This document shows positions 1-64,000 of a DNA stretch of 64,000 bases, in pieces. Under the pieces are notes generated by a model that was not told the DNA's origin, did not search any database, and saw only the letters and a list, made by a program, of their open reading frames with translations. The translations under genes were made by a program, and so were the position numbers. This DNA comes from Camelus ferus (Eukaryota), in contig NC_045706.1 in NCBI RefSeq assembly GCF_009834535.1, positions 22,010,001-22,074,000 of the forward strand, given 5' to 3'. How positions within the stretch are numbered: the first letter of the stretch is position 1; every line of letters begins with the position of its first letter.

Positions 1-494
1 TACAGTTCTGCATGGCTTCAACCCAAAGTGTTTTATGCAACATTAAAATAAAATGTATTTTCCAAATAATAAACATTTTAAAAACATTTCTTGTTTATGC
101 AAAGCTACATATATGAGACCCTGTTCTCCTCCATATCCTGCCTTATGATGTCCCCTCCTGCAAGGACGTCATCCTGGATTTTTACCAGAGAACCATCTTT
201 ATCCTTTCCCGCTACATGTTGTGGCCTCATCTCTCTTAACAAGCACATAGTCAGTGGCGACACATACACACAGAGCCCTAAATGAATCATCGGAACAGCT
301 GGAAAACATGAAAGAGCCCTGCTCTTTTCCTTATTGATTCAGTTATTAGCTCCCTAATTACATCAGCCTGCCAGGGGAAAGCATCTGATAGCTGAAGAAC
401 TGAAGAGGCAATTTAATCAATGTAATATTCTACAGGAAAAACAAGTTGCATCTGGAGAGCTGAAGTTCAAAGAATAATATGATCGCATCAGGAG

Positions 495-973
495 GTTATG
501 GGTTGAATTATACCCCATCCCCCCCAAAAGATATGTAGAAGTCCTAACCCCTACTGTCTCGGAATGTGACCTTATTTGGAAGCGAGGTCTTTGCATATGT
601 AATCAAGTTAAAATGGGGTCAGAGTGGGCCCTAATCCAATATGACTGATAACCTCAATAAGGAGAAATTTGGTCACACAGATAGACAGGCACAGGGGGAA
701 GACAATGTGAAGACCCCCCCCAGAGAAAAGGCCATGCTAAGACAGAGAGCTGGAGTGATGCACCTACAAGCCAGGGGATGCCAAAGACTGCTGACCAGTC
801 ACCAACAGCTAGGAAGAAGCAAAGCCTCCCCACAGGTGTTAGAGGGAGCATGGTCCTGCTAACACCTCAGTTTTAAACTTCTGGCCTCCAGAATTGTGAA
901 ACAATGTATTTCTATTGTTCCAAGTCATCCAGTTAGTGGTACTTTGTTGTAGCAATCCTAGAAAACACATGCA
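495..973 (+). mobile_element. MaLR solo LTR, MLT1B/C-like
   Basis: gttatgggttgaat...gaatgtgaccttatttggaa...cctccagaattgtga...gtggtactttgtt matches recalled MLT1 consensus. Confidence 0.85.
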
Positions 974-1687
974 GGCATCTTAGACCGGCTACCAAAAGCA
1001 ACAATGACAGAGCTTGCTACATTTCTCCACGTTTTCTTTCTCCATTTCTAGGCATTGAGTTGTAAAGCCAGAAGTCTGACTTAGAGCCATACTGTAGAAT
1101 CTGTGGTTGAAAGCCAAATTCTCATTTGCCTATATTTCTCTGTCCCATGCATTTCCACCACATCCCTAAAGATATTTTCCAAGAATAAATGTGAATTCAT
1201 AATGACCATATGGCCATAACCAGACATAATCAGGAGAGGCAACAAAATACACATTTTATAGCAGTGTTTGGTGTTCCAGCCAGACTCCCTAGAGCTCGCA
1301 GATCTCCCATGAAGAGGGAAGGATGGTTTGGAATACATTTATGTAAAACTCTCCCCTGTAGGCCAATGCAAACTTAGTGTGTAACTGTCCTGATTTTTCT
1401 TCTCAAAACCTACACGGTTTCAGTAGCGTTCTGCAGAGTAGCCATGGCGGTCTTTGTCTTTCAAATAAACAGGTTGCTTTCTGCTTAAAATAAGAAGCTC
1501 TCTGTACCTATTTCTGTGGTAGCCCCAGAGTGAGTGGGAGGGCTTGGCTGCTCTATGTAGGGTAAATCCTCCAGGTTGTGGCAATACTTGTGGCAGGAAG
1601 GAGAGAAACCAGGGTCACACAGCCCAGAGTCCTTTCCAACACTTGCCTCTGGTTCCTTTCTCAGCCATTATCCAGAGAACTCCTTTC

Positions 1688-2100
1688 CGTTTTTTTAAAT
1701 TGAATTATAGTCAGTTACAGTGTGTCAATTTCTGGTGTAAGGCATAATGTCTCAGTCATATATATTATATATATACATATATATATATTTGTTTTCATAT
1801 TCTATTTCATTAAAGGTTATTACAGGATATTGAATATAGTCCCCTGTGCTATACAGAAGAAATTTGCTTTTTTAATCTATTTTTATATATAATAGTTAAG
1901 ATTTGCAACCCTCAAATTCCCAAATTTATCCCTTCCCATCCACTTTTCCCCAGTAACCATAAGATTGTTTACTATGTCTGTGAGTCTGTTTCTGTTTTGT
2001 AGATGAGTTCATTAGTGTCTTCTTCTTTTTCTTTTTTTAGATTCCACATATGAGTGATGTCATATGGTGTTTATCTTTCTCTTTCTGGCTTACTTCACTT
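1688..2100 (-). mobile_element. 5'-truncated L1 3' end, camelid/artiodactyl-type, with 12-bp TSD
   Basis: T-tail at left, L1 3'UTR motifs (gattccacatatgagtga, cttacttcacttag); perfect TSD AGAACTCCTTTC at 1676-1687 and 2101-2112. Confidence 0.9.
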
Positions 2101-2359
2101 AGAACTCCTTTCTTGACAGCCAGAGGAAAGAATTCCACCCAACGTCCCTCTAAGCTCTGGGTACACAGACAAGAACTTTTGTCCTCAGCAATCACTTCCC
2201 TTTGCCCTTGGGAGATATAAGGCAACTACACCATATACATATCTATTAAAAAAGACACAGGCATTCAGCTAGTCATGTCCTTTTATTGGAAAAGGCAGCA
2301 TTTTTCTTCCCTTCTCGAAGATTTCTGGCCATGAAAGCTTTTTCTCTCAGATGGCTTAC

Positions 2360-2495
2360 ATCATTCGTTCCTCCGTTTAGCAAATATTGACCAAATGCCT
2401 ATTAAGAACCAAGCACTGTTCTATGGATTTAGGAAGCCAGTGAACCAAAAAGACAGAAGGTCTCTGCTCTCAGGAATCTTACATCCTAGCGGAGA
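2360..2495 (-). mobile_element. L2 3' end fragment
   Basis: tcattc...caaatattgaccaaatgccta...aagcactgttcta resembles the L2 tail. Confidence 0.6.
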
Positions 2496-2893
2496 TCAAG
2501 AACTCAAATGCCCTCAAGTCTATGCTGTGGACATGTAGGGGAGGTATAAGAAAATACCTAGACCATTATTTGTGTTCTTTAGACCCAGATTCACGTTGCT
2601 GGCACTTAACACATTGAGGAGGCTTCTTTACTCACCCAAGAAGGAGATCTTTCCCATTTATACTGAAACACTTGACGCTGTAGGGTTAGCTTTCATTTTC
2701 CTGCTTTTGATAGAGATGTGAGTTCAGAAAGGTTTCACCGTCCTCCTAACTCTAAGAAAAACATGGTACAAATGTGATAATGTTTGGCAGGTAACATTTC
2801 GCCACAAGGCTGAGGAGAAACAGGGAGTCCAGACAGCTTGTGCTCCATCTAAAAATGGGTGTAGCTGTTCCATAGCTGAACAAGAGTGCTAAT

Positions 2894-3072
2894 CCAGCGT
2901 GGTCAGGCTTTATAATTTTTAAGGGAACCTGAGAATTCAGCTTTTATATGGGAAATCTCTATATTTTCAATTTTGGAAAACATTTAAAATTTTAAAGTCT
3001 ATTTGCAGGGCAAATAAAATACGTCTTAATCCAGATGGCCAGGCTGCCTGAGGACGACCAATTTGCGACCTG
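2894..3072 (-). mobile_element. hAT-Charlie MITE, MER102-like fragment
   Basis: cttttatatgggaaatctc...gggcaaataaaatacgtct...ccaatttgcgacc resembles recalled MER102 reverse complement. Confidence 0.6.
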
Positions 3073-3136
3073 AATCTTAGCGTCGACCTACAACTGCTTG
3101 AATTCAGGAGAGAATGGGACTATATGACCTTGAAGT

Positions 3137-3336
3137 AGGAATGCCAGATTTTTACTTTATTAGCAAATTAAAATACAGAATTCCCAAGTAATTTGAATTT
3201 CAGACAAAAAGTAAACAAATTTTTGTGTGTAATTACATCCTATGTAACATTAAGGATATGCTTATATTTTTAAAATGTTATTATTTATCTGAAATTCAAA
3301 TTTAATTATATGCCCTATATTTTTATCTGCAACCTT
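3137..3336. mobile_element. MER53-like palindromic hAT MITE
   Basis: Ends ..tgccagat and atctgcaacct; perfect 15-bp inverted repeat aatttgaatttcaga (3190-3204) and tctgaaattcaaatt (3288-3302). Confidence 0.85.
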
Positions 3337-5254
3337 ACTCTGAAGTCTCTCCCGTTCCATTTCTAAAAATCTAGATTATAAGATGCATCCCCTTATACGA
3401 GGCTTCTTTATTCTTTGACATTGGATACAACTAAGTCAATAAAATAATCTCAAAATTATTGTAAAGACTCCCTGGAGTCAATTAAGTCCAACTGTTTCAC
3501 TCAGTCGATTTAATGTTAATTGAGCATCAGCAGGGGCTACACTCAGTGCCCGGTGTGATGATACAAAGGTGAGTGACACAAGGTTCTTGGATCTCCAGAA
3601 GCTCAAAACCTAGACGGGAAGGCAGACGTGTCCACAGGTAAGCGCAGCACAGCGCAGGGAGTTGCCCTGCCCGTGGCGGCAGAGGAGGGCTGGCAGGGCT
3701 CAAAGAAAGGAGTGGTCAGTCCTGCTGGGCTCGGCCCCAGGCCAGGGGCTGAGTCAGAATGGATGAGTAGGAGCTGGTCTGAAGGATACGTTCCCCCCAA
3801 AAAACACTGCAGTTAACAAAGGTGAAGATTTCTGGACATTAGGGAATATGTTGGAAATAAAACAAACATTATCTCATCCTCCTACAAAAGTACAATTCAT
3901 TTGGCCCAGGATCAGTGAACGCTGGTCTAACTGCCACATCTCAAAGGACAAAGAGCAGACGTGGAGGAGGAGCCGAACAAGGCCATCGAAAGGACTCAAG
4001 AGGAAGAGGAGAAAACAGCTCTGCAAGTTGTGCGTGGGTGTGAGGACACAACGGAGACAAAGACGGGCTGTGAGAGCGAAGGGCATAAAAGCAGAGAAGT
4101 CTAAGTAGAGACACGCTTGTTTACCAAACTTTGAAACATCCTCCCTGGCAGATCACACCACCACCAAAAATGAAGAACTACTTTTAAAAGCAAGTTCACA
4201 GAATTCATTACTCTTAAGAAGTTGGTGAGAAAAGCACAGGATATCCTGTAAACAGTTTCAGACTCATGCTTCTCAACGTTTGTCATCAAAACATCTCTAA
4301 TAGCCAAGGGGAATAAAGCAAAGCATCCCACCAGAATCTGGAGGTCTGACCTTAAACACGTGGGCAAAAGGGCAAGCATTTTCAGGTCTCTAATTCTCGC
4401 CTTCAAATTCCATGGATATTCTGTAGTCTACTCTGTATCTGTGCTTAGAATAAAAAATAAACGTCTTCACAAACTTTCAAGTGGACTCCCCAGGAAGACC
4501 CCCTAAATCTACCATACTCTATACACCATGGCCCCCAGGAGTGCATTTTGGAGTCCCAATTTGAAGAGTGGGGGTAAGTGACACCAAAACTGGTTGCTGC
4601 ATAATTAGGGACTGGGTGCTCTGGGTGGGGGTGACCCATTTAACCATCTCAGGTGTGGTTTTTCTGCAGGGTGACTACAAGGAGAGGGGTATGACCATAT
4701 CTATGAGGACTGGAATCCTGGATTTGATAAGAGGAGATGCCCTTGGGCAGGGTTTTTATTTAATGATTTGACCAAGGGAGAGGAAAATATGTAGTTCTGG
4801 CCACGCCATATTTGCAAGAAAGCGATTCCATCAAACTCTGTCCACTAACACAGCGAGCTTCGTTTTGCCCTGGCTTTTGTATGACTCCCCGTGCCTGTTC
4901 ACCTGACTATATCCCCCATTTCAGAGGCCATATGTATGTTTGGATAAGCAAAGCCTTCTATTTCCCAAAGCAGTGTCCTACTCCCTGCTAGAGGTCCTGG
5001 TGACTCTAAAGGTCCATTTGAAAACACAAAGCATAGATGGTGCTGCCCCGTGCACCCCAGTACCCAGCCCGCGGGTGGTATAGACTGCTCTCCTCCCATC
5101 GGGCATGCAGAAACCGGCTCAGAATGGTAGTAGTGTCTACGCTCTGTCAAAGGGGTGACACCATGCTCATTTCCCATCTGCCTGTTCCTCCAGGATTCTC
5201 TCCACCAACCTCCCCACCCCCTCATTTTCCAAGTTCCAGCTACACTTGCTTCCT

Positions 5255-5662
5255 TTTGGCTTTTCAAACATGCCAAGGAACTCTCCAGTCCCAGGGCCTT
5301 GGCACGTGCTGCCCCGTCTACCTAAAATGCCCTTCCTGCTCTCTGCACTTCTCCTTCTTCCTATTCATGTACTGAACTGCTACTCAAGTGTCAGGTAAAC
5401 ACAGAAATAACCCTTCCTAGGGAAGCCCTCCTTGGTTACCTCCTGCCCCAGACGGCACCAGGTCCACCTGCCGTCTGCCCCAATGGGTCTCTAGTCTCTT
5501 GTTCATAACATCCACCAAAGTCTTTATATATTTGTGTAATTATATGGCTGATGTCTGTCTTCCTTTCTAGGTCGTAGGGATTGCTACTTGAATAGTGCCA
5601 AGTGCTTAACACAGTGCTGGGGCCGGGAGAATAGATGCTCAGTAAATATTTCCTGAATGACC
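5255..5662 (+). mobile_element. L2 3' region
   Basis: cagggccttggcacgtgctg...gggaagccctcc...gatgctcagtaaatatttcctgaatga. Confidence 0.7.
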
Positions 5663-6227
5663 ACATGAATATTCCTGTTCAAGTCTTTTAAAGTTCTATT
5701 CCTTCCCCTGAAAGCCCCCTCTTCCCTTCCCAAATTTGTCTAAATTCTACCTTTCTTTCAATATTAGTTTGAATTGCCTCTGGTCCATGAAGCCATCCTT
5801 GGCCACACTTGGCCAAAAGAGACAAGATTACAAGAGAGAAATTGAAGAACTAATTTCAAAAGCAGATTCATAAGACTCATACCTATGAGAAGTTGGTGAG
5901 AAGGAAAGAGTATCCTATAAATAGTAACTCTTTTCTCATATTTAACACCCAGCGTCCAACCAGACTCGAGTAACGGGTTTCTCTTCTAAGCCCTTGAATT
6001 GCTTTGATTTAATTCATCCAACATTGATCTAGTCATTCACTCCCTCATGCATCAAAGCTTCTGGTAATCTCTTCAGGTAGATTAGAAGCTCCTGGTTGAA
6101 AGGAATCCGATCTGAAATCTAGATTCCACCCCCCCTCTAAAGAAACTGCCACCGGGCTGCCTGACAACATAGAACTGGAGAATAATACATTTTCATGTGG
6201 CCTTAGACGTAATCTGGACAATTCTTT

Positions 6228-6345
6228 TTACACATGGAGAATCCAAGGCTCTGTGACTTGCCTAGTGTAACACAGCTAGTCAGGTGTTGAGCTGGAATTC
6301 GAGCCCAGGGTCTTGACTCCCGCTTCAGTGCTGTGCTGTACTGTC
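6228..6345 (-). mobile_element. MIR
   Basis: gacttgcctagtgtaacacagctagt...ggaattcgagcccaggg...gactcc is the reverse MIR core. Confidence 0.7.
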
Positions 6346-7629
6346 TTTTTTTTTAGGTTAACTGCTTGATTTTAAAAGAAAAACAAGTTTAACATAACCT
6401 CACAGGAATAATGGCTCATTTGGGTACACCATGCATGAATGACTCTGTACCTTGAATGTATCCAGCACTTTTATTTACAAATCATTTTCACAAATCATTT
6501 TATCCTCTTTTGTGCCGAAGACTATTTTCTGAGCTAACAGTCACATAAGACAATCTTACAAACAATTCACATGGTATTTACCCAAATCCATTCTTTTGTC
6601 TCCACAATCATATTCTCTGGACCATTTTCCTTGGCAATCAGATTCCATTCACTTTTATACATTACAAATTTGAAACATCTCATATTAAGCAGTACCCTTG
6701 GAACACAAATGTCGCTATTCCTCATAAGCTGACTTTATTTGTTCCGACCCACACCCCTCCCCTGTGCCTACATCTCTCCTTAATGGTTTTGGTCTCACAT
6801 CACTTCCTATTATCAATATTCACTTTATCACCTATTTTCCTGGCCTTTTCACTGCATTTGATTTGTCTTTAATTTTTTTCCAAGTTCAAATTTGTTTTTC
6901 CTTCCCCAAAACCTGAATCTAAAAGAGGTGGGATAAGCTTTTTTTTTTTTTTTTTTTAGTTTGATGTCATTTATTTGATTTAAACTACTATCTTTAAATA
7001 TCAAAACAATAATAACTGCCTTCAATTCAGAAGAAATAAAGACTTTAACTACCTTACGAAACACCATTTGCGACAAATCTCCAAGTGGACTGTTTAAACA
7101 TGTTGAAGATTTTAGTATTAATATATGGCCAGAAAAATCTAAGAGTTTATTCAAACTCAAGATAGTAAAGGAAAAAGAAGAGTGTGTACTGCAAAGTCTA
7201 CTCTTTCAGAAAAATAAAAGGAAAGCGGAAAAAAAGAAACTTACATTTATGGAGAATCTGCCCCTGACAGGCATTTCTATAAATAGGTTAACTGACTCAG
7301 AATAAACATGGATGGTTATTTCTGTCCACACTTCCCTAGGAGACCTTGGAGGCCCTGTGGGTGTGACGAACTTGCTCAAGATCCCAAAGCAAATTCCAAG
7401 ACATCTGATTCCAAAGCCAGTGTTCATTCCACAACAACTGCTACCACTGAAAAATGAGTGTTATCAAGGAAACAACCTGAACTGTAAGGGGGTTCAAACT
7501 ATGTCCTAGAAAAGTTATTGGAACTTGGGGTTGTTGGCACAGAAAATTGACCAATGAACAAAGAAGTTTGTAACTGTTTACAAATATGGGAAAAAGTTGT
7601 TCTGTGGAAGGATAATGAGGCTTTATCCT

Positions 7630-7905
7630 GCTGCATCAAAGGGCAGAAGCTGGACCAAAAGGTGATCTAGACAGAAGTAAATGTTGGCTTGATGTAAGAA
7701 ATAATATTCTAATGGAAAGAACTCCCTGAGGCTGGAATACGCTGCCTCATGTGGCAGCAAGTTCTCCAGGGAGTTACGAGATGTGCTTAAGTAGAAGATG
7801 GATAAGCACTTTGATTAAGGTGATACCATCAGGAAATTAAAGTGGCAGATGGGGTTTAAGCCAATGAGTTCTTAGGTCTCTTTAGATATATGATTTTCGA
7901 TTCTT
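7630..7905 (+). mobile_element. L3/CR1 3' end
   Basis: ttggcttgatgtaagaaataatattcta...ggaatacgctgcctc...agaagatggataagcactt... ending gattttcgattct. Confidence 0.65.
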
Positions 7906-8037
7906 AATCCAAGAGCAATAATCCTAGGAATAGAACCCAAGGGAATATTCACTTCTGATGCTTCTTAAACAATTGTAAAAGATGGCAGAGGAACTTTGTT
8001 TGCAGGCACTCAAATGTTGGAAAGGCCCAGGACTCTG

Positions 8038-8545
8038 TGTGGCAGGCTTTGATAGATTCATTCAGCCTCCCTGTACCTAAGACCTTTGCAAAAGGATTTT
8101 CAGCTCCTCCCTTCAAGAGCTAGAATGCATTTCCTCACCCCTTTGTTTTGGTATCAAGATGCAGTGGAAGTGACACTGTTCCAGTCCTGAGTGTAGTCCC
8201 TAAGAAGCCTTGGACAATTTCAATCCTTCAGAATACTGTTCACATGGGTGAACAAACCCATGCCAGCCTGCTGGAGGATGAAGGACCACATGGAAAAGAA
8301 CCCAGTCTACAGCCATCTCAGACCAGCATACAGCCAGCTGAACTCTAACTAGAAGAGAGATCCCAACCAAGGTCATCACAACTACCAACTCAACCGCAGC
8401 TGATCAGAGACACATGGATGAATCTAGCTGAGACCAGAGAAATCACCCAACTAATCCACAGAGTTGTGAGCAATAATTAATGTTTACTGTTTTAAGTCTC
8501 TATGTTTAGGGAGAGTGGGTTACACAGCATTAGCTAGCTGATACA
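8038..8545 (+). mobile_element. MaLR solo LTR, MLT1G/J-like
   Basis: tgtggcagg start; ggaagtgacactg; ends tgttttaagtc...cagcattagctagctgataca. Confidence 0.75.
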
Positions 8546-8664
8546 TAGAGCTTAATTACAAGGCTTAGATCTATCAATGACCTAACTGGGCTGTTTTGAG
8601 GAAAAAATTTATATTCCTCAATCTCAGTCTCTTACATAAGTATAATGAAGAGATTTCTCCACAA

Positions 8665-8853
8665 CAGTGACTGTCAAATTTCAAAGTTATTCAGATACCT
8701 TGTTTGAAATGTATATTCCAGGCCCTCTCCAGAAATTCTGATTCAGGAAGTCAAGAGTGGAGCCCAGAAGTATGCATTTTAATCAGATATCAGATATCAT
8801 TTTAACAAGATATCTAATGTAGATGCAGAGGAACCACACATTGAAAAGCTCTG
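8665..8853. mobile_element. MER5A-like hAT-Charlie MITE
   Basis: cagtgactgtcaaa...ttctgattcagg...ttgaaaagctctg, followed by the Charlie-type target ttctagat. Confidence 0.75.
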
Positions 8854-9437
8854 TTCTAGATCATTCCTGAGGTAGCTTGGACATTTATAAGCTCATCACC
8901 TTCAGTCAATTTCTACCTCCATCACAGGTCGATGACACCTGGCTGAATATTTGCAGCTCCTTGGAGATGGGAGTGTCACAGATGCTCTAGGGCCCATTAG
9001 AGTAGAGTGACTTGCCCTTAAGTCAGACATCTTTTGGCTCCTGGGAAACCCACTCCTAGCGCCATCACAGAAACCAGAGCCTTGCAAAAGGAGATGGGAA
9101 GACTACTTCCACTCAAAACTATTCTGTTCAACTGCCAAGTGCTGGAATACGACTAAATAGCAAATAGCCCAGCTTCAGCTAAAATGCACAGTAACAGCTG
9201 GACTGTGTTCCCTGAAAGTACAATGCATTTATTACACAGATAATTAGACTTCCCTCCAGATCTAAAAGTCATATGGTCAGTGCTTTAAGCAAAGGGGACT
9301 TACTTCAGCCTAGTCAACCCTAGCCCAGAGCTCTCAGAAAGTGCTGATCCTTGGGTTCTAAATGGGGTGAGGAGGGAGCTGGGGTGGGACCAGCAACTGC
9401 TCGCTGTTCTTCTGCTCTTGGCTTTAGTGACCCAAAT

Positions 9438-9609
9438 CAGTGGTTCTCAACTCTGCATTAGAGTTGCCCAAAACTTTTAAATAATACTGATGCCTGGGCC
9501 TCATCTTAGAAAACGTAAATCAGAATCTCTGGGAATAGATTACCTGGTCATAGGTATTTCTAAAACTCTCCAGGTAATTCTAATGTTCAGACAGGGTTGA
9601 GTACTATTG
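9438..9609. mobile_element. MER5B-like hAT-Charlie MITE
   Basis: cagtggttctcaa...aatcagaatctctggg...ggtaattctaatgt...ggttgagtactattg. Confidence 0.75.
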
Positions 9610-9617
9610 GTTTAAAG

Positions 9618-9781
9618 CAGAGGTTGGCATAGTATGATCCACCTGTTTTTGTAAAGAAAATTTGATTGGAACCTAGCCATACTCGTTCGTTCAGAGTTGA
9701 GTGTTACAATAGAAATCATATGGCTGGCAAAGCATACAATACTTACGATTCAGTCCTTTACAGAAAGTTTGCCAACCACTG
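9618..9781. mobile_element. MER58A-like hAT-Charlie MITE
   Basis: TIR-like ends cagaggttggca and tgccaaccactg; ttggaacctagccatactc; tttacagaaagtttg. Confidence 0.8.
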
Positions 9782-9898
9782 CTCTTAGGTACTGATCTTT
9801 AGTAGCAGTTAAGAGAGGTCCTAAGAGAGATTTTATCCTAAGTGCCTTTTGGCTTGGTCCCCTTTTACCTGTTTCTCCTACACCAGGAGCCCAAAGTT

Positions 9899-9933
<35 letters not shown>
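9899..9933. repeat. (AAC)n microsatellite, about 12 units, at a MIR tail
   Basis: Read directly from the sequence. Confidence 0.95.
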
Positions 9934-9939
9934 ACAATT

Positions 9940-10170
9940 ACTAATGTCTAACAAGTATTAATTCTGTGTCAGGCATTTGGTTAACTGGTTTGCATCACTG
10001 TATTTACACCTTACAACCACCCTGTTGAGGAATCATGATTATCCTCATCTTACAGAACAGAAAACAAAGCTTTGGAGAGGACAAAGTCACTGGTCTGAAA
10101 ACACAGAGTAAGTGAAGAGGTCAGATTCAAATCAGGCTCTCTGATTCCACGGCCCATGTGCTCAATAACA
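9940..10170 (-). mobile_element. MIR
   Basis: cttacaaccaccctg...ttatcctcatcttacaga...gaaaacaaagctt...ggtcagattcaaatcaggctc. Confidence 0.75.
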
Positions 10171-10624
10171 ACACAAGCCAAGATTCACATTGTGGAAACG
10201 TGGAGCTTCTGAGCCAGACGGCAGCGTGAATTTCCAGAGACAGGGACAGGGAGGTTCTAAGAACCCCTACCTTACAGGACCTCAGTGAGATTAGGGACAG
10301 CATGATGCCTACACAAATGAAAATGCCTGGTCGACTAAAACTGTGTTTTGTCAGATTTTTCTTCCAGAGACATTCTTGACAATATTCTACGAATTTATTT
10401 TTTCAGCCATGTAACCACTCAGTAATCTAGTGAACACCTTTTGTGAACCAGGTATGGTTCTGTATTCCAAGGTTACAAAAGATAACAAAATTCTGGAAAA
10501 CGCAGGCTACCAAATATATATCAACATACAGATACATGTGTATACATACATATACATGTATATGTACATATCCATATATGTGTATGTATGTGTGTATTTG
10601 CATACTGTTCATTTCTCCCACTAC

Positions 10625-10995
10625 CATGTAAACTCCATGAAGTAAGGAGTCGGCAGCCTTTTGTCCTTAGAAACACTAGACAGCAATGTGTGCGGGCCAC
10701 TGTGAATAGTGGAATACCAAAGAAAAGCACAAAAAATACAAGAGACATGGCATAAAACAGACCATGAAAAGGACAGCTGTTTACAGTCTGAGACATGAAA
10801 CAAGAAGGCAGGACATCACCTTGTTCAGCCTCTGTTTGAAACACAACCAACAGGTGACTCAAATTTTTGGCTACTCAGCACAGGTTTGCGAATGACCACG
10901 AATATATGTTGAGTACTGACTCGGGGGAGATAAGTGAATTTTAACGAGCAGGTAAATTTGCAAATACGGAATCCGCAGATAATGAAGATTAACTG
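10625..10995 (+). mobile_element. MER82-like TcMar-Tigger element, 3' portion
   Basis: gaaacactagacagca, gaaaaggacagctgtttacagt, gcaaatacggaatccgcagataatgaagattaactg match recalled MER82. Confidence 0.8.
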
Positions 10996-11059
10996 TGTAA
11001 CGTCATGCAAAGATAACCGCCAAGGGGGACATGAAAGCAGGATAAAGGGGTGCAGCGAG

Positions 11060-11790
11060 CCAAGTGAAAGCACTCAGGGAAGGCCTCTCCGAACCACTAA
11101 ACTTTGAGCAGAAACCCAAATGAAGGAAAGAGCAGGTGCCGGGAACATGTAAGGAGGGACCTAGGAAGGAAGAGGAGCAAGGAGGAAGGCCCTGACGTGG
11201 GAGCCTGGTGGCATGTGGGAGGAGCCTCCAGGCCGGTGTAGGTGCCTGCGATGCTCCAGAGAGAGAAGCATCAGGACATGAAGTCAGAAATCAGGACGAC
11301 TTTGTGTACGAGGCATGTCTGCCCTTGACAGGGCCTTGGGTCTCCTGTGCACGATGGAAGTGTACGGAGGCATGTGAGGAGAAGTCTGCCACAATCTGAT
11401 GTAAATTTTAAAGATCACCAGCAGAAAGTGCGGGAACCACAGGGAAGAGATGATCGTGGTGGCCCAGGGAAGATGGGAAGTGGCTTGCATTAGCATGTGA
11501 GTGCTCGAGTTGGGAAGGTGGGGGGCTTTGCAAAATATTCTGGAGGTAACGCCAATAAGATTTGGCAATGGATGGCTGTGAGGTCTTAGAGTAACAGAGG
11601 AATCAGATAATTCAAAGATTTGGGACTCCTATCAACGGAGTGGTAGAGGAAGATGAGGGACTTGATCATATTCAAGATATATTCTGAAAGTAGAAATGAC
11701 AAGATTCACTGCTGTACCAGAGTTCAGTTTGAGAAACAGAGATGATTCCTAGATGTGGAGCCTGTGGAAAGGGGTGTCCTTTACTGTCAT
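11060..11790 (-). mobile_element. L2 fragment
   Basis: Typical reverse L2 text: tgtaaattttaaagatcacc...gtggcccaggg...gatttggcaatggatgg. Confidence 0.65.
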
Positions 11791-12125
11791 TCAAATCCGG
11801 AAAAGGAGTAAGTTTGGGGAGTTTGTTAAGAGTTGCACGTATTAACTTACTTTTCTTTAGATTTGTATGTGTGTGGGTAAGACCAAGAAGAGAGTAAATT
11901 ATAAAGAAGTAATAGATACTCATCAATCTGTGTATGCTCTGCTCTGTACTAGGGTTAGGCAGAAACAAATCCAGCCTCCATGGGGGAGCTTGGAATCTAA
12001 TGGAAGAAACAGACAAATAAACAGGTGATTATTTAAATTTTCTTTTTTCAGTACAGGTTCTGAAGCAAGAGAACGGCAGGCAATGCCCAATGCAAGACAG
12101 AAGTGAGATCCAAAAATCCTGATCT

Positions 12126-12236
12126 GGGGAGTGAGGGTAGAGCTCAGCGGTAGAGCGTGTGCTCAGCATGCATGAGGTCCCGGGTTCAATCCCAGTACCT
12201 CCACTTAAAAATATAAAAAGTTAGAATCAAAAAAAA
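12126..12236 (+). mobile_element. tRNA-derived camelid SINE (Vic-1 type)
   Basis: ggggagtgagggtagagctcagcggtagagcgtgtgctcagcatgcatgaggtcccgggttcaatcccagtacctcc plus A-rich tail; A-box-like and B-box (GGTTCAATCCC) motifs. Confidence 0.85.
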
Positions 12237-15134
12237 TTTTTTTTAAAGTATAATCTGCAGAAACTCCAATTTCTCCCCAAAAGACCTAAGGAAGAATGAT
12301 TTTGCTGGTCTCATCAATACCAAGTCAAGAGTTTTCAGCTCAGTTGATGATCAAATTGCTACTAGGTTCTCCTTGGGAAAAAGCTCATGAGGAGGCTGGG
12401 CAGGCCAACAACCACTGGGACATCAAGTGGCATGTAAATGTCTCCGCACTCAGAGGACAGCCCTCAGCAATCAGGACCCATGTCCCCATGTTCATTCACT
12501 TACCTGCTGAACTTGTCCGTAGATGCGCTTGCTGCTTTTAATGGGTAACCAGGAGCAACTCTTCGGGAGAGACCATCAACAAAGCTAAAATCCTCAAGCA
12601 AGGGAACAGCCTCCACAAACAAACAGAACACAAATTCCTCCAAGGTCTGAGCAAGGGAAAAAAGCTCTCCCGAGGAAAATCTCTGCTGAAGGCAAGATGC
12701 TTCTTTTTTTTTTCTGAGTTTGTTTTGACCCTTCTGGTCCCAGCACTGACAGAGATGAAACTGCAGCATCAGACACAATCCCTTCCCCAGTCCCCTCAGT
12801 ACAGCTGTTAGAGGCCAGCATTTTCAAAAAACTTAACTGTAGAAATCCGAGAGGGAAATAAATAAAGAAAACATAAAGACAGTGAAATCGTTGCATGCAC
12901 AAAGCAGAGGTTCCCGACCCTACAATTGCTAAGAATGTTACCAGGAACACGGGCTCAGTTTGGTTACACGTTCTATCCGAAAGTTCCACATTCAGAAAAC
13001 GCCCCTGTTGAATGTTTAAACAGATAACTCATACACACACTCCTTGGCCACCTCTTTTCTAGCTAAATGCCTGAAGTTTCCACCCCAGACCAGTGGAGGT
13101 TTGTGGGGGAAATTAGTGGGTATCGGGACAGCTGAAGCTCCCCTGGGCAAACAAGGCAAATCTTGGATTCCATCAAGCATTTAACAGCCAAGACTCAGAT
13201 CGGGTTGGGTAAAGACCTAATCCCCTCTTCTCTGTGTCCCCTGCCCCTATTCCAACCTATTGCATGAAAACTTTGCATTTTAGGGCTGGAAGGGTCCCAT
13301 GGGATCAATGCTGGAGTTCCCCTTTAAAGCCAGTAACCATGAAAAGGACTTAGCACACCTTTTTCTGACTGTAAAGTGGCCCCACAACCCTCCAACGCTA
13401 GCATTTCATACTCAAAGATGAGTGAAAAACAACCAACAGTCAAATGCATTCTCAGCTACATCAGTAGCTACAAGAACAAGAAAGTGCGCCTAGTCCTTTG
13501 AGAAAAAACAGGCAGATCACCCATCAAGTCACACAAGGGACTATTCAGTGGACTCTCACCCAGAGTCCAGCTTTGTGTCACCGCACATACCGCATACTAC
13601 ATGAGGAGTGTCAATCACATACAGGTATAGATGCCCCCTTCCGCCATTTTGTTTTCCCTTCTGATTTTAACGTTATTGCACCAAGAACACTAAATTCCCA
13701 CAGCAGCGTCTCCACGACAAAGTCACATTACAAAGATGAAATTAATTAGGCTGGGAGAGGGGAGGCTGGCTTTTCCTTGAAGTGGAGACATCCCAGCTCC
13801 CAGCTGCCCAAGGAAGCACATGGGAACCACTCTGCCTGTGAGCGCCTGCTCCCATTTCCAGCTGGATTCTATGGTTTGATAATTTCTTGCTATTTATTTC
13901 TCACCCCCAATCCCATCCCTATTCAGTGTTCACGATTTTGCCAGGAAACTTAGAATTTACTTGCCCTTCCTTACTCACCGCATTGCTCAGCAACTACTGA
14001 TATCCTTCAGACTGATTTTCCAATACTCTCCCACCACTGTCCCCTGGCGCAGGACACAAGTTCCTATTGGACCCATCATTTGGATGTGCTCACTCTCTGT
14101 GGCATGATTTATAGAAAGGCAGCCTCAATTACAATTTCTCTTACTCCTTGCATTGACGAAGTGCTGAAGATACAGAATTGCCAAGATGGCTCGGTACACA
14201 GCCTCTGATTCCAACAGCTTTCAGCCGACAGCCCCAGGCACCAAAAAAAAAAAAAAAAAAAAGTTGCAGTGCCAAAAAGAAAGATTCAATCCATCAGTGC
14301 CAAAGACGGGAAGACCAGAAGCTGTTTTCCTAAGTCAGAAAAGTGGCCCAACCACAACTCTCCTCTCTGCAATCAGATTGGGAACTCTGCTTTTCCTTCT
14401 GGCTCAGAGTTTAGTGGCAGCCATTTTTGTGGGCCAAGCAATTTCAGGAACAGCAGCCAGCAGACAGGAATTGGGAGATTAAAAAAATAAACCTGCATAT
14501 GTGCTTCTGCTTCTAGCCCTTGTTTACTCACAGTAATTTAAAAAAAAAAATGAAACCAGTAAATGAAATGAAAACAAACAGACCCATTTATCTACCGGCT
14601 TTGGTTTCACTTTTATTTTGTCGATCTGAAATGGCTGAGAACTCCACAGGAGTGTTTCATCCAGCAGGAGAGTGTGTGGAAGTAGCTTATCCCCAGTTCT
14701 CTTATCAGGAGGGAGCCAGGGATGACAGGGAGAAAGGAAAATTTAACATGTGTCACTTGTTGGTCGAACAAGGAGCATACTAAAAACAAGGTCACTCTTG
14801 GACTACCCTCCCACAGATGTTCCAATCTTTTTTTGTTTGTTTGTTTTTTAATTCTATCTCTTCTGAAGTCTTTTTATTACAGACTTAATGATCTTTGTGA
14901 CATCTCAGAAATAATTGTTTTAAAAGCTCTTATGTCTGGAAAAAGTGCTCAAGGGAATTAACTGTCATTTTTGGCTTATCCAGTCTACTTTCAATCCACT
15001 TAACCAAAGTCATACTTGCAATGGCCTTTCTCCAACCTCCATGTAGGTCCAAAATGGTTTTCTGGGTAAAATATCGAAGAGGTCAGCTCTTGACAATTGG
15101 GATATGTTTTATTGTCTTAATTATTTAAACTAAG

Positions 15135-15640
15135 AATTTTTTTAAACTGATAGGTTTTATTTTCTGGAGCAGTTTGAGGTTTACAGAAACATAGGTGGAA
15201 AGTACAGACAGAAGGCTTCCATGTAGCCTCTCTCCTCCCCAGCATTATTAACATCGTGCATCAGTGTGGCACATCTGTTAGAACTGGTGAGCCAATATAG
15301 GTACATTATTATTAACTACAGTCTTTGGTGTCTACTCTTTGCGTACATTTTGTGAGTTTTAACAAATGTAGAAGGAATGACATGCATCCAGTCTTGTAGT
15401 ACGACACACAATAGTTTCACTGCCCTTAAAAATCCTCTGTGCTCCACCTCTTCATTCTTCCTTCCTCCCAGCCCCTGGCAGCCCTGGATCTTTTCACTAG
15501 CCCCATCATTTTTCCTTTTCTAGAATTTCATATAGTTGGGATCATACATTACTGTAGCTTATACAAATCGGCTTCTTTCACTGAGCAACATGCATTTTAA
15601 GTTTCAGGCATGTCTTTTCATGGAAGAATTGTTTGTTCCT
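15135..15640 (-). mobile_element. Old L1 3' end (L1MB-like)
   Basis: gagcagtttgaggtttacagaaa...attattattaacta...tagtttcactgccct...gaatttcatatagttggg. Confidence 0.8.
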
Positions 15641-17214
15641 TTGTTTCCTGGAACTAGTAGTTTGTAAACACAGAGCTGGGACTAGTGGCTTGTAAAATGT
15701 AAAATGTCTCCCAAGTTTCTCTTCTCTTAACATTAATCTCTGAAGCCCATCAGGGACACCATGAAAAACAAATCAAACAGAAGCCTGGTGCTTCCTAAAG
15801 CCATGAAGGGCAAATCCACAAAGACATGTTTTATATTATCCAGTGTATGTTTATAGATATGTTAAGTGAGTCAACCAAAATTATCCCATCTCAGGGAACA
15901 TTATGACAATTACTAGTTATTAGAATTATTCATTATTAAAATGAGAAGGTGTCAGAGTTCAGGTGGGAAAATCAAAGAGTGCTTGTAAAACAGCACAAAG
16001 AGATATTCATTCAGTTGGTTGTTTGATTCTATTGTAATGTAATAGATGCTGGCACCAGCCAATGGGTGTTACCTGAGGATCTAGCTATGACAAGGCTTTG
16101 TGGATCGCACTTTGGGCAAGTGGATGTCTAACACACACACCCTGCACACTAGCAGTATATGATCTCCTGGGGGAGTGTGTTTCTTGCAATGATTACTACA
16201 ATGTTAGATGTTCTGTGCTGGGGCAACAGAGGCACAGAGGATGAGTGTCCTGGGAGCTCAAACAAGAGGGACTTTCTGATTGGCTGATACATGAGCTGGT
16301 AGCCTTTCAGGAGCAGGAAGTCATCCATAAGCAATGGTACAGCGACAGGACAGCATGAGGATGAGGGTAATGGTGAACAGGTGCCCCTCCCCCTTTTTGG
16401 GTGCAGGAGTCTCAACTTTGTGATTTAAATCCAGCTTTTGTTACTTTGTTCATGGGTCTTTTTCAGAAAAGAGGGGATTTGCTTTGGTTTATTGATTTAT
16501 GTATTTGCTAAAATAGCTTTTGAATAAGTTTGAATATCTTCAGGCAGGGCATATCCACGCTGATTTACTACAGTCCCAAACTATCATTTCTATGATCTGC
16601 CCAAACTTAATGTCCATCTGAGATAAATCTGGGGTACAGGGTCTGAAGAATCAGAGGGTGATGCATCTATGAAACCAATGGAGTAAAAGTTGAATAATAT
16701 GTGGACAAACTTGTACTTCACCCTGACATCAAGGGAGAGTCATTAAAGATTTGGCAACTACATTTGGAATAAATTATCTTCTATGGTCAATATTTATGAG
16801 GCCCTTGCCTGAAAAGAGTCTCATTCCATAAAGAATAAACCCCCGTATCCTGGATATCCAGTGACAGGTGAGTATGGGCAACCTCGTGGAGAACAGATCC
16901 AAGAAGCTTCCTGATGCAATAAGACCATGGATACGAGGTATTTTCAACAAAGCACTGGATTTTCCAAGAGAGCAATTTTGGGCTCTGGTTTAGTCACTTG
17001 GGTTAAGTGATGTATTAGAGCTCTAAGGCCTTAACATTCAAATGTAAGTTGTTGGTGCTTCTGCAAAATTCAGGGCAGAGAAAGAAAGAGAAAGGAATGC
17101 ATTTCTATGGTAACCAGTGCCCTTCCGATACTGAACAGCAAGATCATCTGCCACTTTAGTCAGAAAAAAATGGGCCCCTGCATCAAGTTAATCTTTAATT
17201 TAGAAATAATCACA

Positions 17215-17740
17215 TTCTTTCATTTATTCTCTCCTTCATCCATTCAACAAATGCCTGTTGATGGTCTTCTGCACACTGGGTATTGTTCTGTGTGCTGGAA
17301 GAGTAACAGATGATAGGACAGATAAATTCGAACATAGTTCTTAGATACAATACAGGAGTGGGCATCACTGAGCAGGGGGGGATGAGTGCTCAATTCAGGA
17401 TGTGGTACATAGAACACCCCTGAAAAATAACTACCCTCAGTATTAGGTAAAAGGAGGAAGGAATGTCAAGCCTCAGAAGGAGTGTGATCATTTTTTGTTG
17501 GATGACTAAAGGAACATTTGGAAAAGTGGGATCATGGAAGTGTGTTGGCATATGGATTGGAGAGGTAAGACAAAGAAGGGAAAGAGGCAGAAGAACAAAT
17601 GCTTATAGAGATGAACACAACCCGAATGTGTCCAGAATATGATGTATATGAAGAGAAGCAGAAATGGTAGGTGCAGTCTAGAATGAAAGACACAAAGACT
17701 AACTCAAAGTATGAGCAACGGAGACCAACTGATTATTCTG
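17215..17740 (-). mobile_element. L2 3' region
   Basis: cattcaacaaatgcctgttg... followed by degenerate reverse L2 body. Confidence 0.6.
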
Positions 17741-18474
17741 CGTGGGAATGACATACAATGTCCTATAGAACACCACAGACTGACTTCCTGACACTCAGCA
17801 GTTACCTTACTCTCTCTTCAGTTTTATCATCTGTAAAATGAGAATAGGGTAGAGATGACTTCCGAAGGATGATCAAATATGTCACTCTGTAGGAATTTTA
17901 ACTTGGTTTCAGAACATGGGAAGCCTAGAAGGCAGAAACACAGAGGGACATCTGAAGAATTAGGAAGCCACGTAGGTGCTGTAAAATAAAGATAAAAATT
18001 GATGTGACAAAAATAGAACAGTGGGAATGGAAAGGAAGAAAAGAAAACAAGACCGCAAGATATAATGATTTCAGCATGGGTGACGGGAGAGGGGGAGTCC
18101 CAAGCTGAAGTCACAGGAAGAATGGATGGGTCATTAGTAGAACTAGTGAAGACAAGACAAATTAGGTTTGAGTTTGGCATGAACATACGTTTAAGAGAAA
18201 GAGAGAGAAGAGAGAAGAGAGAGAAACTGAGTTGAGAGTATGGAACTATGATTAGTCAAGGAGAATCTGGATAAACAGCTATGGTTTCTTCTAGATTCTA
18301 CCAAGGGAAGCAATTCAATTCAACTGTGTAGAGACGGTATTGGATCATAACTGCATATTCTCTTTTAAAATTAGAAGAGATAAGAAAGGAAAATACAGCC
18401 TCACATGTAATAACCTTAAAATGCAGTTGAGAAAAATGCCAAATCCATGTTTCTACATAAAGCAAGATAAGATC

Positions 18475-19012
18475 TGTGTCTGTTGCCTTCCTACTCTGTG
18501 CTCATTTTCCGGTAACCCTGAACTTCCCCAGGACCACTTGTCCTCCAGCTAGTTGCTAAGATTTGGGTGGGACTATTCCTCACTCTCACCTGGGTAGGGT
18601 TGGCACGTGAGCTGAGCCTAAGCCAACCGCAGTGGCCCTGGTGATCAGTCTAGGGGTGGGCATGTAGCACTCAAGGAGCAACTGGAGCCAATCCCAAGAC
18701 TCTGCTAAAGGAGCCCTCTTTCCACTAGGGTTATGAGAGACTAGGACAAAAGCCTGGAGTTGCTAGCAGCCATCTTGCTACACTGAGCGTAGTTTCCTGA
18801 GAACAAAGATGAAGTCAGAAATAAAGCAGAGCTCAAAGATGCAGGGAAAGAGAGCATGGCTGGCATGGGCGGAGCTCTCTGACTCAATCACGCTTGAAGC
18901 CGGGTCTTCCCTTGAACATCACAGCTACTTAACCCATCAATTCCCCTTTGCTTATACCAGTTCGAGATGGGATTTTCATCACCTCCAACTGAAATATTCC
19001 TTACTATGTACA
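18475..19012 (+). mobile_element. MaLR solo LTR, MLT1K-like
   Basis: gagttgctagcagccatcttgc...aagcagagctcaaagatg...caattcccctttgcttataccagtt...tatgtaca. Confidence 0.75.
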
Positions 19013-19639
19013 ACCTCTAACCACGGGAAACACTGCATCACACAGAAACTAAGTCTGCAGAGAGGCATGTGTTCTCTAGGTTACGGTAGCAGTGAATACT
19101 TCACACAAAAGGCCAGTTCTTGGAGGTTGTTGGTTCACTGTGCTTTGGCTAATGACATTTTTATAGGGCACTGCAGGGAATATAATAAATGACCTCAGTG
19201 CAGCTCCTGCTAATCAGGGACATCATGATTTCATGTAGGAAACAGCTGCATGCCAAACTCGACAATGGCGAGAACAAAGCTTAAGGAGATGAAAAGGGGA
19301 ACCTCACAGAGAAGGATTCATCCTGGTGAGACAACTGAAATTAAGGAGAGCTGTGGGTTTTTTTTAAATGCAGCATTTATTGAGCAACATTCTATGTGCT
19401 AGAACTTCTCACATGTACTAAGTAGTTCTATTCTCAAAAGCAACAGTAATAATAATAATAAAAGCCACAAAGCCCATGGCTGCTTCCTCCATTTCTTTCT
19501 GCGAAACTAGGCAATCTACAAGTCCATGCTTTAACCATTAAACTATACCACCTAGCAATCTCTTGTTGCCCGGCTGATCCAACCAGACTTTCTGGTTAAT
19601 TGATACTCTTCCCTACCTCTGCATCTGCAAAAACTCTTT

Positions 19640-20303
19640 TTTGGGGGGGGGGGTGATTACAAAAGCCTTTTTATTAAGCCATTTTTAAACAAAACCAAAA
19701 AAAGTTTACAAACGAAAAAAAGACGCAGAAAAAGAATAACTTGCTTCATCTGTCCCCAAAAGAGAAAAACTAAAGGGGACAATGCCAACATGCTCAACAA
19801 TAAAGGGTTCTTTTTCTTGTTCTTTAACGCAAAATACAAGCAAAGGACACACATACTTAAAACAGAGCCAAGGAACAGACATGCAGTCTTGGAAACTCTT
19901 CAATAAAAGAAAACAGGAGTTTGTTTTTTCTTTGTCTATGCAGATACATACTGAGACTGGGATACATTCTGAGCAGGAAGAGTAAAAGAGAAGAACCTGC
20001 TTAAATGTATTTAATTGTCCATGGACTGAGACCCAGGCATCCCTTAATACTGCAATGGTGCTGGATATATGTGATCAGACACCAGAGGGTTGGGCATCCT
20101 TGCTATACCTTAACAGTACTGAAATCTGCAGCACGGTACTAAGGAAATTAAAGTTTGAATATAACCACTTTATTTAAAATTTTTTTTTAATTTAAATGAA
20201 ATGGGGTTGAAGTGAAGATGATTTTGCTGACCATGTTCGTGAATGGTAGATCAACATGCATTGGTAGACTTGTGTGATGGTCTTTTGTGATACTTAATTT
20301 TTT
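19640..20303 (-). pseudogene. Probable 5'-truncated processed pseudogene made only of an mRNA 3'UTR end; parent gene not identified
   Basis: Minus strand: U-rich 3'UTR-like text, AATAAA (19675-19670), CA about 16 nt later, then C11 and A6. Degenerate 12-bp TSD caaaaactcttt (19628-19639) and cacagactcttt (20304-20315), 10/12 identical. No TE motif recognised. Confidence 0.55.
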
Positions 20304-21214
20304 CACAGACTCTTTATTTGCCTGAAACCAGTTGGAAGTGGGGAACTACCTTCCTATTGTTTGAATACCTCTAGGAGCCCTGTGAATCAGTTAAAGAGGA
20401 CTGCCCACTCAAGGTAGGGCCTTTCTGCCATTGCTACCATGACCGCCACCAGGACTCCCCAACCCTGCCCCAGGCTACACACACCCCAACAGTACAACCA
20501 TTTCATTCAGAGACCAGCAGAAGTAGCAGATGGCTAACTCAAAAAAAAAAAAAAAAAAAATCCCCTTCAACAACAGATAACCTTGATAATTACCCAGAAG
20601 TGGCAGAAAAAAAAAATACTATTAACACAAGAGAACAAGCAAAACTTAATCTTTAAATGAGACGGAATGGAGTTTCTAGTACTGCGTCAAAGTCATTGTT
20701 AAAAACGCTGTCCTCCAAATGAGAACACTGCTTTCCTGATTCCAAGAGTCAGATCAGTTCAAACACATCTCTCCCTGGAGGCAGTTTTCAAGATTAATAA
20801 TGGTGTACGTGTTGTTTTAGGAAATTTTTTTTCCCCTGCAACTCAGAATAATATTTATTTTGTGAGCCTTGAGCAGGCCAGCTATCCATTTCCAACAGAC
20901 ATGCTGAGTGGGGAGAAAAAGCAACTTTTGCCAGGGATGGCAAGAAATTGGAGTGGTAGACTGGTGTACCACTGATTGCAGTCAGGGTCCACCTTCCAGA
21001 CAACATGATAGAGCCCTCAGCAGCTTTTACCTTTTATGATAATAATTTATATTATTGTGAGGGAGCACAAAAAAATGATCACTATTTGCAGAAATAGTTA
21101 CAGTAATAAGTGACAGCTTTTTTTTGTTATTCAGCAGTTAGACTACAGATACGGTACTAAGTTTATTTAGCTTTACCATTTCTGCAGTGCTGTTTCAGCT
21201 TTTTAAAAAATCCT

Positions 21215-22628
21215 GTAATATGTTCTTCTTATAAAATTTGCATGTAATATTTATAATATGGAAGCTATGACATAAATGTAAGTTATGAGGCATAATAAAG
21301 CCAATGCCTGTGATCTTACTACCAAATAAGAAGTAGAACCTCACCTATTCCATTGAAACTATTGTGTGTTCCCCCTGAAACCCAAAGGTATGCACTCACC
21401 AGAACTGGAGTTTTATCGTCCCTTTGATTTTAAAAATAATTCTACCCCATAAGAATATAACACTAAACACAATATTGCTAGGCAGTGTTTCTTTCTGAAA
21501 CTTAAAAATGGAATCAGACTGTATAAAGCCTACTTTGATGGGATTTTTTTCCACCCAGGATATTTTTTCAAGATCTATCCATATCATTCAATGTAGTTTT
21601 AGTTTGCTAATTTTCGTGGCTGAATAATATTCCACGGTGTCAGTATAACATAATCCATTCATCCACTTGCCTATCAATGGATATTTTAGTTACTTCCAGC
21701 TTTTTTGCCATAATAAGAAATTGTGGATGAATGTTCATGCATGTGCATCCAGACAAGCATTTCCCCAGGGTTTACACCAAGAATCAATTGTTCAGTTGTA
21801 GGATTTGCACTTAGTTGGTATCAAAGGTACTGCCAGCCCATTTTCCAAAGTGGTTGCTCAAATTTAAACTGCTACCCAGGATGTGCTAGGATTGCCATTG
21901 AACCTCAACCTCCCTCATACTTGAAATGATGAAGTGTCTTAATTTTGCTAGTCTGTTGGGTATTAAATGCTATCATACTGTCATCTTAATTAGCATTGCA
22001 CCAATTACTAATAAGGCTAAGCATTTCTGTTCATGTTTATTTTCCATTAGTGTATCCTCTTAAATGTTATGCCTTTTCATTTATTTTGGCAACAGTTTTG
22101 TTAATCTGCCTATGGTTCACTTATAAATTTGTAATATTTCTTTATATGAAATAGATCCTTATCCTTTGATTAGAGATATGTTTTGCAAATATCTTCTCCA
22201 AGTCTGCGGCTTATATTTTCACACACCATTTTTGGTATGTTTTAATGAAAAACTATTCCTCATTATTATGAACTTTAATTAATATAACTTGAATATATTC
22301 GTTTTATGGTTAGCATTTTTGGGGGTCTTAATTAAGAAATCATTTCTTATCATAAAGTGTAAAATACAGCTTCCAGAATTTTCTTTTTGAAGGTTATTAT
22401 TTTCATTCACATTTAATTCTTACATTCATCTGGAATTTTACTTTTATATATGTTAATTCAGGCCCAAATGTATCTCCTTCCTATGCATAAACAATTGTCT
22501 CCACATAGTCATTACACAGTCCATCCCATGCCAACTGTTCTGTTGTGCTAACTTGGGCGTGACTGAGCTGCCATATATTTGTATGCATCTTTTCTCAGCT
22601 CTCAATTCTGTACTCACTTGTCAATTGG

Positions 22629-22662
<34 letters not shown>

Positions 22663-23600
22663 AAATTGAACAGAGGTACCTGAATAAAACTATAACTTTT
22701 GACATCTGTTAAGTTCTCCACTCCAGCCCAACTTCACATACTTTATTCCCCCTCGAGGTGAAGTTGGCTTATTCTCAGGTAGTTGCTATATTTTATGTAT
22801 TAGAAAATCTGCTTGGTAAGTTCCTACAAGCATATGCTTTTTTAAATTGAATTCTATTGAAACAGAGCAACTTGTAGAGAACTGACATTTGTCTGCTATT
22901 GAGGCTTCTAGTAAGTATGCAAGGTGTATGTTTCCATGTAGTTTGGTTTCCATTAATGTATTTTTTTTTAAGTTTTACAGTTTTCTCCATAAAGGTCTCA
23001 CACAACTACATTCTTGTTGGAAAGTAAAACAAGATAAACCATGTAGATTATATTTTTAATTATGTTTTCTAACTCATTATTGATGAGGAATAAAAATTCA
23101 TTTGATATTGCTAAGCTCTACTAAGTTTAATAAATCGTCTGTAGTTCCATTTGAGTCTTTGAATCACATAAGGTGACTTTTTTTTTCTTTTTCTTATCTT
23201 TATGATGGTTAAGATTTCCAGTGCAACACTGATTCAGAACCATAGGAGTGGATATCTTTGTCTTACTCTTAATTTTAAAAGAAATGCTTTTAATATTTAA
23301 CAATGTAAAATAATGTTCATTGTGTTATCTCATTGATAATCTTTATCAGGTTAAAGAAGCATTCATCTTCTCACTTACTAAGGGGTTTTTGTTTGTTTTG
23401 TTTCTTGTTTTCATTGTGTGAATCACTGGTGGGTGTTGAATTCTATTCAAGAATTTTTATGAATCAATTGAGATGGTAATGTAGTTTTTCTCCTTAAACC
23501 TTAAATAGAGTGAATTTCAGTTCTAGATTTTACTAACAGTAAACACTCTAACATTCTATAAATAAACCAAACTTTATCTTAATATATTTCTTTTTGCATA
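21215..23600 (-). mobile_element. Old L1 (L1ME-like), 3'UTR and ORF2 remnants
   Basis: AT-rich degenerate reverse L1: ggctgaataatattcc, ttttccaaagtggttg, tttgcaaatatcttctcc, ctttatcaggttaaaga. Confidence 0.75.
22631..22660. repeat. (GT)15 microsatellite
   Basis: Read directly from the sequence. Confidence 0.98.
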
Positions 23601-23639
23601 CACTGCTGGATGCAGTTTATCCCGCTGCATCTTCACATT

Positions 23640-23770
23640 ATGGAGCAGGTGTTTCACAGTCTCTTTACAGAGTGCCACTTGGTAGTGATGTGACCAAGGG
23701 TAAAAGCAGAACTTGACCTCAGGCCTATCTGGCTCCAAATTCCAAGATTTTAACCATCTGCCATAGCTCT
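23640..23770 (-). mobile_element. MIR fragment
   Basis: gatgtgaccaaggg...gaacttgacctcagg...tggctccaaattcc..ttttaaccat. Confidence 0.55.
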
Positions 23771-24559
23771 CTGAATGCTTTGACGTTAACAGCTCATGAG
23801 AACGCCTCAACATACAACACTTTCACAGTGTTCACTAGTCTAGTTTTTGTCTCTTGAGACAGTAAGACCCAACAGGTTAATTTAATTCCACTCGACTGGC
23901 GGGCCTTGCAAGTCAGACTTGTAGATGTGTATGTGATGAAGGGAGGGAAAGATGATTGAACTGCTGGCATTAACATGCTCCAAGACCAGAGGGAAAGGAT
24001 GTAAATGAAGACTAAAATGTTCACTAGGTCTATCAGACGGAATGACTAGACGGTTACCAGGTTACTGTCTTAATGAGATGGGAGGACCTCCTCATCCCCT
24101 TTCCATCTAGATTTATGAATATATCAAATCCATTTCCCCAAGCCCACCTCCACATAATCTCACACTTCCTCGTCAGAACATTTACCATTGTCAATCATTC
24201 AGTACTTCACTTCCGATTGAACGAATATTCACTGGAGAAAATTGGCAAGCTCTCACCAAACCATCCAAAGTCCAAAAGTCCATTCAGATTTCCTCTTAAG
24301 CATGGTTTTCCTTCACTTTGAACATGTGTGTTTTCTCAGACTACTCCAGTTTCTCCATATCCTTTTCTCAATTCAGTCACTATAACCAAACACCACAGAG
24401 AACTCTGAACTGGGGAGAACCTGGGTCTAGGGAGGCAAAAGGCTTGGGAAACTCAAGAATGGGTGTCATGAGGCTCCATCCCCTCTGTGCTGTTAAAAGC
24501 CTAACCACATTCAAGAGATCAAGTTCTACACATAATGTCAGGCTGGAGACCCACAGTAC

Positions 24560-25140
24560 TGGCTGGAGCCTCTGCTCTGGAACTTAGCTTCTCTCAAATA
24601 TCACTGTCTTGATGAGACTCCCTTGACCATCCTAAGTTGCAACTCTGCCATCCTGGCTCTCCCTCTTCTTTCTTGTGTTATTCTCCTTGCAGTATTTACG
24701 ACAATAATTAACGACATATGCTATTGTTAGACCAATTCTAATAATAGCCAACCACGGTGGACCCTTGAACAATGCAGATCTGAACTGCCTGCATCCACTT
24801 TTATGCAGATATTTTTCAACAGGAAATAGTACAGGACTATGTGGTCAGTGGTTGGTTGAATCCATGGAGACAGAGGAACCATAGATACAGAGGGCTGACT
24901 ATACATTATACACGGATTAACACCCACATTGTTCAAGGGTCCACTGTATATCAGTGGTTGGCCAACTATATAACTATATAACAATAAATATTATAACATT
25001 TTATTTTTAATTTGATATACATGGCAAGTTTCATGATGGGAGAAATTTTTGTCTTGTTTTTGTTTGTTTGTTTCTTAATGTATCCAGATGCCTAGAGCAG
25101 TGCCATGGACATAGTCAGTGTGCCATGAAAATTGATGGAA
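24560..25140 (+). mobile_element. L2 3' end interrupted by a Tigger MITE
   Basis: cccttgaccatccta... resumes as gcaagtttcatgatggg...gcctagagcagtgcc. Confidence 0.6.
24755..24946. mobile_element. Tigger1-derived MITE
   Basis: 18-bp TIRs cggtggacccttgaacaa and ttgttcaagggtccactg (17/18); TA on the right flank, CA on the left. Confidence 0.9.
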
Positions 25141-25394
25141 AGAAGAAACTGGAATGGAGGGAGGTAAGGAGAGGAAGCCAGCCTCAGTCTCTCACTGCAC
25201 AACCTGGATTGGGACATGTCGATCACTTTTGTTGGTCATCAGAGCAGTGTCCTTACTCCTAAAATTTGGAGACAAAGGACCTCAGCAAAGATATGCATAG
25301 AGTTTCCCAGAGACAGAACCAGCAGGAATGGCCATTTAAAGATATAAGAATTGTGTTAGCCTTAAAACATCATCAAAAGAAAGCAGGAGAAAGG

Positions 25395-25748
25395 AATGCA
25401 CTACTGATATGCATAACAACGTGAAGGACTCTGAGAGTCTGTGTGCTCAGTGGAAGAAGCCAGGCACACAAAAGAAGTACGTATTATATGACCCCATTTG
25501 TGTAACATGCAAACTAATCTACGGTGATAAAAAGCAGAGTAGTGTTGGCCTGAGGTCAGAGGCAGCAGGAGGAATGGATGGCAAAGAGGCACGAGAAATC
25601 TCTGGTGGAGGTGATGGAAATGTTCTGCATCTTGGAAGTGGTTTACAAGAGCTTAGGACTGTCAGACCTCATTGAACTGTGTACTTTAAGTGAATGCGGT
25701 TTCCTGTACATAAATTATTTTTCAATAAAGTTGATCGAGAAAAAAAAT
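25395..25748 (+). mobile_element. Old L1 3' end (L1MB/L1ME-like)
   Basis: gaagaagccaggcaca...gcaaactaatctacggtga...ggtgatggaaatgttctg...caataaagttga plus A-tail. Confidence 0.8.
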
Positions 25749-26719
25749 ACCACGACTGGCACAGAAAGAGGCAGATGGATCTTTAAGCTCAGTCTCCTAT
25801 TCAAAGAACAACACCGATCAGACTGTTGTACAGCCATCAGGCTGGACATCAAGAGCGTGCAACGTCAACTCAGAAGTGTGTTGAATTTCTCTCACTTGCC
25901 CTTCCCCTTTTTCCAGCCATCACTCCTCCTCCTGAAATGAAGAAATCCTATAACAGCATCTCATGCATGTACCAGCTCCGCTCACCCATCTCAGTAACTG
26001 CGTGGCCACATTGGGTGCCTGTTTGTGCTACTTGTCACTACACAAGGTTTAGCCAACACTACACTGGGGCCAAGGCAGCCAACACCCCCAGCATCTCCCT
26101 GGAGACTCACTCTGCTCCTTGCCTCCCCTTCCTGTTCTGTTCTCTTAGAAGTGTTTAAACATCAGAAAAGTACCACAAAAAGAAAAAAAAATACAAAGTG
26201 TACTTCCAATAGAAAGATTTTTCATTTAAATGCACTTTATTGTGTGATGTATTCCTTTAATTAAAGTGTGTGTCTGGGTGCATTGGTTGCTATTACAGTG
26301 CAATCCCTCATGTTTATTGAATGCAAGAGTAGCTGGGGCAATGCAGTGGAAACTCACACATTAGCTGGAGTGCAACTTAAAGCGATAGCTCCCTGATCTT
26401 CTGAGCTTTTAAGAGGTAGATAATCTTCAGGGTTAGTGGCCCAGGGTGATGAGATGCCCTCTGTCGATTTGAATAGATCTCTTCTGGAAAAAAAACGTTT
26501 GTTTCCAAAAACCTTGTTTGGCTCATCTTGTTGTCTCACTCAGACTGCATCCTTCACCACGACAAGAAACAAAGAACCAGACAGAGGAAGAGTATTTGCT
26601 AGAAAGTTTCCACCACCTTCAAAAGGGTTTCGGGAAGTGGAATTATGAACATTACTTGCTGGTGTACAAAGAACTCCTTTTAAAGGGCTTGTGAAGTGTC
26701 ATTATCTCCCATATGGACT

Positions 26720-26830
26720 TAAGGACTAAGAGGCAGAGGATGAATGAGGTACCCAAGTTGCACAGAAAACAGCAGAGATGTGTTAGGTCCATGCCTCTGA
26801 CTTCAAGTCCAGTGCTCACTCCACTACCAC
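26720..26830 (-). mobile_element. MIR fragment
   Basis: ccaagttgcacag...tctgacttcaagtccagtgctcactccactac. Confidence 0.6.
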
Positions 26831-28884
26831 AGAGCTGGTCATAAGGGCTCTGTTCTGATGCTGCCATGAGCTATGACCCACTTTGGAACAAGTCCTGGAA
26901 CCTCTCTGGGTTATGGTCTCTTCATCTGTAAACAGAGGGGATGTTTCAACATCCCCTTAATTCTTTAAGTCCAATAGTCTCTTCAATATTCTTTCACAAA
27001 CTGAGAAATAGGAAACCAAAGGAAAAGGGGTTTCATTTCATGACCATCGGGAGGGGTGGTTAGTTTTCTTCCTAACAGGGCTCTGTTCTACCATGGGAAA
27101 AAAAAAAAAAGTAAAGAAAGCTAGTATTTCCTTCAGTATCCCTCCAGGTTTTTTCTCCAACATACTGAGAAAAAAATATCATCATAAAAATATCAGATTT
27201 TTAAAAACAAATTATTAGTCAATGACTCCAGTGGATCAACTGTTTTCATTTCCTCATGATCTCTGCCAGGCCTCCCAACACACACCTATGCACCTCCATC
27301 ATCCTGATACATATCCCATTGCCATTTGCACCAGGAAGGAGATCTAGCCTGCTGTTCTTCTTCTGGGCAAATACTGGACCTCCTGAATACTTTGCCTCTC
27401 CATCTGGATTGTGAGGTTCTGGAGGGCCGAAATCCTAAGTAACACAGCGTTGGATGTGACTTGGCATTTATGGTTGACCACTGGTAGCACTAAAATCCTT
27501 AATAGACATTTATAGTATGTTCCTCTGCTTCTTGAATTTGTCCTTCCACAATTAAAGCTCTGCTTTCTTTTCCAGATACTCCTAATAAAATTATTTTCTC
27601 ATTTTTGGCTCTGGCACTCACTAGCTCTTAGTAATAGAGGCAAATCACGTACTTCTCTATGACCTGTTTTTAATTCAATTTCCTAATTAAAAAAAAATAA
27701 CAACTTGCCAGGTTATTGTGTGATTTAAAAAAAAAGCACACAGAAGCACTTAGCACAATATCTAGTATACAGTAGGTGCTCAGTAAATATATGTTAGATC
27801 TGAGAATATACAACAACATGGGTATATGTTCATAGTTCCCCTTAGAGTTCAAGGAAAAAGAGAAGGAAAAAAACTGTGCAGTCAAAACTTGATCCAATTC
27901 TACCTTCTCAAAACGACTTAGCATTGTTCTGTCAGCAACATTTAATAGGATGGACAGCATCTTCTAAAAACACGCTCGCTATAAAGTATCTTGCCACAAG
28001 CTCTTCTGACGACTCGAATGCAACAAAAACCACAATTGAGGTACCAAAGGATCGTTTAAAGTCACATCAGAGGGATAGATGCACCCAGAATGGTGTTAAC
28101 AGCCTTCAAATTCAGCCAGGTTTAAACATATTTCCTTGATCAGGACTGTTTGATGGGAAGAAGGAAATCCCATCCTGGGCAATTTCTACTAGACACCAGA
28201 GGAACACAGACCTTTGTCCAAAAACTGATTACTGAGTATTTACTATGTGCTCGGTGCTAGAGATTCACAAAAGAAAAGACCAGGTGCCTTCTCCACTGTA
28301 CTCCCATCTGTGCAAAAGCAGGGTGGTTATAATATGAAGTGGTAGATGCTAATATCGAGATGTGGTCTGTGCAAAAACTGAATGAACAGAATGGAACCTG
28401 AGACTGCCTGGTAGAGATCAAAAAGGCTTCTCAGAGGTACTTATGCTGAATGAGAATTTGCTAAACAGAAACCAAACTATGTAACCAATATTATGCTTTG
28501 CAAGCGATTTTTCCATTCTTTCTTCCCCATTTCTCTCCAGCTACACAATTTCTTTTTCTCATCTTTTTAGGCCAACCTTAAGTCTCTCCTTCTCTGGGTC
28601 ACGGGCAGTCATCCCAGCCCAGAGAGACTTCTTCCCTGGAAGAGGATCTCCACACTTCCGGACTTCCAGCTGTTACCCTGATTTCAAATGTACGTCCTTC
28701 TGCCCTCTGAGTTCTTTGAGTGCAAGGCCCCTGCCTGGGGTTACTCACCATTTTATGTCCAGCACAAAGAACCCTGCCTGGTACCTAGTAAGTACTTCTA
28801 TAAATAGACAACCAATGAACAATCCTTCCAACAATTGCTCATATCATGAACACATCTTGTGCCTTGAATTTTCTGGCTCAGGAG

Positions 28885-29175
28885 ATTCGGTCTGCAATCA
28901 TGACACTGAGAGTCCAGCAGGTGGTTTTGAATCCAGCTTCTGCCACTTCACTCACAAATTGGAGCCCAAATGCTCACTTCGGGAAAGTTACTTCTACTCT
29001 CCAGGCCTCCATTTCTTCATGTGTTTCTTTCTTTCTTTGGAGGCCTTGCAGGCATAGGTGTAGCAATGATACTTTTCTAACAGCGTTATAAAAATTAAAT
29101 GAGATTCCCAATGCCAGATTTTGAGCCAGTGTCTGGAACACAACTATTAATACTACAGGCGTTGCCTGGTATTGT
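28885..29175 (+). mobile_element. MIR
   Basis: ttttgaatccagcttctgccactt...gaaagttactt...aaaattaaatgagat. Confidence 0.65.
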
Positions 29176-29454
29176 TAATTACTGCTGTGTGTGTGTGTTT
29201 CACCTCAAATAGACTACAAAGACCCTTGAGAATAGAAATTATTTCTCAGTATGTCTTGTACCACCCAACCCAAGCCTGCACAGATTCTTATAAATATCAA
29301 TTAACCAACTGGTTACAGAGCCCAACCGCTAGTTAGGACTTCAGGATGAATGGGAACCACCAGTGCTAGACTGGAGTAACTTCCCTTTCTTCCTTGGGGG
29401 GTGAGCTTTCAAGGATGAGTCCTCACTAGAGTGAGGGTCTTGTGCTAGGATTTT

Positions 29455-31190
29455 CTCATGCTCAGTCATTCAGTAGGTCAACAGGTAAGTTCTAAGGCAC
29501 CTGCCAGGCCTTGTTCGAGGTACTGAAGATGCAGCCTGGGATCAAAGAGACCAAATCCCTGCCTTCCTAGAGCTTCAGTTCTAGTGGGGGTGATGGACAG
29601 ACTACCCAAGAATGAACATGCTGGATGGTGGCACCTTGTGACAACGAAAACATGGAGCAGGATAAACGGTGTTGGAATGGGTCAGAAAGAAGGGTGGTGG
29701 GGGAAGACATTTTTTAAAAGATGGGATTTGGGCAGAAACTTGAAGGCAGTGAGACCCCAAGCCAAGTTAACACCTTGCATTCCAAACAGAGCGTGAGGGC
29801 AGAGGACTAAGACAGGGCTGTGCTTGGCAACGGGAAGCCTGGGCGGCGGGGGCTCCTTGTGCGTGCGCATGTTGGGCAGCGGCGGGAGGTGAGCCCAGAG
29901 CAGGAAGAGGATGGGCAGACCCAGAAAGAGTGCATTTGACTTTGTGAGCCATGGAAGATACTTAGGGCTTTATTCTGAATGAGATGGGACCTATTGGAGA
30001 TTTTTTTTAATGTATTCTTTGTTGAAGCAACGTTGGCTTATAACATTATATGTGTTTCATGTGTACAACGTTATTATCTCTACTTGTTAGTTTCCATCCA
30101 TCACATTACAGTTTGATTCTCTTTACCCATTTCTGCTCCCCACCCACCCACCTCTACCCTTTCACCTCTGGTAACTACTATTCTATTTCCTGTATCTACA
30201 CATTTACTTTTGTTTGGTTGGGTGTGTTCATTTATTTTGTTGGTTGGTTTGTTTATATTCCATATATGAGTGAAATCATATGGTATTTGTCTTTCTCCCT
30301 CTGACTTACTTCACTTAGCATAATACCTTCAAGGTCCTTCCATGTTGTCATGAATGGCAAGACTTCACCTTTTTATAGCTAAGGAGTATTCCATATTGAT
30401 ATGTATACCACATCTTCTTTCTCCATTCATCCATTGATGGGCACTTAGGTTGTTTTCATACCTTGATTATTGTAAATAATGATGTGATGAACACAGGGGT
30501 GTAGATATCTTTTTGAATTAGTGTTTTCATAGTCTTTGGAGATTTTTAATGGGGGATGGCATAACACATTTTAGTAGATCATTTTAGCTGCTTTATGGAG
30601 AGTCTATGGTAGGTGGACAAGAGAGGAAGAGGTTGTTACAATAATCCAGGTGAGGGAGAGATGACGGCAGCACAGACCAGCCTGGAGCCATGGAGGAGCG
30701 GATGAGGTGTGTTGGGATTCTACATGAGCTTTAAAAATAGAGCCAAGATGATTTGCTTAGGGGTCGATGGTAGAGTGTGAAATAGAGAGAAGAGCCAAGA
30801 CTCCCAAATATTTTCTCTGAAAAACTGGAAGAATGAAACTGTGAGAAGAGCAGATTTGTGAAGGGGAATGAAACCAGGCATTTAATCTTAGAATGAAATA
30901 TCTGGTATATTTATGAGATATCCACATTGAGAAGCCAAGAGAGCAGTTGGAGATGAACAAGTCTGGGAGGCAGAGGAGAGATCTGGGCTAATGATCAGGA
31001 CAAATACATGGTATTTAAACCACGAGCCTGGATGAGATCATGAAGAGAATGAGTGAGGGCAGAGATGGGAAGAGGTCCAAGAATTGTGTCCAACGGCTCT
31101 TTAATATTTGGAGAGGTCAGAAAGAGGATGCAGAACCATGAAAGCCTTCTGTGAAGGAACAGCCAGTGAGGGACGAGACACACAGAGAAC
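29455..31190 (-). mobile_element. L2, interrupted by an L1
   Basis: cattcagtaggtcaacagg... resumes after the L1 with taatccaggtgagg..., gccaagactcccaaatattt, gatgagatca. Confidence 0.75.
30006..30535 (-). mobile_element. 5'-truncated L1 inserted into L2, with 12-bp TSD
   Basis: L1 3'UTR motifs (tgagtgaaatcatatggtatttgtc, ctgacttacttcacttagcataata); TSD TTGGAGATTTTT at 29994-30005 and 30536-30547, with the canonical TTTT/AA endonuclease site. Confidence 0.9.
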
Positions 31191-31599
31191 AGTGGTCCAT
31201 CTTACATCTAATTCTCCTCTTCCTCCTCTTCCTTTTCTTCCTTCTCCTGCTGAACATTTTGGACTGGCACTGCTGAATAGCTTACACCCATCTTCGAAAT
31301 CTCAGTCTTTGTACTAATTTCTCCAACAGGACTTCCCTGACTCCCAGTATAAACTTTCCCCTACTTATCACATCACATTGGTCTTCGCCTTCTTAACACT
31401 TTGGGTGTGAACCTGTGCATGTATTTCTTTACTATACATGACAAGTTATATCATCCTGTGTTTGTTTACATGTATACCACCATGAACATCCACCTTTAAC
31501 TGGACTTTGGCTACCTACATGCAAGAGCTTTATCTAATCCCATTCACCCCAGGGCGCAATTGTTGAATTAATGCAAGAATGAACACCAGGCTCTGGACT

Positions 31600-31770
31600 G
31601 GGCATCCTATGTTCATTATCTAATTTTAATTTAATAGCAATAGAATTAGACCCACTTTACAGACATGAAAACTGAGGATGAGGAAGTGGTCAAAGGCCAT
31701 GTCGCTAAGAAGCAACTACACCAGGATTAAAAAGAAAACCCAAATTGATGTAATTCAAAGCAGATACCCT
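31600..31770 (-). mobile_element. MIR
   Basis: cccactttacagacatgaaaactgagg...gtggtcaaaggccat. Confidence 0.65.
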
Positions 31771-32839
31771 TTCCATATTGTCCCTACATATTAAATATTT
31801 GATGCTGGTCTGTCTAGAAAGCATTTGATTACGGATAATTGAAGAAGCTGGGAGACTCGATAAGCTTGAACCTCACATTCCTAGTGTACTCCCCCACCCC
31901 TCCCCACTTACTTACTCATTACCTCACACTCACACTCCACAGCTGTCCACATCTGTCTAGCCAAATATTCTCCATTTGTCCTCACTCCGCAGCTGTTTTC
32001 TGCCCCTCTGGCCTGTTCTCTGCCCCATAGGGCTCACCCGTGTGGACAGCATCGGCCCACCTGGCTTCCTCACTTTACAGATGGATTCAGCCAAAACAAG
32101 TCACAGGCAGGAGTCACAGGCAGGAGTTTGTCAGGTGAGAAGATAGAGAGTTTAGGATTTGTCTTTCCACTTCCTTCCTGCCGGGGCCCCACATCTGTGG
32201 CAGGGAGGCCTCCTCATATGATTTCAGCTGTTGGGTGCTGCCCTAGACCACTTCAGCTTACTCCAGGAATTGATGGAGTGCTTGCTCCTTTTGGGCTTTG
32301 GGCTTAACAGCTTCCTGCTGCTGCTTCCTAATGCTGCTGGTCTCTCGGTGCTTTGCCGTGTGGTGCTGCTTTCCTTAACCCTGAACATCCCACTGAAACA
32401 GTCCCTTCACTCAGTTCTACTGGAATTCTAGCTCAGGCCAACCTTCTCCCCCAGGCCTGGACCCTGGCTTGTACAAGGGCAAAGCGTTTCCCTTCTGGGC
32501 GCCAGCTTGCTCTGGTCCCAGCCCCTTCTGTCTTGTGCAGAGCCCAGGCTGTCAGGCAGACCGCTGCCCTGTGCCTGCTCTGATTTTACAGCCATCCACA
32601 ATCCCATGAAAATCAATGGAACCAAAACCCAGAGAATCTTTATCACACCTGAGAAATTTCCCAAAACTGCCCTGAAATTGGCCTGGCTCTCCTGTGATAA
32701 AACTTAAAGGAGCTGGGGGAGGGGGTGAAAAGAAAGAAAGAAGAGGGTTTGACATCCAGGTGTAAATGAGTGGTAATTCAGGTCTTTTCCGTGACTGGAT
32801 GAGAAATGAAGAGCCCAGCCTGGGCCGTCTGAAGGTAAA

Positions 32840-33260
32840 GATAACACCACGTGCACCCACACTTCGGAGGGCTGCACGGTTTGCATAAACATTTTCCAAA
32901 CCCCAGTTCCCAAGTGCTCGGGAGGGAGCCCAAGGCATCAATCAGAGCCTGGTCAGGAGGAAAAGTGAGGGGAGACAGGCACCCACGTGAAGCTCCTGCC
33001 TCCACACATCCGTGCTAGGACGCTGGGTGAGCACAATTAATGACGACGCGGTGTGTACAGTTTATGCAAACATAGTAAACACCTCGCTCTGCACATTTAT
33101 CTGACATAAAGTGATTAACCAGTTGCATAAGCTAATATTTATACATGACTTGCAATTGTGCAATGCAAATGAGGCCCCATTCATCATGGGATCGGACAAT
33201 TTGGAAAAGGAAATCGCGTCCGGGGACATTCCCATCCAACACCCACGTGTTCTAGATGAT
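32840..33260. promoter_or_regulatory. Candidate intronic enhancer (motif cluster in non-repeat DNA)
   Basis: ATGCAAAT 33163-33170; TATGCAAA-type sites at 32880 and 33061; GTAAACA 33075; AATTAATGA 33035; CACGTG at 32848, 32984 and 33244; several retained CpGs. Confidence 0.4.
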
Positions 33261-33409
33261 GAAACTAAAGCAGAGAATGGGAATGGTGTGTCCAAGGCGA
33301 GGCAGAGCAAGGGGGGAACGGCCTCTGTCTCCAGTAAGTCCTTTTCCTGCCGTATTAGGCTATTTTCCACTCACAGGGGGAACAAGGTACCCACCTCCCC
33401 CAAATTCTT

Positions 33410-33651
33410 TTTTTTAATTTATTTTATTTATTTATTTTTAATTCTTATCTTCTATTGAAGTGTCATCAATTTACAATGTTAGATTCAGGTGTACAGCAAT
33501 GCAATTCAGTTTTATATATACAAAGACCTACATATATATATATTTTTTTTCAGTTTCCTTTCCATTATGGCTCATTAGAAGAAACTGAATATACTTCCCT
33601 GTGCTATACAGTAGGTCCTTGTTGTTTATCTATTTTATATATAGGAATGAG
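33410..33651 (-). mobile_element. Short L1 3' end (artiodactyl-type)
   Basis: (TTTA)n tail, caggtgtacagcaa, ccctgtgctatacagtaggtccttgttg; degenerate TSD ccccaaattctt and tcccagattctt. Confidence 0.8.
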
Positions 33652-34182
33652 TCCCAGATTCTTAAAGAGAATAAAATTAGAGTTATTCTAAGTTACTTGA
33701 AGGCCAGAATAATCATAACTAACATCTTGTCAGCTCCCACTCTATGCCAGGCAGATGCTAAGATCTCTGTGGAGTAAATCAGTGAATCTCCCAATGTCGC
33801 TGAGATTGAAGCCCTTACTAGGAATTATAATAAAGACCGCAAGCTCTGATTCCAGACCTTGGGTTCACACCCAGCTCTGTTAAAGGGCTGCCGGACTTTT
33901 TAGTTCCTATTTCTATGATAATAGCATTTATCTCACAGAGTGGTTGCAAGATTAATTAATAATCAAATAAAGCAGTTACCATGGTGCCTGAAACAGCGAG
34001 TGCCCTGTAAGATGTTCCCTATTTTGTTGTCGATTATGTTCCGTATTTTGCAGATAAGAGAAGAAAGAGACATTTTTTTTTTTTTAAATGTGCTCAAAAA
34101 CACACATAGACTCATAGCTGCTAAAGGACAGAGCCAGGTTCCATCCCAGGCCTTCGGACTCCGGAGCCAGCGTTCCCTCTCA

Positions 34183-34388
34183 CGGATGCCTCCCAACAGA
34201 ACTTTCGATAATGGTGGAAATGGTCTACAGCTGTGCTGCCCAATATGCGGGGTACCAGCTGCACGTGGCTACCGAGCACTTGCAATGTGGCTAGTGCAGT
34301 GCAGAGTGGGGTTCTGTATCTTATTTATTTATAATTCATTTAATTTATAGCCCCACGTGGCTGTTGGTTACTGTATTGGACTGCTCAC
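34183..34388. mobile_element. MER3-like hAT-Charlie MITE
   Basis: agaactttc..ggaaatggtcta..gagcacttgcaatgtggctagtg...ccacgtggct...gtattggac. Confidence 0.8.
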
Positions 34389-35649
34389 CTCTTCACGACC
34401 TTATTTGTTTTGTAGTCCTCATGCCCAGCTCCATACCTGATACACAGTAGGTGCTCTGCTCACTCTCGAGGCTATGAGCCCTTACTCCCATCTGTCTGAT
34501 GTTACTGCCTTCACGAGCCTGTCCTCAATCAAGGGTTATGCAGCTAAGAGGAACTCACCAATGTCTGAAAATGAATGAATAAACAAATAAGCTGCCACCT
34601 CACTAGGGTGCAAACCCACCCCACGTGAAGCAGGGGGGGTCTCCTGGTCTCCCCTCCTTTACCATGAAGCAGACCCCTTCCCCAGCCTGCATCCTTCTAG
34701 CTTTTGTCTGCTCTTCAGGAGAGACGAGGGGGCCAAACTCAGAGGCCATAAAGTCCTGAATCACCTGAGGATACACCTTAGTGTCTGGGAGAAGATGTGG
34801 AACATGCTGATCCCTCATTTTGATTCTGGAAGCTACTCCCCCGCCCCTCCCCGTGCCCAGGGAAATGTCAAAAACCACTTGAAACAGATCTCACTCTGGG
34901 ACCTGGAGAATTCCAATGCCTCGCTGTGGAGATCTGATCCGTCTCTGTCTGAATCCCAGTTCCGTCATTTCTAGCTCTGGAACCTTGGGCTCTAAAATCC
35001 GAGTTGCCTTATCTTTAAAGTGGAAACAACAGGGCCGTTCTCCAAAGGACCGAAAGAGACAGAGCATGAAGAGCTTGGCACAATGCCCCAAATGTTGTTT
35101 CTGTTCTAAAAGATGTTCTGCGTCTCCCTGCAAGACTAGCGTCACCACAACCACCCCCGCTAATCGGCCTGTCACTAACCCATCCTTCCTTTCAGTTTTC
35201 CCCCGTAGGGGGTTTCTACTGGCAACTTTTCAAAGAAAAAGGGTATTCAAAGGGTGAACATAAAGCTGGACCTGGTCCCATATTTTTGCATAAATTTTTC
35301 AAATGGGAAGTGCAATTTCAAGGAAAATTTCGGGTAATCACCATCACCATCAAAAAGTACTTAAGTGCCTATTAAGTGAGTGGTGCTGAGGGAAGAGAAC
35401 AGGACAGCACAGACACTGCCCTCCAGGCACACTTCAAAAACTCACTTAGACACTATCTGTTCTTTTCAGAACCCAGCCAAACCCAAAGATTTTCCTAGCC
35501 CTTACCCCTCTGACAGCATTTGATTCTTGTTGAAACCTTGAACCTCTCTCCTTCCCTATATTCCATGACAGTGTTCATTTCTGAGTTTCTTCCTGCTTCC
35601 AGGAACAGTCTTCCTTTGGCTCCTTTGCTGACTGCTGTTTATCTGTGTT

Positions 35650-35790
35650 CTGTTCTGCCAATTACTGGCTGTGTGACCTCTGAAAACTTACCTAACCATC
35701 CTGAATCTTGGTATTGTCTGTAAAATCCAACTAATGATACCTACTTTATAAGGTTGGTTTGAAGATTATGGGGAAAATTGGATGGGACCC
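35650..35790 (+). mobile_element. MIR
   Basis: ttactggctgtgtgacctctga...tctgtaaaat...acctactttataaggttggtttgaagatta. Confidence 0.7.
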
Positions 35791-35879
35791 CATCTCTTCA
35801 CAAACCTTTTGACATGATAGATAAAATAAAAGTCAAAACCTTAAATAGTTTCCAAGCGTGGAAGTAAATTTCCATGGGT

Positions 35880-36416
35880 CAAAATCAAACTGAGAACTCA
35901 GAACCAAAGTGGTAATCAGGGGCTGACTTCATCATGATCCATAGTGTTTTGTGAACTAAATGTAGGCTCTGGAAACTGAGGGGTGGATTCTAACATGTAT
36001 ACAAGGAAAAGAGAAGTCTTTATGCCCTACAAGGGAAATAGCTAGGGACTGTCCATATATAAGTTTGAAGTGTTATTGGACATGACACAGAGCCTTGAAA
36101 TAGGTAAGCCACTAACTGGGCAAACAACACATTGCCTTCTAATCAGAACCTTGGAGTAGGGTGATGTGGGAACAGCCACCCAAAAGAAAACAAAATCCCA
36201 GGCTAGCTATTGCTATGGGTCTGGAGTTTATTCACATGACCTCCATGATGTATATGCGTATTCCCACCCATACTCCTAGGTCTCAAACAGAAGCAACTGC
36301 AAAACCACCCTGGGGGATATTTTACAATCCAGGGATCCCTGAAAGAATGCAAAACAGACAACTCCACGTGAAGATGAGTTAAAACTTTAAAAACATGTAC
36401 ATAACCACCCCCCTCA

Positions 36417-36447
<31 letters not shown>

Positions 36448-37510
36448 AACCACTCTGAGGTTTGAAATCATTGCAATTAATGGATGAATTATAAAGAGGC
36501 TAGAGCATTAAAATTAGCACAATGCTTAGTATATATTTGGTACTCAACAGTTCTGATCTTCCTCTCTCTTTTCTTCTATACCCTAAACAGTGCTTCCAAA
36601 GTCCTGCCCTTGTCTCTGTGTGTAGGGCATTTATTTTTAGTTTTGCTATATTTTATTCATCCATTCATTTAACAAAGGAGCACATGACCAGGGCTGAGGT
36701 TTAAGAAGACTGCCCTTTAGGCTGCCACCATATTGATCATATACCACTACAAAAAAAAAAAAAAAAAAAAAAAAAAAGGAATACAAGAATCCAAGGCAGT
36801 AATGGAGGTCCAGGGACCAAGCAAGAAGCAGGCAGTTCTAGGGAAAGGTAATCCATCTGCCTTCCACAAGAGGGCGGCCAAGTGGTAAAAAGGTGTGAGA
36901 GAAGGAGTTAGTGGGATGGAGTTAGTGGATGGAGCCACTGACGAATCGCCAGCTCTACTTATGGACTCTAATGGCTGGATCCATGACTTGGACCCAAAGC
37001 TTAGGAGCATAAAGCACTCTTCCAAACTTTCTGTGAGAGCTAAAAAAGCCAACAGGTGGACACTGGAGCATGAACCCTCCTGCCTCCCCTTTACACAACA
37101 GGGCTGTAGGTCAGGGATTTCAGAAGTTATTTCATGGAACAGAGATGTTCATCCTGGAGCAGATGAGAGCCATAGGACAGGTACTAAAGCCATGTCACCT
37201 ATGTGAAGGGTTTTCCTATGAAGAGAGAGGGGACTTGTGAGCTTCAGGAAACAGAGTGTTTTTGAATGAGGTAGTGCAAAAAGAGAAACTATTTCCAATC
37301 AGTGGAAGATGAAAGGAAGTAGATTTTATTTTGATGTGGTAAGTCCTTAGCTAGTAGTTAGAATTATCCGAAACCAGAATTGGCTGCTTTGAGGAACTGA
37401 GCAGCCTGAAACTGGAAGCATGTAAACAGAAGCTATGTGGTTGCTGTCAGAACTAATATACAAAGGGTTTGGGTGTTAAACTAAAGACCCTTCCAGCTCA
37501 TGGATTCTAT
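35880..37510 (+). mobile_element. Fragmented L3/CR1 (pieces at about 35880-36230, 36785-36900, 37170-37510)
   Basis: gatgtgggaacagccacccaaaa..ccaggcta; gagggcggccaagtggtaaa; agtagattttattttgatg..ggaagcatgtaaacagaagct..cccttccagctc..gattctat are collinear with recalled L3. Confidence 0.6.
36421..36446. repeat. (AC)13 microsatellite
   Basis: Read directly from the sequence. Confidence 0.97.
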
Positions 37511-38449
37511 AAGAATGGATTAAGAAGATTAAAAAAAAATAAAGAGAGAAGGTTAAAAGCAGCAGTAAACACAACTACAAAAATATTTTCCAGTGAGAAT
37601 ACATAAAATGAATTCCATACCTGGAAGTATTATTAAAAACAAAAAGAATTTAATGAAATAAATGATAGTAAGTGTATTTTTAACTCTCTCCTTTCCCAGT
37701 TTCATAACACAGGGTGAGTACTTAGATACACACAGGCAATCCAAAGGAACACCACCAAGTGACACTGGCACAATTGAAATGCTAAAAATGCCATAGTTCA
37801 CGTGTTGTCATCACCTTCCTCCTCTGTGTATATTTCCATGATAAAGAGAAAGAGCTGGATAATCTGAACACTCCCGTCTTCAGCTCTGTAATTAGAAGAC
37901 ATGGGCCCTGGTGCATTGCAAATGGAGTCAGAATCCCAGCTTGTGACTTAATGAGCGAAGACAGCCCAGTCACAGACGTCCAAGAGCCGATGATTTTCTG
38001 TTGGGAAACAGTCCTCAATGATATACGGTCCTATTAGCCAACTATTACCCAGCAGGCCTCCTTTGCCTGAGACCTCAGGCCTTTCTAGCTTTGAGTCTGG
38101 GCAACTAGGCATTAAAGAGACCGAAGGCTCAAACAATCGTGGGAGGTAACTTCACCCAAGAGAAAATATCCCTTGAAGTCCTAGAGAAGTTAAAATTCAA
38201 GGTAGCAAAAGAAGAAATTTTAAAAAGCACAAAACAAGCAAACAGAAAAAACAAAACCAAACCAAACCCTGCCCTGAAGGAAAAGGAAATCTGAGTCAGC
38301 TCAGCCAATCAGAGACTAAATCATAAGAAAATCAGTGTCATGTGCTCAGCTGTGGGGCCTGAGAGGAGGCAGCGCTGGCTTATGCCGAGCAGAGATCTCA
38401 CACTGAAGTGGGACTTAGCACAGCTAAGAGTCCTTCTTAGAGCATGCCT

Positions 38450-38620
38450 ATGCCCTTACCAGCATAATTCGCATTCTACAGAAAGTGAACCCAGTTCAGA
38501 GATGCTAAGCCATCCCCTCCAGGTAACACATCTGAGAAAAGGAGAAGCACAGAATTACAAATCCAGGCCTTCTGAGCCCAAGTCCAGCTCTCTCTGGAGC
38601 CTATCACTCTGTACGTGAAG
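38450..38620 (-). mobile_element. MIR fragment
   Basis: ccagttcagagatgctaag...caggtaacacatctg...aaatccaggccttctga.cccaagtcc. Confidence 0.6.
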
Positions 38621-39624
38621 AAGGTCTGCTTTCAGCCGTGTTTTAACGATGGGATGTCCCCTAAAGTATTTCCCTAACTGAGCCTATTTCCATAACTGGC
38701 CTGTTGCCAAGTACGTTTTGAGCACTAAGTACCCCAATAGGGTCCCTTCTTTGGTGAAATCCCCCTCATCCTTCAGGGTCCAGCTAACTCCCTCTCCCAA
38801 TATCCTCTAGGCTCCAAAGACCCTTCCTTGCTGGTGGTCTCAGACAGTCACTAGTTTCAAAGGTTCCCAAAGTCTCAGACCAAGAGAAACAGAGTCGGGG
38901 AGAAAAGCTCACACCTTAAATTCTGAAGCAAGTTGGAAGTCCACAGGAAGTTGGTGGAAAGCAAAACTGAAGATTATCTTTAGGTTTTGAATAGTTTGTT
39001 TATGATAAAGAAATGACTTACTCAAATAGCCTTTGTTATTTCAACATGGACAGTCCCCATCCTCTAAATGATGTATGTTAACAAGAAAAGAAATAATTTC
39101 CAATCTTTGCATAATAAAGCACCAACTCCATAGACTAACCCAAAGGGCCCTCACTGACTGACCTCAGACTAATTTCCTGGCTCCTCCCCATCACACATTC
39201 TGTGCTTCAGACAAACTAAACCACTTACCAATCTCAGCTATATCCCCCTTTCCCCACCTTCACAAGTTCACGTAGACTTTTTGCACTGCCTTGAATACCT
39301 TCCCCATGTGCTTATCTGATCCTCTTTCTAGGAACCACCCCCTGCAAAAAGCCAAAATTTTCATCTTCCAAACACTGTGCCTGGATCTCCCTCTACTGAA
39401 CTCCTACAATATTTACTTTTACTTCTTCAGTGGGATGTGAGGGTAGAAGTATGTATTTACTTGACATTTCTAAATGACATTTTAGCAGTAAGTATATTTT
39501 TCCTGTTAAGTCTTGTCTCTTGAAATCCCTCTATGATTTCAAAACATTAGGTAATTTTCATACTTCTCTGAGTTCCATTTTACAAGTGAAGAGTTACAGT
39601 ACAGAGTATTCAGTCACAGAGAAC

Positions 39625-39795
39625 CAGAGTATGGCCAAGCTTGGTAAACACTCTACATGCAGTTGAGAAGAATGTGTATTCTTCTTTGTTGGATGAAATA
39701 TTTTATCAATGTCAGTTAGATCAAGTTAGTTGATTGTGTTGTTCAAATCTTCTACATCTTTACTGATTTTTCTTTCTGCTTGTTCTATAAACTAC
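39625..39795 (-). mobile_element. L1 ORF2 endonuclease-region fragment, inverted relative to the adjacent L1
   Basis: ttgagaagaatgtgtattct...gatcaagttagttgattgtgttgttcaaatcttctacatctttactgattt. Confidence 0.75.
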
Positions 39796-42725
39796 CAACA
39801 AAGAACCAAAAACTTAATTTTTAAAATACCATTTTAAAAATCATATTTATGAAATGCTTAGTGGTAAATCTGATAAAAGAGGTGCAAGATCTATAAACAA
39901 AAACTAGAAAATGTTACTGAGTTAAATTAAAGAAAACCCAAATAAATAAAAACTAATGTGCTCATGAATCAGAAGACTCAATATTTGTAAAATAAAAATT
40001 CTCCTCAAATTGATCTATAGACTTTATATAGTCTTAATAAAAATTCCAGGACCCCTTTTTTGGAAGGCAGAAATTGACAAGTTGATTTTAAAATTCATAT
40101 AGAAATGCAAAGTACCTGAATGAACAAGACAACTTTGATAAAGAAGGACAATTCTAACAGACTTGCTCCCTGACTTGAAGACATTATAAAACTATAATAA
40201 TCAAGACATTGTGGCATTGGTTTTAAGACAATCAAACAAATGGGACAGAATAGAGTCCGGAAATAGACCTGTATGGATATGGACAACTGAATTTTGACAA
40301 AAGTACAAGGGCAATTCAATGGAGAAAGAATAGGTCTTTCCAATAAATGGTATTGGAACAATTTGGCTCCCATATGCAACAATAATGAACTTTGATGCAT
40401 ACATCATACCATAAACGAATTTAATTCAAAATAGATCATTGGTCTAAACTTTATAAAACATCTAGAAAAGAGCAGAAGAGAAAATCTTTGTGACCTTGCC
40501 CTAGGCAAAGTTGTCATAGATATGACTCCAAAAGCATGAGCCAGAAATAAACAACTGAAAAATTACACTTCATCAAAATTATGAGCTTCTCTTCACTGAA
40601 AGACACTGTTAAGAGAATTTAAAGACAAGCTATGATAAAGGAGAAAAATATCTGCAAGTCATATATCTGATAAAGGACTTTTCTCCAGAATATAGAAGGA
40701 TTCTTAACACTCAATAATAAGATAAAAACAACCAAATTTTTAAATGGGCAAAATATTTTCTCAGAGACACCAAATAAATATAAATAGCAAATCAAATAAA
40801 AATATAAATAGCAAATAAGCACATGAAAAGATGTTCAAAACATCCTTAGTCACTAAAAGAATGGAAATTAAAATCACAATGAGGTACCACGATGGTTAAC
40901 ATTATTTTTTAAAAAAACTAACTATAGCAAATAAAACTACATCAAACTAAGAAGCCTTTGTACAGCAAAACTATCAACAGAACAAAAAGGCAGCCTACTG
41001 AGTGGGAGAAGATACTCACAATGACATATCCTATAAGGAATTAATGTGCAAAACATACAAAAAACACAACTCAACATCAAAAAACCACAAATCATCTGAT
41101 GAAAAAATAGGCAGAGAACCCGATTATGCATTTCTCCAAAGAAGACATACAAGGGGCCAGGAAAAGATGCTCAGCATCACTAGTTAGAGAACTGCAAATC
41201 AAACTCACAAGAAACCACCTCTCCTGTCAGAAAGCCTGTCAGCAAAAAGACAGCAAATAACAAGCGCTGGCATGGCTGTGGAGGAGAGGGAACCTTGCAC
41301 ACTGCTGGAAGGACTGAACACTGATGCAACCACTATGAAAAACAGTATGGAGCTTCCTCAAACAACTAAGACTAGAACTGCCATATGATCCAGCTATTTC
41401 ACTTCCAGGTATTTACTCGAAGAAAACAAAGACACTAATTTGAAAAGATACATGCAGTCCAGTGTTCACTGCAGCATTATTTGCCATAGTCAAGATGTGG
41501 AAACAACCTTAGTGTGCACTGATAGATAACTGGATAATGAAGATGTGGTATATGTATGCACTGGGATATTTCTCAGCCATAAAAAAAAAATGAAATCTTG
41601 CCATTTGCAACCGTATGGATTGATCTAGAGGGGTTTATGCTAAGTGAAATAAGTCACAAAGAGACAGACAAATATCATAACTTCATTCATATATAAAATC
41701 TAAAACACAAGACAAACGAAACAAAACAAAAGCAGGTTCATAGATAATACAGAGAACAAACGAGTGGTTGCCAGAAAGGAGGAGGCTGGAGGTAGGCAAA
41801 GTAATTAAAGGGATTAAGAGGTACAAAGCTCCAGTCATGCAGTAAATAAGTCACAAGGATATGATACCCAGCATAAGGAATATGGTCAACAATATTATAA
41901 TAACTTTGTATGGTAACAGATGGTTACTCAACTTATCATGGTGATCATTTCCTAGTGTATGCAAAGTCAAACCATTGTGTAGCACACCTGGAAGTAACAT
42001 AACATTGTATGTCAACTATATTTCAGTAAAACGAATTAATTAACTAATTAATTACAAACTAACCATAACAAGCATTAATGAGGATGTGGAACAACTGTAA
42101 CTCTCATGCAATGCTGGTGGAAATCCGACCTGGCACAACCACTTTGGAAAACAATTTGGCATTTTCTCAAAAATTTGAAGCTGTATCTACCGTATAACCC
42201 AGTCATTCCACTATTAAGCATTTGTTCAAGAGAAATAAAAGCATATATCTATACAAAAACTTGTGCAGGCATGGTCATAGCAGCTTTATTTGTAATAGCC
42301 AAAACCTAGATTAATCCATCAATAGGTGACTAGATAAACCAGTTTTACTATATCCATGCAATGAAACACTGTACCTCCAAAAAGTAATAAACTATTGATA
42401 CATGCAGCAACATGGATGAATCTCAAAATATTGGAAGAGAAGAAAGCCACACAAAAACAGAGTACATTTCTTTTATATAAAAGTCTAGAGAATGCAAACT
42501 AATCTATAGTCACTGTCAGCAAACCCCTGACTGTGAATGCTGTGAAGGATGAAGAAGGTGGGAGGAAGGAATTATGAAGGAGCACAGAGGGTGATGGATA
42601 TGCTGATTTTCTTGACTCTTGTTATGAATGCATGGGTGTGTTAATGTTAAAACTTATCAAATTGGTACACTTTAATGTGAGCAGTTATGGAACACCGATT
42701 ATACCATAAATACAATAAAGTTGTT
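39796..42725 (+). mobile_element. Old L1 (L1MB/ME-like), ORF2 3' part to 3' end, split by a nested L1
   Basis: gaagactcaatattt, aaattgatctatagact, gacagaatagagtcc, caataaatggtattggaaca; resumes at 42056 and ends caataaagttg. Confidence 0.85.
40931..42055 (+). mobile_element. Younger L1 3' portion nested in the older L1
   Basis: Repeats ORF2-end motifs (ctccaaagaagacatac, ccatatgatccagcta) then a different 3'UTR; degenerate TSD aaactaactatagcaa (40915-40930) and aaactaaccataacaa (42056-42071), 14/16. Confidence 0.85.
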
Positions 42726-42927
42726 TATGACAATCTTAAGGCAACTCGTAGAGTAACCTTAGTTTTATTTTACATAATGTTTATAAGCACTTAAAAACGT
42801 TTAACTCCAAGAGAATGAATACCTTAACCCTTCAATGCACGTATCTTCAAGAGATAACTCTTCAAATGTTGCATCAGACATTTGGAAGCTATGTCAGACC
42901 TTCTCCCTAAATATGCTCTCATAACAA

Positions 42928-44185
42928 TCTAGGATTCTGTTTTGTCACGTCCGGTATGTTCACCATAAACACCTTTGGGGCAATCAATTTTGCAGTACAA
43001 CTAATTAGCCATAAAACAATTTTGCCAGAAAAGATAAAATAACTAGCGGGCAGTTTGGTTTCAACTTGTAGACAATTTAGTTTCATTTCACCGTTGACGC
43101 ACTACGTCTCCCACTTTTCCATTGTATAAATCTTAGGCCTTATAGTGGTCTACACAGTGATGAGTAGATATTGCAGTCTTTAAGAGGGGATGATGACAAC
43201 TCTCTATATAGGCTTGATAGAAAATACAGTGATAAGAAAACTTACAGGAAGTGTGAAACAAGCAGAGCCAGATTGCACACTCTGCTAGAGGATGATAAGA
43301 AAGCAGTCTGCAAACCCTTCAGTGAGCCCAGCCACTCTCCCACCCGTCAGAACCAAAAGCTGACCAACCTACAGCAAATGTAAAAGAGGCAGCTAGTAAC
43401 TCACACACAGGCTTTGAGAGCTTTAATTATCGAGTCTTGGGCTGATTTAGATACAGCAGCTTGTTCCCTCATGTCATCTTTACCAAATTTATCACACAAC
43501 ATGAGAAGCTGGAGGCAAAAGACGAATCAAGCTCCTCCTATTCCCCAAAACAGAAATGGTTACATGGTTCCTGTTGAGTTTCAGTTTCCTGAAAACGGTG
43601 AAAATGTTTTGCTACTTGATAGCGGAGAACATGATGCATACAGAATTTAGGTATTTGGTACAGAATCTGGCTTTGATGATTTGGTGCAATATAAGGACTG
43701 CGCATGTGATGAAACATTTAGATGAAGTTCAGATATGTAGTACCAGTTACACACGTTACATATATCGACAAGAATTAGCAGCGTCCCTCCTCGGCTTTAC
43801 TTCCAGGGGCAGCTGAAGAGATTTACAGCAGATTTGTCAAGATCATGAGGAATTTATGTCCAACATTAGATCCTGAATCCTTAATGATCAACTTCGAGAA
43901 AGGAAGTATCATAGCTTTCTCTAAGACATGCCCAAATACGACCATGACCATCAACCTACACACATTCGAAATATATTCAAATACTTTTTGTATTTTCATT
44001 TTTCACAATAAATTTTTTTTTACTTTGTTTTATTTTCCATGTTTCATTGTGTTCTTTCTAATGTCCCTCTTTTAACTTATTTTCATTATTTTGTCTCTTA
44101 CGGCAAAAGCTGTCTTCTGACCAATTAGTTATGCAGCTGAACCGTTCGCAGTGAAACTGCTTGTGGCAAAGATTCAATACCTAGA
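42928..44185 (+). mobile_element. Mutator-like (MULE/MuDR) DNA transposon relic, internally deleted, with decayed FLYWCH and DDE transposase
   Basis: TIRs of about 100-115 bp, core 42999-43042 versus 44086-44130 at 35/45 identity. Translations: SLRG..YRLDRK..KTYRKCE..RARLHT (FLYWCH-like); LLLDSGE..RI*VFGTE..D(C)ACDETF..YQLHTLH; ALLPG..EEIY..; LMINFEK.S..AF...PN (MULE DGTF and DFE motifs). Confidence 0.8.
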
Positions 44186-46463
44186 ACCCAACTCCATAGC
44201 CCTGTCACCGCTGCCATCAATTACTCATTTGATCAATGCTTCTTTCCACAGCAGCAGAGATGGTATCGGTATCCTTCATTCTTGCATCCCGAGGTCCTGG
44301 TATGCAGTAAGTGCTCAGTAAGTGTTTGTTGAATAGAGCCTCTTAGACCCAGTATCTAGGTACCAAAGATCAAGTTGTTGACACTTTCAATTAAATACCC
44401 TCGAAGGGAAGGGACAGGTTTGGCTCTCTCTGCTTTTCGCCATCTTCCCATTTATTTTATCCATATTCGTTTGAGAAACAAATTCTTTCAAGACTTTAAA
44501 ACATGAATCTATGTCAGACTCTGTTAAGCTCTAGTATCTGTCAGTAAGTTACTTGGGAGGAAAAAAGAGAAACTCTATGGCATGCTTTTCAGTTACTTTT
44601 AATGATTAAATTGTGGTACCTGTAATAGTGATTAAGTGGATAATATCAGATTTTACCCGATTATTAAACTGGCATTTTTAGCATCAAAAAGGGAAAGAGA
44701 CATAAGCCTAAGGCTAGACAGATTCTATCAGGACTAATGACCTACTAGTGACACTTGGAAGTTCCCTTCAGGGGCTGGAGCCTCTGGGCTAGAAGGTTCC
44801 AGAGACCATCCATGCCTGAGTTAAACACTGGAGAGAGCAGATTCCTTAGCCACCTTTCAGCATCTTATGAAAATATTCAAGTCCAATATTAGTACAGCAA
44901 TATTTGAAGAAAGAAAAGTTAATATTTCTTTTTCTTTTTTCTCCTCACTCATTCCCTAGCTGCCTATTACGAAGCTTCTAGATTACAATCCCTGGTACTT
45001 CTACCAAGTGCTTCAAATTAAAAAGTCTCCATTTAAAAAGCCTTGTTTCAATCACTTACTCAGACAGCACTGCAGGCTGCTGCCTCCGGCACTCAGAGCA
45101 GCCAAGGGAGGCACAGGGCAAAATGTCAGAAAAGCAGCTAAAGCGAAGAGCAACCAAAAAAGAAGGTCACTGTCCCCTCCATGCTGCACCTTGGTGGCGC
45201 CGCCTACCAGGGCCTCCCCTCTCCCAGTCAGCGTGTTTGAGAAACAAACATCTCCTCTGTCGGGAAAGAAATGTGCTGTGGGCACAGCCGTGGCCTCAGA
45301 TATTTTCACAGGTAATCAGACCATCCGATCAATGGTGTCCGTGTGGCTCTCTCCCCACGGTCAGGGTTATCAGGCACCCCTCCCTCCTGTGACTTCCATG
45401 CAGTCACCAAGTCGGCTTCTCTATTCAAATCACTCTATAATTTCTCCCCTTTCTTTCCAATCCCACAATTATTACCTTAATTCAGATCTTCGTTATCTCT
45501 TGTCCAGGGACAATTTAAGATCTTTGGATGTCTTAAACACAGAAAAACATTTTGGTCTCTTGACCTCTTATGCACTTAAAAATATGTAAAACCATAAAAT
45601 AAAAAGTGTTCCAGTATACTGCAATGAATAGCTTTTTTTCTAGATTTTTCTTAAAAGTTGCGATAAATTTAGGTAATTTTGCCTAGGGAAAGCTTTCTCT
45701 AGAAAGTCATTGAGTTTTGAAAGATAGAGGACTAGCTAGGTAAAGAAGGAGGAAAGGATAACCAGAAGGAAGTGCATGTGCCAGGTATTTTGATGTAAAA
45801 CAAGAAGATAAAGTTCCCTGCTGTATGACTGAACAGAGGGCATGGAGAAAGGGCTAGAAAATGAGAGCATCCAAACCATGATGGTCCATGTGCTGAGCTG
45901 ACTTTATCTTCCAAGCTGTGGGGAAGCCAATGACGAATTGTAAGAAGATATCTAACACATTCACGTAAATCAAACCTCTTTCTGTGAGGTTTCAAATGCA
46001 AAGAGTGGACCAAAATAAACGACCAGAAAACAAAGTAAAGAAAACAAATCTAGCTTAGCCAAGCAAATAGCCATTATTCTCAAAAATAAGTTTCCAGCTG
46101 AGATTTCTTTCATACTGTGCCCCAGTGTTCTCTCCATGGCCAGGAAACCATCTTTTCTCTTGGATGCTCTATGATTTCCTAACCTAACCCAGGGTCAAAG
46201 CCAAAGGCTAGTTTGAGACCTTCCTGAGCAGTCTCAGGGACTCTCACGAGGATCCGGTTTCCACCCCAGGGATAAGCCCCACCGTCACTTCCTTAACCTC
46301 CCACCCCACCCCCACAGCAGATCCTTCCTGGTGGCTGGTTCCATTTCGTTCGCCTCAGAAGCAGTCACGCTACACAGAGGAGATTCTTGCCCTCTCCTCA
46401 CACAGGGCAGTAGAGCCCCAAAGGACAAGACTTCTGTCACTTAGCCATCTGGATGCGCATTTA

Positions 46464-46836
46464 TGTTACAGGCTGAGTTGTGTCTCTCCAAATCCAAATG
46501 TTGACTCGGAACCCCCAGGACCTAAGAATGTGACTATATTTGGAAATAAGATTTTTTAAAAAGTTAAGTTAAAACGAGGTCACTTAGGATGGGCCCTAAA
46601 GCAGTGTGTTACATATAAGAAGAGGAAATTGGCACACAGAAACACAGAGGGGGGACCTTGTGAAGGGACAGAGAGAACAGCCATCTCTAAGCCCAGGAGA
46701 GAAGCCTCAAGAGAGACCAGCCCTGCTGACCCCTTGACCTCAGGCTCACACTTCTGGCACCGTGAGACCCTATGTCTCTGCTCTTTAAGCCGTCCCGTCC
46801 ACGGTGCTCTGTTGTGGCGGACCTAGCAATATCGAT
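46464..46836 (+). mobile_element. MaLR solo LTR, MLT1A-like
   Basis: tgttacaggctgagttgtgtc...gaatgtgactatatttggaaataag...gccatctctaagcccaggagaga. Confidence 0.85.
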
Positions 46837-47054
46837 GGGGAACACTTGTTTTTCTATCATAACTTCTCTTTGGAGGAGCTCTTCTTATTTCAGGACTGCA
46901 CGGGTGAGTGTCAAGAGGAGTCAAAAGTATGACGTAGGTGGCCTGTGCCTGGTTGTGTGGATGCCTGGGCTTCCAAGAAGCAGGTGCAGGTAAGTGGAGG
47001 ATCTTGCCTGCTGTGGGACAGAAGGCCCACTGAAGCCGGGGGAAGGTCAGTGAG

Positions 47055-47541
47055 TGTGTTAGTTTCCTATGACCGCTGTAACCAATTATCACAAACTCAG
47101 TAGCTTAAGACAACATGAGTTTATTATTTTATAGTTCTGGAAGTCAGAAGTCGCACCTGAGTCTCATGGGGTTAAAATTAAGGTGTCAGCAGGACTGTCT
47201 TCCTTCTGGAGGCTTTGGAGGAGAACCCACTCCCTTGTCTCTTTCAGCTTCTAGAGGCTGCCTGCATCCTTGCCCCGTGGCCCCATCCTCACAGAGCATC
47301 ATTTCAGCATCTGCTTCCCTTGTCCCATCTCCTTTCTTTTATTCTTCTGCTTCCCTCTTGTAAGAACGTGTGTGACTACACTGGGGACACCTGGCTAATA
47401 TGGGCTACTCTCCTCATCTCATGATCTTAACTTTAGCACATCTGCCAAGTCCCTCTTGCCCTTCAGGGAAAGGTATGCACAGGTCTGAGGATTCAGAGGT
47501 GGCCATCTTTCAGGGGAGGGAGCATCACTCAGTTTAAGACA
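47055..47541 (-). mobile_element. MaLR solo LTR, MLT1C/D-like
   Basis: tgtgttagtttccta...gttctggaagtcagaagtc...ggtgtcagcagg; near-TSD gtgag and gtgaa. Confidence 0.85.
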
Positions 47542-47694
47542 GTGAAGAAAACCAGAGGGAGGCACAGCCCAGAGGGACTGAAGAACAGAGAAATGTCAAA
47601 GGAGACTTGCTGGGTGAGAATGTATGGCCTCTGTCCTTGACCCCAGGAATCTTCAGCTACCACAACCAAAATCCCAAAATGGTTGTTATAGTTG

Positions 47695-48055
47695 GTTAGA
47701 ATTTCCCCAGGAACAGACACTGAGATGAGAATTAAGGGGTTTATTTGGGAGATGGTATAGGAGTAGAGAAATTACAGGCAGTAGGGGGCAGTCAATATAG
47801 AGTATGTTATAAAGCCAGCTAAGTCTCTGGGCAACTAGAGCTCAATCCCACTGGGACATTCTGGGAAAAAAAGATCACATGCTTTGGGAGTTGTCCCACA
47901 TGAGAAGCAAGAAGCAAGGGAACCAGGGTATCTGTACACCAAACTTCACTGGTCATTGGCTGAGGGCTGCTCCCACATACTAGTTCCCCGGCACTTCTGC
48001 AGAAGAGGGTAGAGGAGCCTCTAGAGGATCTGGAGAAAGCCCTCCAGCAAAGAAA
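47695..48055 (-). mobile_element. ERVL-class solo LTR (LTR33/LTR67-like)
   Basis: cagacactgagatgaga...tttatttgggag...ggtcattggctgagggctgctccc; subfamily uncertain. Confidence 0.5.
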
Positions 48056-48918
48056 GGCAAATCTTGCAATCAGAAGTCAGTGGGAGCATACCACAGTGGA
48101 AATACCAAATGGATACGAGCCGAACACCAACAGTGTCTAGTAAAATTAGGTTTCTCATGGAAATCAGTGACATGGCCGAGCTTTGCATCCTCACTGATGT
48201 GAGGCTGAAACAGCCCATAAATACGAGGTAACAGCTGACATCTGGATTGCACAGAGAATACGCATCAATGGAAAGGGATTTCTGTGCTGGTCTTATATTT
48301 GATGTCTATAAACCTGTCACTATTGCAACTCATGCTGCAGTCTCTTCCGCTGAGAAACCAGCCTTAAACTCTTTGCTAGCTGGCCCCCATTCAGGACTTC
48401 TATAGAGTCCCGTTTCCAGTATTTCCCTGGTCTGAAGCCAATTCCGCCCCCACCCCTACTCCCACCACACTTGGCTTAGACCTCAATCTGCACGGCTGCG
48501 CATCTCTCTTGCTCTTTTGAGTAGAAGAAAATAGATTGCAGAGAGTTTCCCTCCACCTACTACTTCCTCCCTTGATTAAAAAAAGAAAATTAAAAAAGAA
48601 ATTACAAAAAAAAATCCCCAACTGTTATTTTCGCCTTCCATTTCACCGAGTCCTCAGCCCTTCGCCTCCGTTCCTAGCCATAAATCAGGCATTTCTGGAG
48701 CTTCCATGTCCAAATGCACAAGGACAATATGCATGTACTTTTAAGTAAGAAGTAAATGCTCTATAATTTAATTTTCTCCTCTCACATTAAACCTGCCATG
48801 CTTCGCATAATCGGAGTGATAAATGCAGAGTCAGACTTCATCTTCCTGACATTAATACCCATCAGTACTTCAAATGCAAACAATTGTGACATTCGACTTT
48901 ATAAAAATTACCAAGTGC

Positions 48919-49314
48919 NNNNNNNNNNNNNNNNNNNNNNNNNNNNNNNNNNNNNNNNNNNNNNNNNNNNNNNNNNNNNNNNNNNNNNNNNNNNNNNNNN
49001 NNNNNNNNNNNNNNNNNNNNNNNNNNNNNNNNNNNNNNNNNNNNNNNNNNNNNNNNNNNNNNNNNNNNNNNNNNNNNNNNNNNNNNNNNNNNNNNNNNNN
49101 NNNNNNNNNNNNNNNNNNNNNNNNNNNNNNNNNNNNNNNNNNNNNNNNNNNNNNNNNNNNNNNNNNNNNNNNNNNNNNNNNNNNNNNNNNNNNNNNNNNN
49201 NNNNNNNNNNNNNNNNNNNNNNNNNNNNNNNNNNNNNNNNNNNNNNNNNNNNNNNNNNNNNNNNNNNNNNNNNNNNNNNNNNNNNNNNNNNNNNNNNNNN
49301 NNNNNNNNNNNNNN
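48919..49314. other. Assembly gap (396 N)
   Basis: Run of N read directly. Confidence 1.
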
Positions 49315-49924
49315 TTGACAAATTGTCTTCTCTTTAGCAAATTGAACAAACACTATATCTGTTTTAGCCCTTCTTTTCATTTAAAGCATAATACATATTC
49401 ATGTTTGTAAATGAAGTTAAATGATTTCAACTTCCATCTTCATTACCATATTAAAGATGTTGTCTCCATAAGCTTCCTTAAAAAACTGCAGATTATAGTA
49501 TTACCTATTTGAAAGGCAGACTTTTGTTTAATCTATATATTAACCCAAGCACTGGAACAAATGGATGGGGAAAGTGAGCAAAACTGGATGAAACCTGAAA
49601 AAAAAAAAAACCCACAACTGCTTTGTTGTTTATTGTCTGCCTGAGGCAGAATTAATTAGTCCTATGACCAACCATCAGGAAGCAGTCTGATGGTTTTCCT
49701 TGTCAGTTCCCGCCTTGGCAAGTGTCATCAGCTGAGGGAGGAAGGACGTTTTAGAGGCCACACTGGATGCATCTGAAGGTCGGGTCTCTGCCTGGCTGAT
49801 TCTGCTGTCTCCCTAGCGTAGTGTTCTGTGGGGCTAGGGATCAGTGTAAAGTAGCCCATATGGAATCCTGCCCCCAGGTGGTGGAAAGTCCATCCATCTA
49901 CCAGCAAGAGTGAGGCGTGGTGGT

Positions 49925-50125
49925 CATAGTGCGGGATCTATGCCAGGCCTAGAAAGCAGGCCAGGCCCCTCCCTCCAGGTGACCTTGAGCAAGTGGATAT
50001 CACCTTCAGGAGTCACATGCTCACCTGTTACTTGGAAATAAAAACATCCACTTTGCAGATTCCTATGAGAATCCAATATAATCATGTATATTAAAGCATC
50101 ATCAGTCCCATACATGGGAGATACT
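49925..50125 (+). mobile_element. MIR
   Basis: ggtgaccttgagcaagt...cacctgt...gagaatccaatataatcatgta. Confidence 0.6.
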
Positions 50126-50724
50126 TAAGGACACAGATCTCCATCTCCGAGAAGCACCTACATGTTCAACACCGAGTAACATAATATGGGGAGGGTAAGA
50201 GTTACTAGGTGCAAACCTCTTCCTTTGTCTACACCTCTTGGCGCCAGAGTCATCTGATTCCATCACAGTTGTCAAATCAAATAACCAAATACTAATTCAA
50301 TTTTAGGCTACAGCCACAAAATTCATCTGAAAAACTACCAGAATAAATCAGTTCCTTAACATCTATCTATTGTGGGTGTATCTAAATAAAAAAACCTACA
50401 TCTGTTACTAAGTTGTCAATAATGTGCATTGAGGTTACATCCGACAAGAACATTTTCTGCTTCTGAGAAAAAAAAATAATTCCCAGAGTTTCACAGTTCA
50501 AAAGGGACCTCAGTAAAAAGTAAAGCTAAAGAAAAGAGAAACCTCATGCTTAATATATTCCTCGTTCAGGGAAATTTTCCTCTATGCCACATTGTCTCTT
50601 GAAAATGTATTTAAATAATGATTTGAAATGATTTTACCTAAAACTGACCTTATTCCCACCTAAAACCTTTTTCAAGATCACTGCCTTATAATTAGGACTG
50701 AACATAAGCTCTTCAATGTAGATT

Positions 50725-51420
50725 ACTTTTTTTATAGATTTTTTATAAAAGATTCTTTAATTATAAAAGTAATCTAATGAAATAATGTAAAATTTGGAAA
50801 ACAAATGGTATTAAAAAAACCACATAAACATAATTCCATCATCTTAGGAGAACTCAGGGAATATTGAGTAATATTTCCTTCCATTTTTTAATTCTAATTT
50901 TTCTCTTTCCTTCATCTGATTTTATTTGTTGCATACTTGTATTCAAAGAGTACTACTTTATTTAATATGAATCATGTATTCATTTATGTATATAATGTAT
51001 GTAAATGAGATGCATGTTAAATAGGTATTAATATGTATCCATACTGCTACATGGCCATCATGACCACCATCTTAATGGCTGCATAATATTCTGGCAAACG
51101 TATTTTCTATGATATAAGGTCCCTTAGATGCTGGGCATTCAGTAATTGTCCATCCCTTTTTTCCTATTAGGAATGACTTTGATAAATATTATTATGCCTA
51201 AAGCTTCGTGGTATTATTCCACTGGTATAGTCTCAGAGGTGGAGTATCTGAATCACTGGCTCAAAGTAATGAATATTTGTATGTCTCCTGATAGACACTG
51301 CCAAGATGTTTTCCAGGAAGGAAAACTCATTTGCACAACCACAAATACAATTTGGAATAAGAGTTTCACCACAAATTTGCCAACATTGGGTATTTTCCTT
51401 ATGGCATAGAAAGAAATACA
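50725..51420 (-). mobile_element. Old L1 3' end (L1ME/L1MC-like)
   Basis: cttaatggctgcataatattc...gatgctgggcattcag...gaatcactggctcaaag...ccaacattggg. Confidence 0.65.
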
Positions 51421-51699
51421 TATTTAAAAATAAAACCTCTTAAGTTAATTTTAAATGAGTATATTTTGAAAGTTTCTTTATGAATTCTCTGGATTAGTTA
51501 GACATACTGAACATCAATGAATCCTTGCCTTTGGTATAGACTAATTCTCTAAAGTTAATATTTTTAAAAGTCTCCTCTGTCATTTATCTCACTTGCTATC
51601 TTCCAAACTTTCCTCTGAGGAATTCACTTTGTGTCTATTTCTTCACCAGTTGAGCCAGCCATAAATCATCTGTATGAAATTAAAAATGACCCCACTGAT

Positions 51700-51890
51700 A
51701 GTAGATCCACTAGGGGTAGAAGGTAACGACTGAAAAAGTGCATGAGGGGAATTCTGGGATGCCGGTCATGTTGTGTTTCTTGATCAGGGTGCTGGTTCCA
51801 TAAGTGTATTCAGTTTATGAAAATTGAGCTCATGATATGTACACTTCTTTGTATGCGTATTACACTTTGATTTAAAATGTTTAAAAACTG
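51700..51890 (+). mobile_element. Old L1 3' end (L1ME-like)
   Basis: gactgaaaaagtgcatgagggg..ttctggg..tcttgatcagggtgctggtt..gtacacttct. Confidence 0.65.
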
Positions 51891-52989
51891 GCTTTGACTT
51901 TAAAAGGCTAGGTGCTGTCATACCAGGGTGATTTGTCAAGATGGAGGCAGAGAATGGAGGGAGAAGAGAAGGTGTGGGCAGGTCAGATCTACCAGATTCT
52001 AAGTCCAGAGAAGCTGGCAAAGGAAGGAATGAGCAGAAGTATTCCTGGGTCCAACTGGAAAACTGGACACCTAGGGTCAGAATTAGGCAAAGGGATCAGA
52101 GTTAGGGACACTGGGCAGCAGTGTGAGCACAAAGGACCAGTGCACGTGTGAAAACAAGGTCACTCCATACAGGAAGTGGTGGAGGAGCACAGAGAAGGTC
52201 GAGGGCAACCAGAGAAGGCTGCATTACTCCATCTCTCACCTACCTGGAGCCATAGTCACCTCCTTTACCAAAGTATCGCCATGCCTGAATTTCTACCATG
52301 AGAGCATAACTGCTTCAGGAAAGATGGTGGTGGAAAATGGTACCCAAGTACCCTTCTTAATACATAGATATGCTGCATCTTCCATTAATTATTTTAGCAA
52401 AGGCTTGGGAAGGCAAAGGCCATTGGATTCATACTTTTGCTGAAGGTTGTTCCCTTGAGCTAATATTCTTGTGGACAATGTTGCCGTGGCTGGAGATTCT
52501 TACTGCACCCCTCTCACTAAAGGCAAGTCAAAACTGTGCACTAAACCAGTTGTGTCTTTCAGAACTCAGCTCAAATAGATTAATGCTAACATTTGAATAA
52601 CACAGTGTTCCTACCACCTCCTTCATACAAAATAGGGTGACTCTCACTCAGTTGGTTGTCTTTGTTTTCACCTTCAGGGACGTGGCCTTGTGGACACTGG
52701 TGTTTCTATGGAGATGGAGATAGCGCCTTCCTCTTGTACCGATGAGACATCTGTCAGAGCAGCGTGGGCTTCGCCACAGGTGAGAGGCGTTAAGGAGTTT
52801 TCCTTCTCTTAAATGATACACAAATGACTTCAGTAGGTATGGAAGAGGACCTAATGACAATGCAACGCTTTTCTTTAAATAAAAGGTATCCTTCAGTCCC
52901 ACTCTTATTCTGTGGGGAATACGCTTCAGCTACTAAGGAAAGGGATTATCACCTGCCAATCCTGGAGGCTCTGAGTATAATTACATTTC

Positions 52990-53234
52990 TTTTCTTTTTT
53001 TAATTGACATTAAGTAGTTAGTTTACAATGCTGTGTCAGTTTCTGGTGTGCAGCATAATGTTTCAGTCACATACATGCATATATTTGTTTTCACAGGCTT
53101 TTTCATGATAGGTTACTACAAGATACTGAATAGAGTTCCCTGGGCTAGACAGAAGAAACTTGTTGTTTATCTATTTTATATATATTAGTATCTGCAAATC
53201 TTGATCTCCCAATTTATTCCTTGCCACCCTCTTT
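52990..53234 (-). mobile_element. Short camelid-type L1 3' end
   Basis: Similar to 1688-2100: gtttacaatgctgtgtcagtttctggtgt...gttactacaagatactgaatag. Confidence 0.85.
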
Positions 53235-55757
53235 CTAATCTGAGGGTTTATATGAGAACAGAAATGAAAGGACCAGCTTCATTTGTACCCCGCATTCCGG
53301 AAGTACAGGTATAAACTTCCTTTTGAATTTTCAGGCCCTCCATATGCCAGATACGCCCTAATTCCCCAGTGTCCTGCTCATACTGTGGCAGCCCCAGGTA
53401 GGGTCCAATCAGATAAGCCTGCGTGGGACCACCACCATCTCCTCCGCCAGGGACCCTATTTTGCCAGTGACCATGCCTCAAACTGCATCAGCTGCTTAAC
53501 CAGCCTGTCACTCCATCAGCTACTATTGAACTTGGTGGGTAGCCAGTGATCAAAAAACAAAACAAAACAAAAAACCCATAGCTGCACACCCACCTCCCTC
53601 TCAACTACCATAACAGTAACCCTTCATTATGTGTGCTAGTGTTTCAGAGAGTGGTTTTTACTTTGAAATTATGGGCAATTCTAGACTAGTCTTGCCCAGA
53701 AGCATCTGAAAAACAATAGTCTCAAATCCCACTGAGCTCCTCATCTCTGCTCGTCAAAGCCAGCTAGATTTGTGAGTTTCATTCTGCCAAGAAGATAATG
53801 ATAGTACAGGGCTGAGCACTCCCACGTCTCATGCAGAAAAACAGCCATTTTCAACTCTCCACCTCCGTGGAAGGCCCCCTGTGCCCAGATGTATGCATCT
53901 GTGAACACATGAGCATGTGCCCATTTTTTTAAAAAAACTATATTGTCTCTCGTCACAATGAGGGATGTTTAAACATCTAGCTTTCTATAGCGATGAGACC
54001 AGCACCTACCTTTCTAGGGGACTGCAATGTCCTCAAAATCTTTCCAAAAAGTCTCAATTTCAGTAAGATTATTGAGCTCTCCAGCTATTCCAAAACATCA
54101 CAATGTGAACTGTTTCAGTCATCAGTGAGGAAACAGCCTAATGGAAGCAACAGAATCCTGTCTCTTAAAGAGCTGGTAAATACACAGCTCTCAAAAGATG
54201 CTCTAGAGCTTTGGTTCTGAGAGGAGAGGGGAGGAATAGCTTTTCTTTTATTATTTCCAATTTGGTCAACCATAACCTCTGACTTCCACGGTTTGTTTGT
54301 TGTTTTTAAATCTCAAAGATTCTTATAAAACATCTCCAAGATTCTTATACCCAAGAAAGTATTCTTATAATTGTTTTTATGAAGTAATGAGTCATTTAAT
54401 ATTCAAATGCAAGATGGCAGGAGACTCTGTAAGGCAGAGGGGGAGCTGGACTAGGAGTAGCAGGAACTACAGGATGGCCAGAACAGGACTTAGTCAAAAG
54501 CCCAAGTCACACTGAGCAGGACACAGAAAGGACTTTGCTAGTTCAGGACACATCAGAAACTGGAGAGTCATGATCCTCCAACAGGGTCAAGTGCAAGGTG
54601 CATTTGCCCCTGCTTCCATATCCCTTCACAGCTTTGGAAGCTGGAAAGCCTGGATCATTTTCACCCCTAACCTGTCCCTGATCAGTAGAAGGCAGCCATG
54701 TCTCCCATCTGACTGACAACCTGCCATCCAGCATCTCAATTAACACATTATGTGCACCTCTCAATTTCCAGGTATAATTTTGTTCTATCCAGAAGGTATT
54801 TCCTTAATGCTCCAGCAGTGCCTTTACTGAATGAAGTCTCCAGGCAAGTCTCCTGCAGCTTTGGGGTAGCAATTTGGAAGGTAGAGCAATTGGATATTGT
54901 CCTGTTAAAATATCATTCAATTAGGTCTTTTGTAATACATACAACACAACGAGACAGCCTTACGGATTCTAAAGAAATTGCTAGTGCATTTCATCAAAGG
55001 CACAATAATGGAAACATCGATTCGCTCCTCACCACAAACATCTCCCTTCGATGCTGCAGTTACCTCCATGCTAGCACTTTTCATTTTCTCTAGACGAAAC
55101 CAGCGCCTCAACGCATGCACATCAGAGAAGGCTGCAGACTGAAATAAGACATCTGTCCATCAATCTCAACCATCCTTGCATCTTCATTTGCTGTTCCATA
55201 GCATCCCTCACCTTGACTATAAACCAATAAATTATCCCCAAATAAAGATAAACTCTGCTGTACCCTGGATGACTGGGGCTAGGCGTTTTATACCATCTCC
55301 ATAAATGTTGCCAGGGGCGTTATTCGCCTCCTCACACCATTTATTTAAAAGAGTGGCAGGGCACCAGCTAGAACTTTATGGGCCTAAAGAACATTCAGCC
55401 ACTTTACACAGAAGATGTCAACAAGAAAGAGAACTTAAGGAACAATATGTCCGGAAATGTGCAGTGTGATTAGGAAAATCCATCAGCACACACTGTCACA
55501 TTTCCAAGTATCTGTACCAGGTGAAAAAGCCACCACGAAGTCCGAAAGTATCTTGAATGCATTGTATCCACAAGGGTACCTCACAAGCAATGCTGCAGAC
55601 ACTCAGTGCTGGGGACTCAGAGAAAAAGAGTACTTCTGTGTACACACAAGGCATATTGCATATGGTTTATCAACCCCTTGACATGAGACATCTGTTGCCT
55701 CTAACCTCGCTTGTTGCTGCATAAGTGAAAATGAGGTTTAAGAGTTCTGAGTTTCAC

Positions 55758-56321
55758 AGCCTAAATGCCCATTGACAGATGACTGGATAAAGAAGATGTG
55801 GTATATTTATGCAAATGGAATACTACTCAGCCATAAAAAACGACAACATAACGCCATTTGCAGCAACATGGATGTCCCTGGAGAATGTTACTCTAAGTGA
55901 AGTAAGCCAGAAAGAGAAAGAAAAATACCATATGAGATCACTCATATGTGGAATCTAAAAAAAAAAAAGAAAAAGAAAAAAAGACAAATGAACATAAATA
56001 TAAAACAGTAACAGACTCATAGACATGGAATACAAACTTGTGGTTGCCAGTGGGGAGGGGTGTGTGAAGGGACAGACTGGGAGTCTGAAATTTGTAGATA
56101 CTGACAGGTATGTATAGAATAGACAAACAAGATTATACTGTATAGCACGGGGAAATATATACAAGATCTTGTGGTAGCTCATGGTGAAAAAGAATGTGAC
56201 AATGAATATATGTATGTTCATGTAAAACTGAAAAGCTGTGCTCTATGCTGGAAATTGACACAACATTGTAAACTGACTATAAATCAATAAAATAAAATTT
56301 AAAAAATTAAAATAAAAAAAA
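55758..56321 (+). mobile_element. Young 5'-truncated camelid-type L1 with perfect 18-bp TSD
   Basis: TSD AAGAGTTCTGAGTTTCAC at 55740-55757 and 56322-56339; AATAAA and A-tail; L1 3' motifs (gactggataaagaagatgtgg, ctaagtgaagtaagccaga). Confidence 0.93.
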
Positions 56322-56949
56322 AAGAGTTCTGAGTTTCACCTAAATAAATGACCTTACAGCCACTTAACAACATCCAAATGATTTTTCTCAATATATCTTC
56401 AAAGTTCCTGGCTATACTATGCAGCTAAATTCACAGACTCTCTGACATTTGGCTAAGTCTTTCATACAATATCCACTTGATACCATGAAAGAAATGTATT
56501 TGCAATGGCTTTTGCTCTGCAAATGTCATATGGGTATCCTTAGGGGACTGCATTTAGCACCTGGCGCCCAACATGAGGCTCCACTAATGAGAGAGATAAA
56601 GGTTATGTTGAAAGTATTGTTTAAAGGTGCTGACATCACACACATACACACACACTCACATTTACAATTACATATTCAAATACATACTGTTTTAGAACTT
56701 AAAAGAGAGACCAGAGAGAAGAAGCTATTTCAACCAAGGTTATTCTGTAGACATCGCTATGCAAGATAGTGTTCGTAATTATCTATTTCCTTTCACTGAT
56801 TGACTCCACAATGTGGTTACATAATAGTTTAGCATCAAGCATTGTACTAAGGTTCTGGAGAAAGCAGGAAATGCAAAGAAGCATAATCTAAAGTCTCTTC
56901 TCTGAAGTATAGGTGGATCAGCTATAAAGGCCTCATTACCATAGCACCT

Positions 56950-57520
56950 ATGCATCCATCCACTAATTCATTTGGCTGGCAAATGTTAACTGAGCATTAT
57001 TAAGTACCAGGCACTGTCCTAGGGGCTGCTGCCACAACAGTGAGGAAAACCAGACACCGTCCTGCCTGCCTGGAGCGTGCAATCTAGTGAGGAATGCAGA
57101 TGATCCCAAATTCACATCAGTGAACAGAAAACCTCACTGTGGCAGGTACTCAGAAAAGAAGGTGCATTGTGTTATGACAAAGAACATCACGGGGGATCTA
57201 ACTTTGTCTGGGAGTTTAGGGAAGACATCCTGCAGAAGTGATGTTGGATCTGAGAGCTGGTAGTGACAAGGTTTACTTTAGGGAAGAAGATCCCAGGACG
57301 AGGAAAAGGAGGGGGACTGCTGGGGTGAGGGGCTGAAAGACGGCCATTGGAAGGGAAGTAGTAACGGTCAGGAGAGAGAAAGAGGGACCAGACCAAGTAG
57401 GCACTAACAGAGCCTACTGAGGACTTTGGTCTGCTTTCTACGGCTGATGAAAAAATGCTGAAGGAGTTTAAGCAAAGGCATGATATCATAAGATCTGCGT
57501 TTGGGAAATATATTGCTCAA
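56950..57520 (-). mobile_element. L2 3' region
   Basis: caaatgttaactgagca...gtaccaggcactgtcctaggg...tttaagcaaaggcatgatatcataagat. Confidence 0.75.
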
Positions 57521-57856
57521 ATTATAATATGAATACATACTATAGGAAGTGTACAGATACCTCCTAGGTCCTTGACTTTTGCAACTAAATGGATACAATT
57601 AGGAAATACTGGAAGGGAACCCGCTATGTTGGGGGGAGATCAGGTGATCATCTTTGGAATAATGTTGAATCAGGAGTTTTCTGAAACATAGAGGAGACAA
57701 GATCAAACACACAGCTGGAAATACGGATCTGAAGCTCAAAGAGGAGGACGTATTGGGCCACTCTGTCTTGGATGTACTTTTAGAAAAATAACAAAAGGGC
57801 CACATTTGAGGTTTCCCTTCCTTTGCTAAACTGAGAACAATGGGATTTCCAACTTA

Positions 57857-58735
57857 AGGCAGCATGGTGTGGTGGGACACGCCTGGACAATGGGAACATG
57901 GTGTGGTGGGACACGCCTGGACAATGGGAACATGGTGTGGTGGGACACGCCTGGACAATGGGAACATGGTGTGGTGGGACACGCCTGGACAATGGGAACA
58001 TGGTGTGGTGGGACACGCCTGGACAATGGGAACACGGTGTGGTGGGACACGCCTGGACAATGGGAACACGGTGTGGTGGGACACGCCTGGACAATGGGAA
58101 CATGGTGTGGTGGGACACGCCTGGACAATGGGAACATGGTGTGGTGGGACATGCCTGGACAATGGGAACATGGTGTCGTGGGACACGCCTGGACAATGGG
58201 AACATGGTGTGGTGGGACACGCCTGGACAATGGGAACATGGTGTGGTGGGACACGCCTGGACAATGGGAACACGGTGTGGTGGGACACGCCTGGACAATG
58301 GGAACACGGTGTGGTGGGACACGCCTGGACAATGGGAACACGGTGTGGTGGGACACGCCTGGACAATGGGAACATGGTGTGGTGGGACACGCCTGGACAA
58401 TGGGAACATGGTGTGGTGGGACATGCCTGGACAATGGGAACATGGTGTCGTGGGACACGCCTGGACAATGGGAACATGGTGTGGTGGGACACGCCTGGAC
58501 AGGCAGTCGGACATAAGCATCCAAGCTCGGGCTCCTCCAGCTACTAGCTGAGTGGGTGTGAGCAACCACTTTGACGTTTCTGCACCTTTGTTTACGACAG
58601 TCTCCATAAAAGTGTGATGAACACACATTTCCCACTTACAGCCCAGAGTGGTTTTAAAGATCAAACGAGTAAAAACATAGAGAAAACCATCTTAAACCTG
58701 TGCCATGATCAACAGCCTTATCAATAAATGAAATA
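57857..58735 (+). mobile_element. MIR whose 5' head hosts the minisatellite
   Basis: Collapsing the array gives aggcagcatggtgtggtggga..agtcggaca..ctactagctgagtg..tgagcaa..actt..gatcaaacgagt..tcaataaatg, collinear with MIR. Confidence 0.7.
57863..58501. repeat. 34-bp minisatellite (VNTR), 18 full copies plus a 27-bp partial
   Basis: Unit catggtgtggtgggacacgcctggacaatgggaa; units parsed directly, with only three single-base variants. Confidence 0.98.
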
Positions 58736-58916
58736 CACCTGCCTGCATGTTTTGATATTAAAGAGGAGGAAGGAAGGTTAGCTGCGGCAGACACGATCAA
58801 CTCGGTTGGAACGAGGAAATGTGGAATCCCCACCAGCACTTGGATTGAGTAAGCAAGTGCTTTCCACCGGGCGGTACCTGGGGGACAAGATGTGAATGAA
58901 AGGAGTACGGGTTCAC

Positions 58917-59075
58917 CTTTTGATCCAGGCTGTAGGCCAGCACCCAGTCCTCCTGCTTGGGATGGAAGAGCAGACTCTGGATGTAGAAGGTGAGCCGGTA
59001 TTTCTGATAGGTCGCACCCTCGTCTGAGCTGATCAATATACTGCTCTCTATTTCAGGATCACCAAGAAGCATGAT
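58917..59075 (-). CDS. SORCS3: Internal coding exon of SORCS3 (Vps10p domain), probably exon 4; 53 codons, phase 0/0
   Basis: Translates as IMLLGDPEIESSILISSDEGATYQKYRLTFYIQSLLFHPKQEDWVLAYSLDQK. This matches recalled SORCS3 (RLTFY, WVLAYSLDQK) rather than SORCS1 (RLNFY, WILAYSQDQK). Bounded by ttcttcAG (59077-59076) and GTgaac (58916-58911) on the minus strand. Confidence 0.95.
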
Positions 59076-59113
59076 CTGAAGAAAGCAGAGAGGAGAAAAT
59101 ACAGACGAGTTAG
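59076..59113 (-). promoter_or_regulatory. 3' splice site: branch point and polypyrimidine tract
   Basis: Minus strand reads CTAAC-tcgtctgtattttctcctctctgctttcttCAG; the branch A at 59110 is 35 nt upstream of the exon. Confidence 0.85.
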
Positions 59114-59939
59114 CAGGAGAGAACAAATACAAGGAATTAAGGCACAAATACAAAGTCATCTGCACGTATATATCACAGCACAGAAAGGGGCGTCTGGGCC
59201 TTTAGATGAAGCACTGGCATTTTTTCCCTGATTTAGTCCGTCGTTGCTGAATTGAACTAAAAGACCGTGCGAGGTTAGGTCTGCATACAAATGAGGCCTC
59301 GTTTTTCTGACGTGCACCTCTTACATATTTTCATTTTTGATGCTTATACTTGTCCTGCTAAGTGCTGGAAGGATATTCTTATGGGCCTCTGTTCCCTGAC
59401 CTTGGGACCCTCAAGGGACCATCCTGGGACCATCTCTCTCCTCCTCTTCCGTCTGTCAGTTTCCCACATCACTCTTCCTCACACTCTTGCCCTGTTGCTC
59501 TTCAGTCATCAGACGGATCCCACTGTTTTCTCCTTTCTGAATTGTTTTAATGCTTTAATTGATTTAAGTTGTTGCTTGATCCATTTGTTCTAGATATTTT
59601 CCAAAGCCCGTATCCCCAAAGGCCCTCAGGACAAACACCGACACTCAGGAAACTCTGTCATCCCCAAGCCAAACGGACAGAGTGATGCAGTGGAAAGGCA
59701 TCTGCATCAGGGGGAGCGGGTTCACATCTCAACCCTTCTCTGGGCATACCGCCACCCTGGAACGTTTCTTAACCTCTAGAGGCCTTGCTGTCCTCAACAA
59801 TAACTGAGTCTGATGACACCAGAACTGGCTTTGAGCACTTGGCCTAATGCATATTCTTGACACGTGATAGCCAGGATTACCATTTACTGTATTCAAAACC
59901 CCCTCCAGCCAGTGTAATTTGACTTCTACTTACAGGACT

Positions 59940-60850
59940 TCAGTGGTATTGGATTCACTAAAGGTGTGAGAGACTTTCCAGTATTTAAATCCAACAGCCA
60001 CTGAGACACGCAGACCTTTCCCTTAGTGCACCTCTTAGCAGTCTTTGTTACCACTGATAATTCCCTTCCTCTGGAAGCCTTCTCGCCCAGGGGCGTCCAC
60101 GACATCATACTCATCTGGCTTTCCCGTCTCTTTGGAATAGTCAACTTTCTCTAAGTATCCTTCTAATAAGACCATTCCTCAACCCTCAGTTTTGACCCTC
60201 TTCTTTCCGTCACCACACTGTTCTTCAGTGACCTCTTCCTCTCTCAATTTTATTTATTTATTTTATTACCACTTACCACCTGTCTGGGGACAACTCACAA
60301 GTTAAATGTCAATCTGAGGTCTCCTTCTCTCAATTTCAGACTTGAAAACTCAGCTGCCTGGTACCTTCTGTGTGGATCCTTCAAGCACAACATGCCCCGC
60401 TGTGTACCCAACTCATCCAAACCCTGCTCCTCCTGCAGGGCTATTTGCTGGTTCAGTGAGTGCTTCCCGCAACCATTCCCATGAAACCAAAAGCCGGAGA
60501 TTCACCCCTGCCTCCACTTTTCCATTCACCTCCTATAATTAATTAGTTGCTAGGCTCTGTGAATTTTTCCCACTAATTAACTTTAAAATCAGGTCCATTC
60601 TCTCCCTTCCCACTGTGATGGCCTTAGACCAAAATGTGACCATCTCTGTACTGGATTCCTGTAAAACACCTGACTCAATCTCACAGCTTTAACCACGTCC
60701 CCTACAATCCACTTTGCACACCGTGGCCAGAATAATCATCCTATAATACAAATCTGATTCTCACATTCTTGTACTAAAAACCATTCAATGGTTTATCTCT
60801 GATCTTCCTAAATTCTAAAATGCTGAAAATAGCCTGACATAATTTACCCT
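59940..60850 (+). mobile_element. L2 body fragment
   Basis: aaatccaacagcca..cctcttagcagtctttg..actcatctggctttccc..ctcagctgcctgg..caaatctgatt. Confidence 0.65.
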
Positions 60851-62109
60851 TTATGTATGTTTTTGGTTTTATTTGGCCTTTATCATCCAGCTCAACCCAA
60901 ATTCTTTGAGTTCCTAATGTTTGCTGAGTGACTGAATGAGCCAATGGGCTTATTTCCTCTTATGTTTCCAGTCAGGCTGTACTGCCACCAGCTGTTAGGG
61001 CTACTTCTACACACGGTCTGCATCATGGCGCCCAGAGTACCAAGTAAAGCTCCCCCCCCAAAAAATCTCTACACCTTATAAAACAAAACTATTGAATAGC
61101 AAGATTTTTAAAATGTTACCCATAGTATATATTAGCATTCTAAAGTAAGCTTTAAAACAAATTCAACACGTTTAACTGCTAAGATTCATAGTCCTTCTCC
61201 CCTTTTATTCTTTTACAGCTTCCAAGACAAGCTTACTTTCTTTTTCTCAAATATTTGCTTTGGCTTCATTGAAAGAAGTTATTACTAGCTATCAGCACAT
61301 TTTTGAGAAATGGATGCAGTATAGTTTTTTTTTTTTTTCATTCATGTGTGAATAATCTAGGGGAAAAGCTCTCAGATGGGCTATCATAGACAGAACGGCT
61401 CTCTCCTCCCTTGGCACTGTGAAGGGTAGGGACCACAGGTTAAAGCACCCCTGCTGCCCTTGAAAAAACCTCAGAGGATGCACCCATGGTCCTTGTAGAG
61501 TCTGCGAGGACAAATATATTGGGAAAGAATGAGGCTTGCATAACCTCCCTCTCTTGCTCCCCGCCATGTACCAATGGGCTACATAACAGGCCATGAAATC
61601 ATTTCTCCCCTGGTGCAGAGAAATTAAACTGCTTATTTTATGCAGGTATAAAGAAGCTTCATGCCTATGGTTTTAATTAGAAGATAAGACCAACATCATA
61701 AACGAACTTTATTTTATATACCATGAGTTACAATATAGTGAATAAGGGTTACCATCAAATATCTCGCGCAAGGTAGTCTCTTCTTCCAGCCCTGTTTCTT
61801 CTTGCACACACATTGCATCCTTGCTTATACAAACACATCACTCGGCGCACAAAAGCTGCAGATATGTGTGCACACGTATGCATACACACACACCGCTGTG
61901 GCACATATGTGCATGCACACATGCAGAAATGCATTGATATACACGGTGTATTGACATTGTGTGGTGGCCATAGGGATCTTTTGTTGGCAAGAGTACATTT
62001 TTATTGCAACCTTTCTCTGACACTTTCATCAGAAATCCTTCTCTATACTCTGATGGCACTGGCAATGTCTGTGTTCAATCCTAGTGTCTGAGAAAAATGG
62101 AAGGAGGAA

Positions 62110-62260
62110 AGGCAAAACCTACATGTGCTGGATTTCTAATCTGTGCTGGGAGCTTTACTGGATATTTTATTGAAACCTCAAACAAATTATGTGAAGTATC
62201 ATTACTGGCATCTTATAGGTAAGGAAACTGAAACTTAGAGGAGGAAAGCAAAATGCCTAA
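62110..62260 (-). mobile_element. MIR
   Basis: tgtgctggg.gcttta..ttgaaacctcaaaca..cttataggtaaggaaactgaaactt. Confidence 0.65.
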
Positions 62261-63299
62261 TGCCTCCTCTGATTGATCCCAGTGCCACCACATCCCACCA
62301 CACGTACACAGACCAGCGCTTCTCTGGGTCTGGAAACCTTCGCACTTTGTTATCTTTACCAAGGGACACATGGAAGTCAGAGAAGCAGGGCTTCATCCTT
62401 TTTTAAAGCATTTCCATTTCTACAAAATCCACACCAAAAATAATAATAATGAAAAAGCACCTTCAAGAAAGCCCCTTTCCTCCTCTGACTCATGTCCACC
62501 TTTGGCCAAGAAGGCATGAAGAATTAAGTGAATAAGAATCCAAAGGGGGAAATAGAATGTTAACATTCAAAATAATAGGAAGGAAAGAAAGAAGAAAAAA
62601 AAAAGAAATAAAAGGAGGGGACCATAATATTAACATAAATAGAATAAGAAAGCAAAGCTTTGACAGAAGTTAAGTCTCAAGGTAAAATACCTGTATTGTG
62701 TGCTAATCTACGTAACTACTTCTATAACTACATTTAAAAAAATCATCTCATGTCCACCCAAATTTTTATTGTTAAGCAGAGATTTCAAAGGCAAATGCCT
62801 AAGAGGGCAAAGCAAGTAAATTAAGTGAGTGAAGCAGATAAAGCAAATGCTAAGGACTGTGCCAAAATGAAAAGTACACATCTTTCTGTAAAATGTTTAA
62901 CATGAAATTTTCACCAAAAAAAATTACACCCACATTAAATGTCTGTGGACTAAATTTATAAAATAGGAACGTGACTGTTGGTAAAGTTGTGATAATTTGA
63001 TCCTACAGATGCAAAGAAATTTACAACCCTTGCCTTTCAGTCTTCAATCCCAAATATATACAGTCAAGGACGATGCCTGTTTACATGTCAGCAAATTCTG
63101 CATTTACGTGATTTTAATGATAGGAACAGGTAAGAGTTCCCATGGGAGATTTTTGTTTTGTTTTGTTTTGCTTTGATTTTGCTTCATTTTGCTTTGATCC
63201 TTCATCCAGCTTGTCCTGACACTAGATCTACAGTGGGTGTATTCGTGTGCTGGAAGAGGAAAAGGGGGTCTTTCAAACATGGTGAAGCAGGGTTATTGA

Positions 63300-63520
63300 T
63301 GCCATAGGCTCTAGGGGCAGGTGGCAAGTTCAAATCTTCAGTCTGCTACTTTATGTGTAAATGTGAGGATATTGCTCAATTTTTCCAACCAGTTAACTCA
63401 TCTATGAAAAAAGCAGTTAATAATTGTATCTAACTTACCATGTGTTGAGAGGATTAAATGAGATAATAATTAAAGAGCTTAGCACAGGATCATAACTGCT
63501 AAATCAATACTAACTTTTAT
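63300..63520 (+). mobile_element. MIR
   Basis: gttcaaatctt..tctgctacttt..gaggattaaatgagataata..aagagcttagcacag. Confidence 0.7.
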
Positions 63521-63644
63521 CTAGAAACCACCCAGGACAAGAGCACAACTAAAATCAGAAGTGATGCCAAGCAGGTTGGAGATTTGGGGATTATTTGCCT
63601 CCCTTTTGGCTCCCATCACTCCTGAATTTTGTAGATAAAAACCA

Positions 63645-63845
63645 AAGGGATGGGTGATGGGGATAAAGGGGAGATGCTCTTCAATGGGTATAAAGTTTCA
63701 GGCAAGCAAGATGATCAAGTTCTAGAGACGTGCTGTACAACACTGTGCTTATAGTTAACAGCACTGCACTGCACTGCACAGCTGGAAGAGTATGATTAGA
63801 AGGTAGATCTCATATTATGTATCTTCTTGCTATTAAAAAAAACAA
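63645..63845 (+). mobile_element. L1MA-like 3' end
   Basis: aatgggtataaagtttca..caagttctagagacgtgctgtacaaca..aggtagatctca. Confidence 0.8.
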
Positions 63846-64000
63846 GAAAGGGTGGGGGAGAACAAGACTACAGTTTACACTTATTTTACATGCATTTTTA
63901 CATTCCTGGTAACATATCAAGAAAAAAAACACTCTTAGCAAATATCAACACTGCCAAAATGAACACCAATCAGTAGGTAGTTGCAATTGCTCTTTGAATG

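Follow-up and report, generated by a model that had tools for sequence, protein, structure and literature searches.

The element and its ends

Within the 64-kb window (the whole stretch of DNA that was analyzed), positions 42933-44175 are a dead, internally deleted copy of a Mutator-type transposon, and this copy is a real genomic fossil. The unit of about 1.24 kb (approximately 1243 bp) is inserted on the + strand, and between its two long inverted arms (TIRs) lie the broken front part of a transposase gene and an AT-rich stretch (Table 1). Because public runs, which carry three organism labels and come from nine studies, contain 94-99% of the 31-mers of the stretch, the element copy is fixed in a well-sequenced animal genome. 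No further copies were found in the 64-kb window, which also contains a run of 396 N at positions 48919-49314, either masked sequence or a gap in the assembly.

Table 1. Features of the element, window pieces matched by the family profile, and candidate target-site duplication (window coordinates unless marked L001)
Feature	Coordinates	Strand	Profile positions	Remarks
Candidate left target-site duplication	42924..42932			ACAATCTAG; 6/9 match to 44176-44184
Left TIR	42933..43045	+		about 113 nt; begins GATTCTG
5' subterminal untranslated stretch	43046..43167	+		no profile match
Decayed FLYWCH zinc finger	43192..43380	+	16-76	
Pre-catalytic transposase region	43384..43647	+	82-168	
First catalytic block	43651..43791	+	170-215	CDETF and YQLHTLH; stops 43723 and 43738
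Second catalytic block	43794..43955	+	219-272	ALLPG...LMINFE; follows the frameshift; reaches the CxxH position
AT-rich 3' subterminal stretch	43956..44085	+		directly after the truncated frame (deletion junction)
Right TIR	44086..44175	-		about 90 nt; final bases AGATTC
Candidate right target-site duplication	44176..44184			AATACCTAG; 6/9 match to 42924-42932
Inner arm parts compared	42999-43043; 44086-44130; L001 ~696-753			
Stop-free piece	43168-43380	+	16-76	E 1.7e-3
Stop-free piece	43384-43647	+	82-168	E 3.7e-17
Stop-free piece	43651-43722	+	170-193	E 0.042
Stop-free piece	43779-44072	+	219-272	E 1.1e-9

The arms are degenerate inverted repeats, as a preliminary description of this DNA had proposed from its letters. 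The arm cores (42999-43043 and 44086-44130) are complementary at 35 of 45 positions, and local alignment of the arms in their extended form scores 56, compared to 22.2 ± 4.0 (maximum 37) for 300 shuffles. When the left arm is aligned with the reverse complement of the right arm, 66 of the 114 columns are identical. Arms of about 113 and 90 nt, which are kept in the second copy introduced below, are the long TIRs that characterize the Mutator/MULE superfamily. Among the three arms compared, the inner parts (around AACTAATTRG ... TTTTGC ... AAAATAA) are better conserved than the outer tips, and the inner part may be the transposase-binding section of the TIR.

The exact ends of the element are based on comparison with one other copy, carried by a 900-bp public metagenome contig (L001), of which nucleotides 1-784 align with window positions 43382-44173 at 77% identity (616/802, with 28 gap positions). 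The similarity to L001 stops at about 44173-44175, placing the right end approximately 10 nt inside the end that was first proposed, and the pairing of the arms moves the left end inward by 5 nt. The arms had originally been drawn out to tctagg and cctaga; these outermost bases are more likely to lie within a target-site duplication (TSD) than within the repeat, because the similarity to L001 stops where it does. Since the last two bases of L001 differ, the ends are precise only to a few bases.

The TSDs of Mutator/MULE elements are 8-11 bp in length and usually 9 bp. The preliminary description had recovered no 9-bp TSD, and the 9-mers flanking the ends that it chose match at only four of nine positions. 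With the ends moved inward, a candidate does appear: the 9-mers adjoining 42933 and 44175 (ACAATCTAG and AATACCTAG) match at six of nine positions, an agreement with a chance of 0.015 for random local 9-mers in a single test.

The transposase remnant

Most of the coding remnant lies in a single + strand frame (43168-43791), which is interrupted by four stop codons (43381, 43648, 43723 and 43738). At 43792-43793, two extra bases cause a frameshift, and the coding sequence resumes at 43794 in a frame that is open into the AT-rich stretch. An ATG at 43160 might have been the original start, but it lies in another frame. The short peptides quoted in the preliminary description (SLRG, YRLDRK, TYRKC, RARLHT, ACDETF, YQLHTLH, ALLPG, EEIY and LMINFE) are present where it had placed them, all of them on the + strand and colinear.

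Relatives of the remnant were retrieved with the 88-aa piece encoded by 43384-43647. A word search among 5.8 billion proteins returned only P0001, a 139-aa protein that is encoded by L001 and recorded from that single contig, with 56% identity and an E value of 3.2e-17. Its occurrence on one contig speaks against a human source. P0001 is colinear with the next window pieces as well, having ACDGT and YQFYTLH where the window has ACDET and YQLHTLH. A profile made from P0001 and the window piece was compared with 1.84 billion representatives and matched 1762 proteins at E<=1e-3, of which 277 reached E<=1e-10; many of these proteins have a length of 450-475 residues, and their match starts near residue 95. 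All 10 of the long relatives that were scanned carry both an N-terminal FLYWCH domain (PF04500) and a MULE domain (PF10551) above the gathering scores, and most relatives of the protein P0004 also have both domains.

A family profile of 464 positions, derived from 19 full-length relatives of 440-480 residues, was then compared, with filtering switched off, to every stop-free piece in the six frames of the entire window, 3703 in total. Only four pieces scored below E 1, and these are colinear on the + strand (Table 1). In a second run, the three frames of 40000-48500 were read with X at the stops; here, 43192-43788 gave one match to profile positions 16-215 (126.7 bits, E 2e-37) and 43791-43952 matched positions 218-271 (E 1.5e-7), with no other profile match in the X-read interval. 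Weak matches of single pieces at 42365-42499 and 44528-44599 (E 2-8) were gone when the frames were X-read and were set aside as chance.

The match to the 88-aa piece is partly circular, because that piece helped to retrieve the members of the profile. The matches to the FLYWCH piece and to the piece with the second catalytic Asp are independent, as both lie outside the query that retrieved the relatives. A direct Pfam search gave no match for six stop-free window pieces or for P0001, the pieces being of insufficient length and the MULE domain being divided by stop codons; it was in the relatives that the two domains were recognized, and the family assignment therefore rests on these relatives and on the custom profile. 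Nothing usable came from the ESM Atlas with the 88-aa piece, and no PDB sequence matched the FLYWCH piece. The profile of PF10551-bearing relatives nonetheless matches the window with the E values given above, and this match bears out the proposed MULE identity and the presence of a MULE DDE domain. The N-terminal FLYWCH finger found in Phantom-type MULEs, which had also been proposed, is present at 43192-43380 in a broken state.

In the alignment of 19 family sequences, the invariant or near-invariant residues include the FLYWCH ligands (C36, C44, H62 and H64), the residues D189-G-T-F, Q201, H206, D251, E253, C272 and H275, and the motif N377-N378-x-x-E381-x-x-H384. The finger of the window copy retains C36 and H64, has lost C44 in a 5-residue deletion, and carries R in place of W and P in place of H62. 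The first catalytic Asp (D189) is retained, in codon 43708-43710. The preliminary description correctly recognized LMINFE as the second catalytic block, but the Asp of that block (D251) has become Asn in the window copy (codon 43890-43892).

Recognizable similarity stops at about C272, and a His two residues beyond may be H275. The truncation had been placed just before the CxFH motif; it does fall near CxxH, but the frame ends at or just after this position (C272) and not clearly before it. Profile positions 273-464 are unmatched anywhere in the window when six-frame pieces are searched, and likewise in X-read 40000-48500. The third catalytic residue, E381 of NNxxEgwH, is therefore absent through deletion, in agreement with the original claim, and the remnant represents the front 58% of a transposase. 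The combination of D, D and E with C/DxxH is thus found in the family and not in the window copy, as would be expected for a dead non-autonomous copy. In the family, the spacing from D251 to E381 is 130, which is within the D-E spacing of 120-135 in most arthropod MULE clades (PMC13359780).

Relatives of the element and the Ricksha question

The nearest intact relatives of the window copy are crustacean transposases, with 44-46% identity. Over 257 residues, the X-joined translation (263 residues) shares 44% identity with residues 16-271 of a 467-residue protein of Macrobrachium rosenbergii. Four crustacean proteins (P0156, P0163, P0004 and P0158, collectively from Macrobrachium rosenbergii, Palaemon carinicauda, Caligus rogercresseyi and Lepeophtheirus salmonis) show 39-46% identity to this translation over about 257-270 residues. 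The crustacean transposases have the same domain order and motifs as the fossil; their ORFs of 405-470 residues are intact, whereas the fossil is broken and stops near residue 272. The named crustacean relatives belong to Caligus, Lepeophtheirus, Macrobrachium and Palaemon, and those outside the crustaceans to Octopus sinensis, Photinus pyralis and Caenorhabditis auriculariae. A quick maximum-likelihood tree was computed from the 63 relatives that align over at least 225 residues, with shorter ones such as P0001 left out, and it places the window copy in a 10-row clade (SH-aLRT 99) whose named rows are all crustacean.

Phantom-type MULEs were reportedly described by Marquez and Pritham in 2010. 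According to a later survey, Phantom-type MULEs of animals encode FLYWCH and, after it, a MULE DDE domain within a single ORF, with TIRs that are variable and often long, TSDs of 8-10 bp, and hosts that include crustaceans (PMC6446971). The fossil resembles them in its order of FLYWCH and MULE DDE and in its long TIRs, and it groups with crustacean transposases.

Short fragments that look like fossils as well (P0001, P0003, the P0016 group, P0077 and others) share 56-66% identity with the window copy and 48-59% with the crustacean proteins. Based on these three-way identities, the undecayed ancestor would have been about 63% identical to the crustacean transposases. Such a pattern is compatible with horizontal transfer, and also with poor sampling of vertebrate transposon proteins. 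The closest intact FLYWCH-MULE transposases (P0004, P0156, P0158, P0159, P0163 and P0167) come from decapods, copepods (two of them fish-parasitic sea lice) and an octopus, and this patchy spread suggests horizontal transfer among aquatic animals. In a separate observation, P0016 and P0182-P0191 represent a 97-residue fossil of the family with 11 near-identical variants, each found on up to 52 contigs (Logan, ENA); because it recurs across dozens of contigs, this group presumably belongs to one locus in a host that is sequenced very often, which may be human, and its contigs were left out of the DNA comparison.

The catalogued MULEs of eutherian mammals deserve particular attention here. Ricksha and RICKSHA_0 are attributed, reportedly, to Kapitonov and Jurka in 1998-99, and are said to be labeled DNA/MULE-MuDR in Repbase and Dfam. 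The chances are evenly divided that the present element is a copy of this eutherian MuDR group, a question that bears on its novelty and not on its mechanism. The age of the copies is relevant in this regard. The window copy and L001, at 77% identity with few indels, differ by only about 23%, which corresponds to approximately 0.28 substitutions per site, and each copy would accordingly have an age of about 0.14 substitutions per site (about 14%) if both descend from one master. The four stops in about 260 codons and the 22% difference between the arm cores are consistent with a decay of about 0.14 per copy. A figure near 14% per copy is less decay than expected for eutherian-wide repeats, which counts against the Ricksha assignment.

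RICKSHA, RICKSHA_0 and Ricksha_a are the MuDR families of humans and eutherians in Repbase (PMC5753468). RICKSHA_0 has been described as short and non-autonomous, its inverted terminal repeats measuring 79 bp and its internal edge 855 bp (PMC1431705). Its size and arm length are of the same order as those of the present unit. The host group, the superfamily label, the short non-autonomous unit and the long inverted terminal repeats are all points of likeness. The difference, compared by description only, is that the present unit measures about 1243 bp, has arms of 90-113 nt and is colinear with L001, whereas about 1 kb is implied for RICKSHA_0.

The answer affects what the copy means. Dupeyron et al. 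(2019) found no MULE transposases in vertebrate entries, asked for a re-evaluation of the eutherian Ricksha entries, and listed the supposed absence of MULEs from vertebrates among the open questions (PMC6446971). In the window copy, a FLYWCH-MULE transposase remnant that is unambiguous by its statistics is accompanied by both ends of the element; the preliminary description takes the animal genome in question for eutherian and the locus for a SORCS3 intron. The deletion derivative also occurs in L001 as a second, independent insertion. If the element belongs to Ricksha, an old classification is merely confirmed; if it does not, it would represent a second MULE invasion of a mammal, a younger one whose closest intact relatives are found in crustaceans. 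A more specific proposal, which seems unlikely at present, is that an uncatalogued, lineage-restricted MULE distinct from Ricksha was transferred horizontally into mammals and amplified mainly as the 1.24-kb derivative, the donor pool being the FLYWCH-MULEs that are now seen in crustaceans and cephalopods. If that were true, an alignable mammalian MULE transposase would answer the question of vertebrate MULEs (PMC6446971).

The deletion junction and subsequent decay

A single copy whose frame stops abruptly at profile position ~272 would fit either of two histories, namely the transposition of a shortened unit or the truncation in place of a full-length autonomous copy by a later local deletion. 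The evidence that separates them comes from L001, in a DNA comparison of two copies among which there is no full-length copy with both ends. The alignment extends from the truncated frame across the junction into the AT-rich stretch and then continues through the right arm, where 68 of 92 positions are identical in the two copies; the right arm of L001 also matches the left arm of the window in inverted orientation (45/58). Past the right arm, the flanks are unrelated, with a score of 15 compared to 16 ± 2 for random window segments. Because L001 shares the junction and the right arm but lies next to unrelated sequence, the deletion is older than either insertion, and the common junction in an independently inserted copy implies that the deletion derivative itself transposed. 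A local deletion in the window copy is therefore very improbable, and the preliminary description was right to call the element a non-autonomous deletion derivative, as the truncated frame and the common junction both indicate. Least probable of all is that a domesticated host gene of MULE origin, of the ZSWIM1/3 or FLYWCH1 type, left a pseudogene here: mammals do have such genes, and one relative gives a sub-threshold match to the ZSWIM1-3 RNaseH-like domain, but the unit is bounded by inverted arms, L001 stops at the corresponding arm, the best matches are invertebrate FLYWCH+MULE transposases with the same N-to-C order, and the unit bears no signature of poly(A) or of intron loss.

The window copy is thus very probably a fossil non-autonomous MULE, of the type with a FLYWCH-plus-MULE transposase, that was mobilized as a deletion derivative. 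Its proposed history begins with a compact autonomous progenitor of about 2 kb, which would have encoded a transposase of about 465 residues between TIRs of about 100 nt. An internal deletion removed the 3' 40% of the gene (from profile position ~273 on, including the NNxxEgwH glutamate), leaving a shortened unit of about 1.24 kb that retained both ends. This unit could then have been moved by a cut-and-paste reaction, with transposase supplied in trans by full-length copies, and would have inserted here on the + strand, probably with a 9-bp duplication. Neutral decay has followed, introducing the four stops and the one frameshift, converting the second catalytic Asp to Asn and breaking the zinc finger.

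The decay of the two copies can be compared at several codons. The stops at 43723 and 43738 are sense codons (Cys and His) in L001 and codon 43648 is absent there, and the second catalytic Asp is His in L001 and Asn in the window copy. Since the stops and the second-Asp codon differ, the window copy and L001 decayed independently. The element is now without activity. Whether or not it belongs to Ricksha, it is dead, and nothing suggests a role in the host gene; as a non-autonomous FLYWCH-MULE fossil, it is a kind of object that is already known. One block of 34 nt is identical in the two copies (window 43856-43889 and L001 467-500) and spans the codons that lead up to the second catalytic site; an identical run of this length has a chance of about 0.1 in a background of 77% identity and is probably meaningless.
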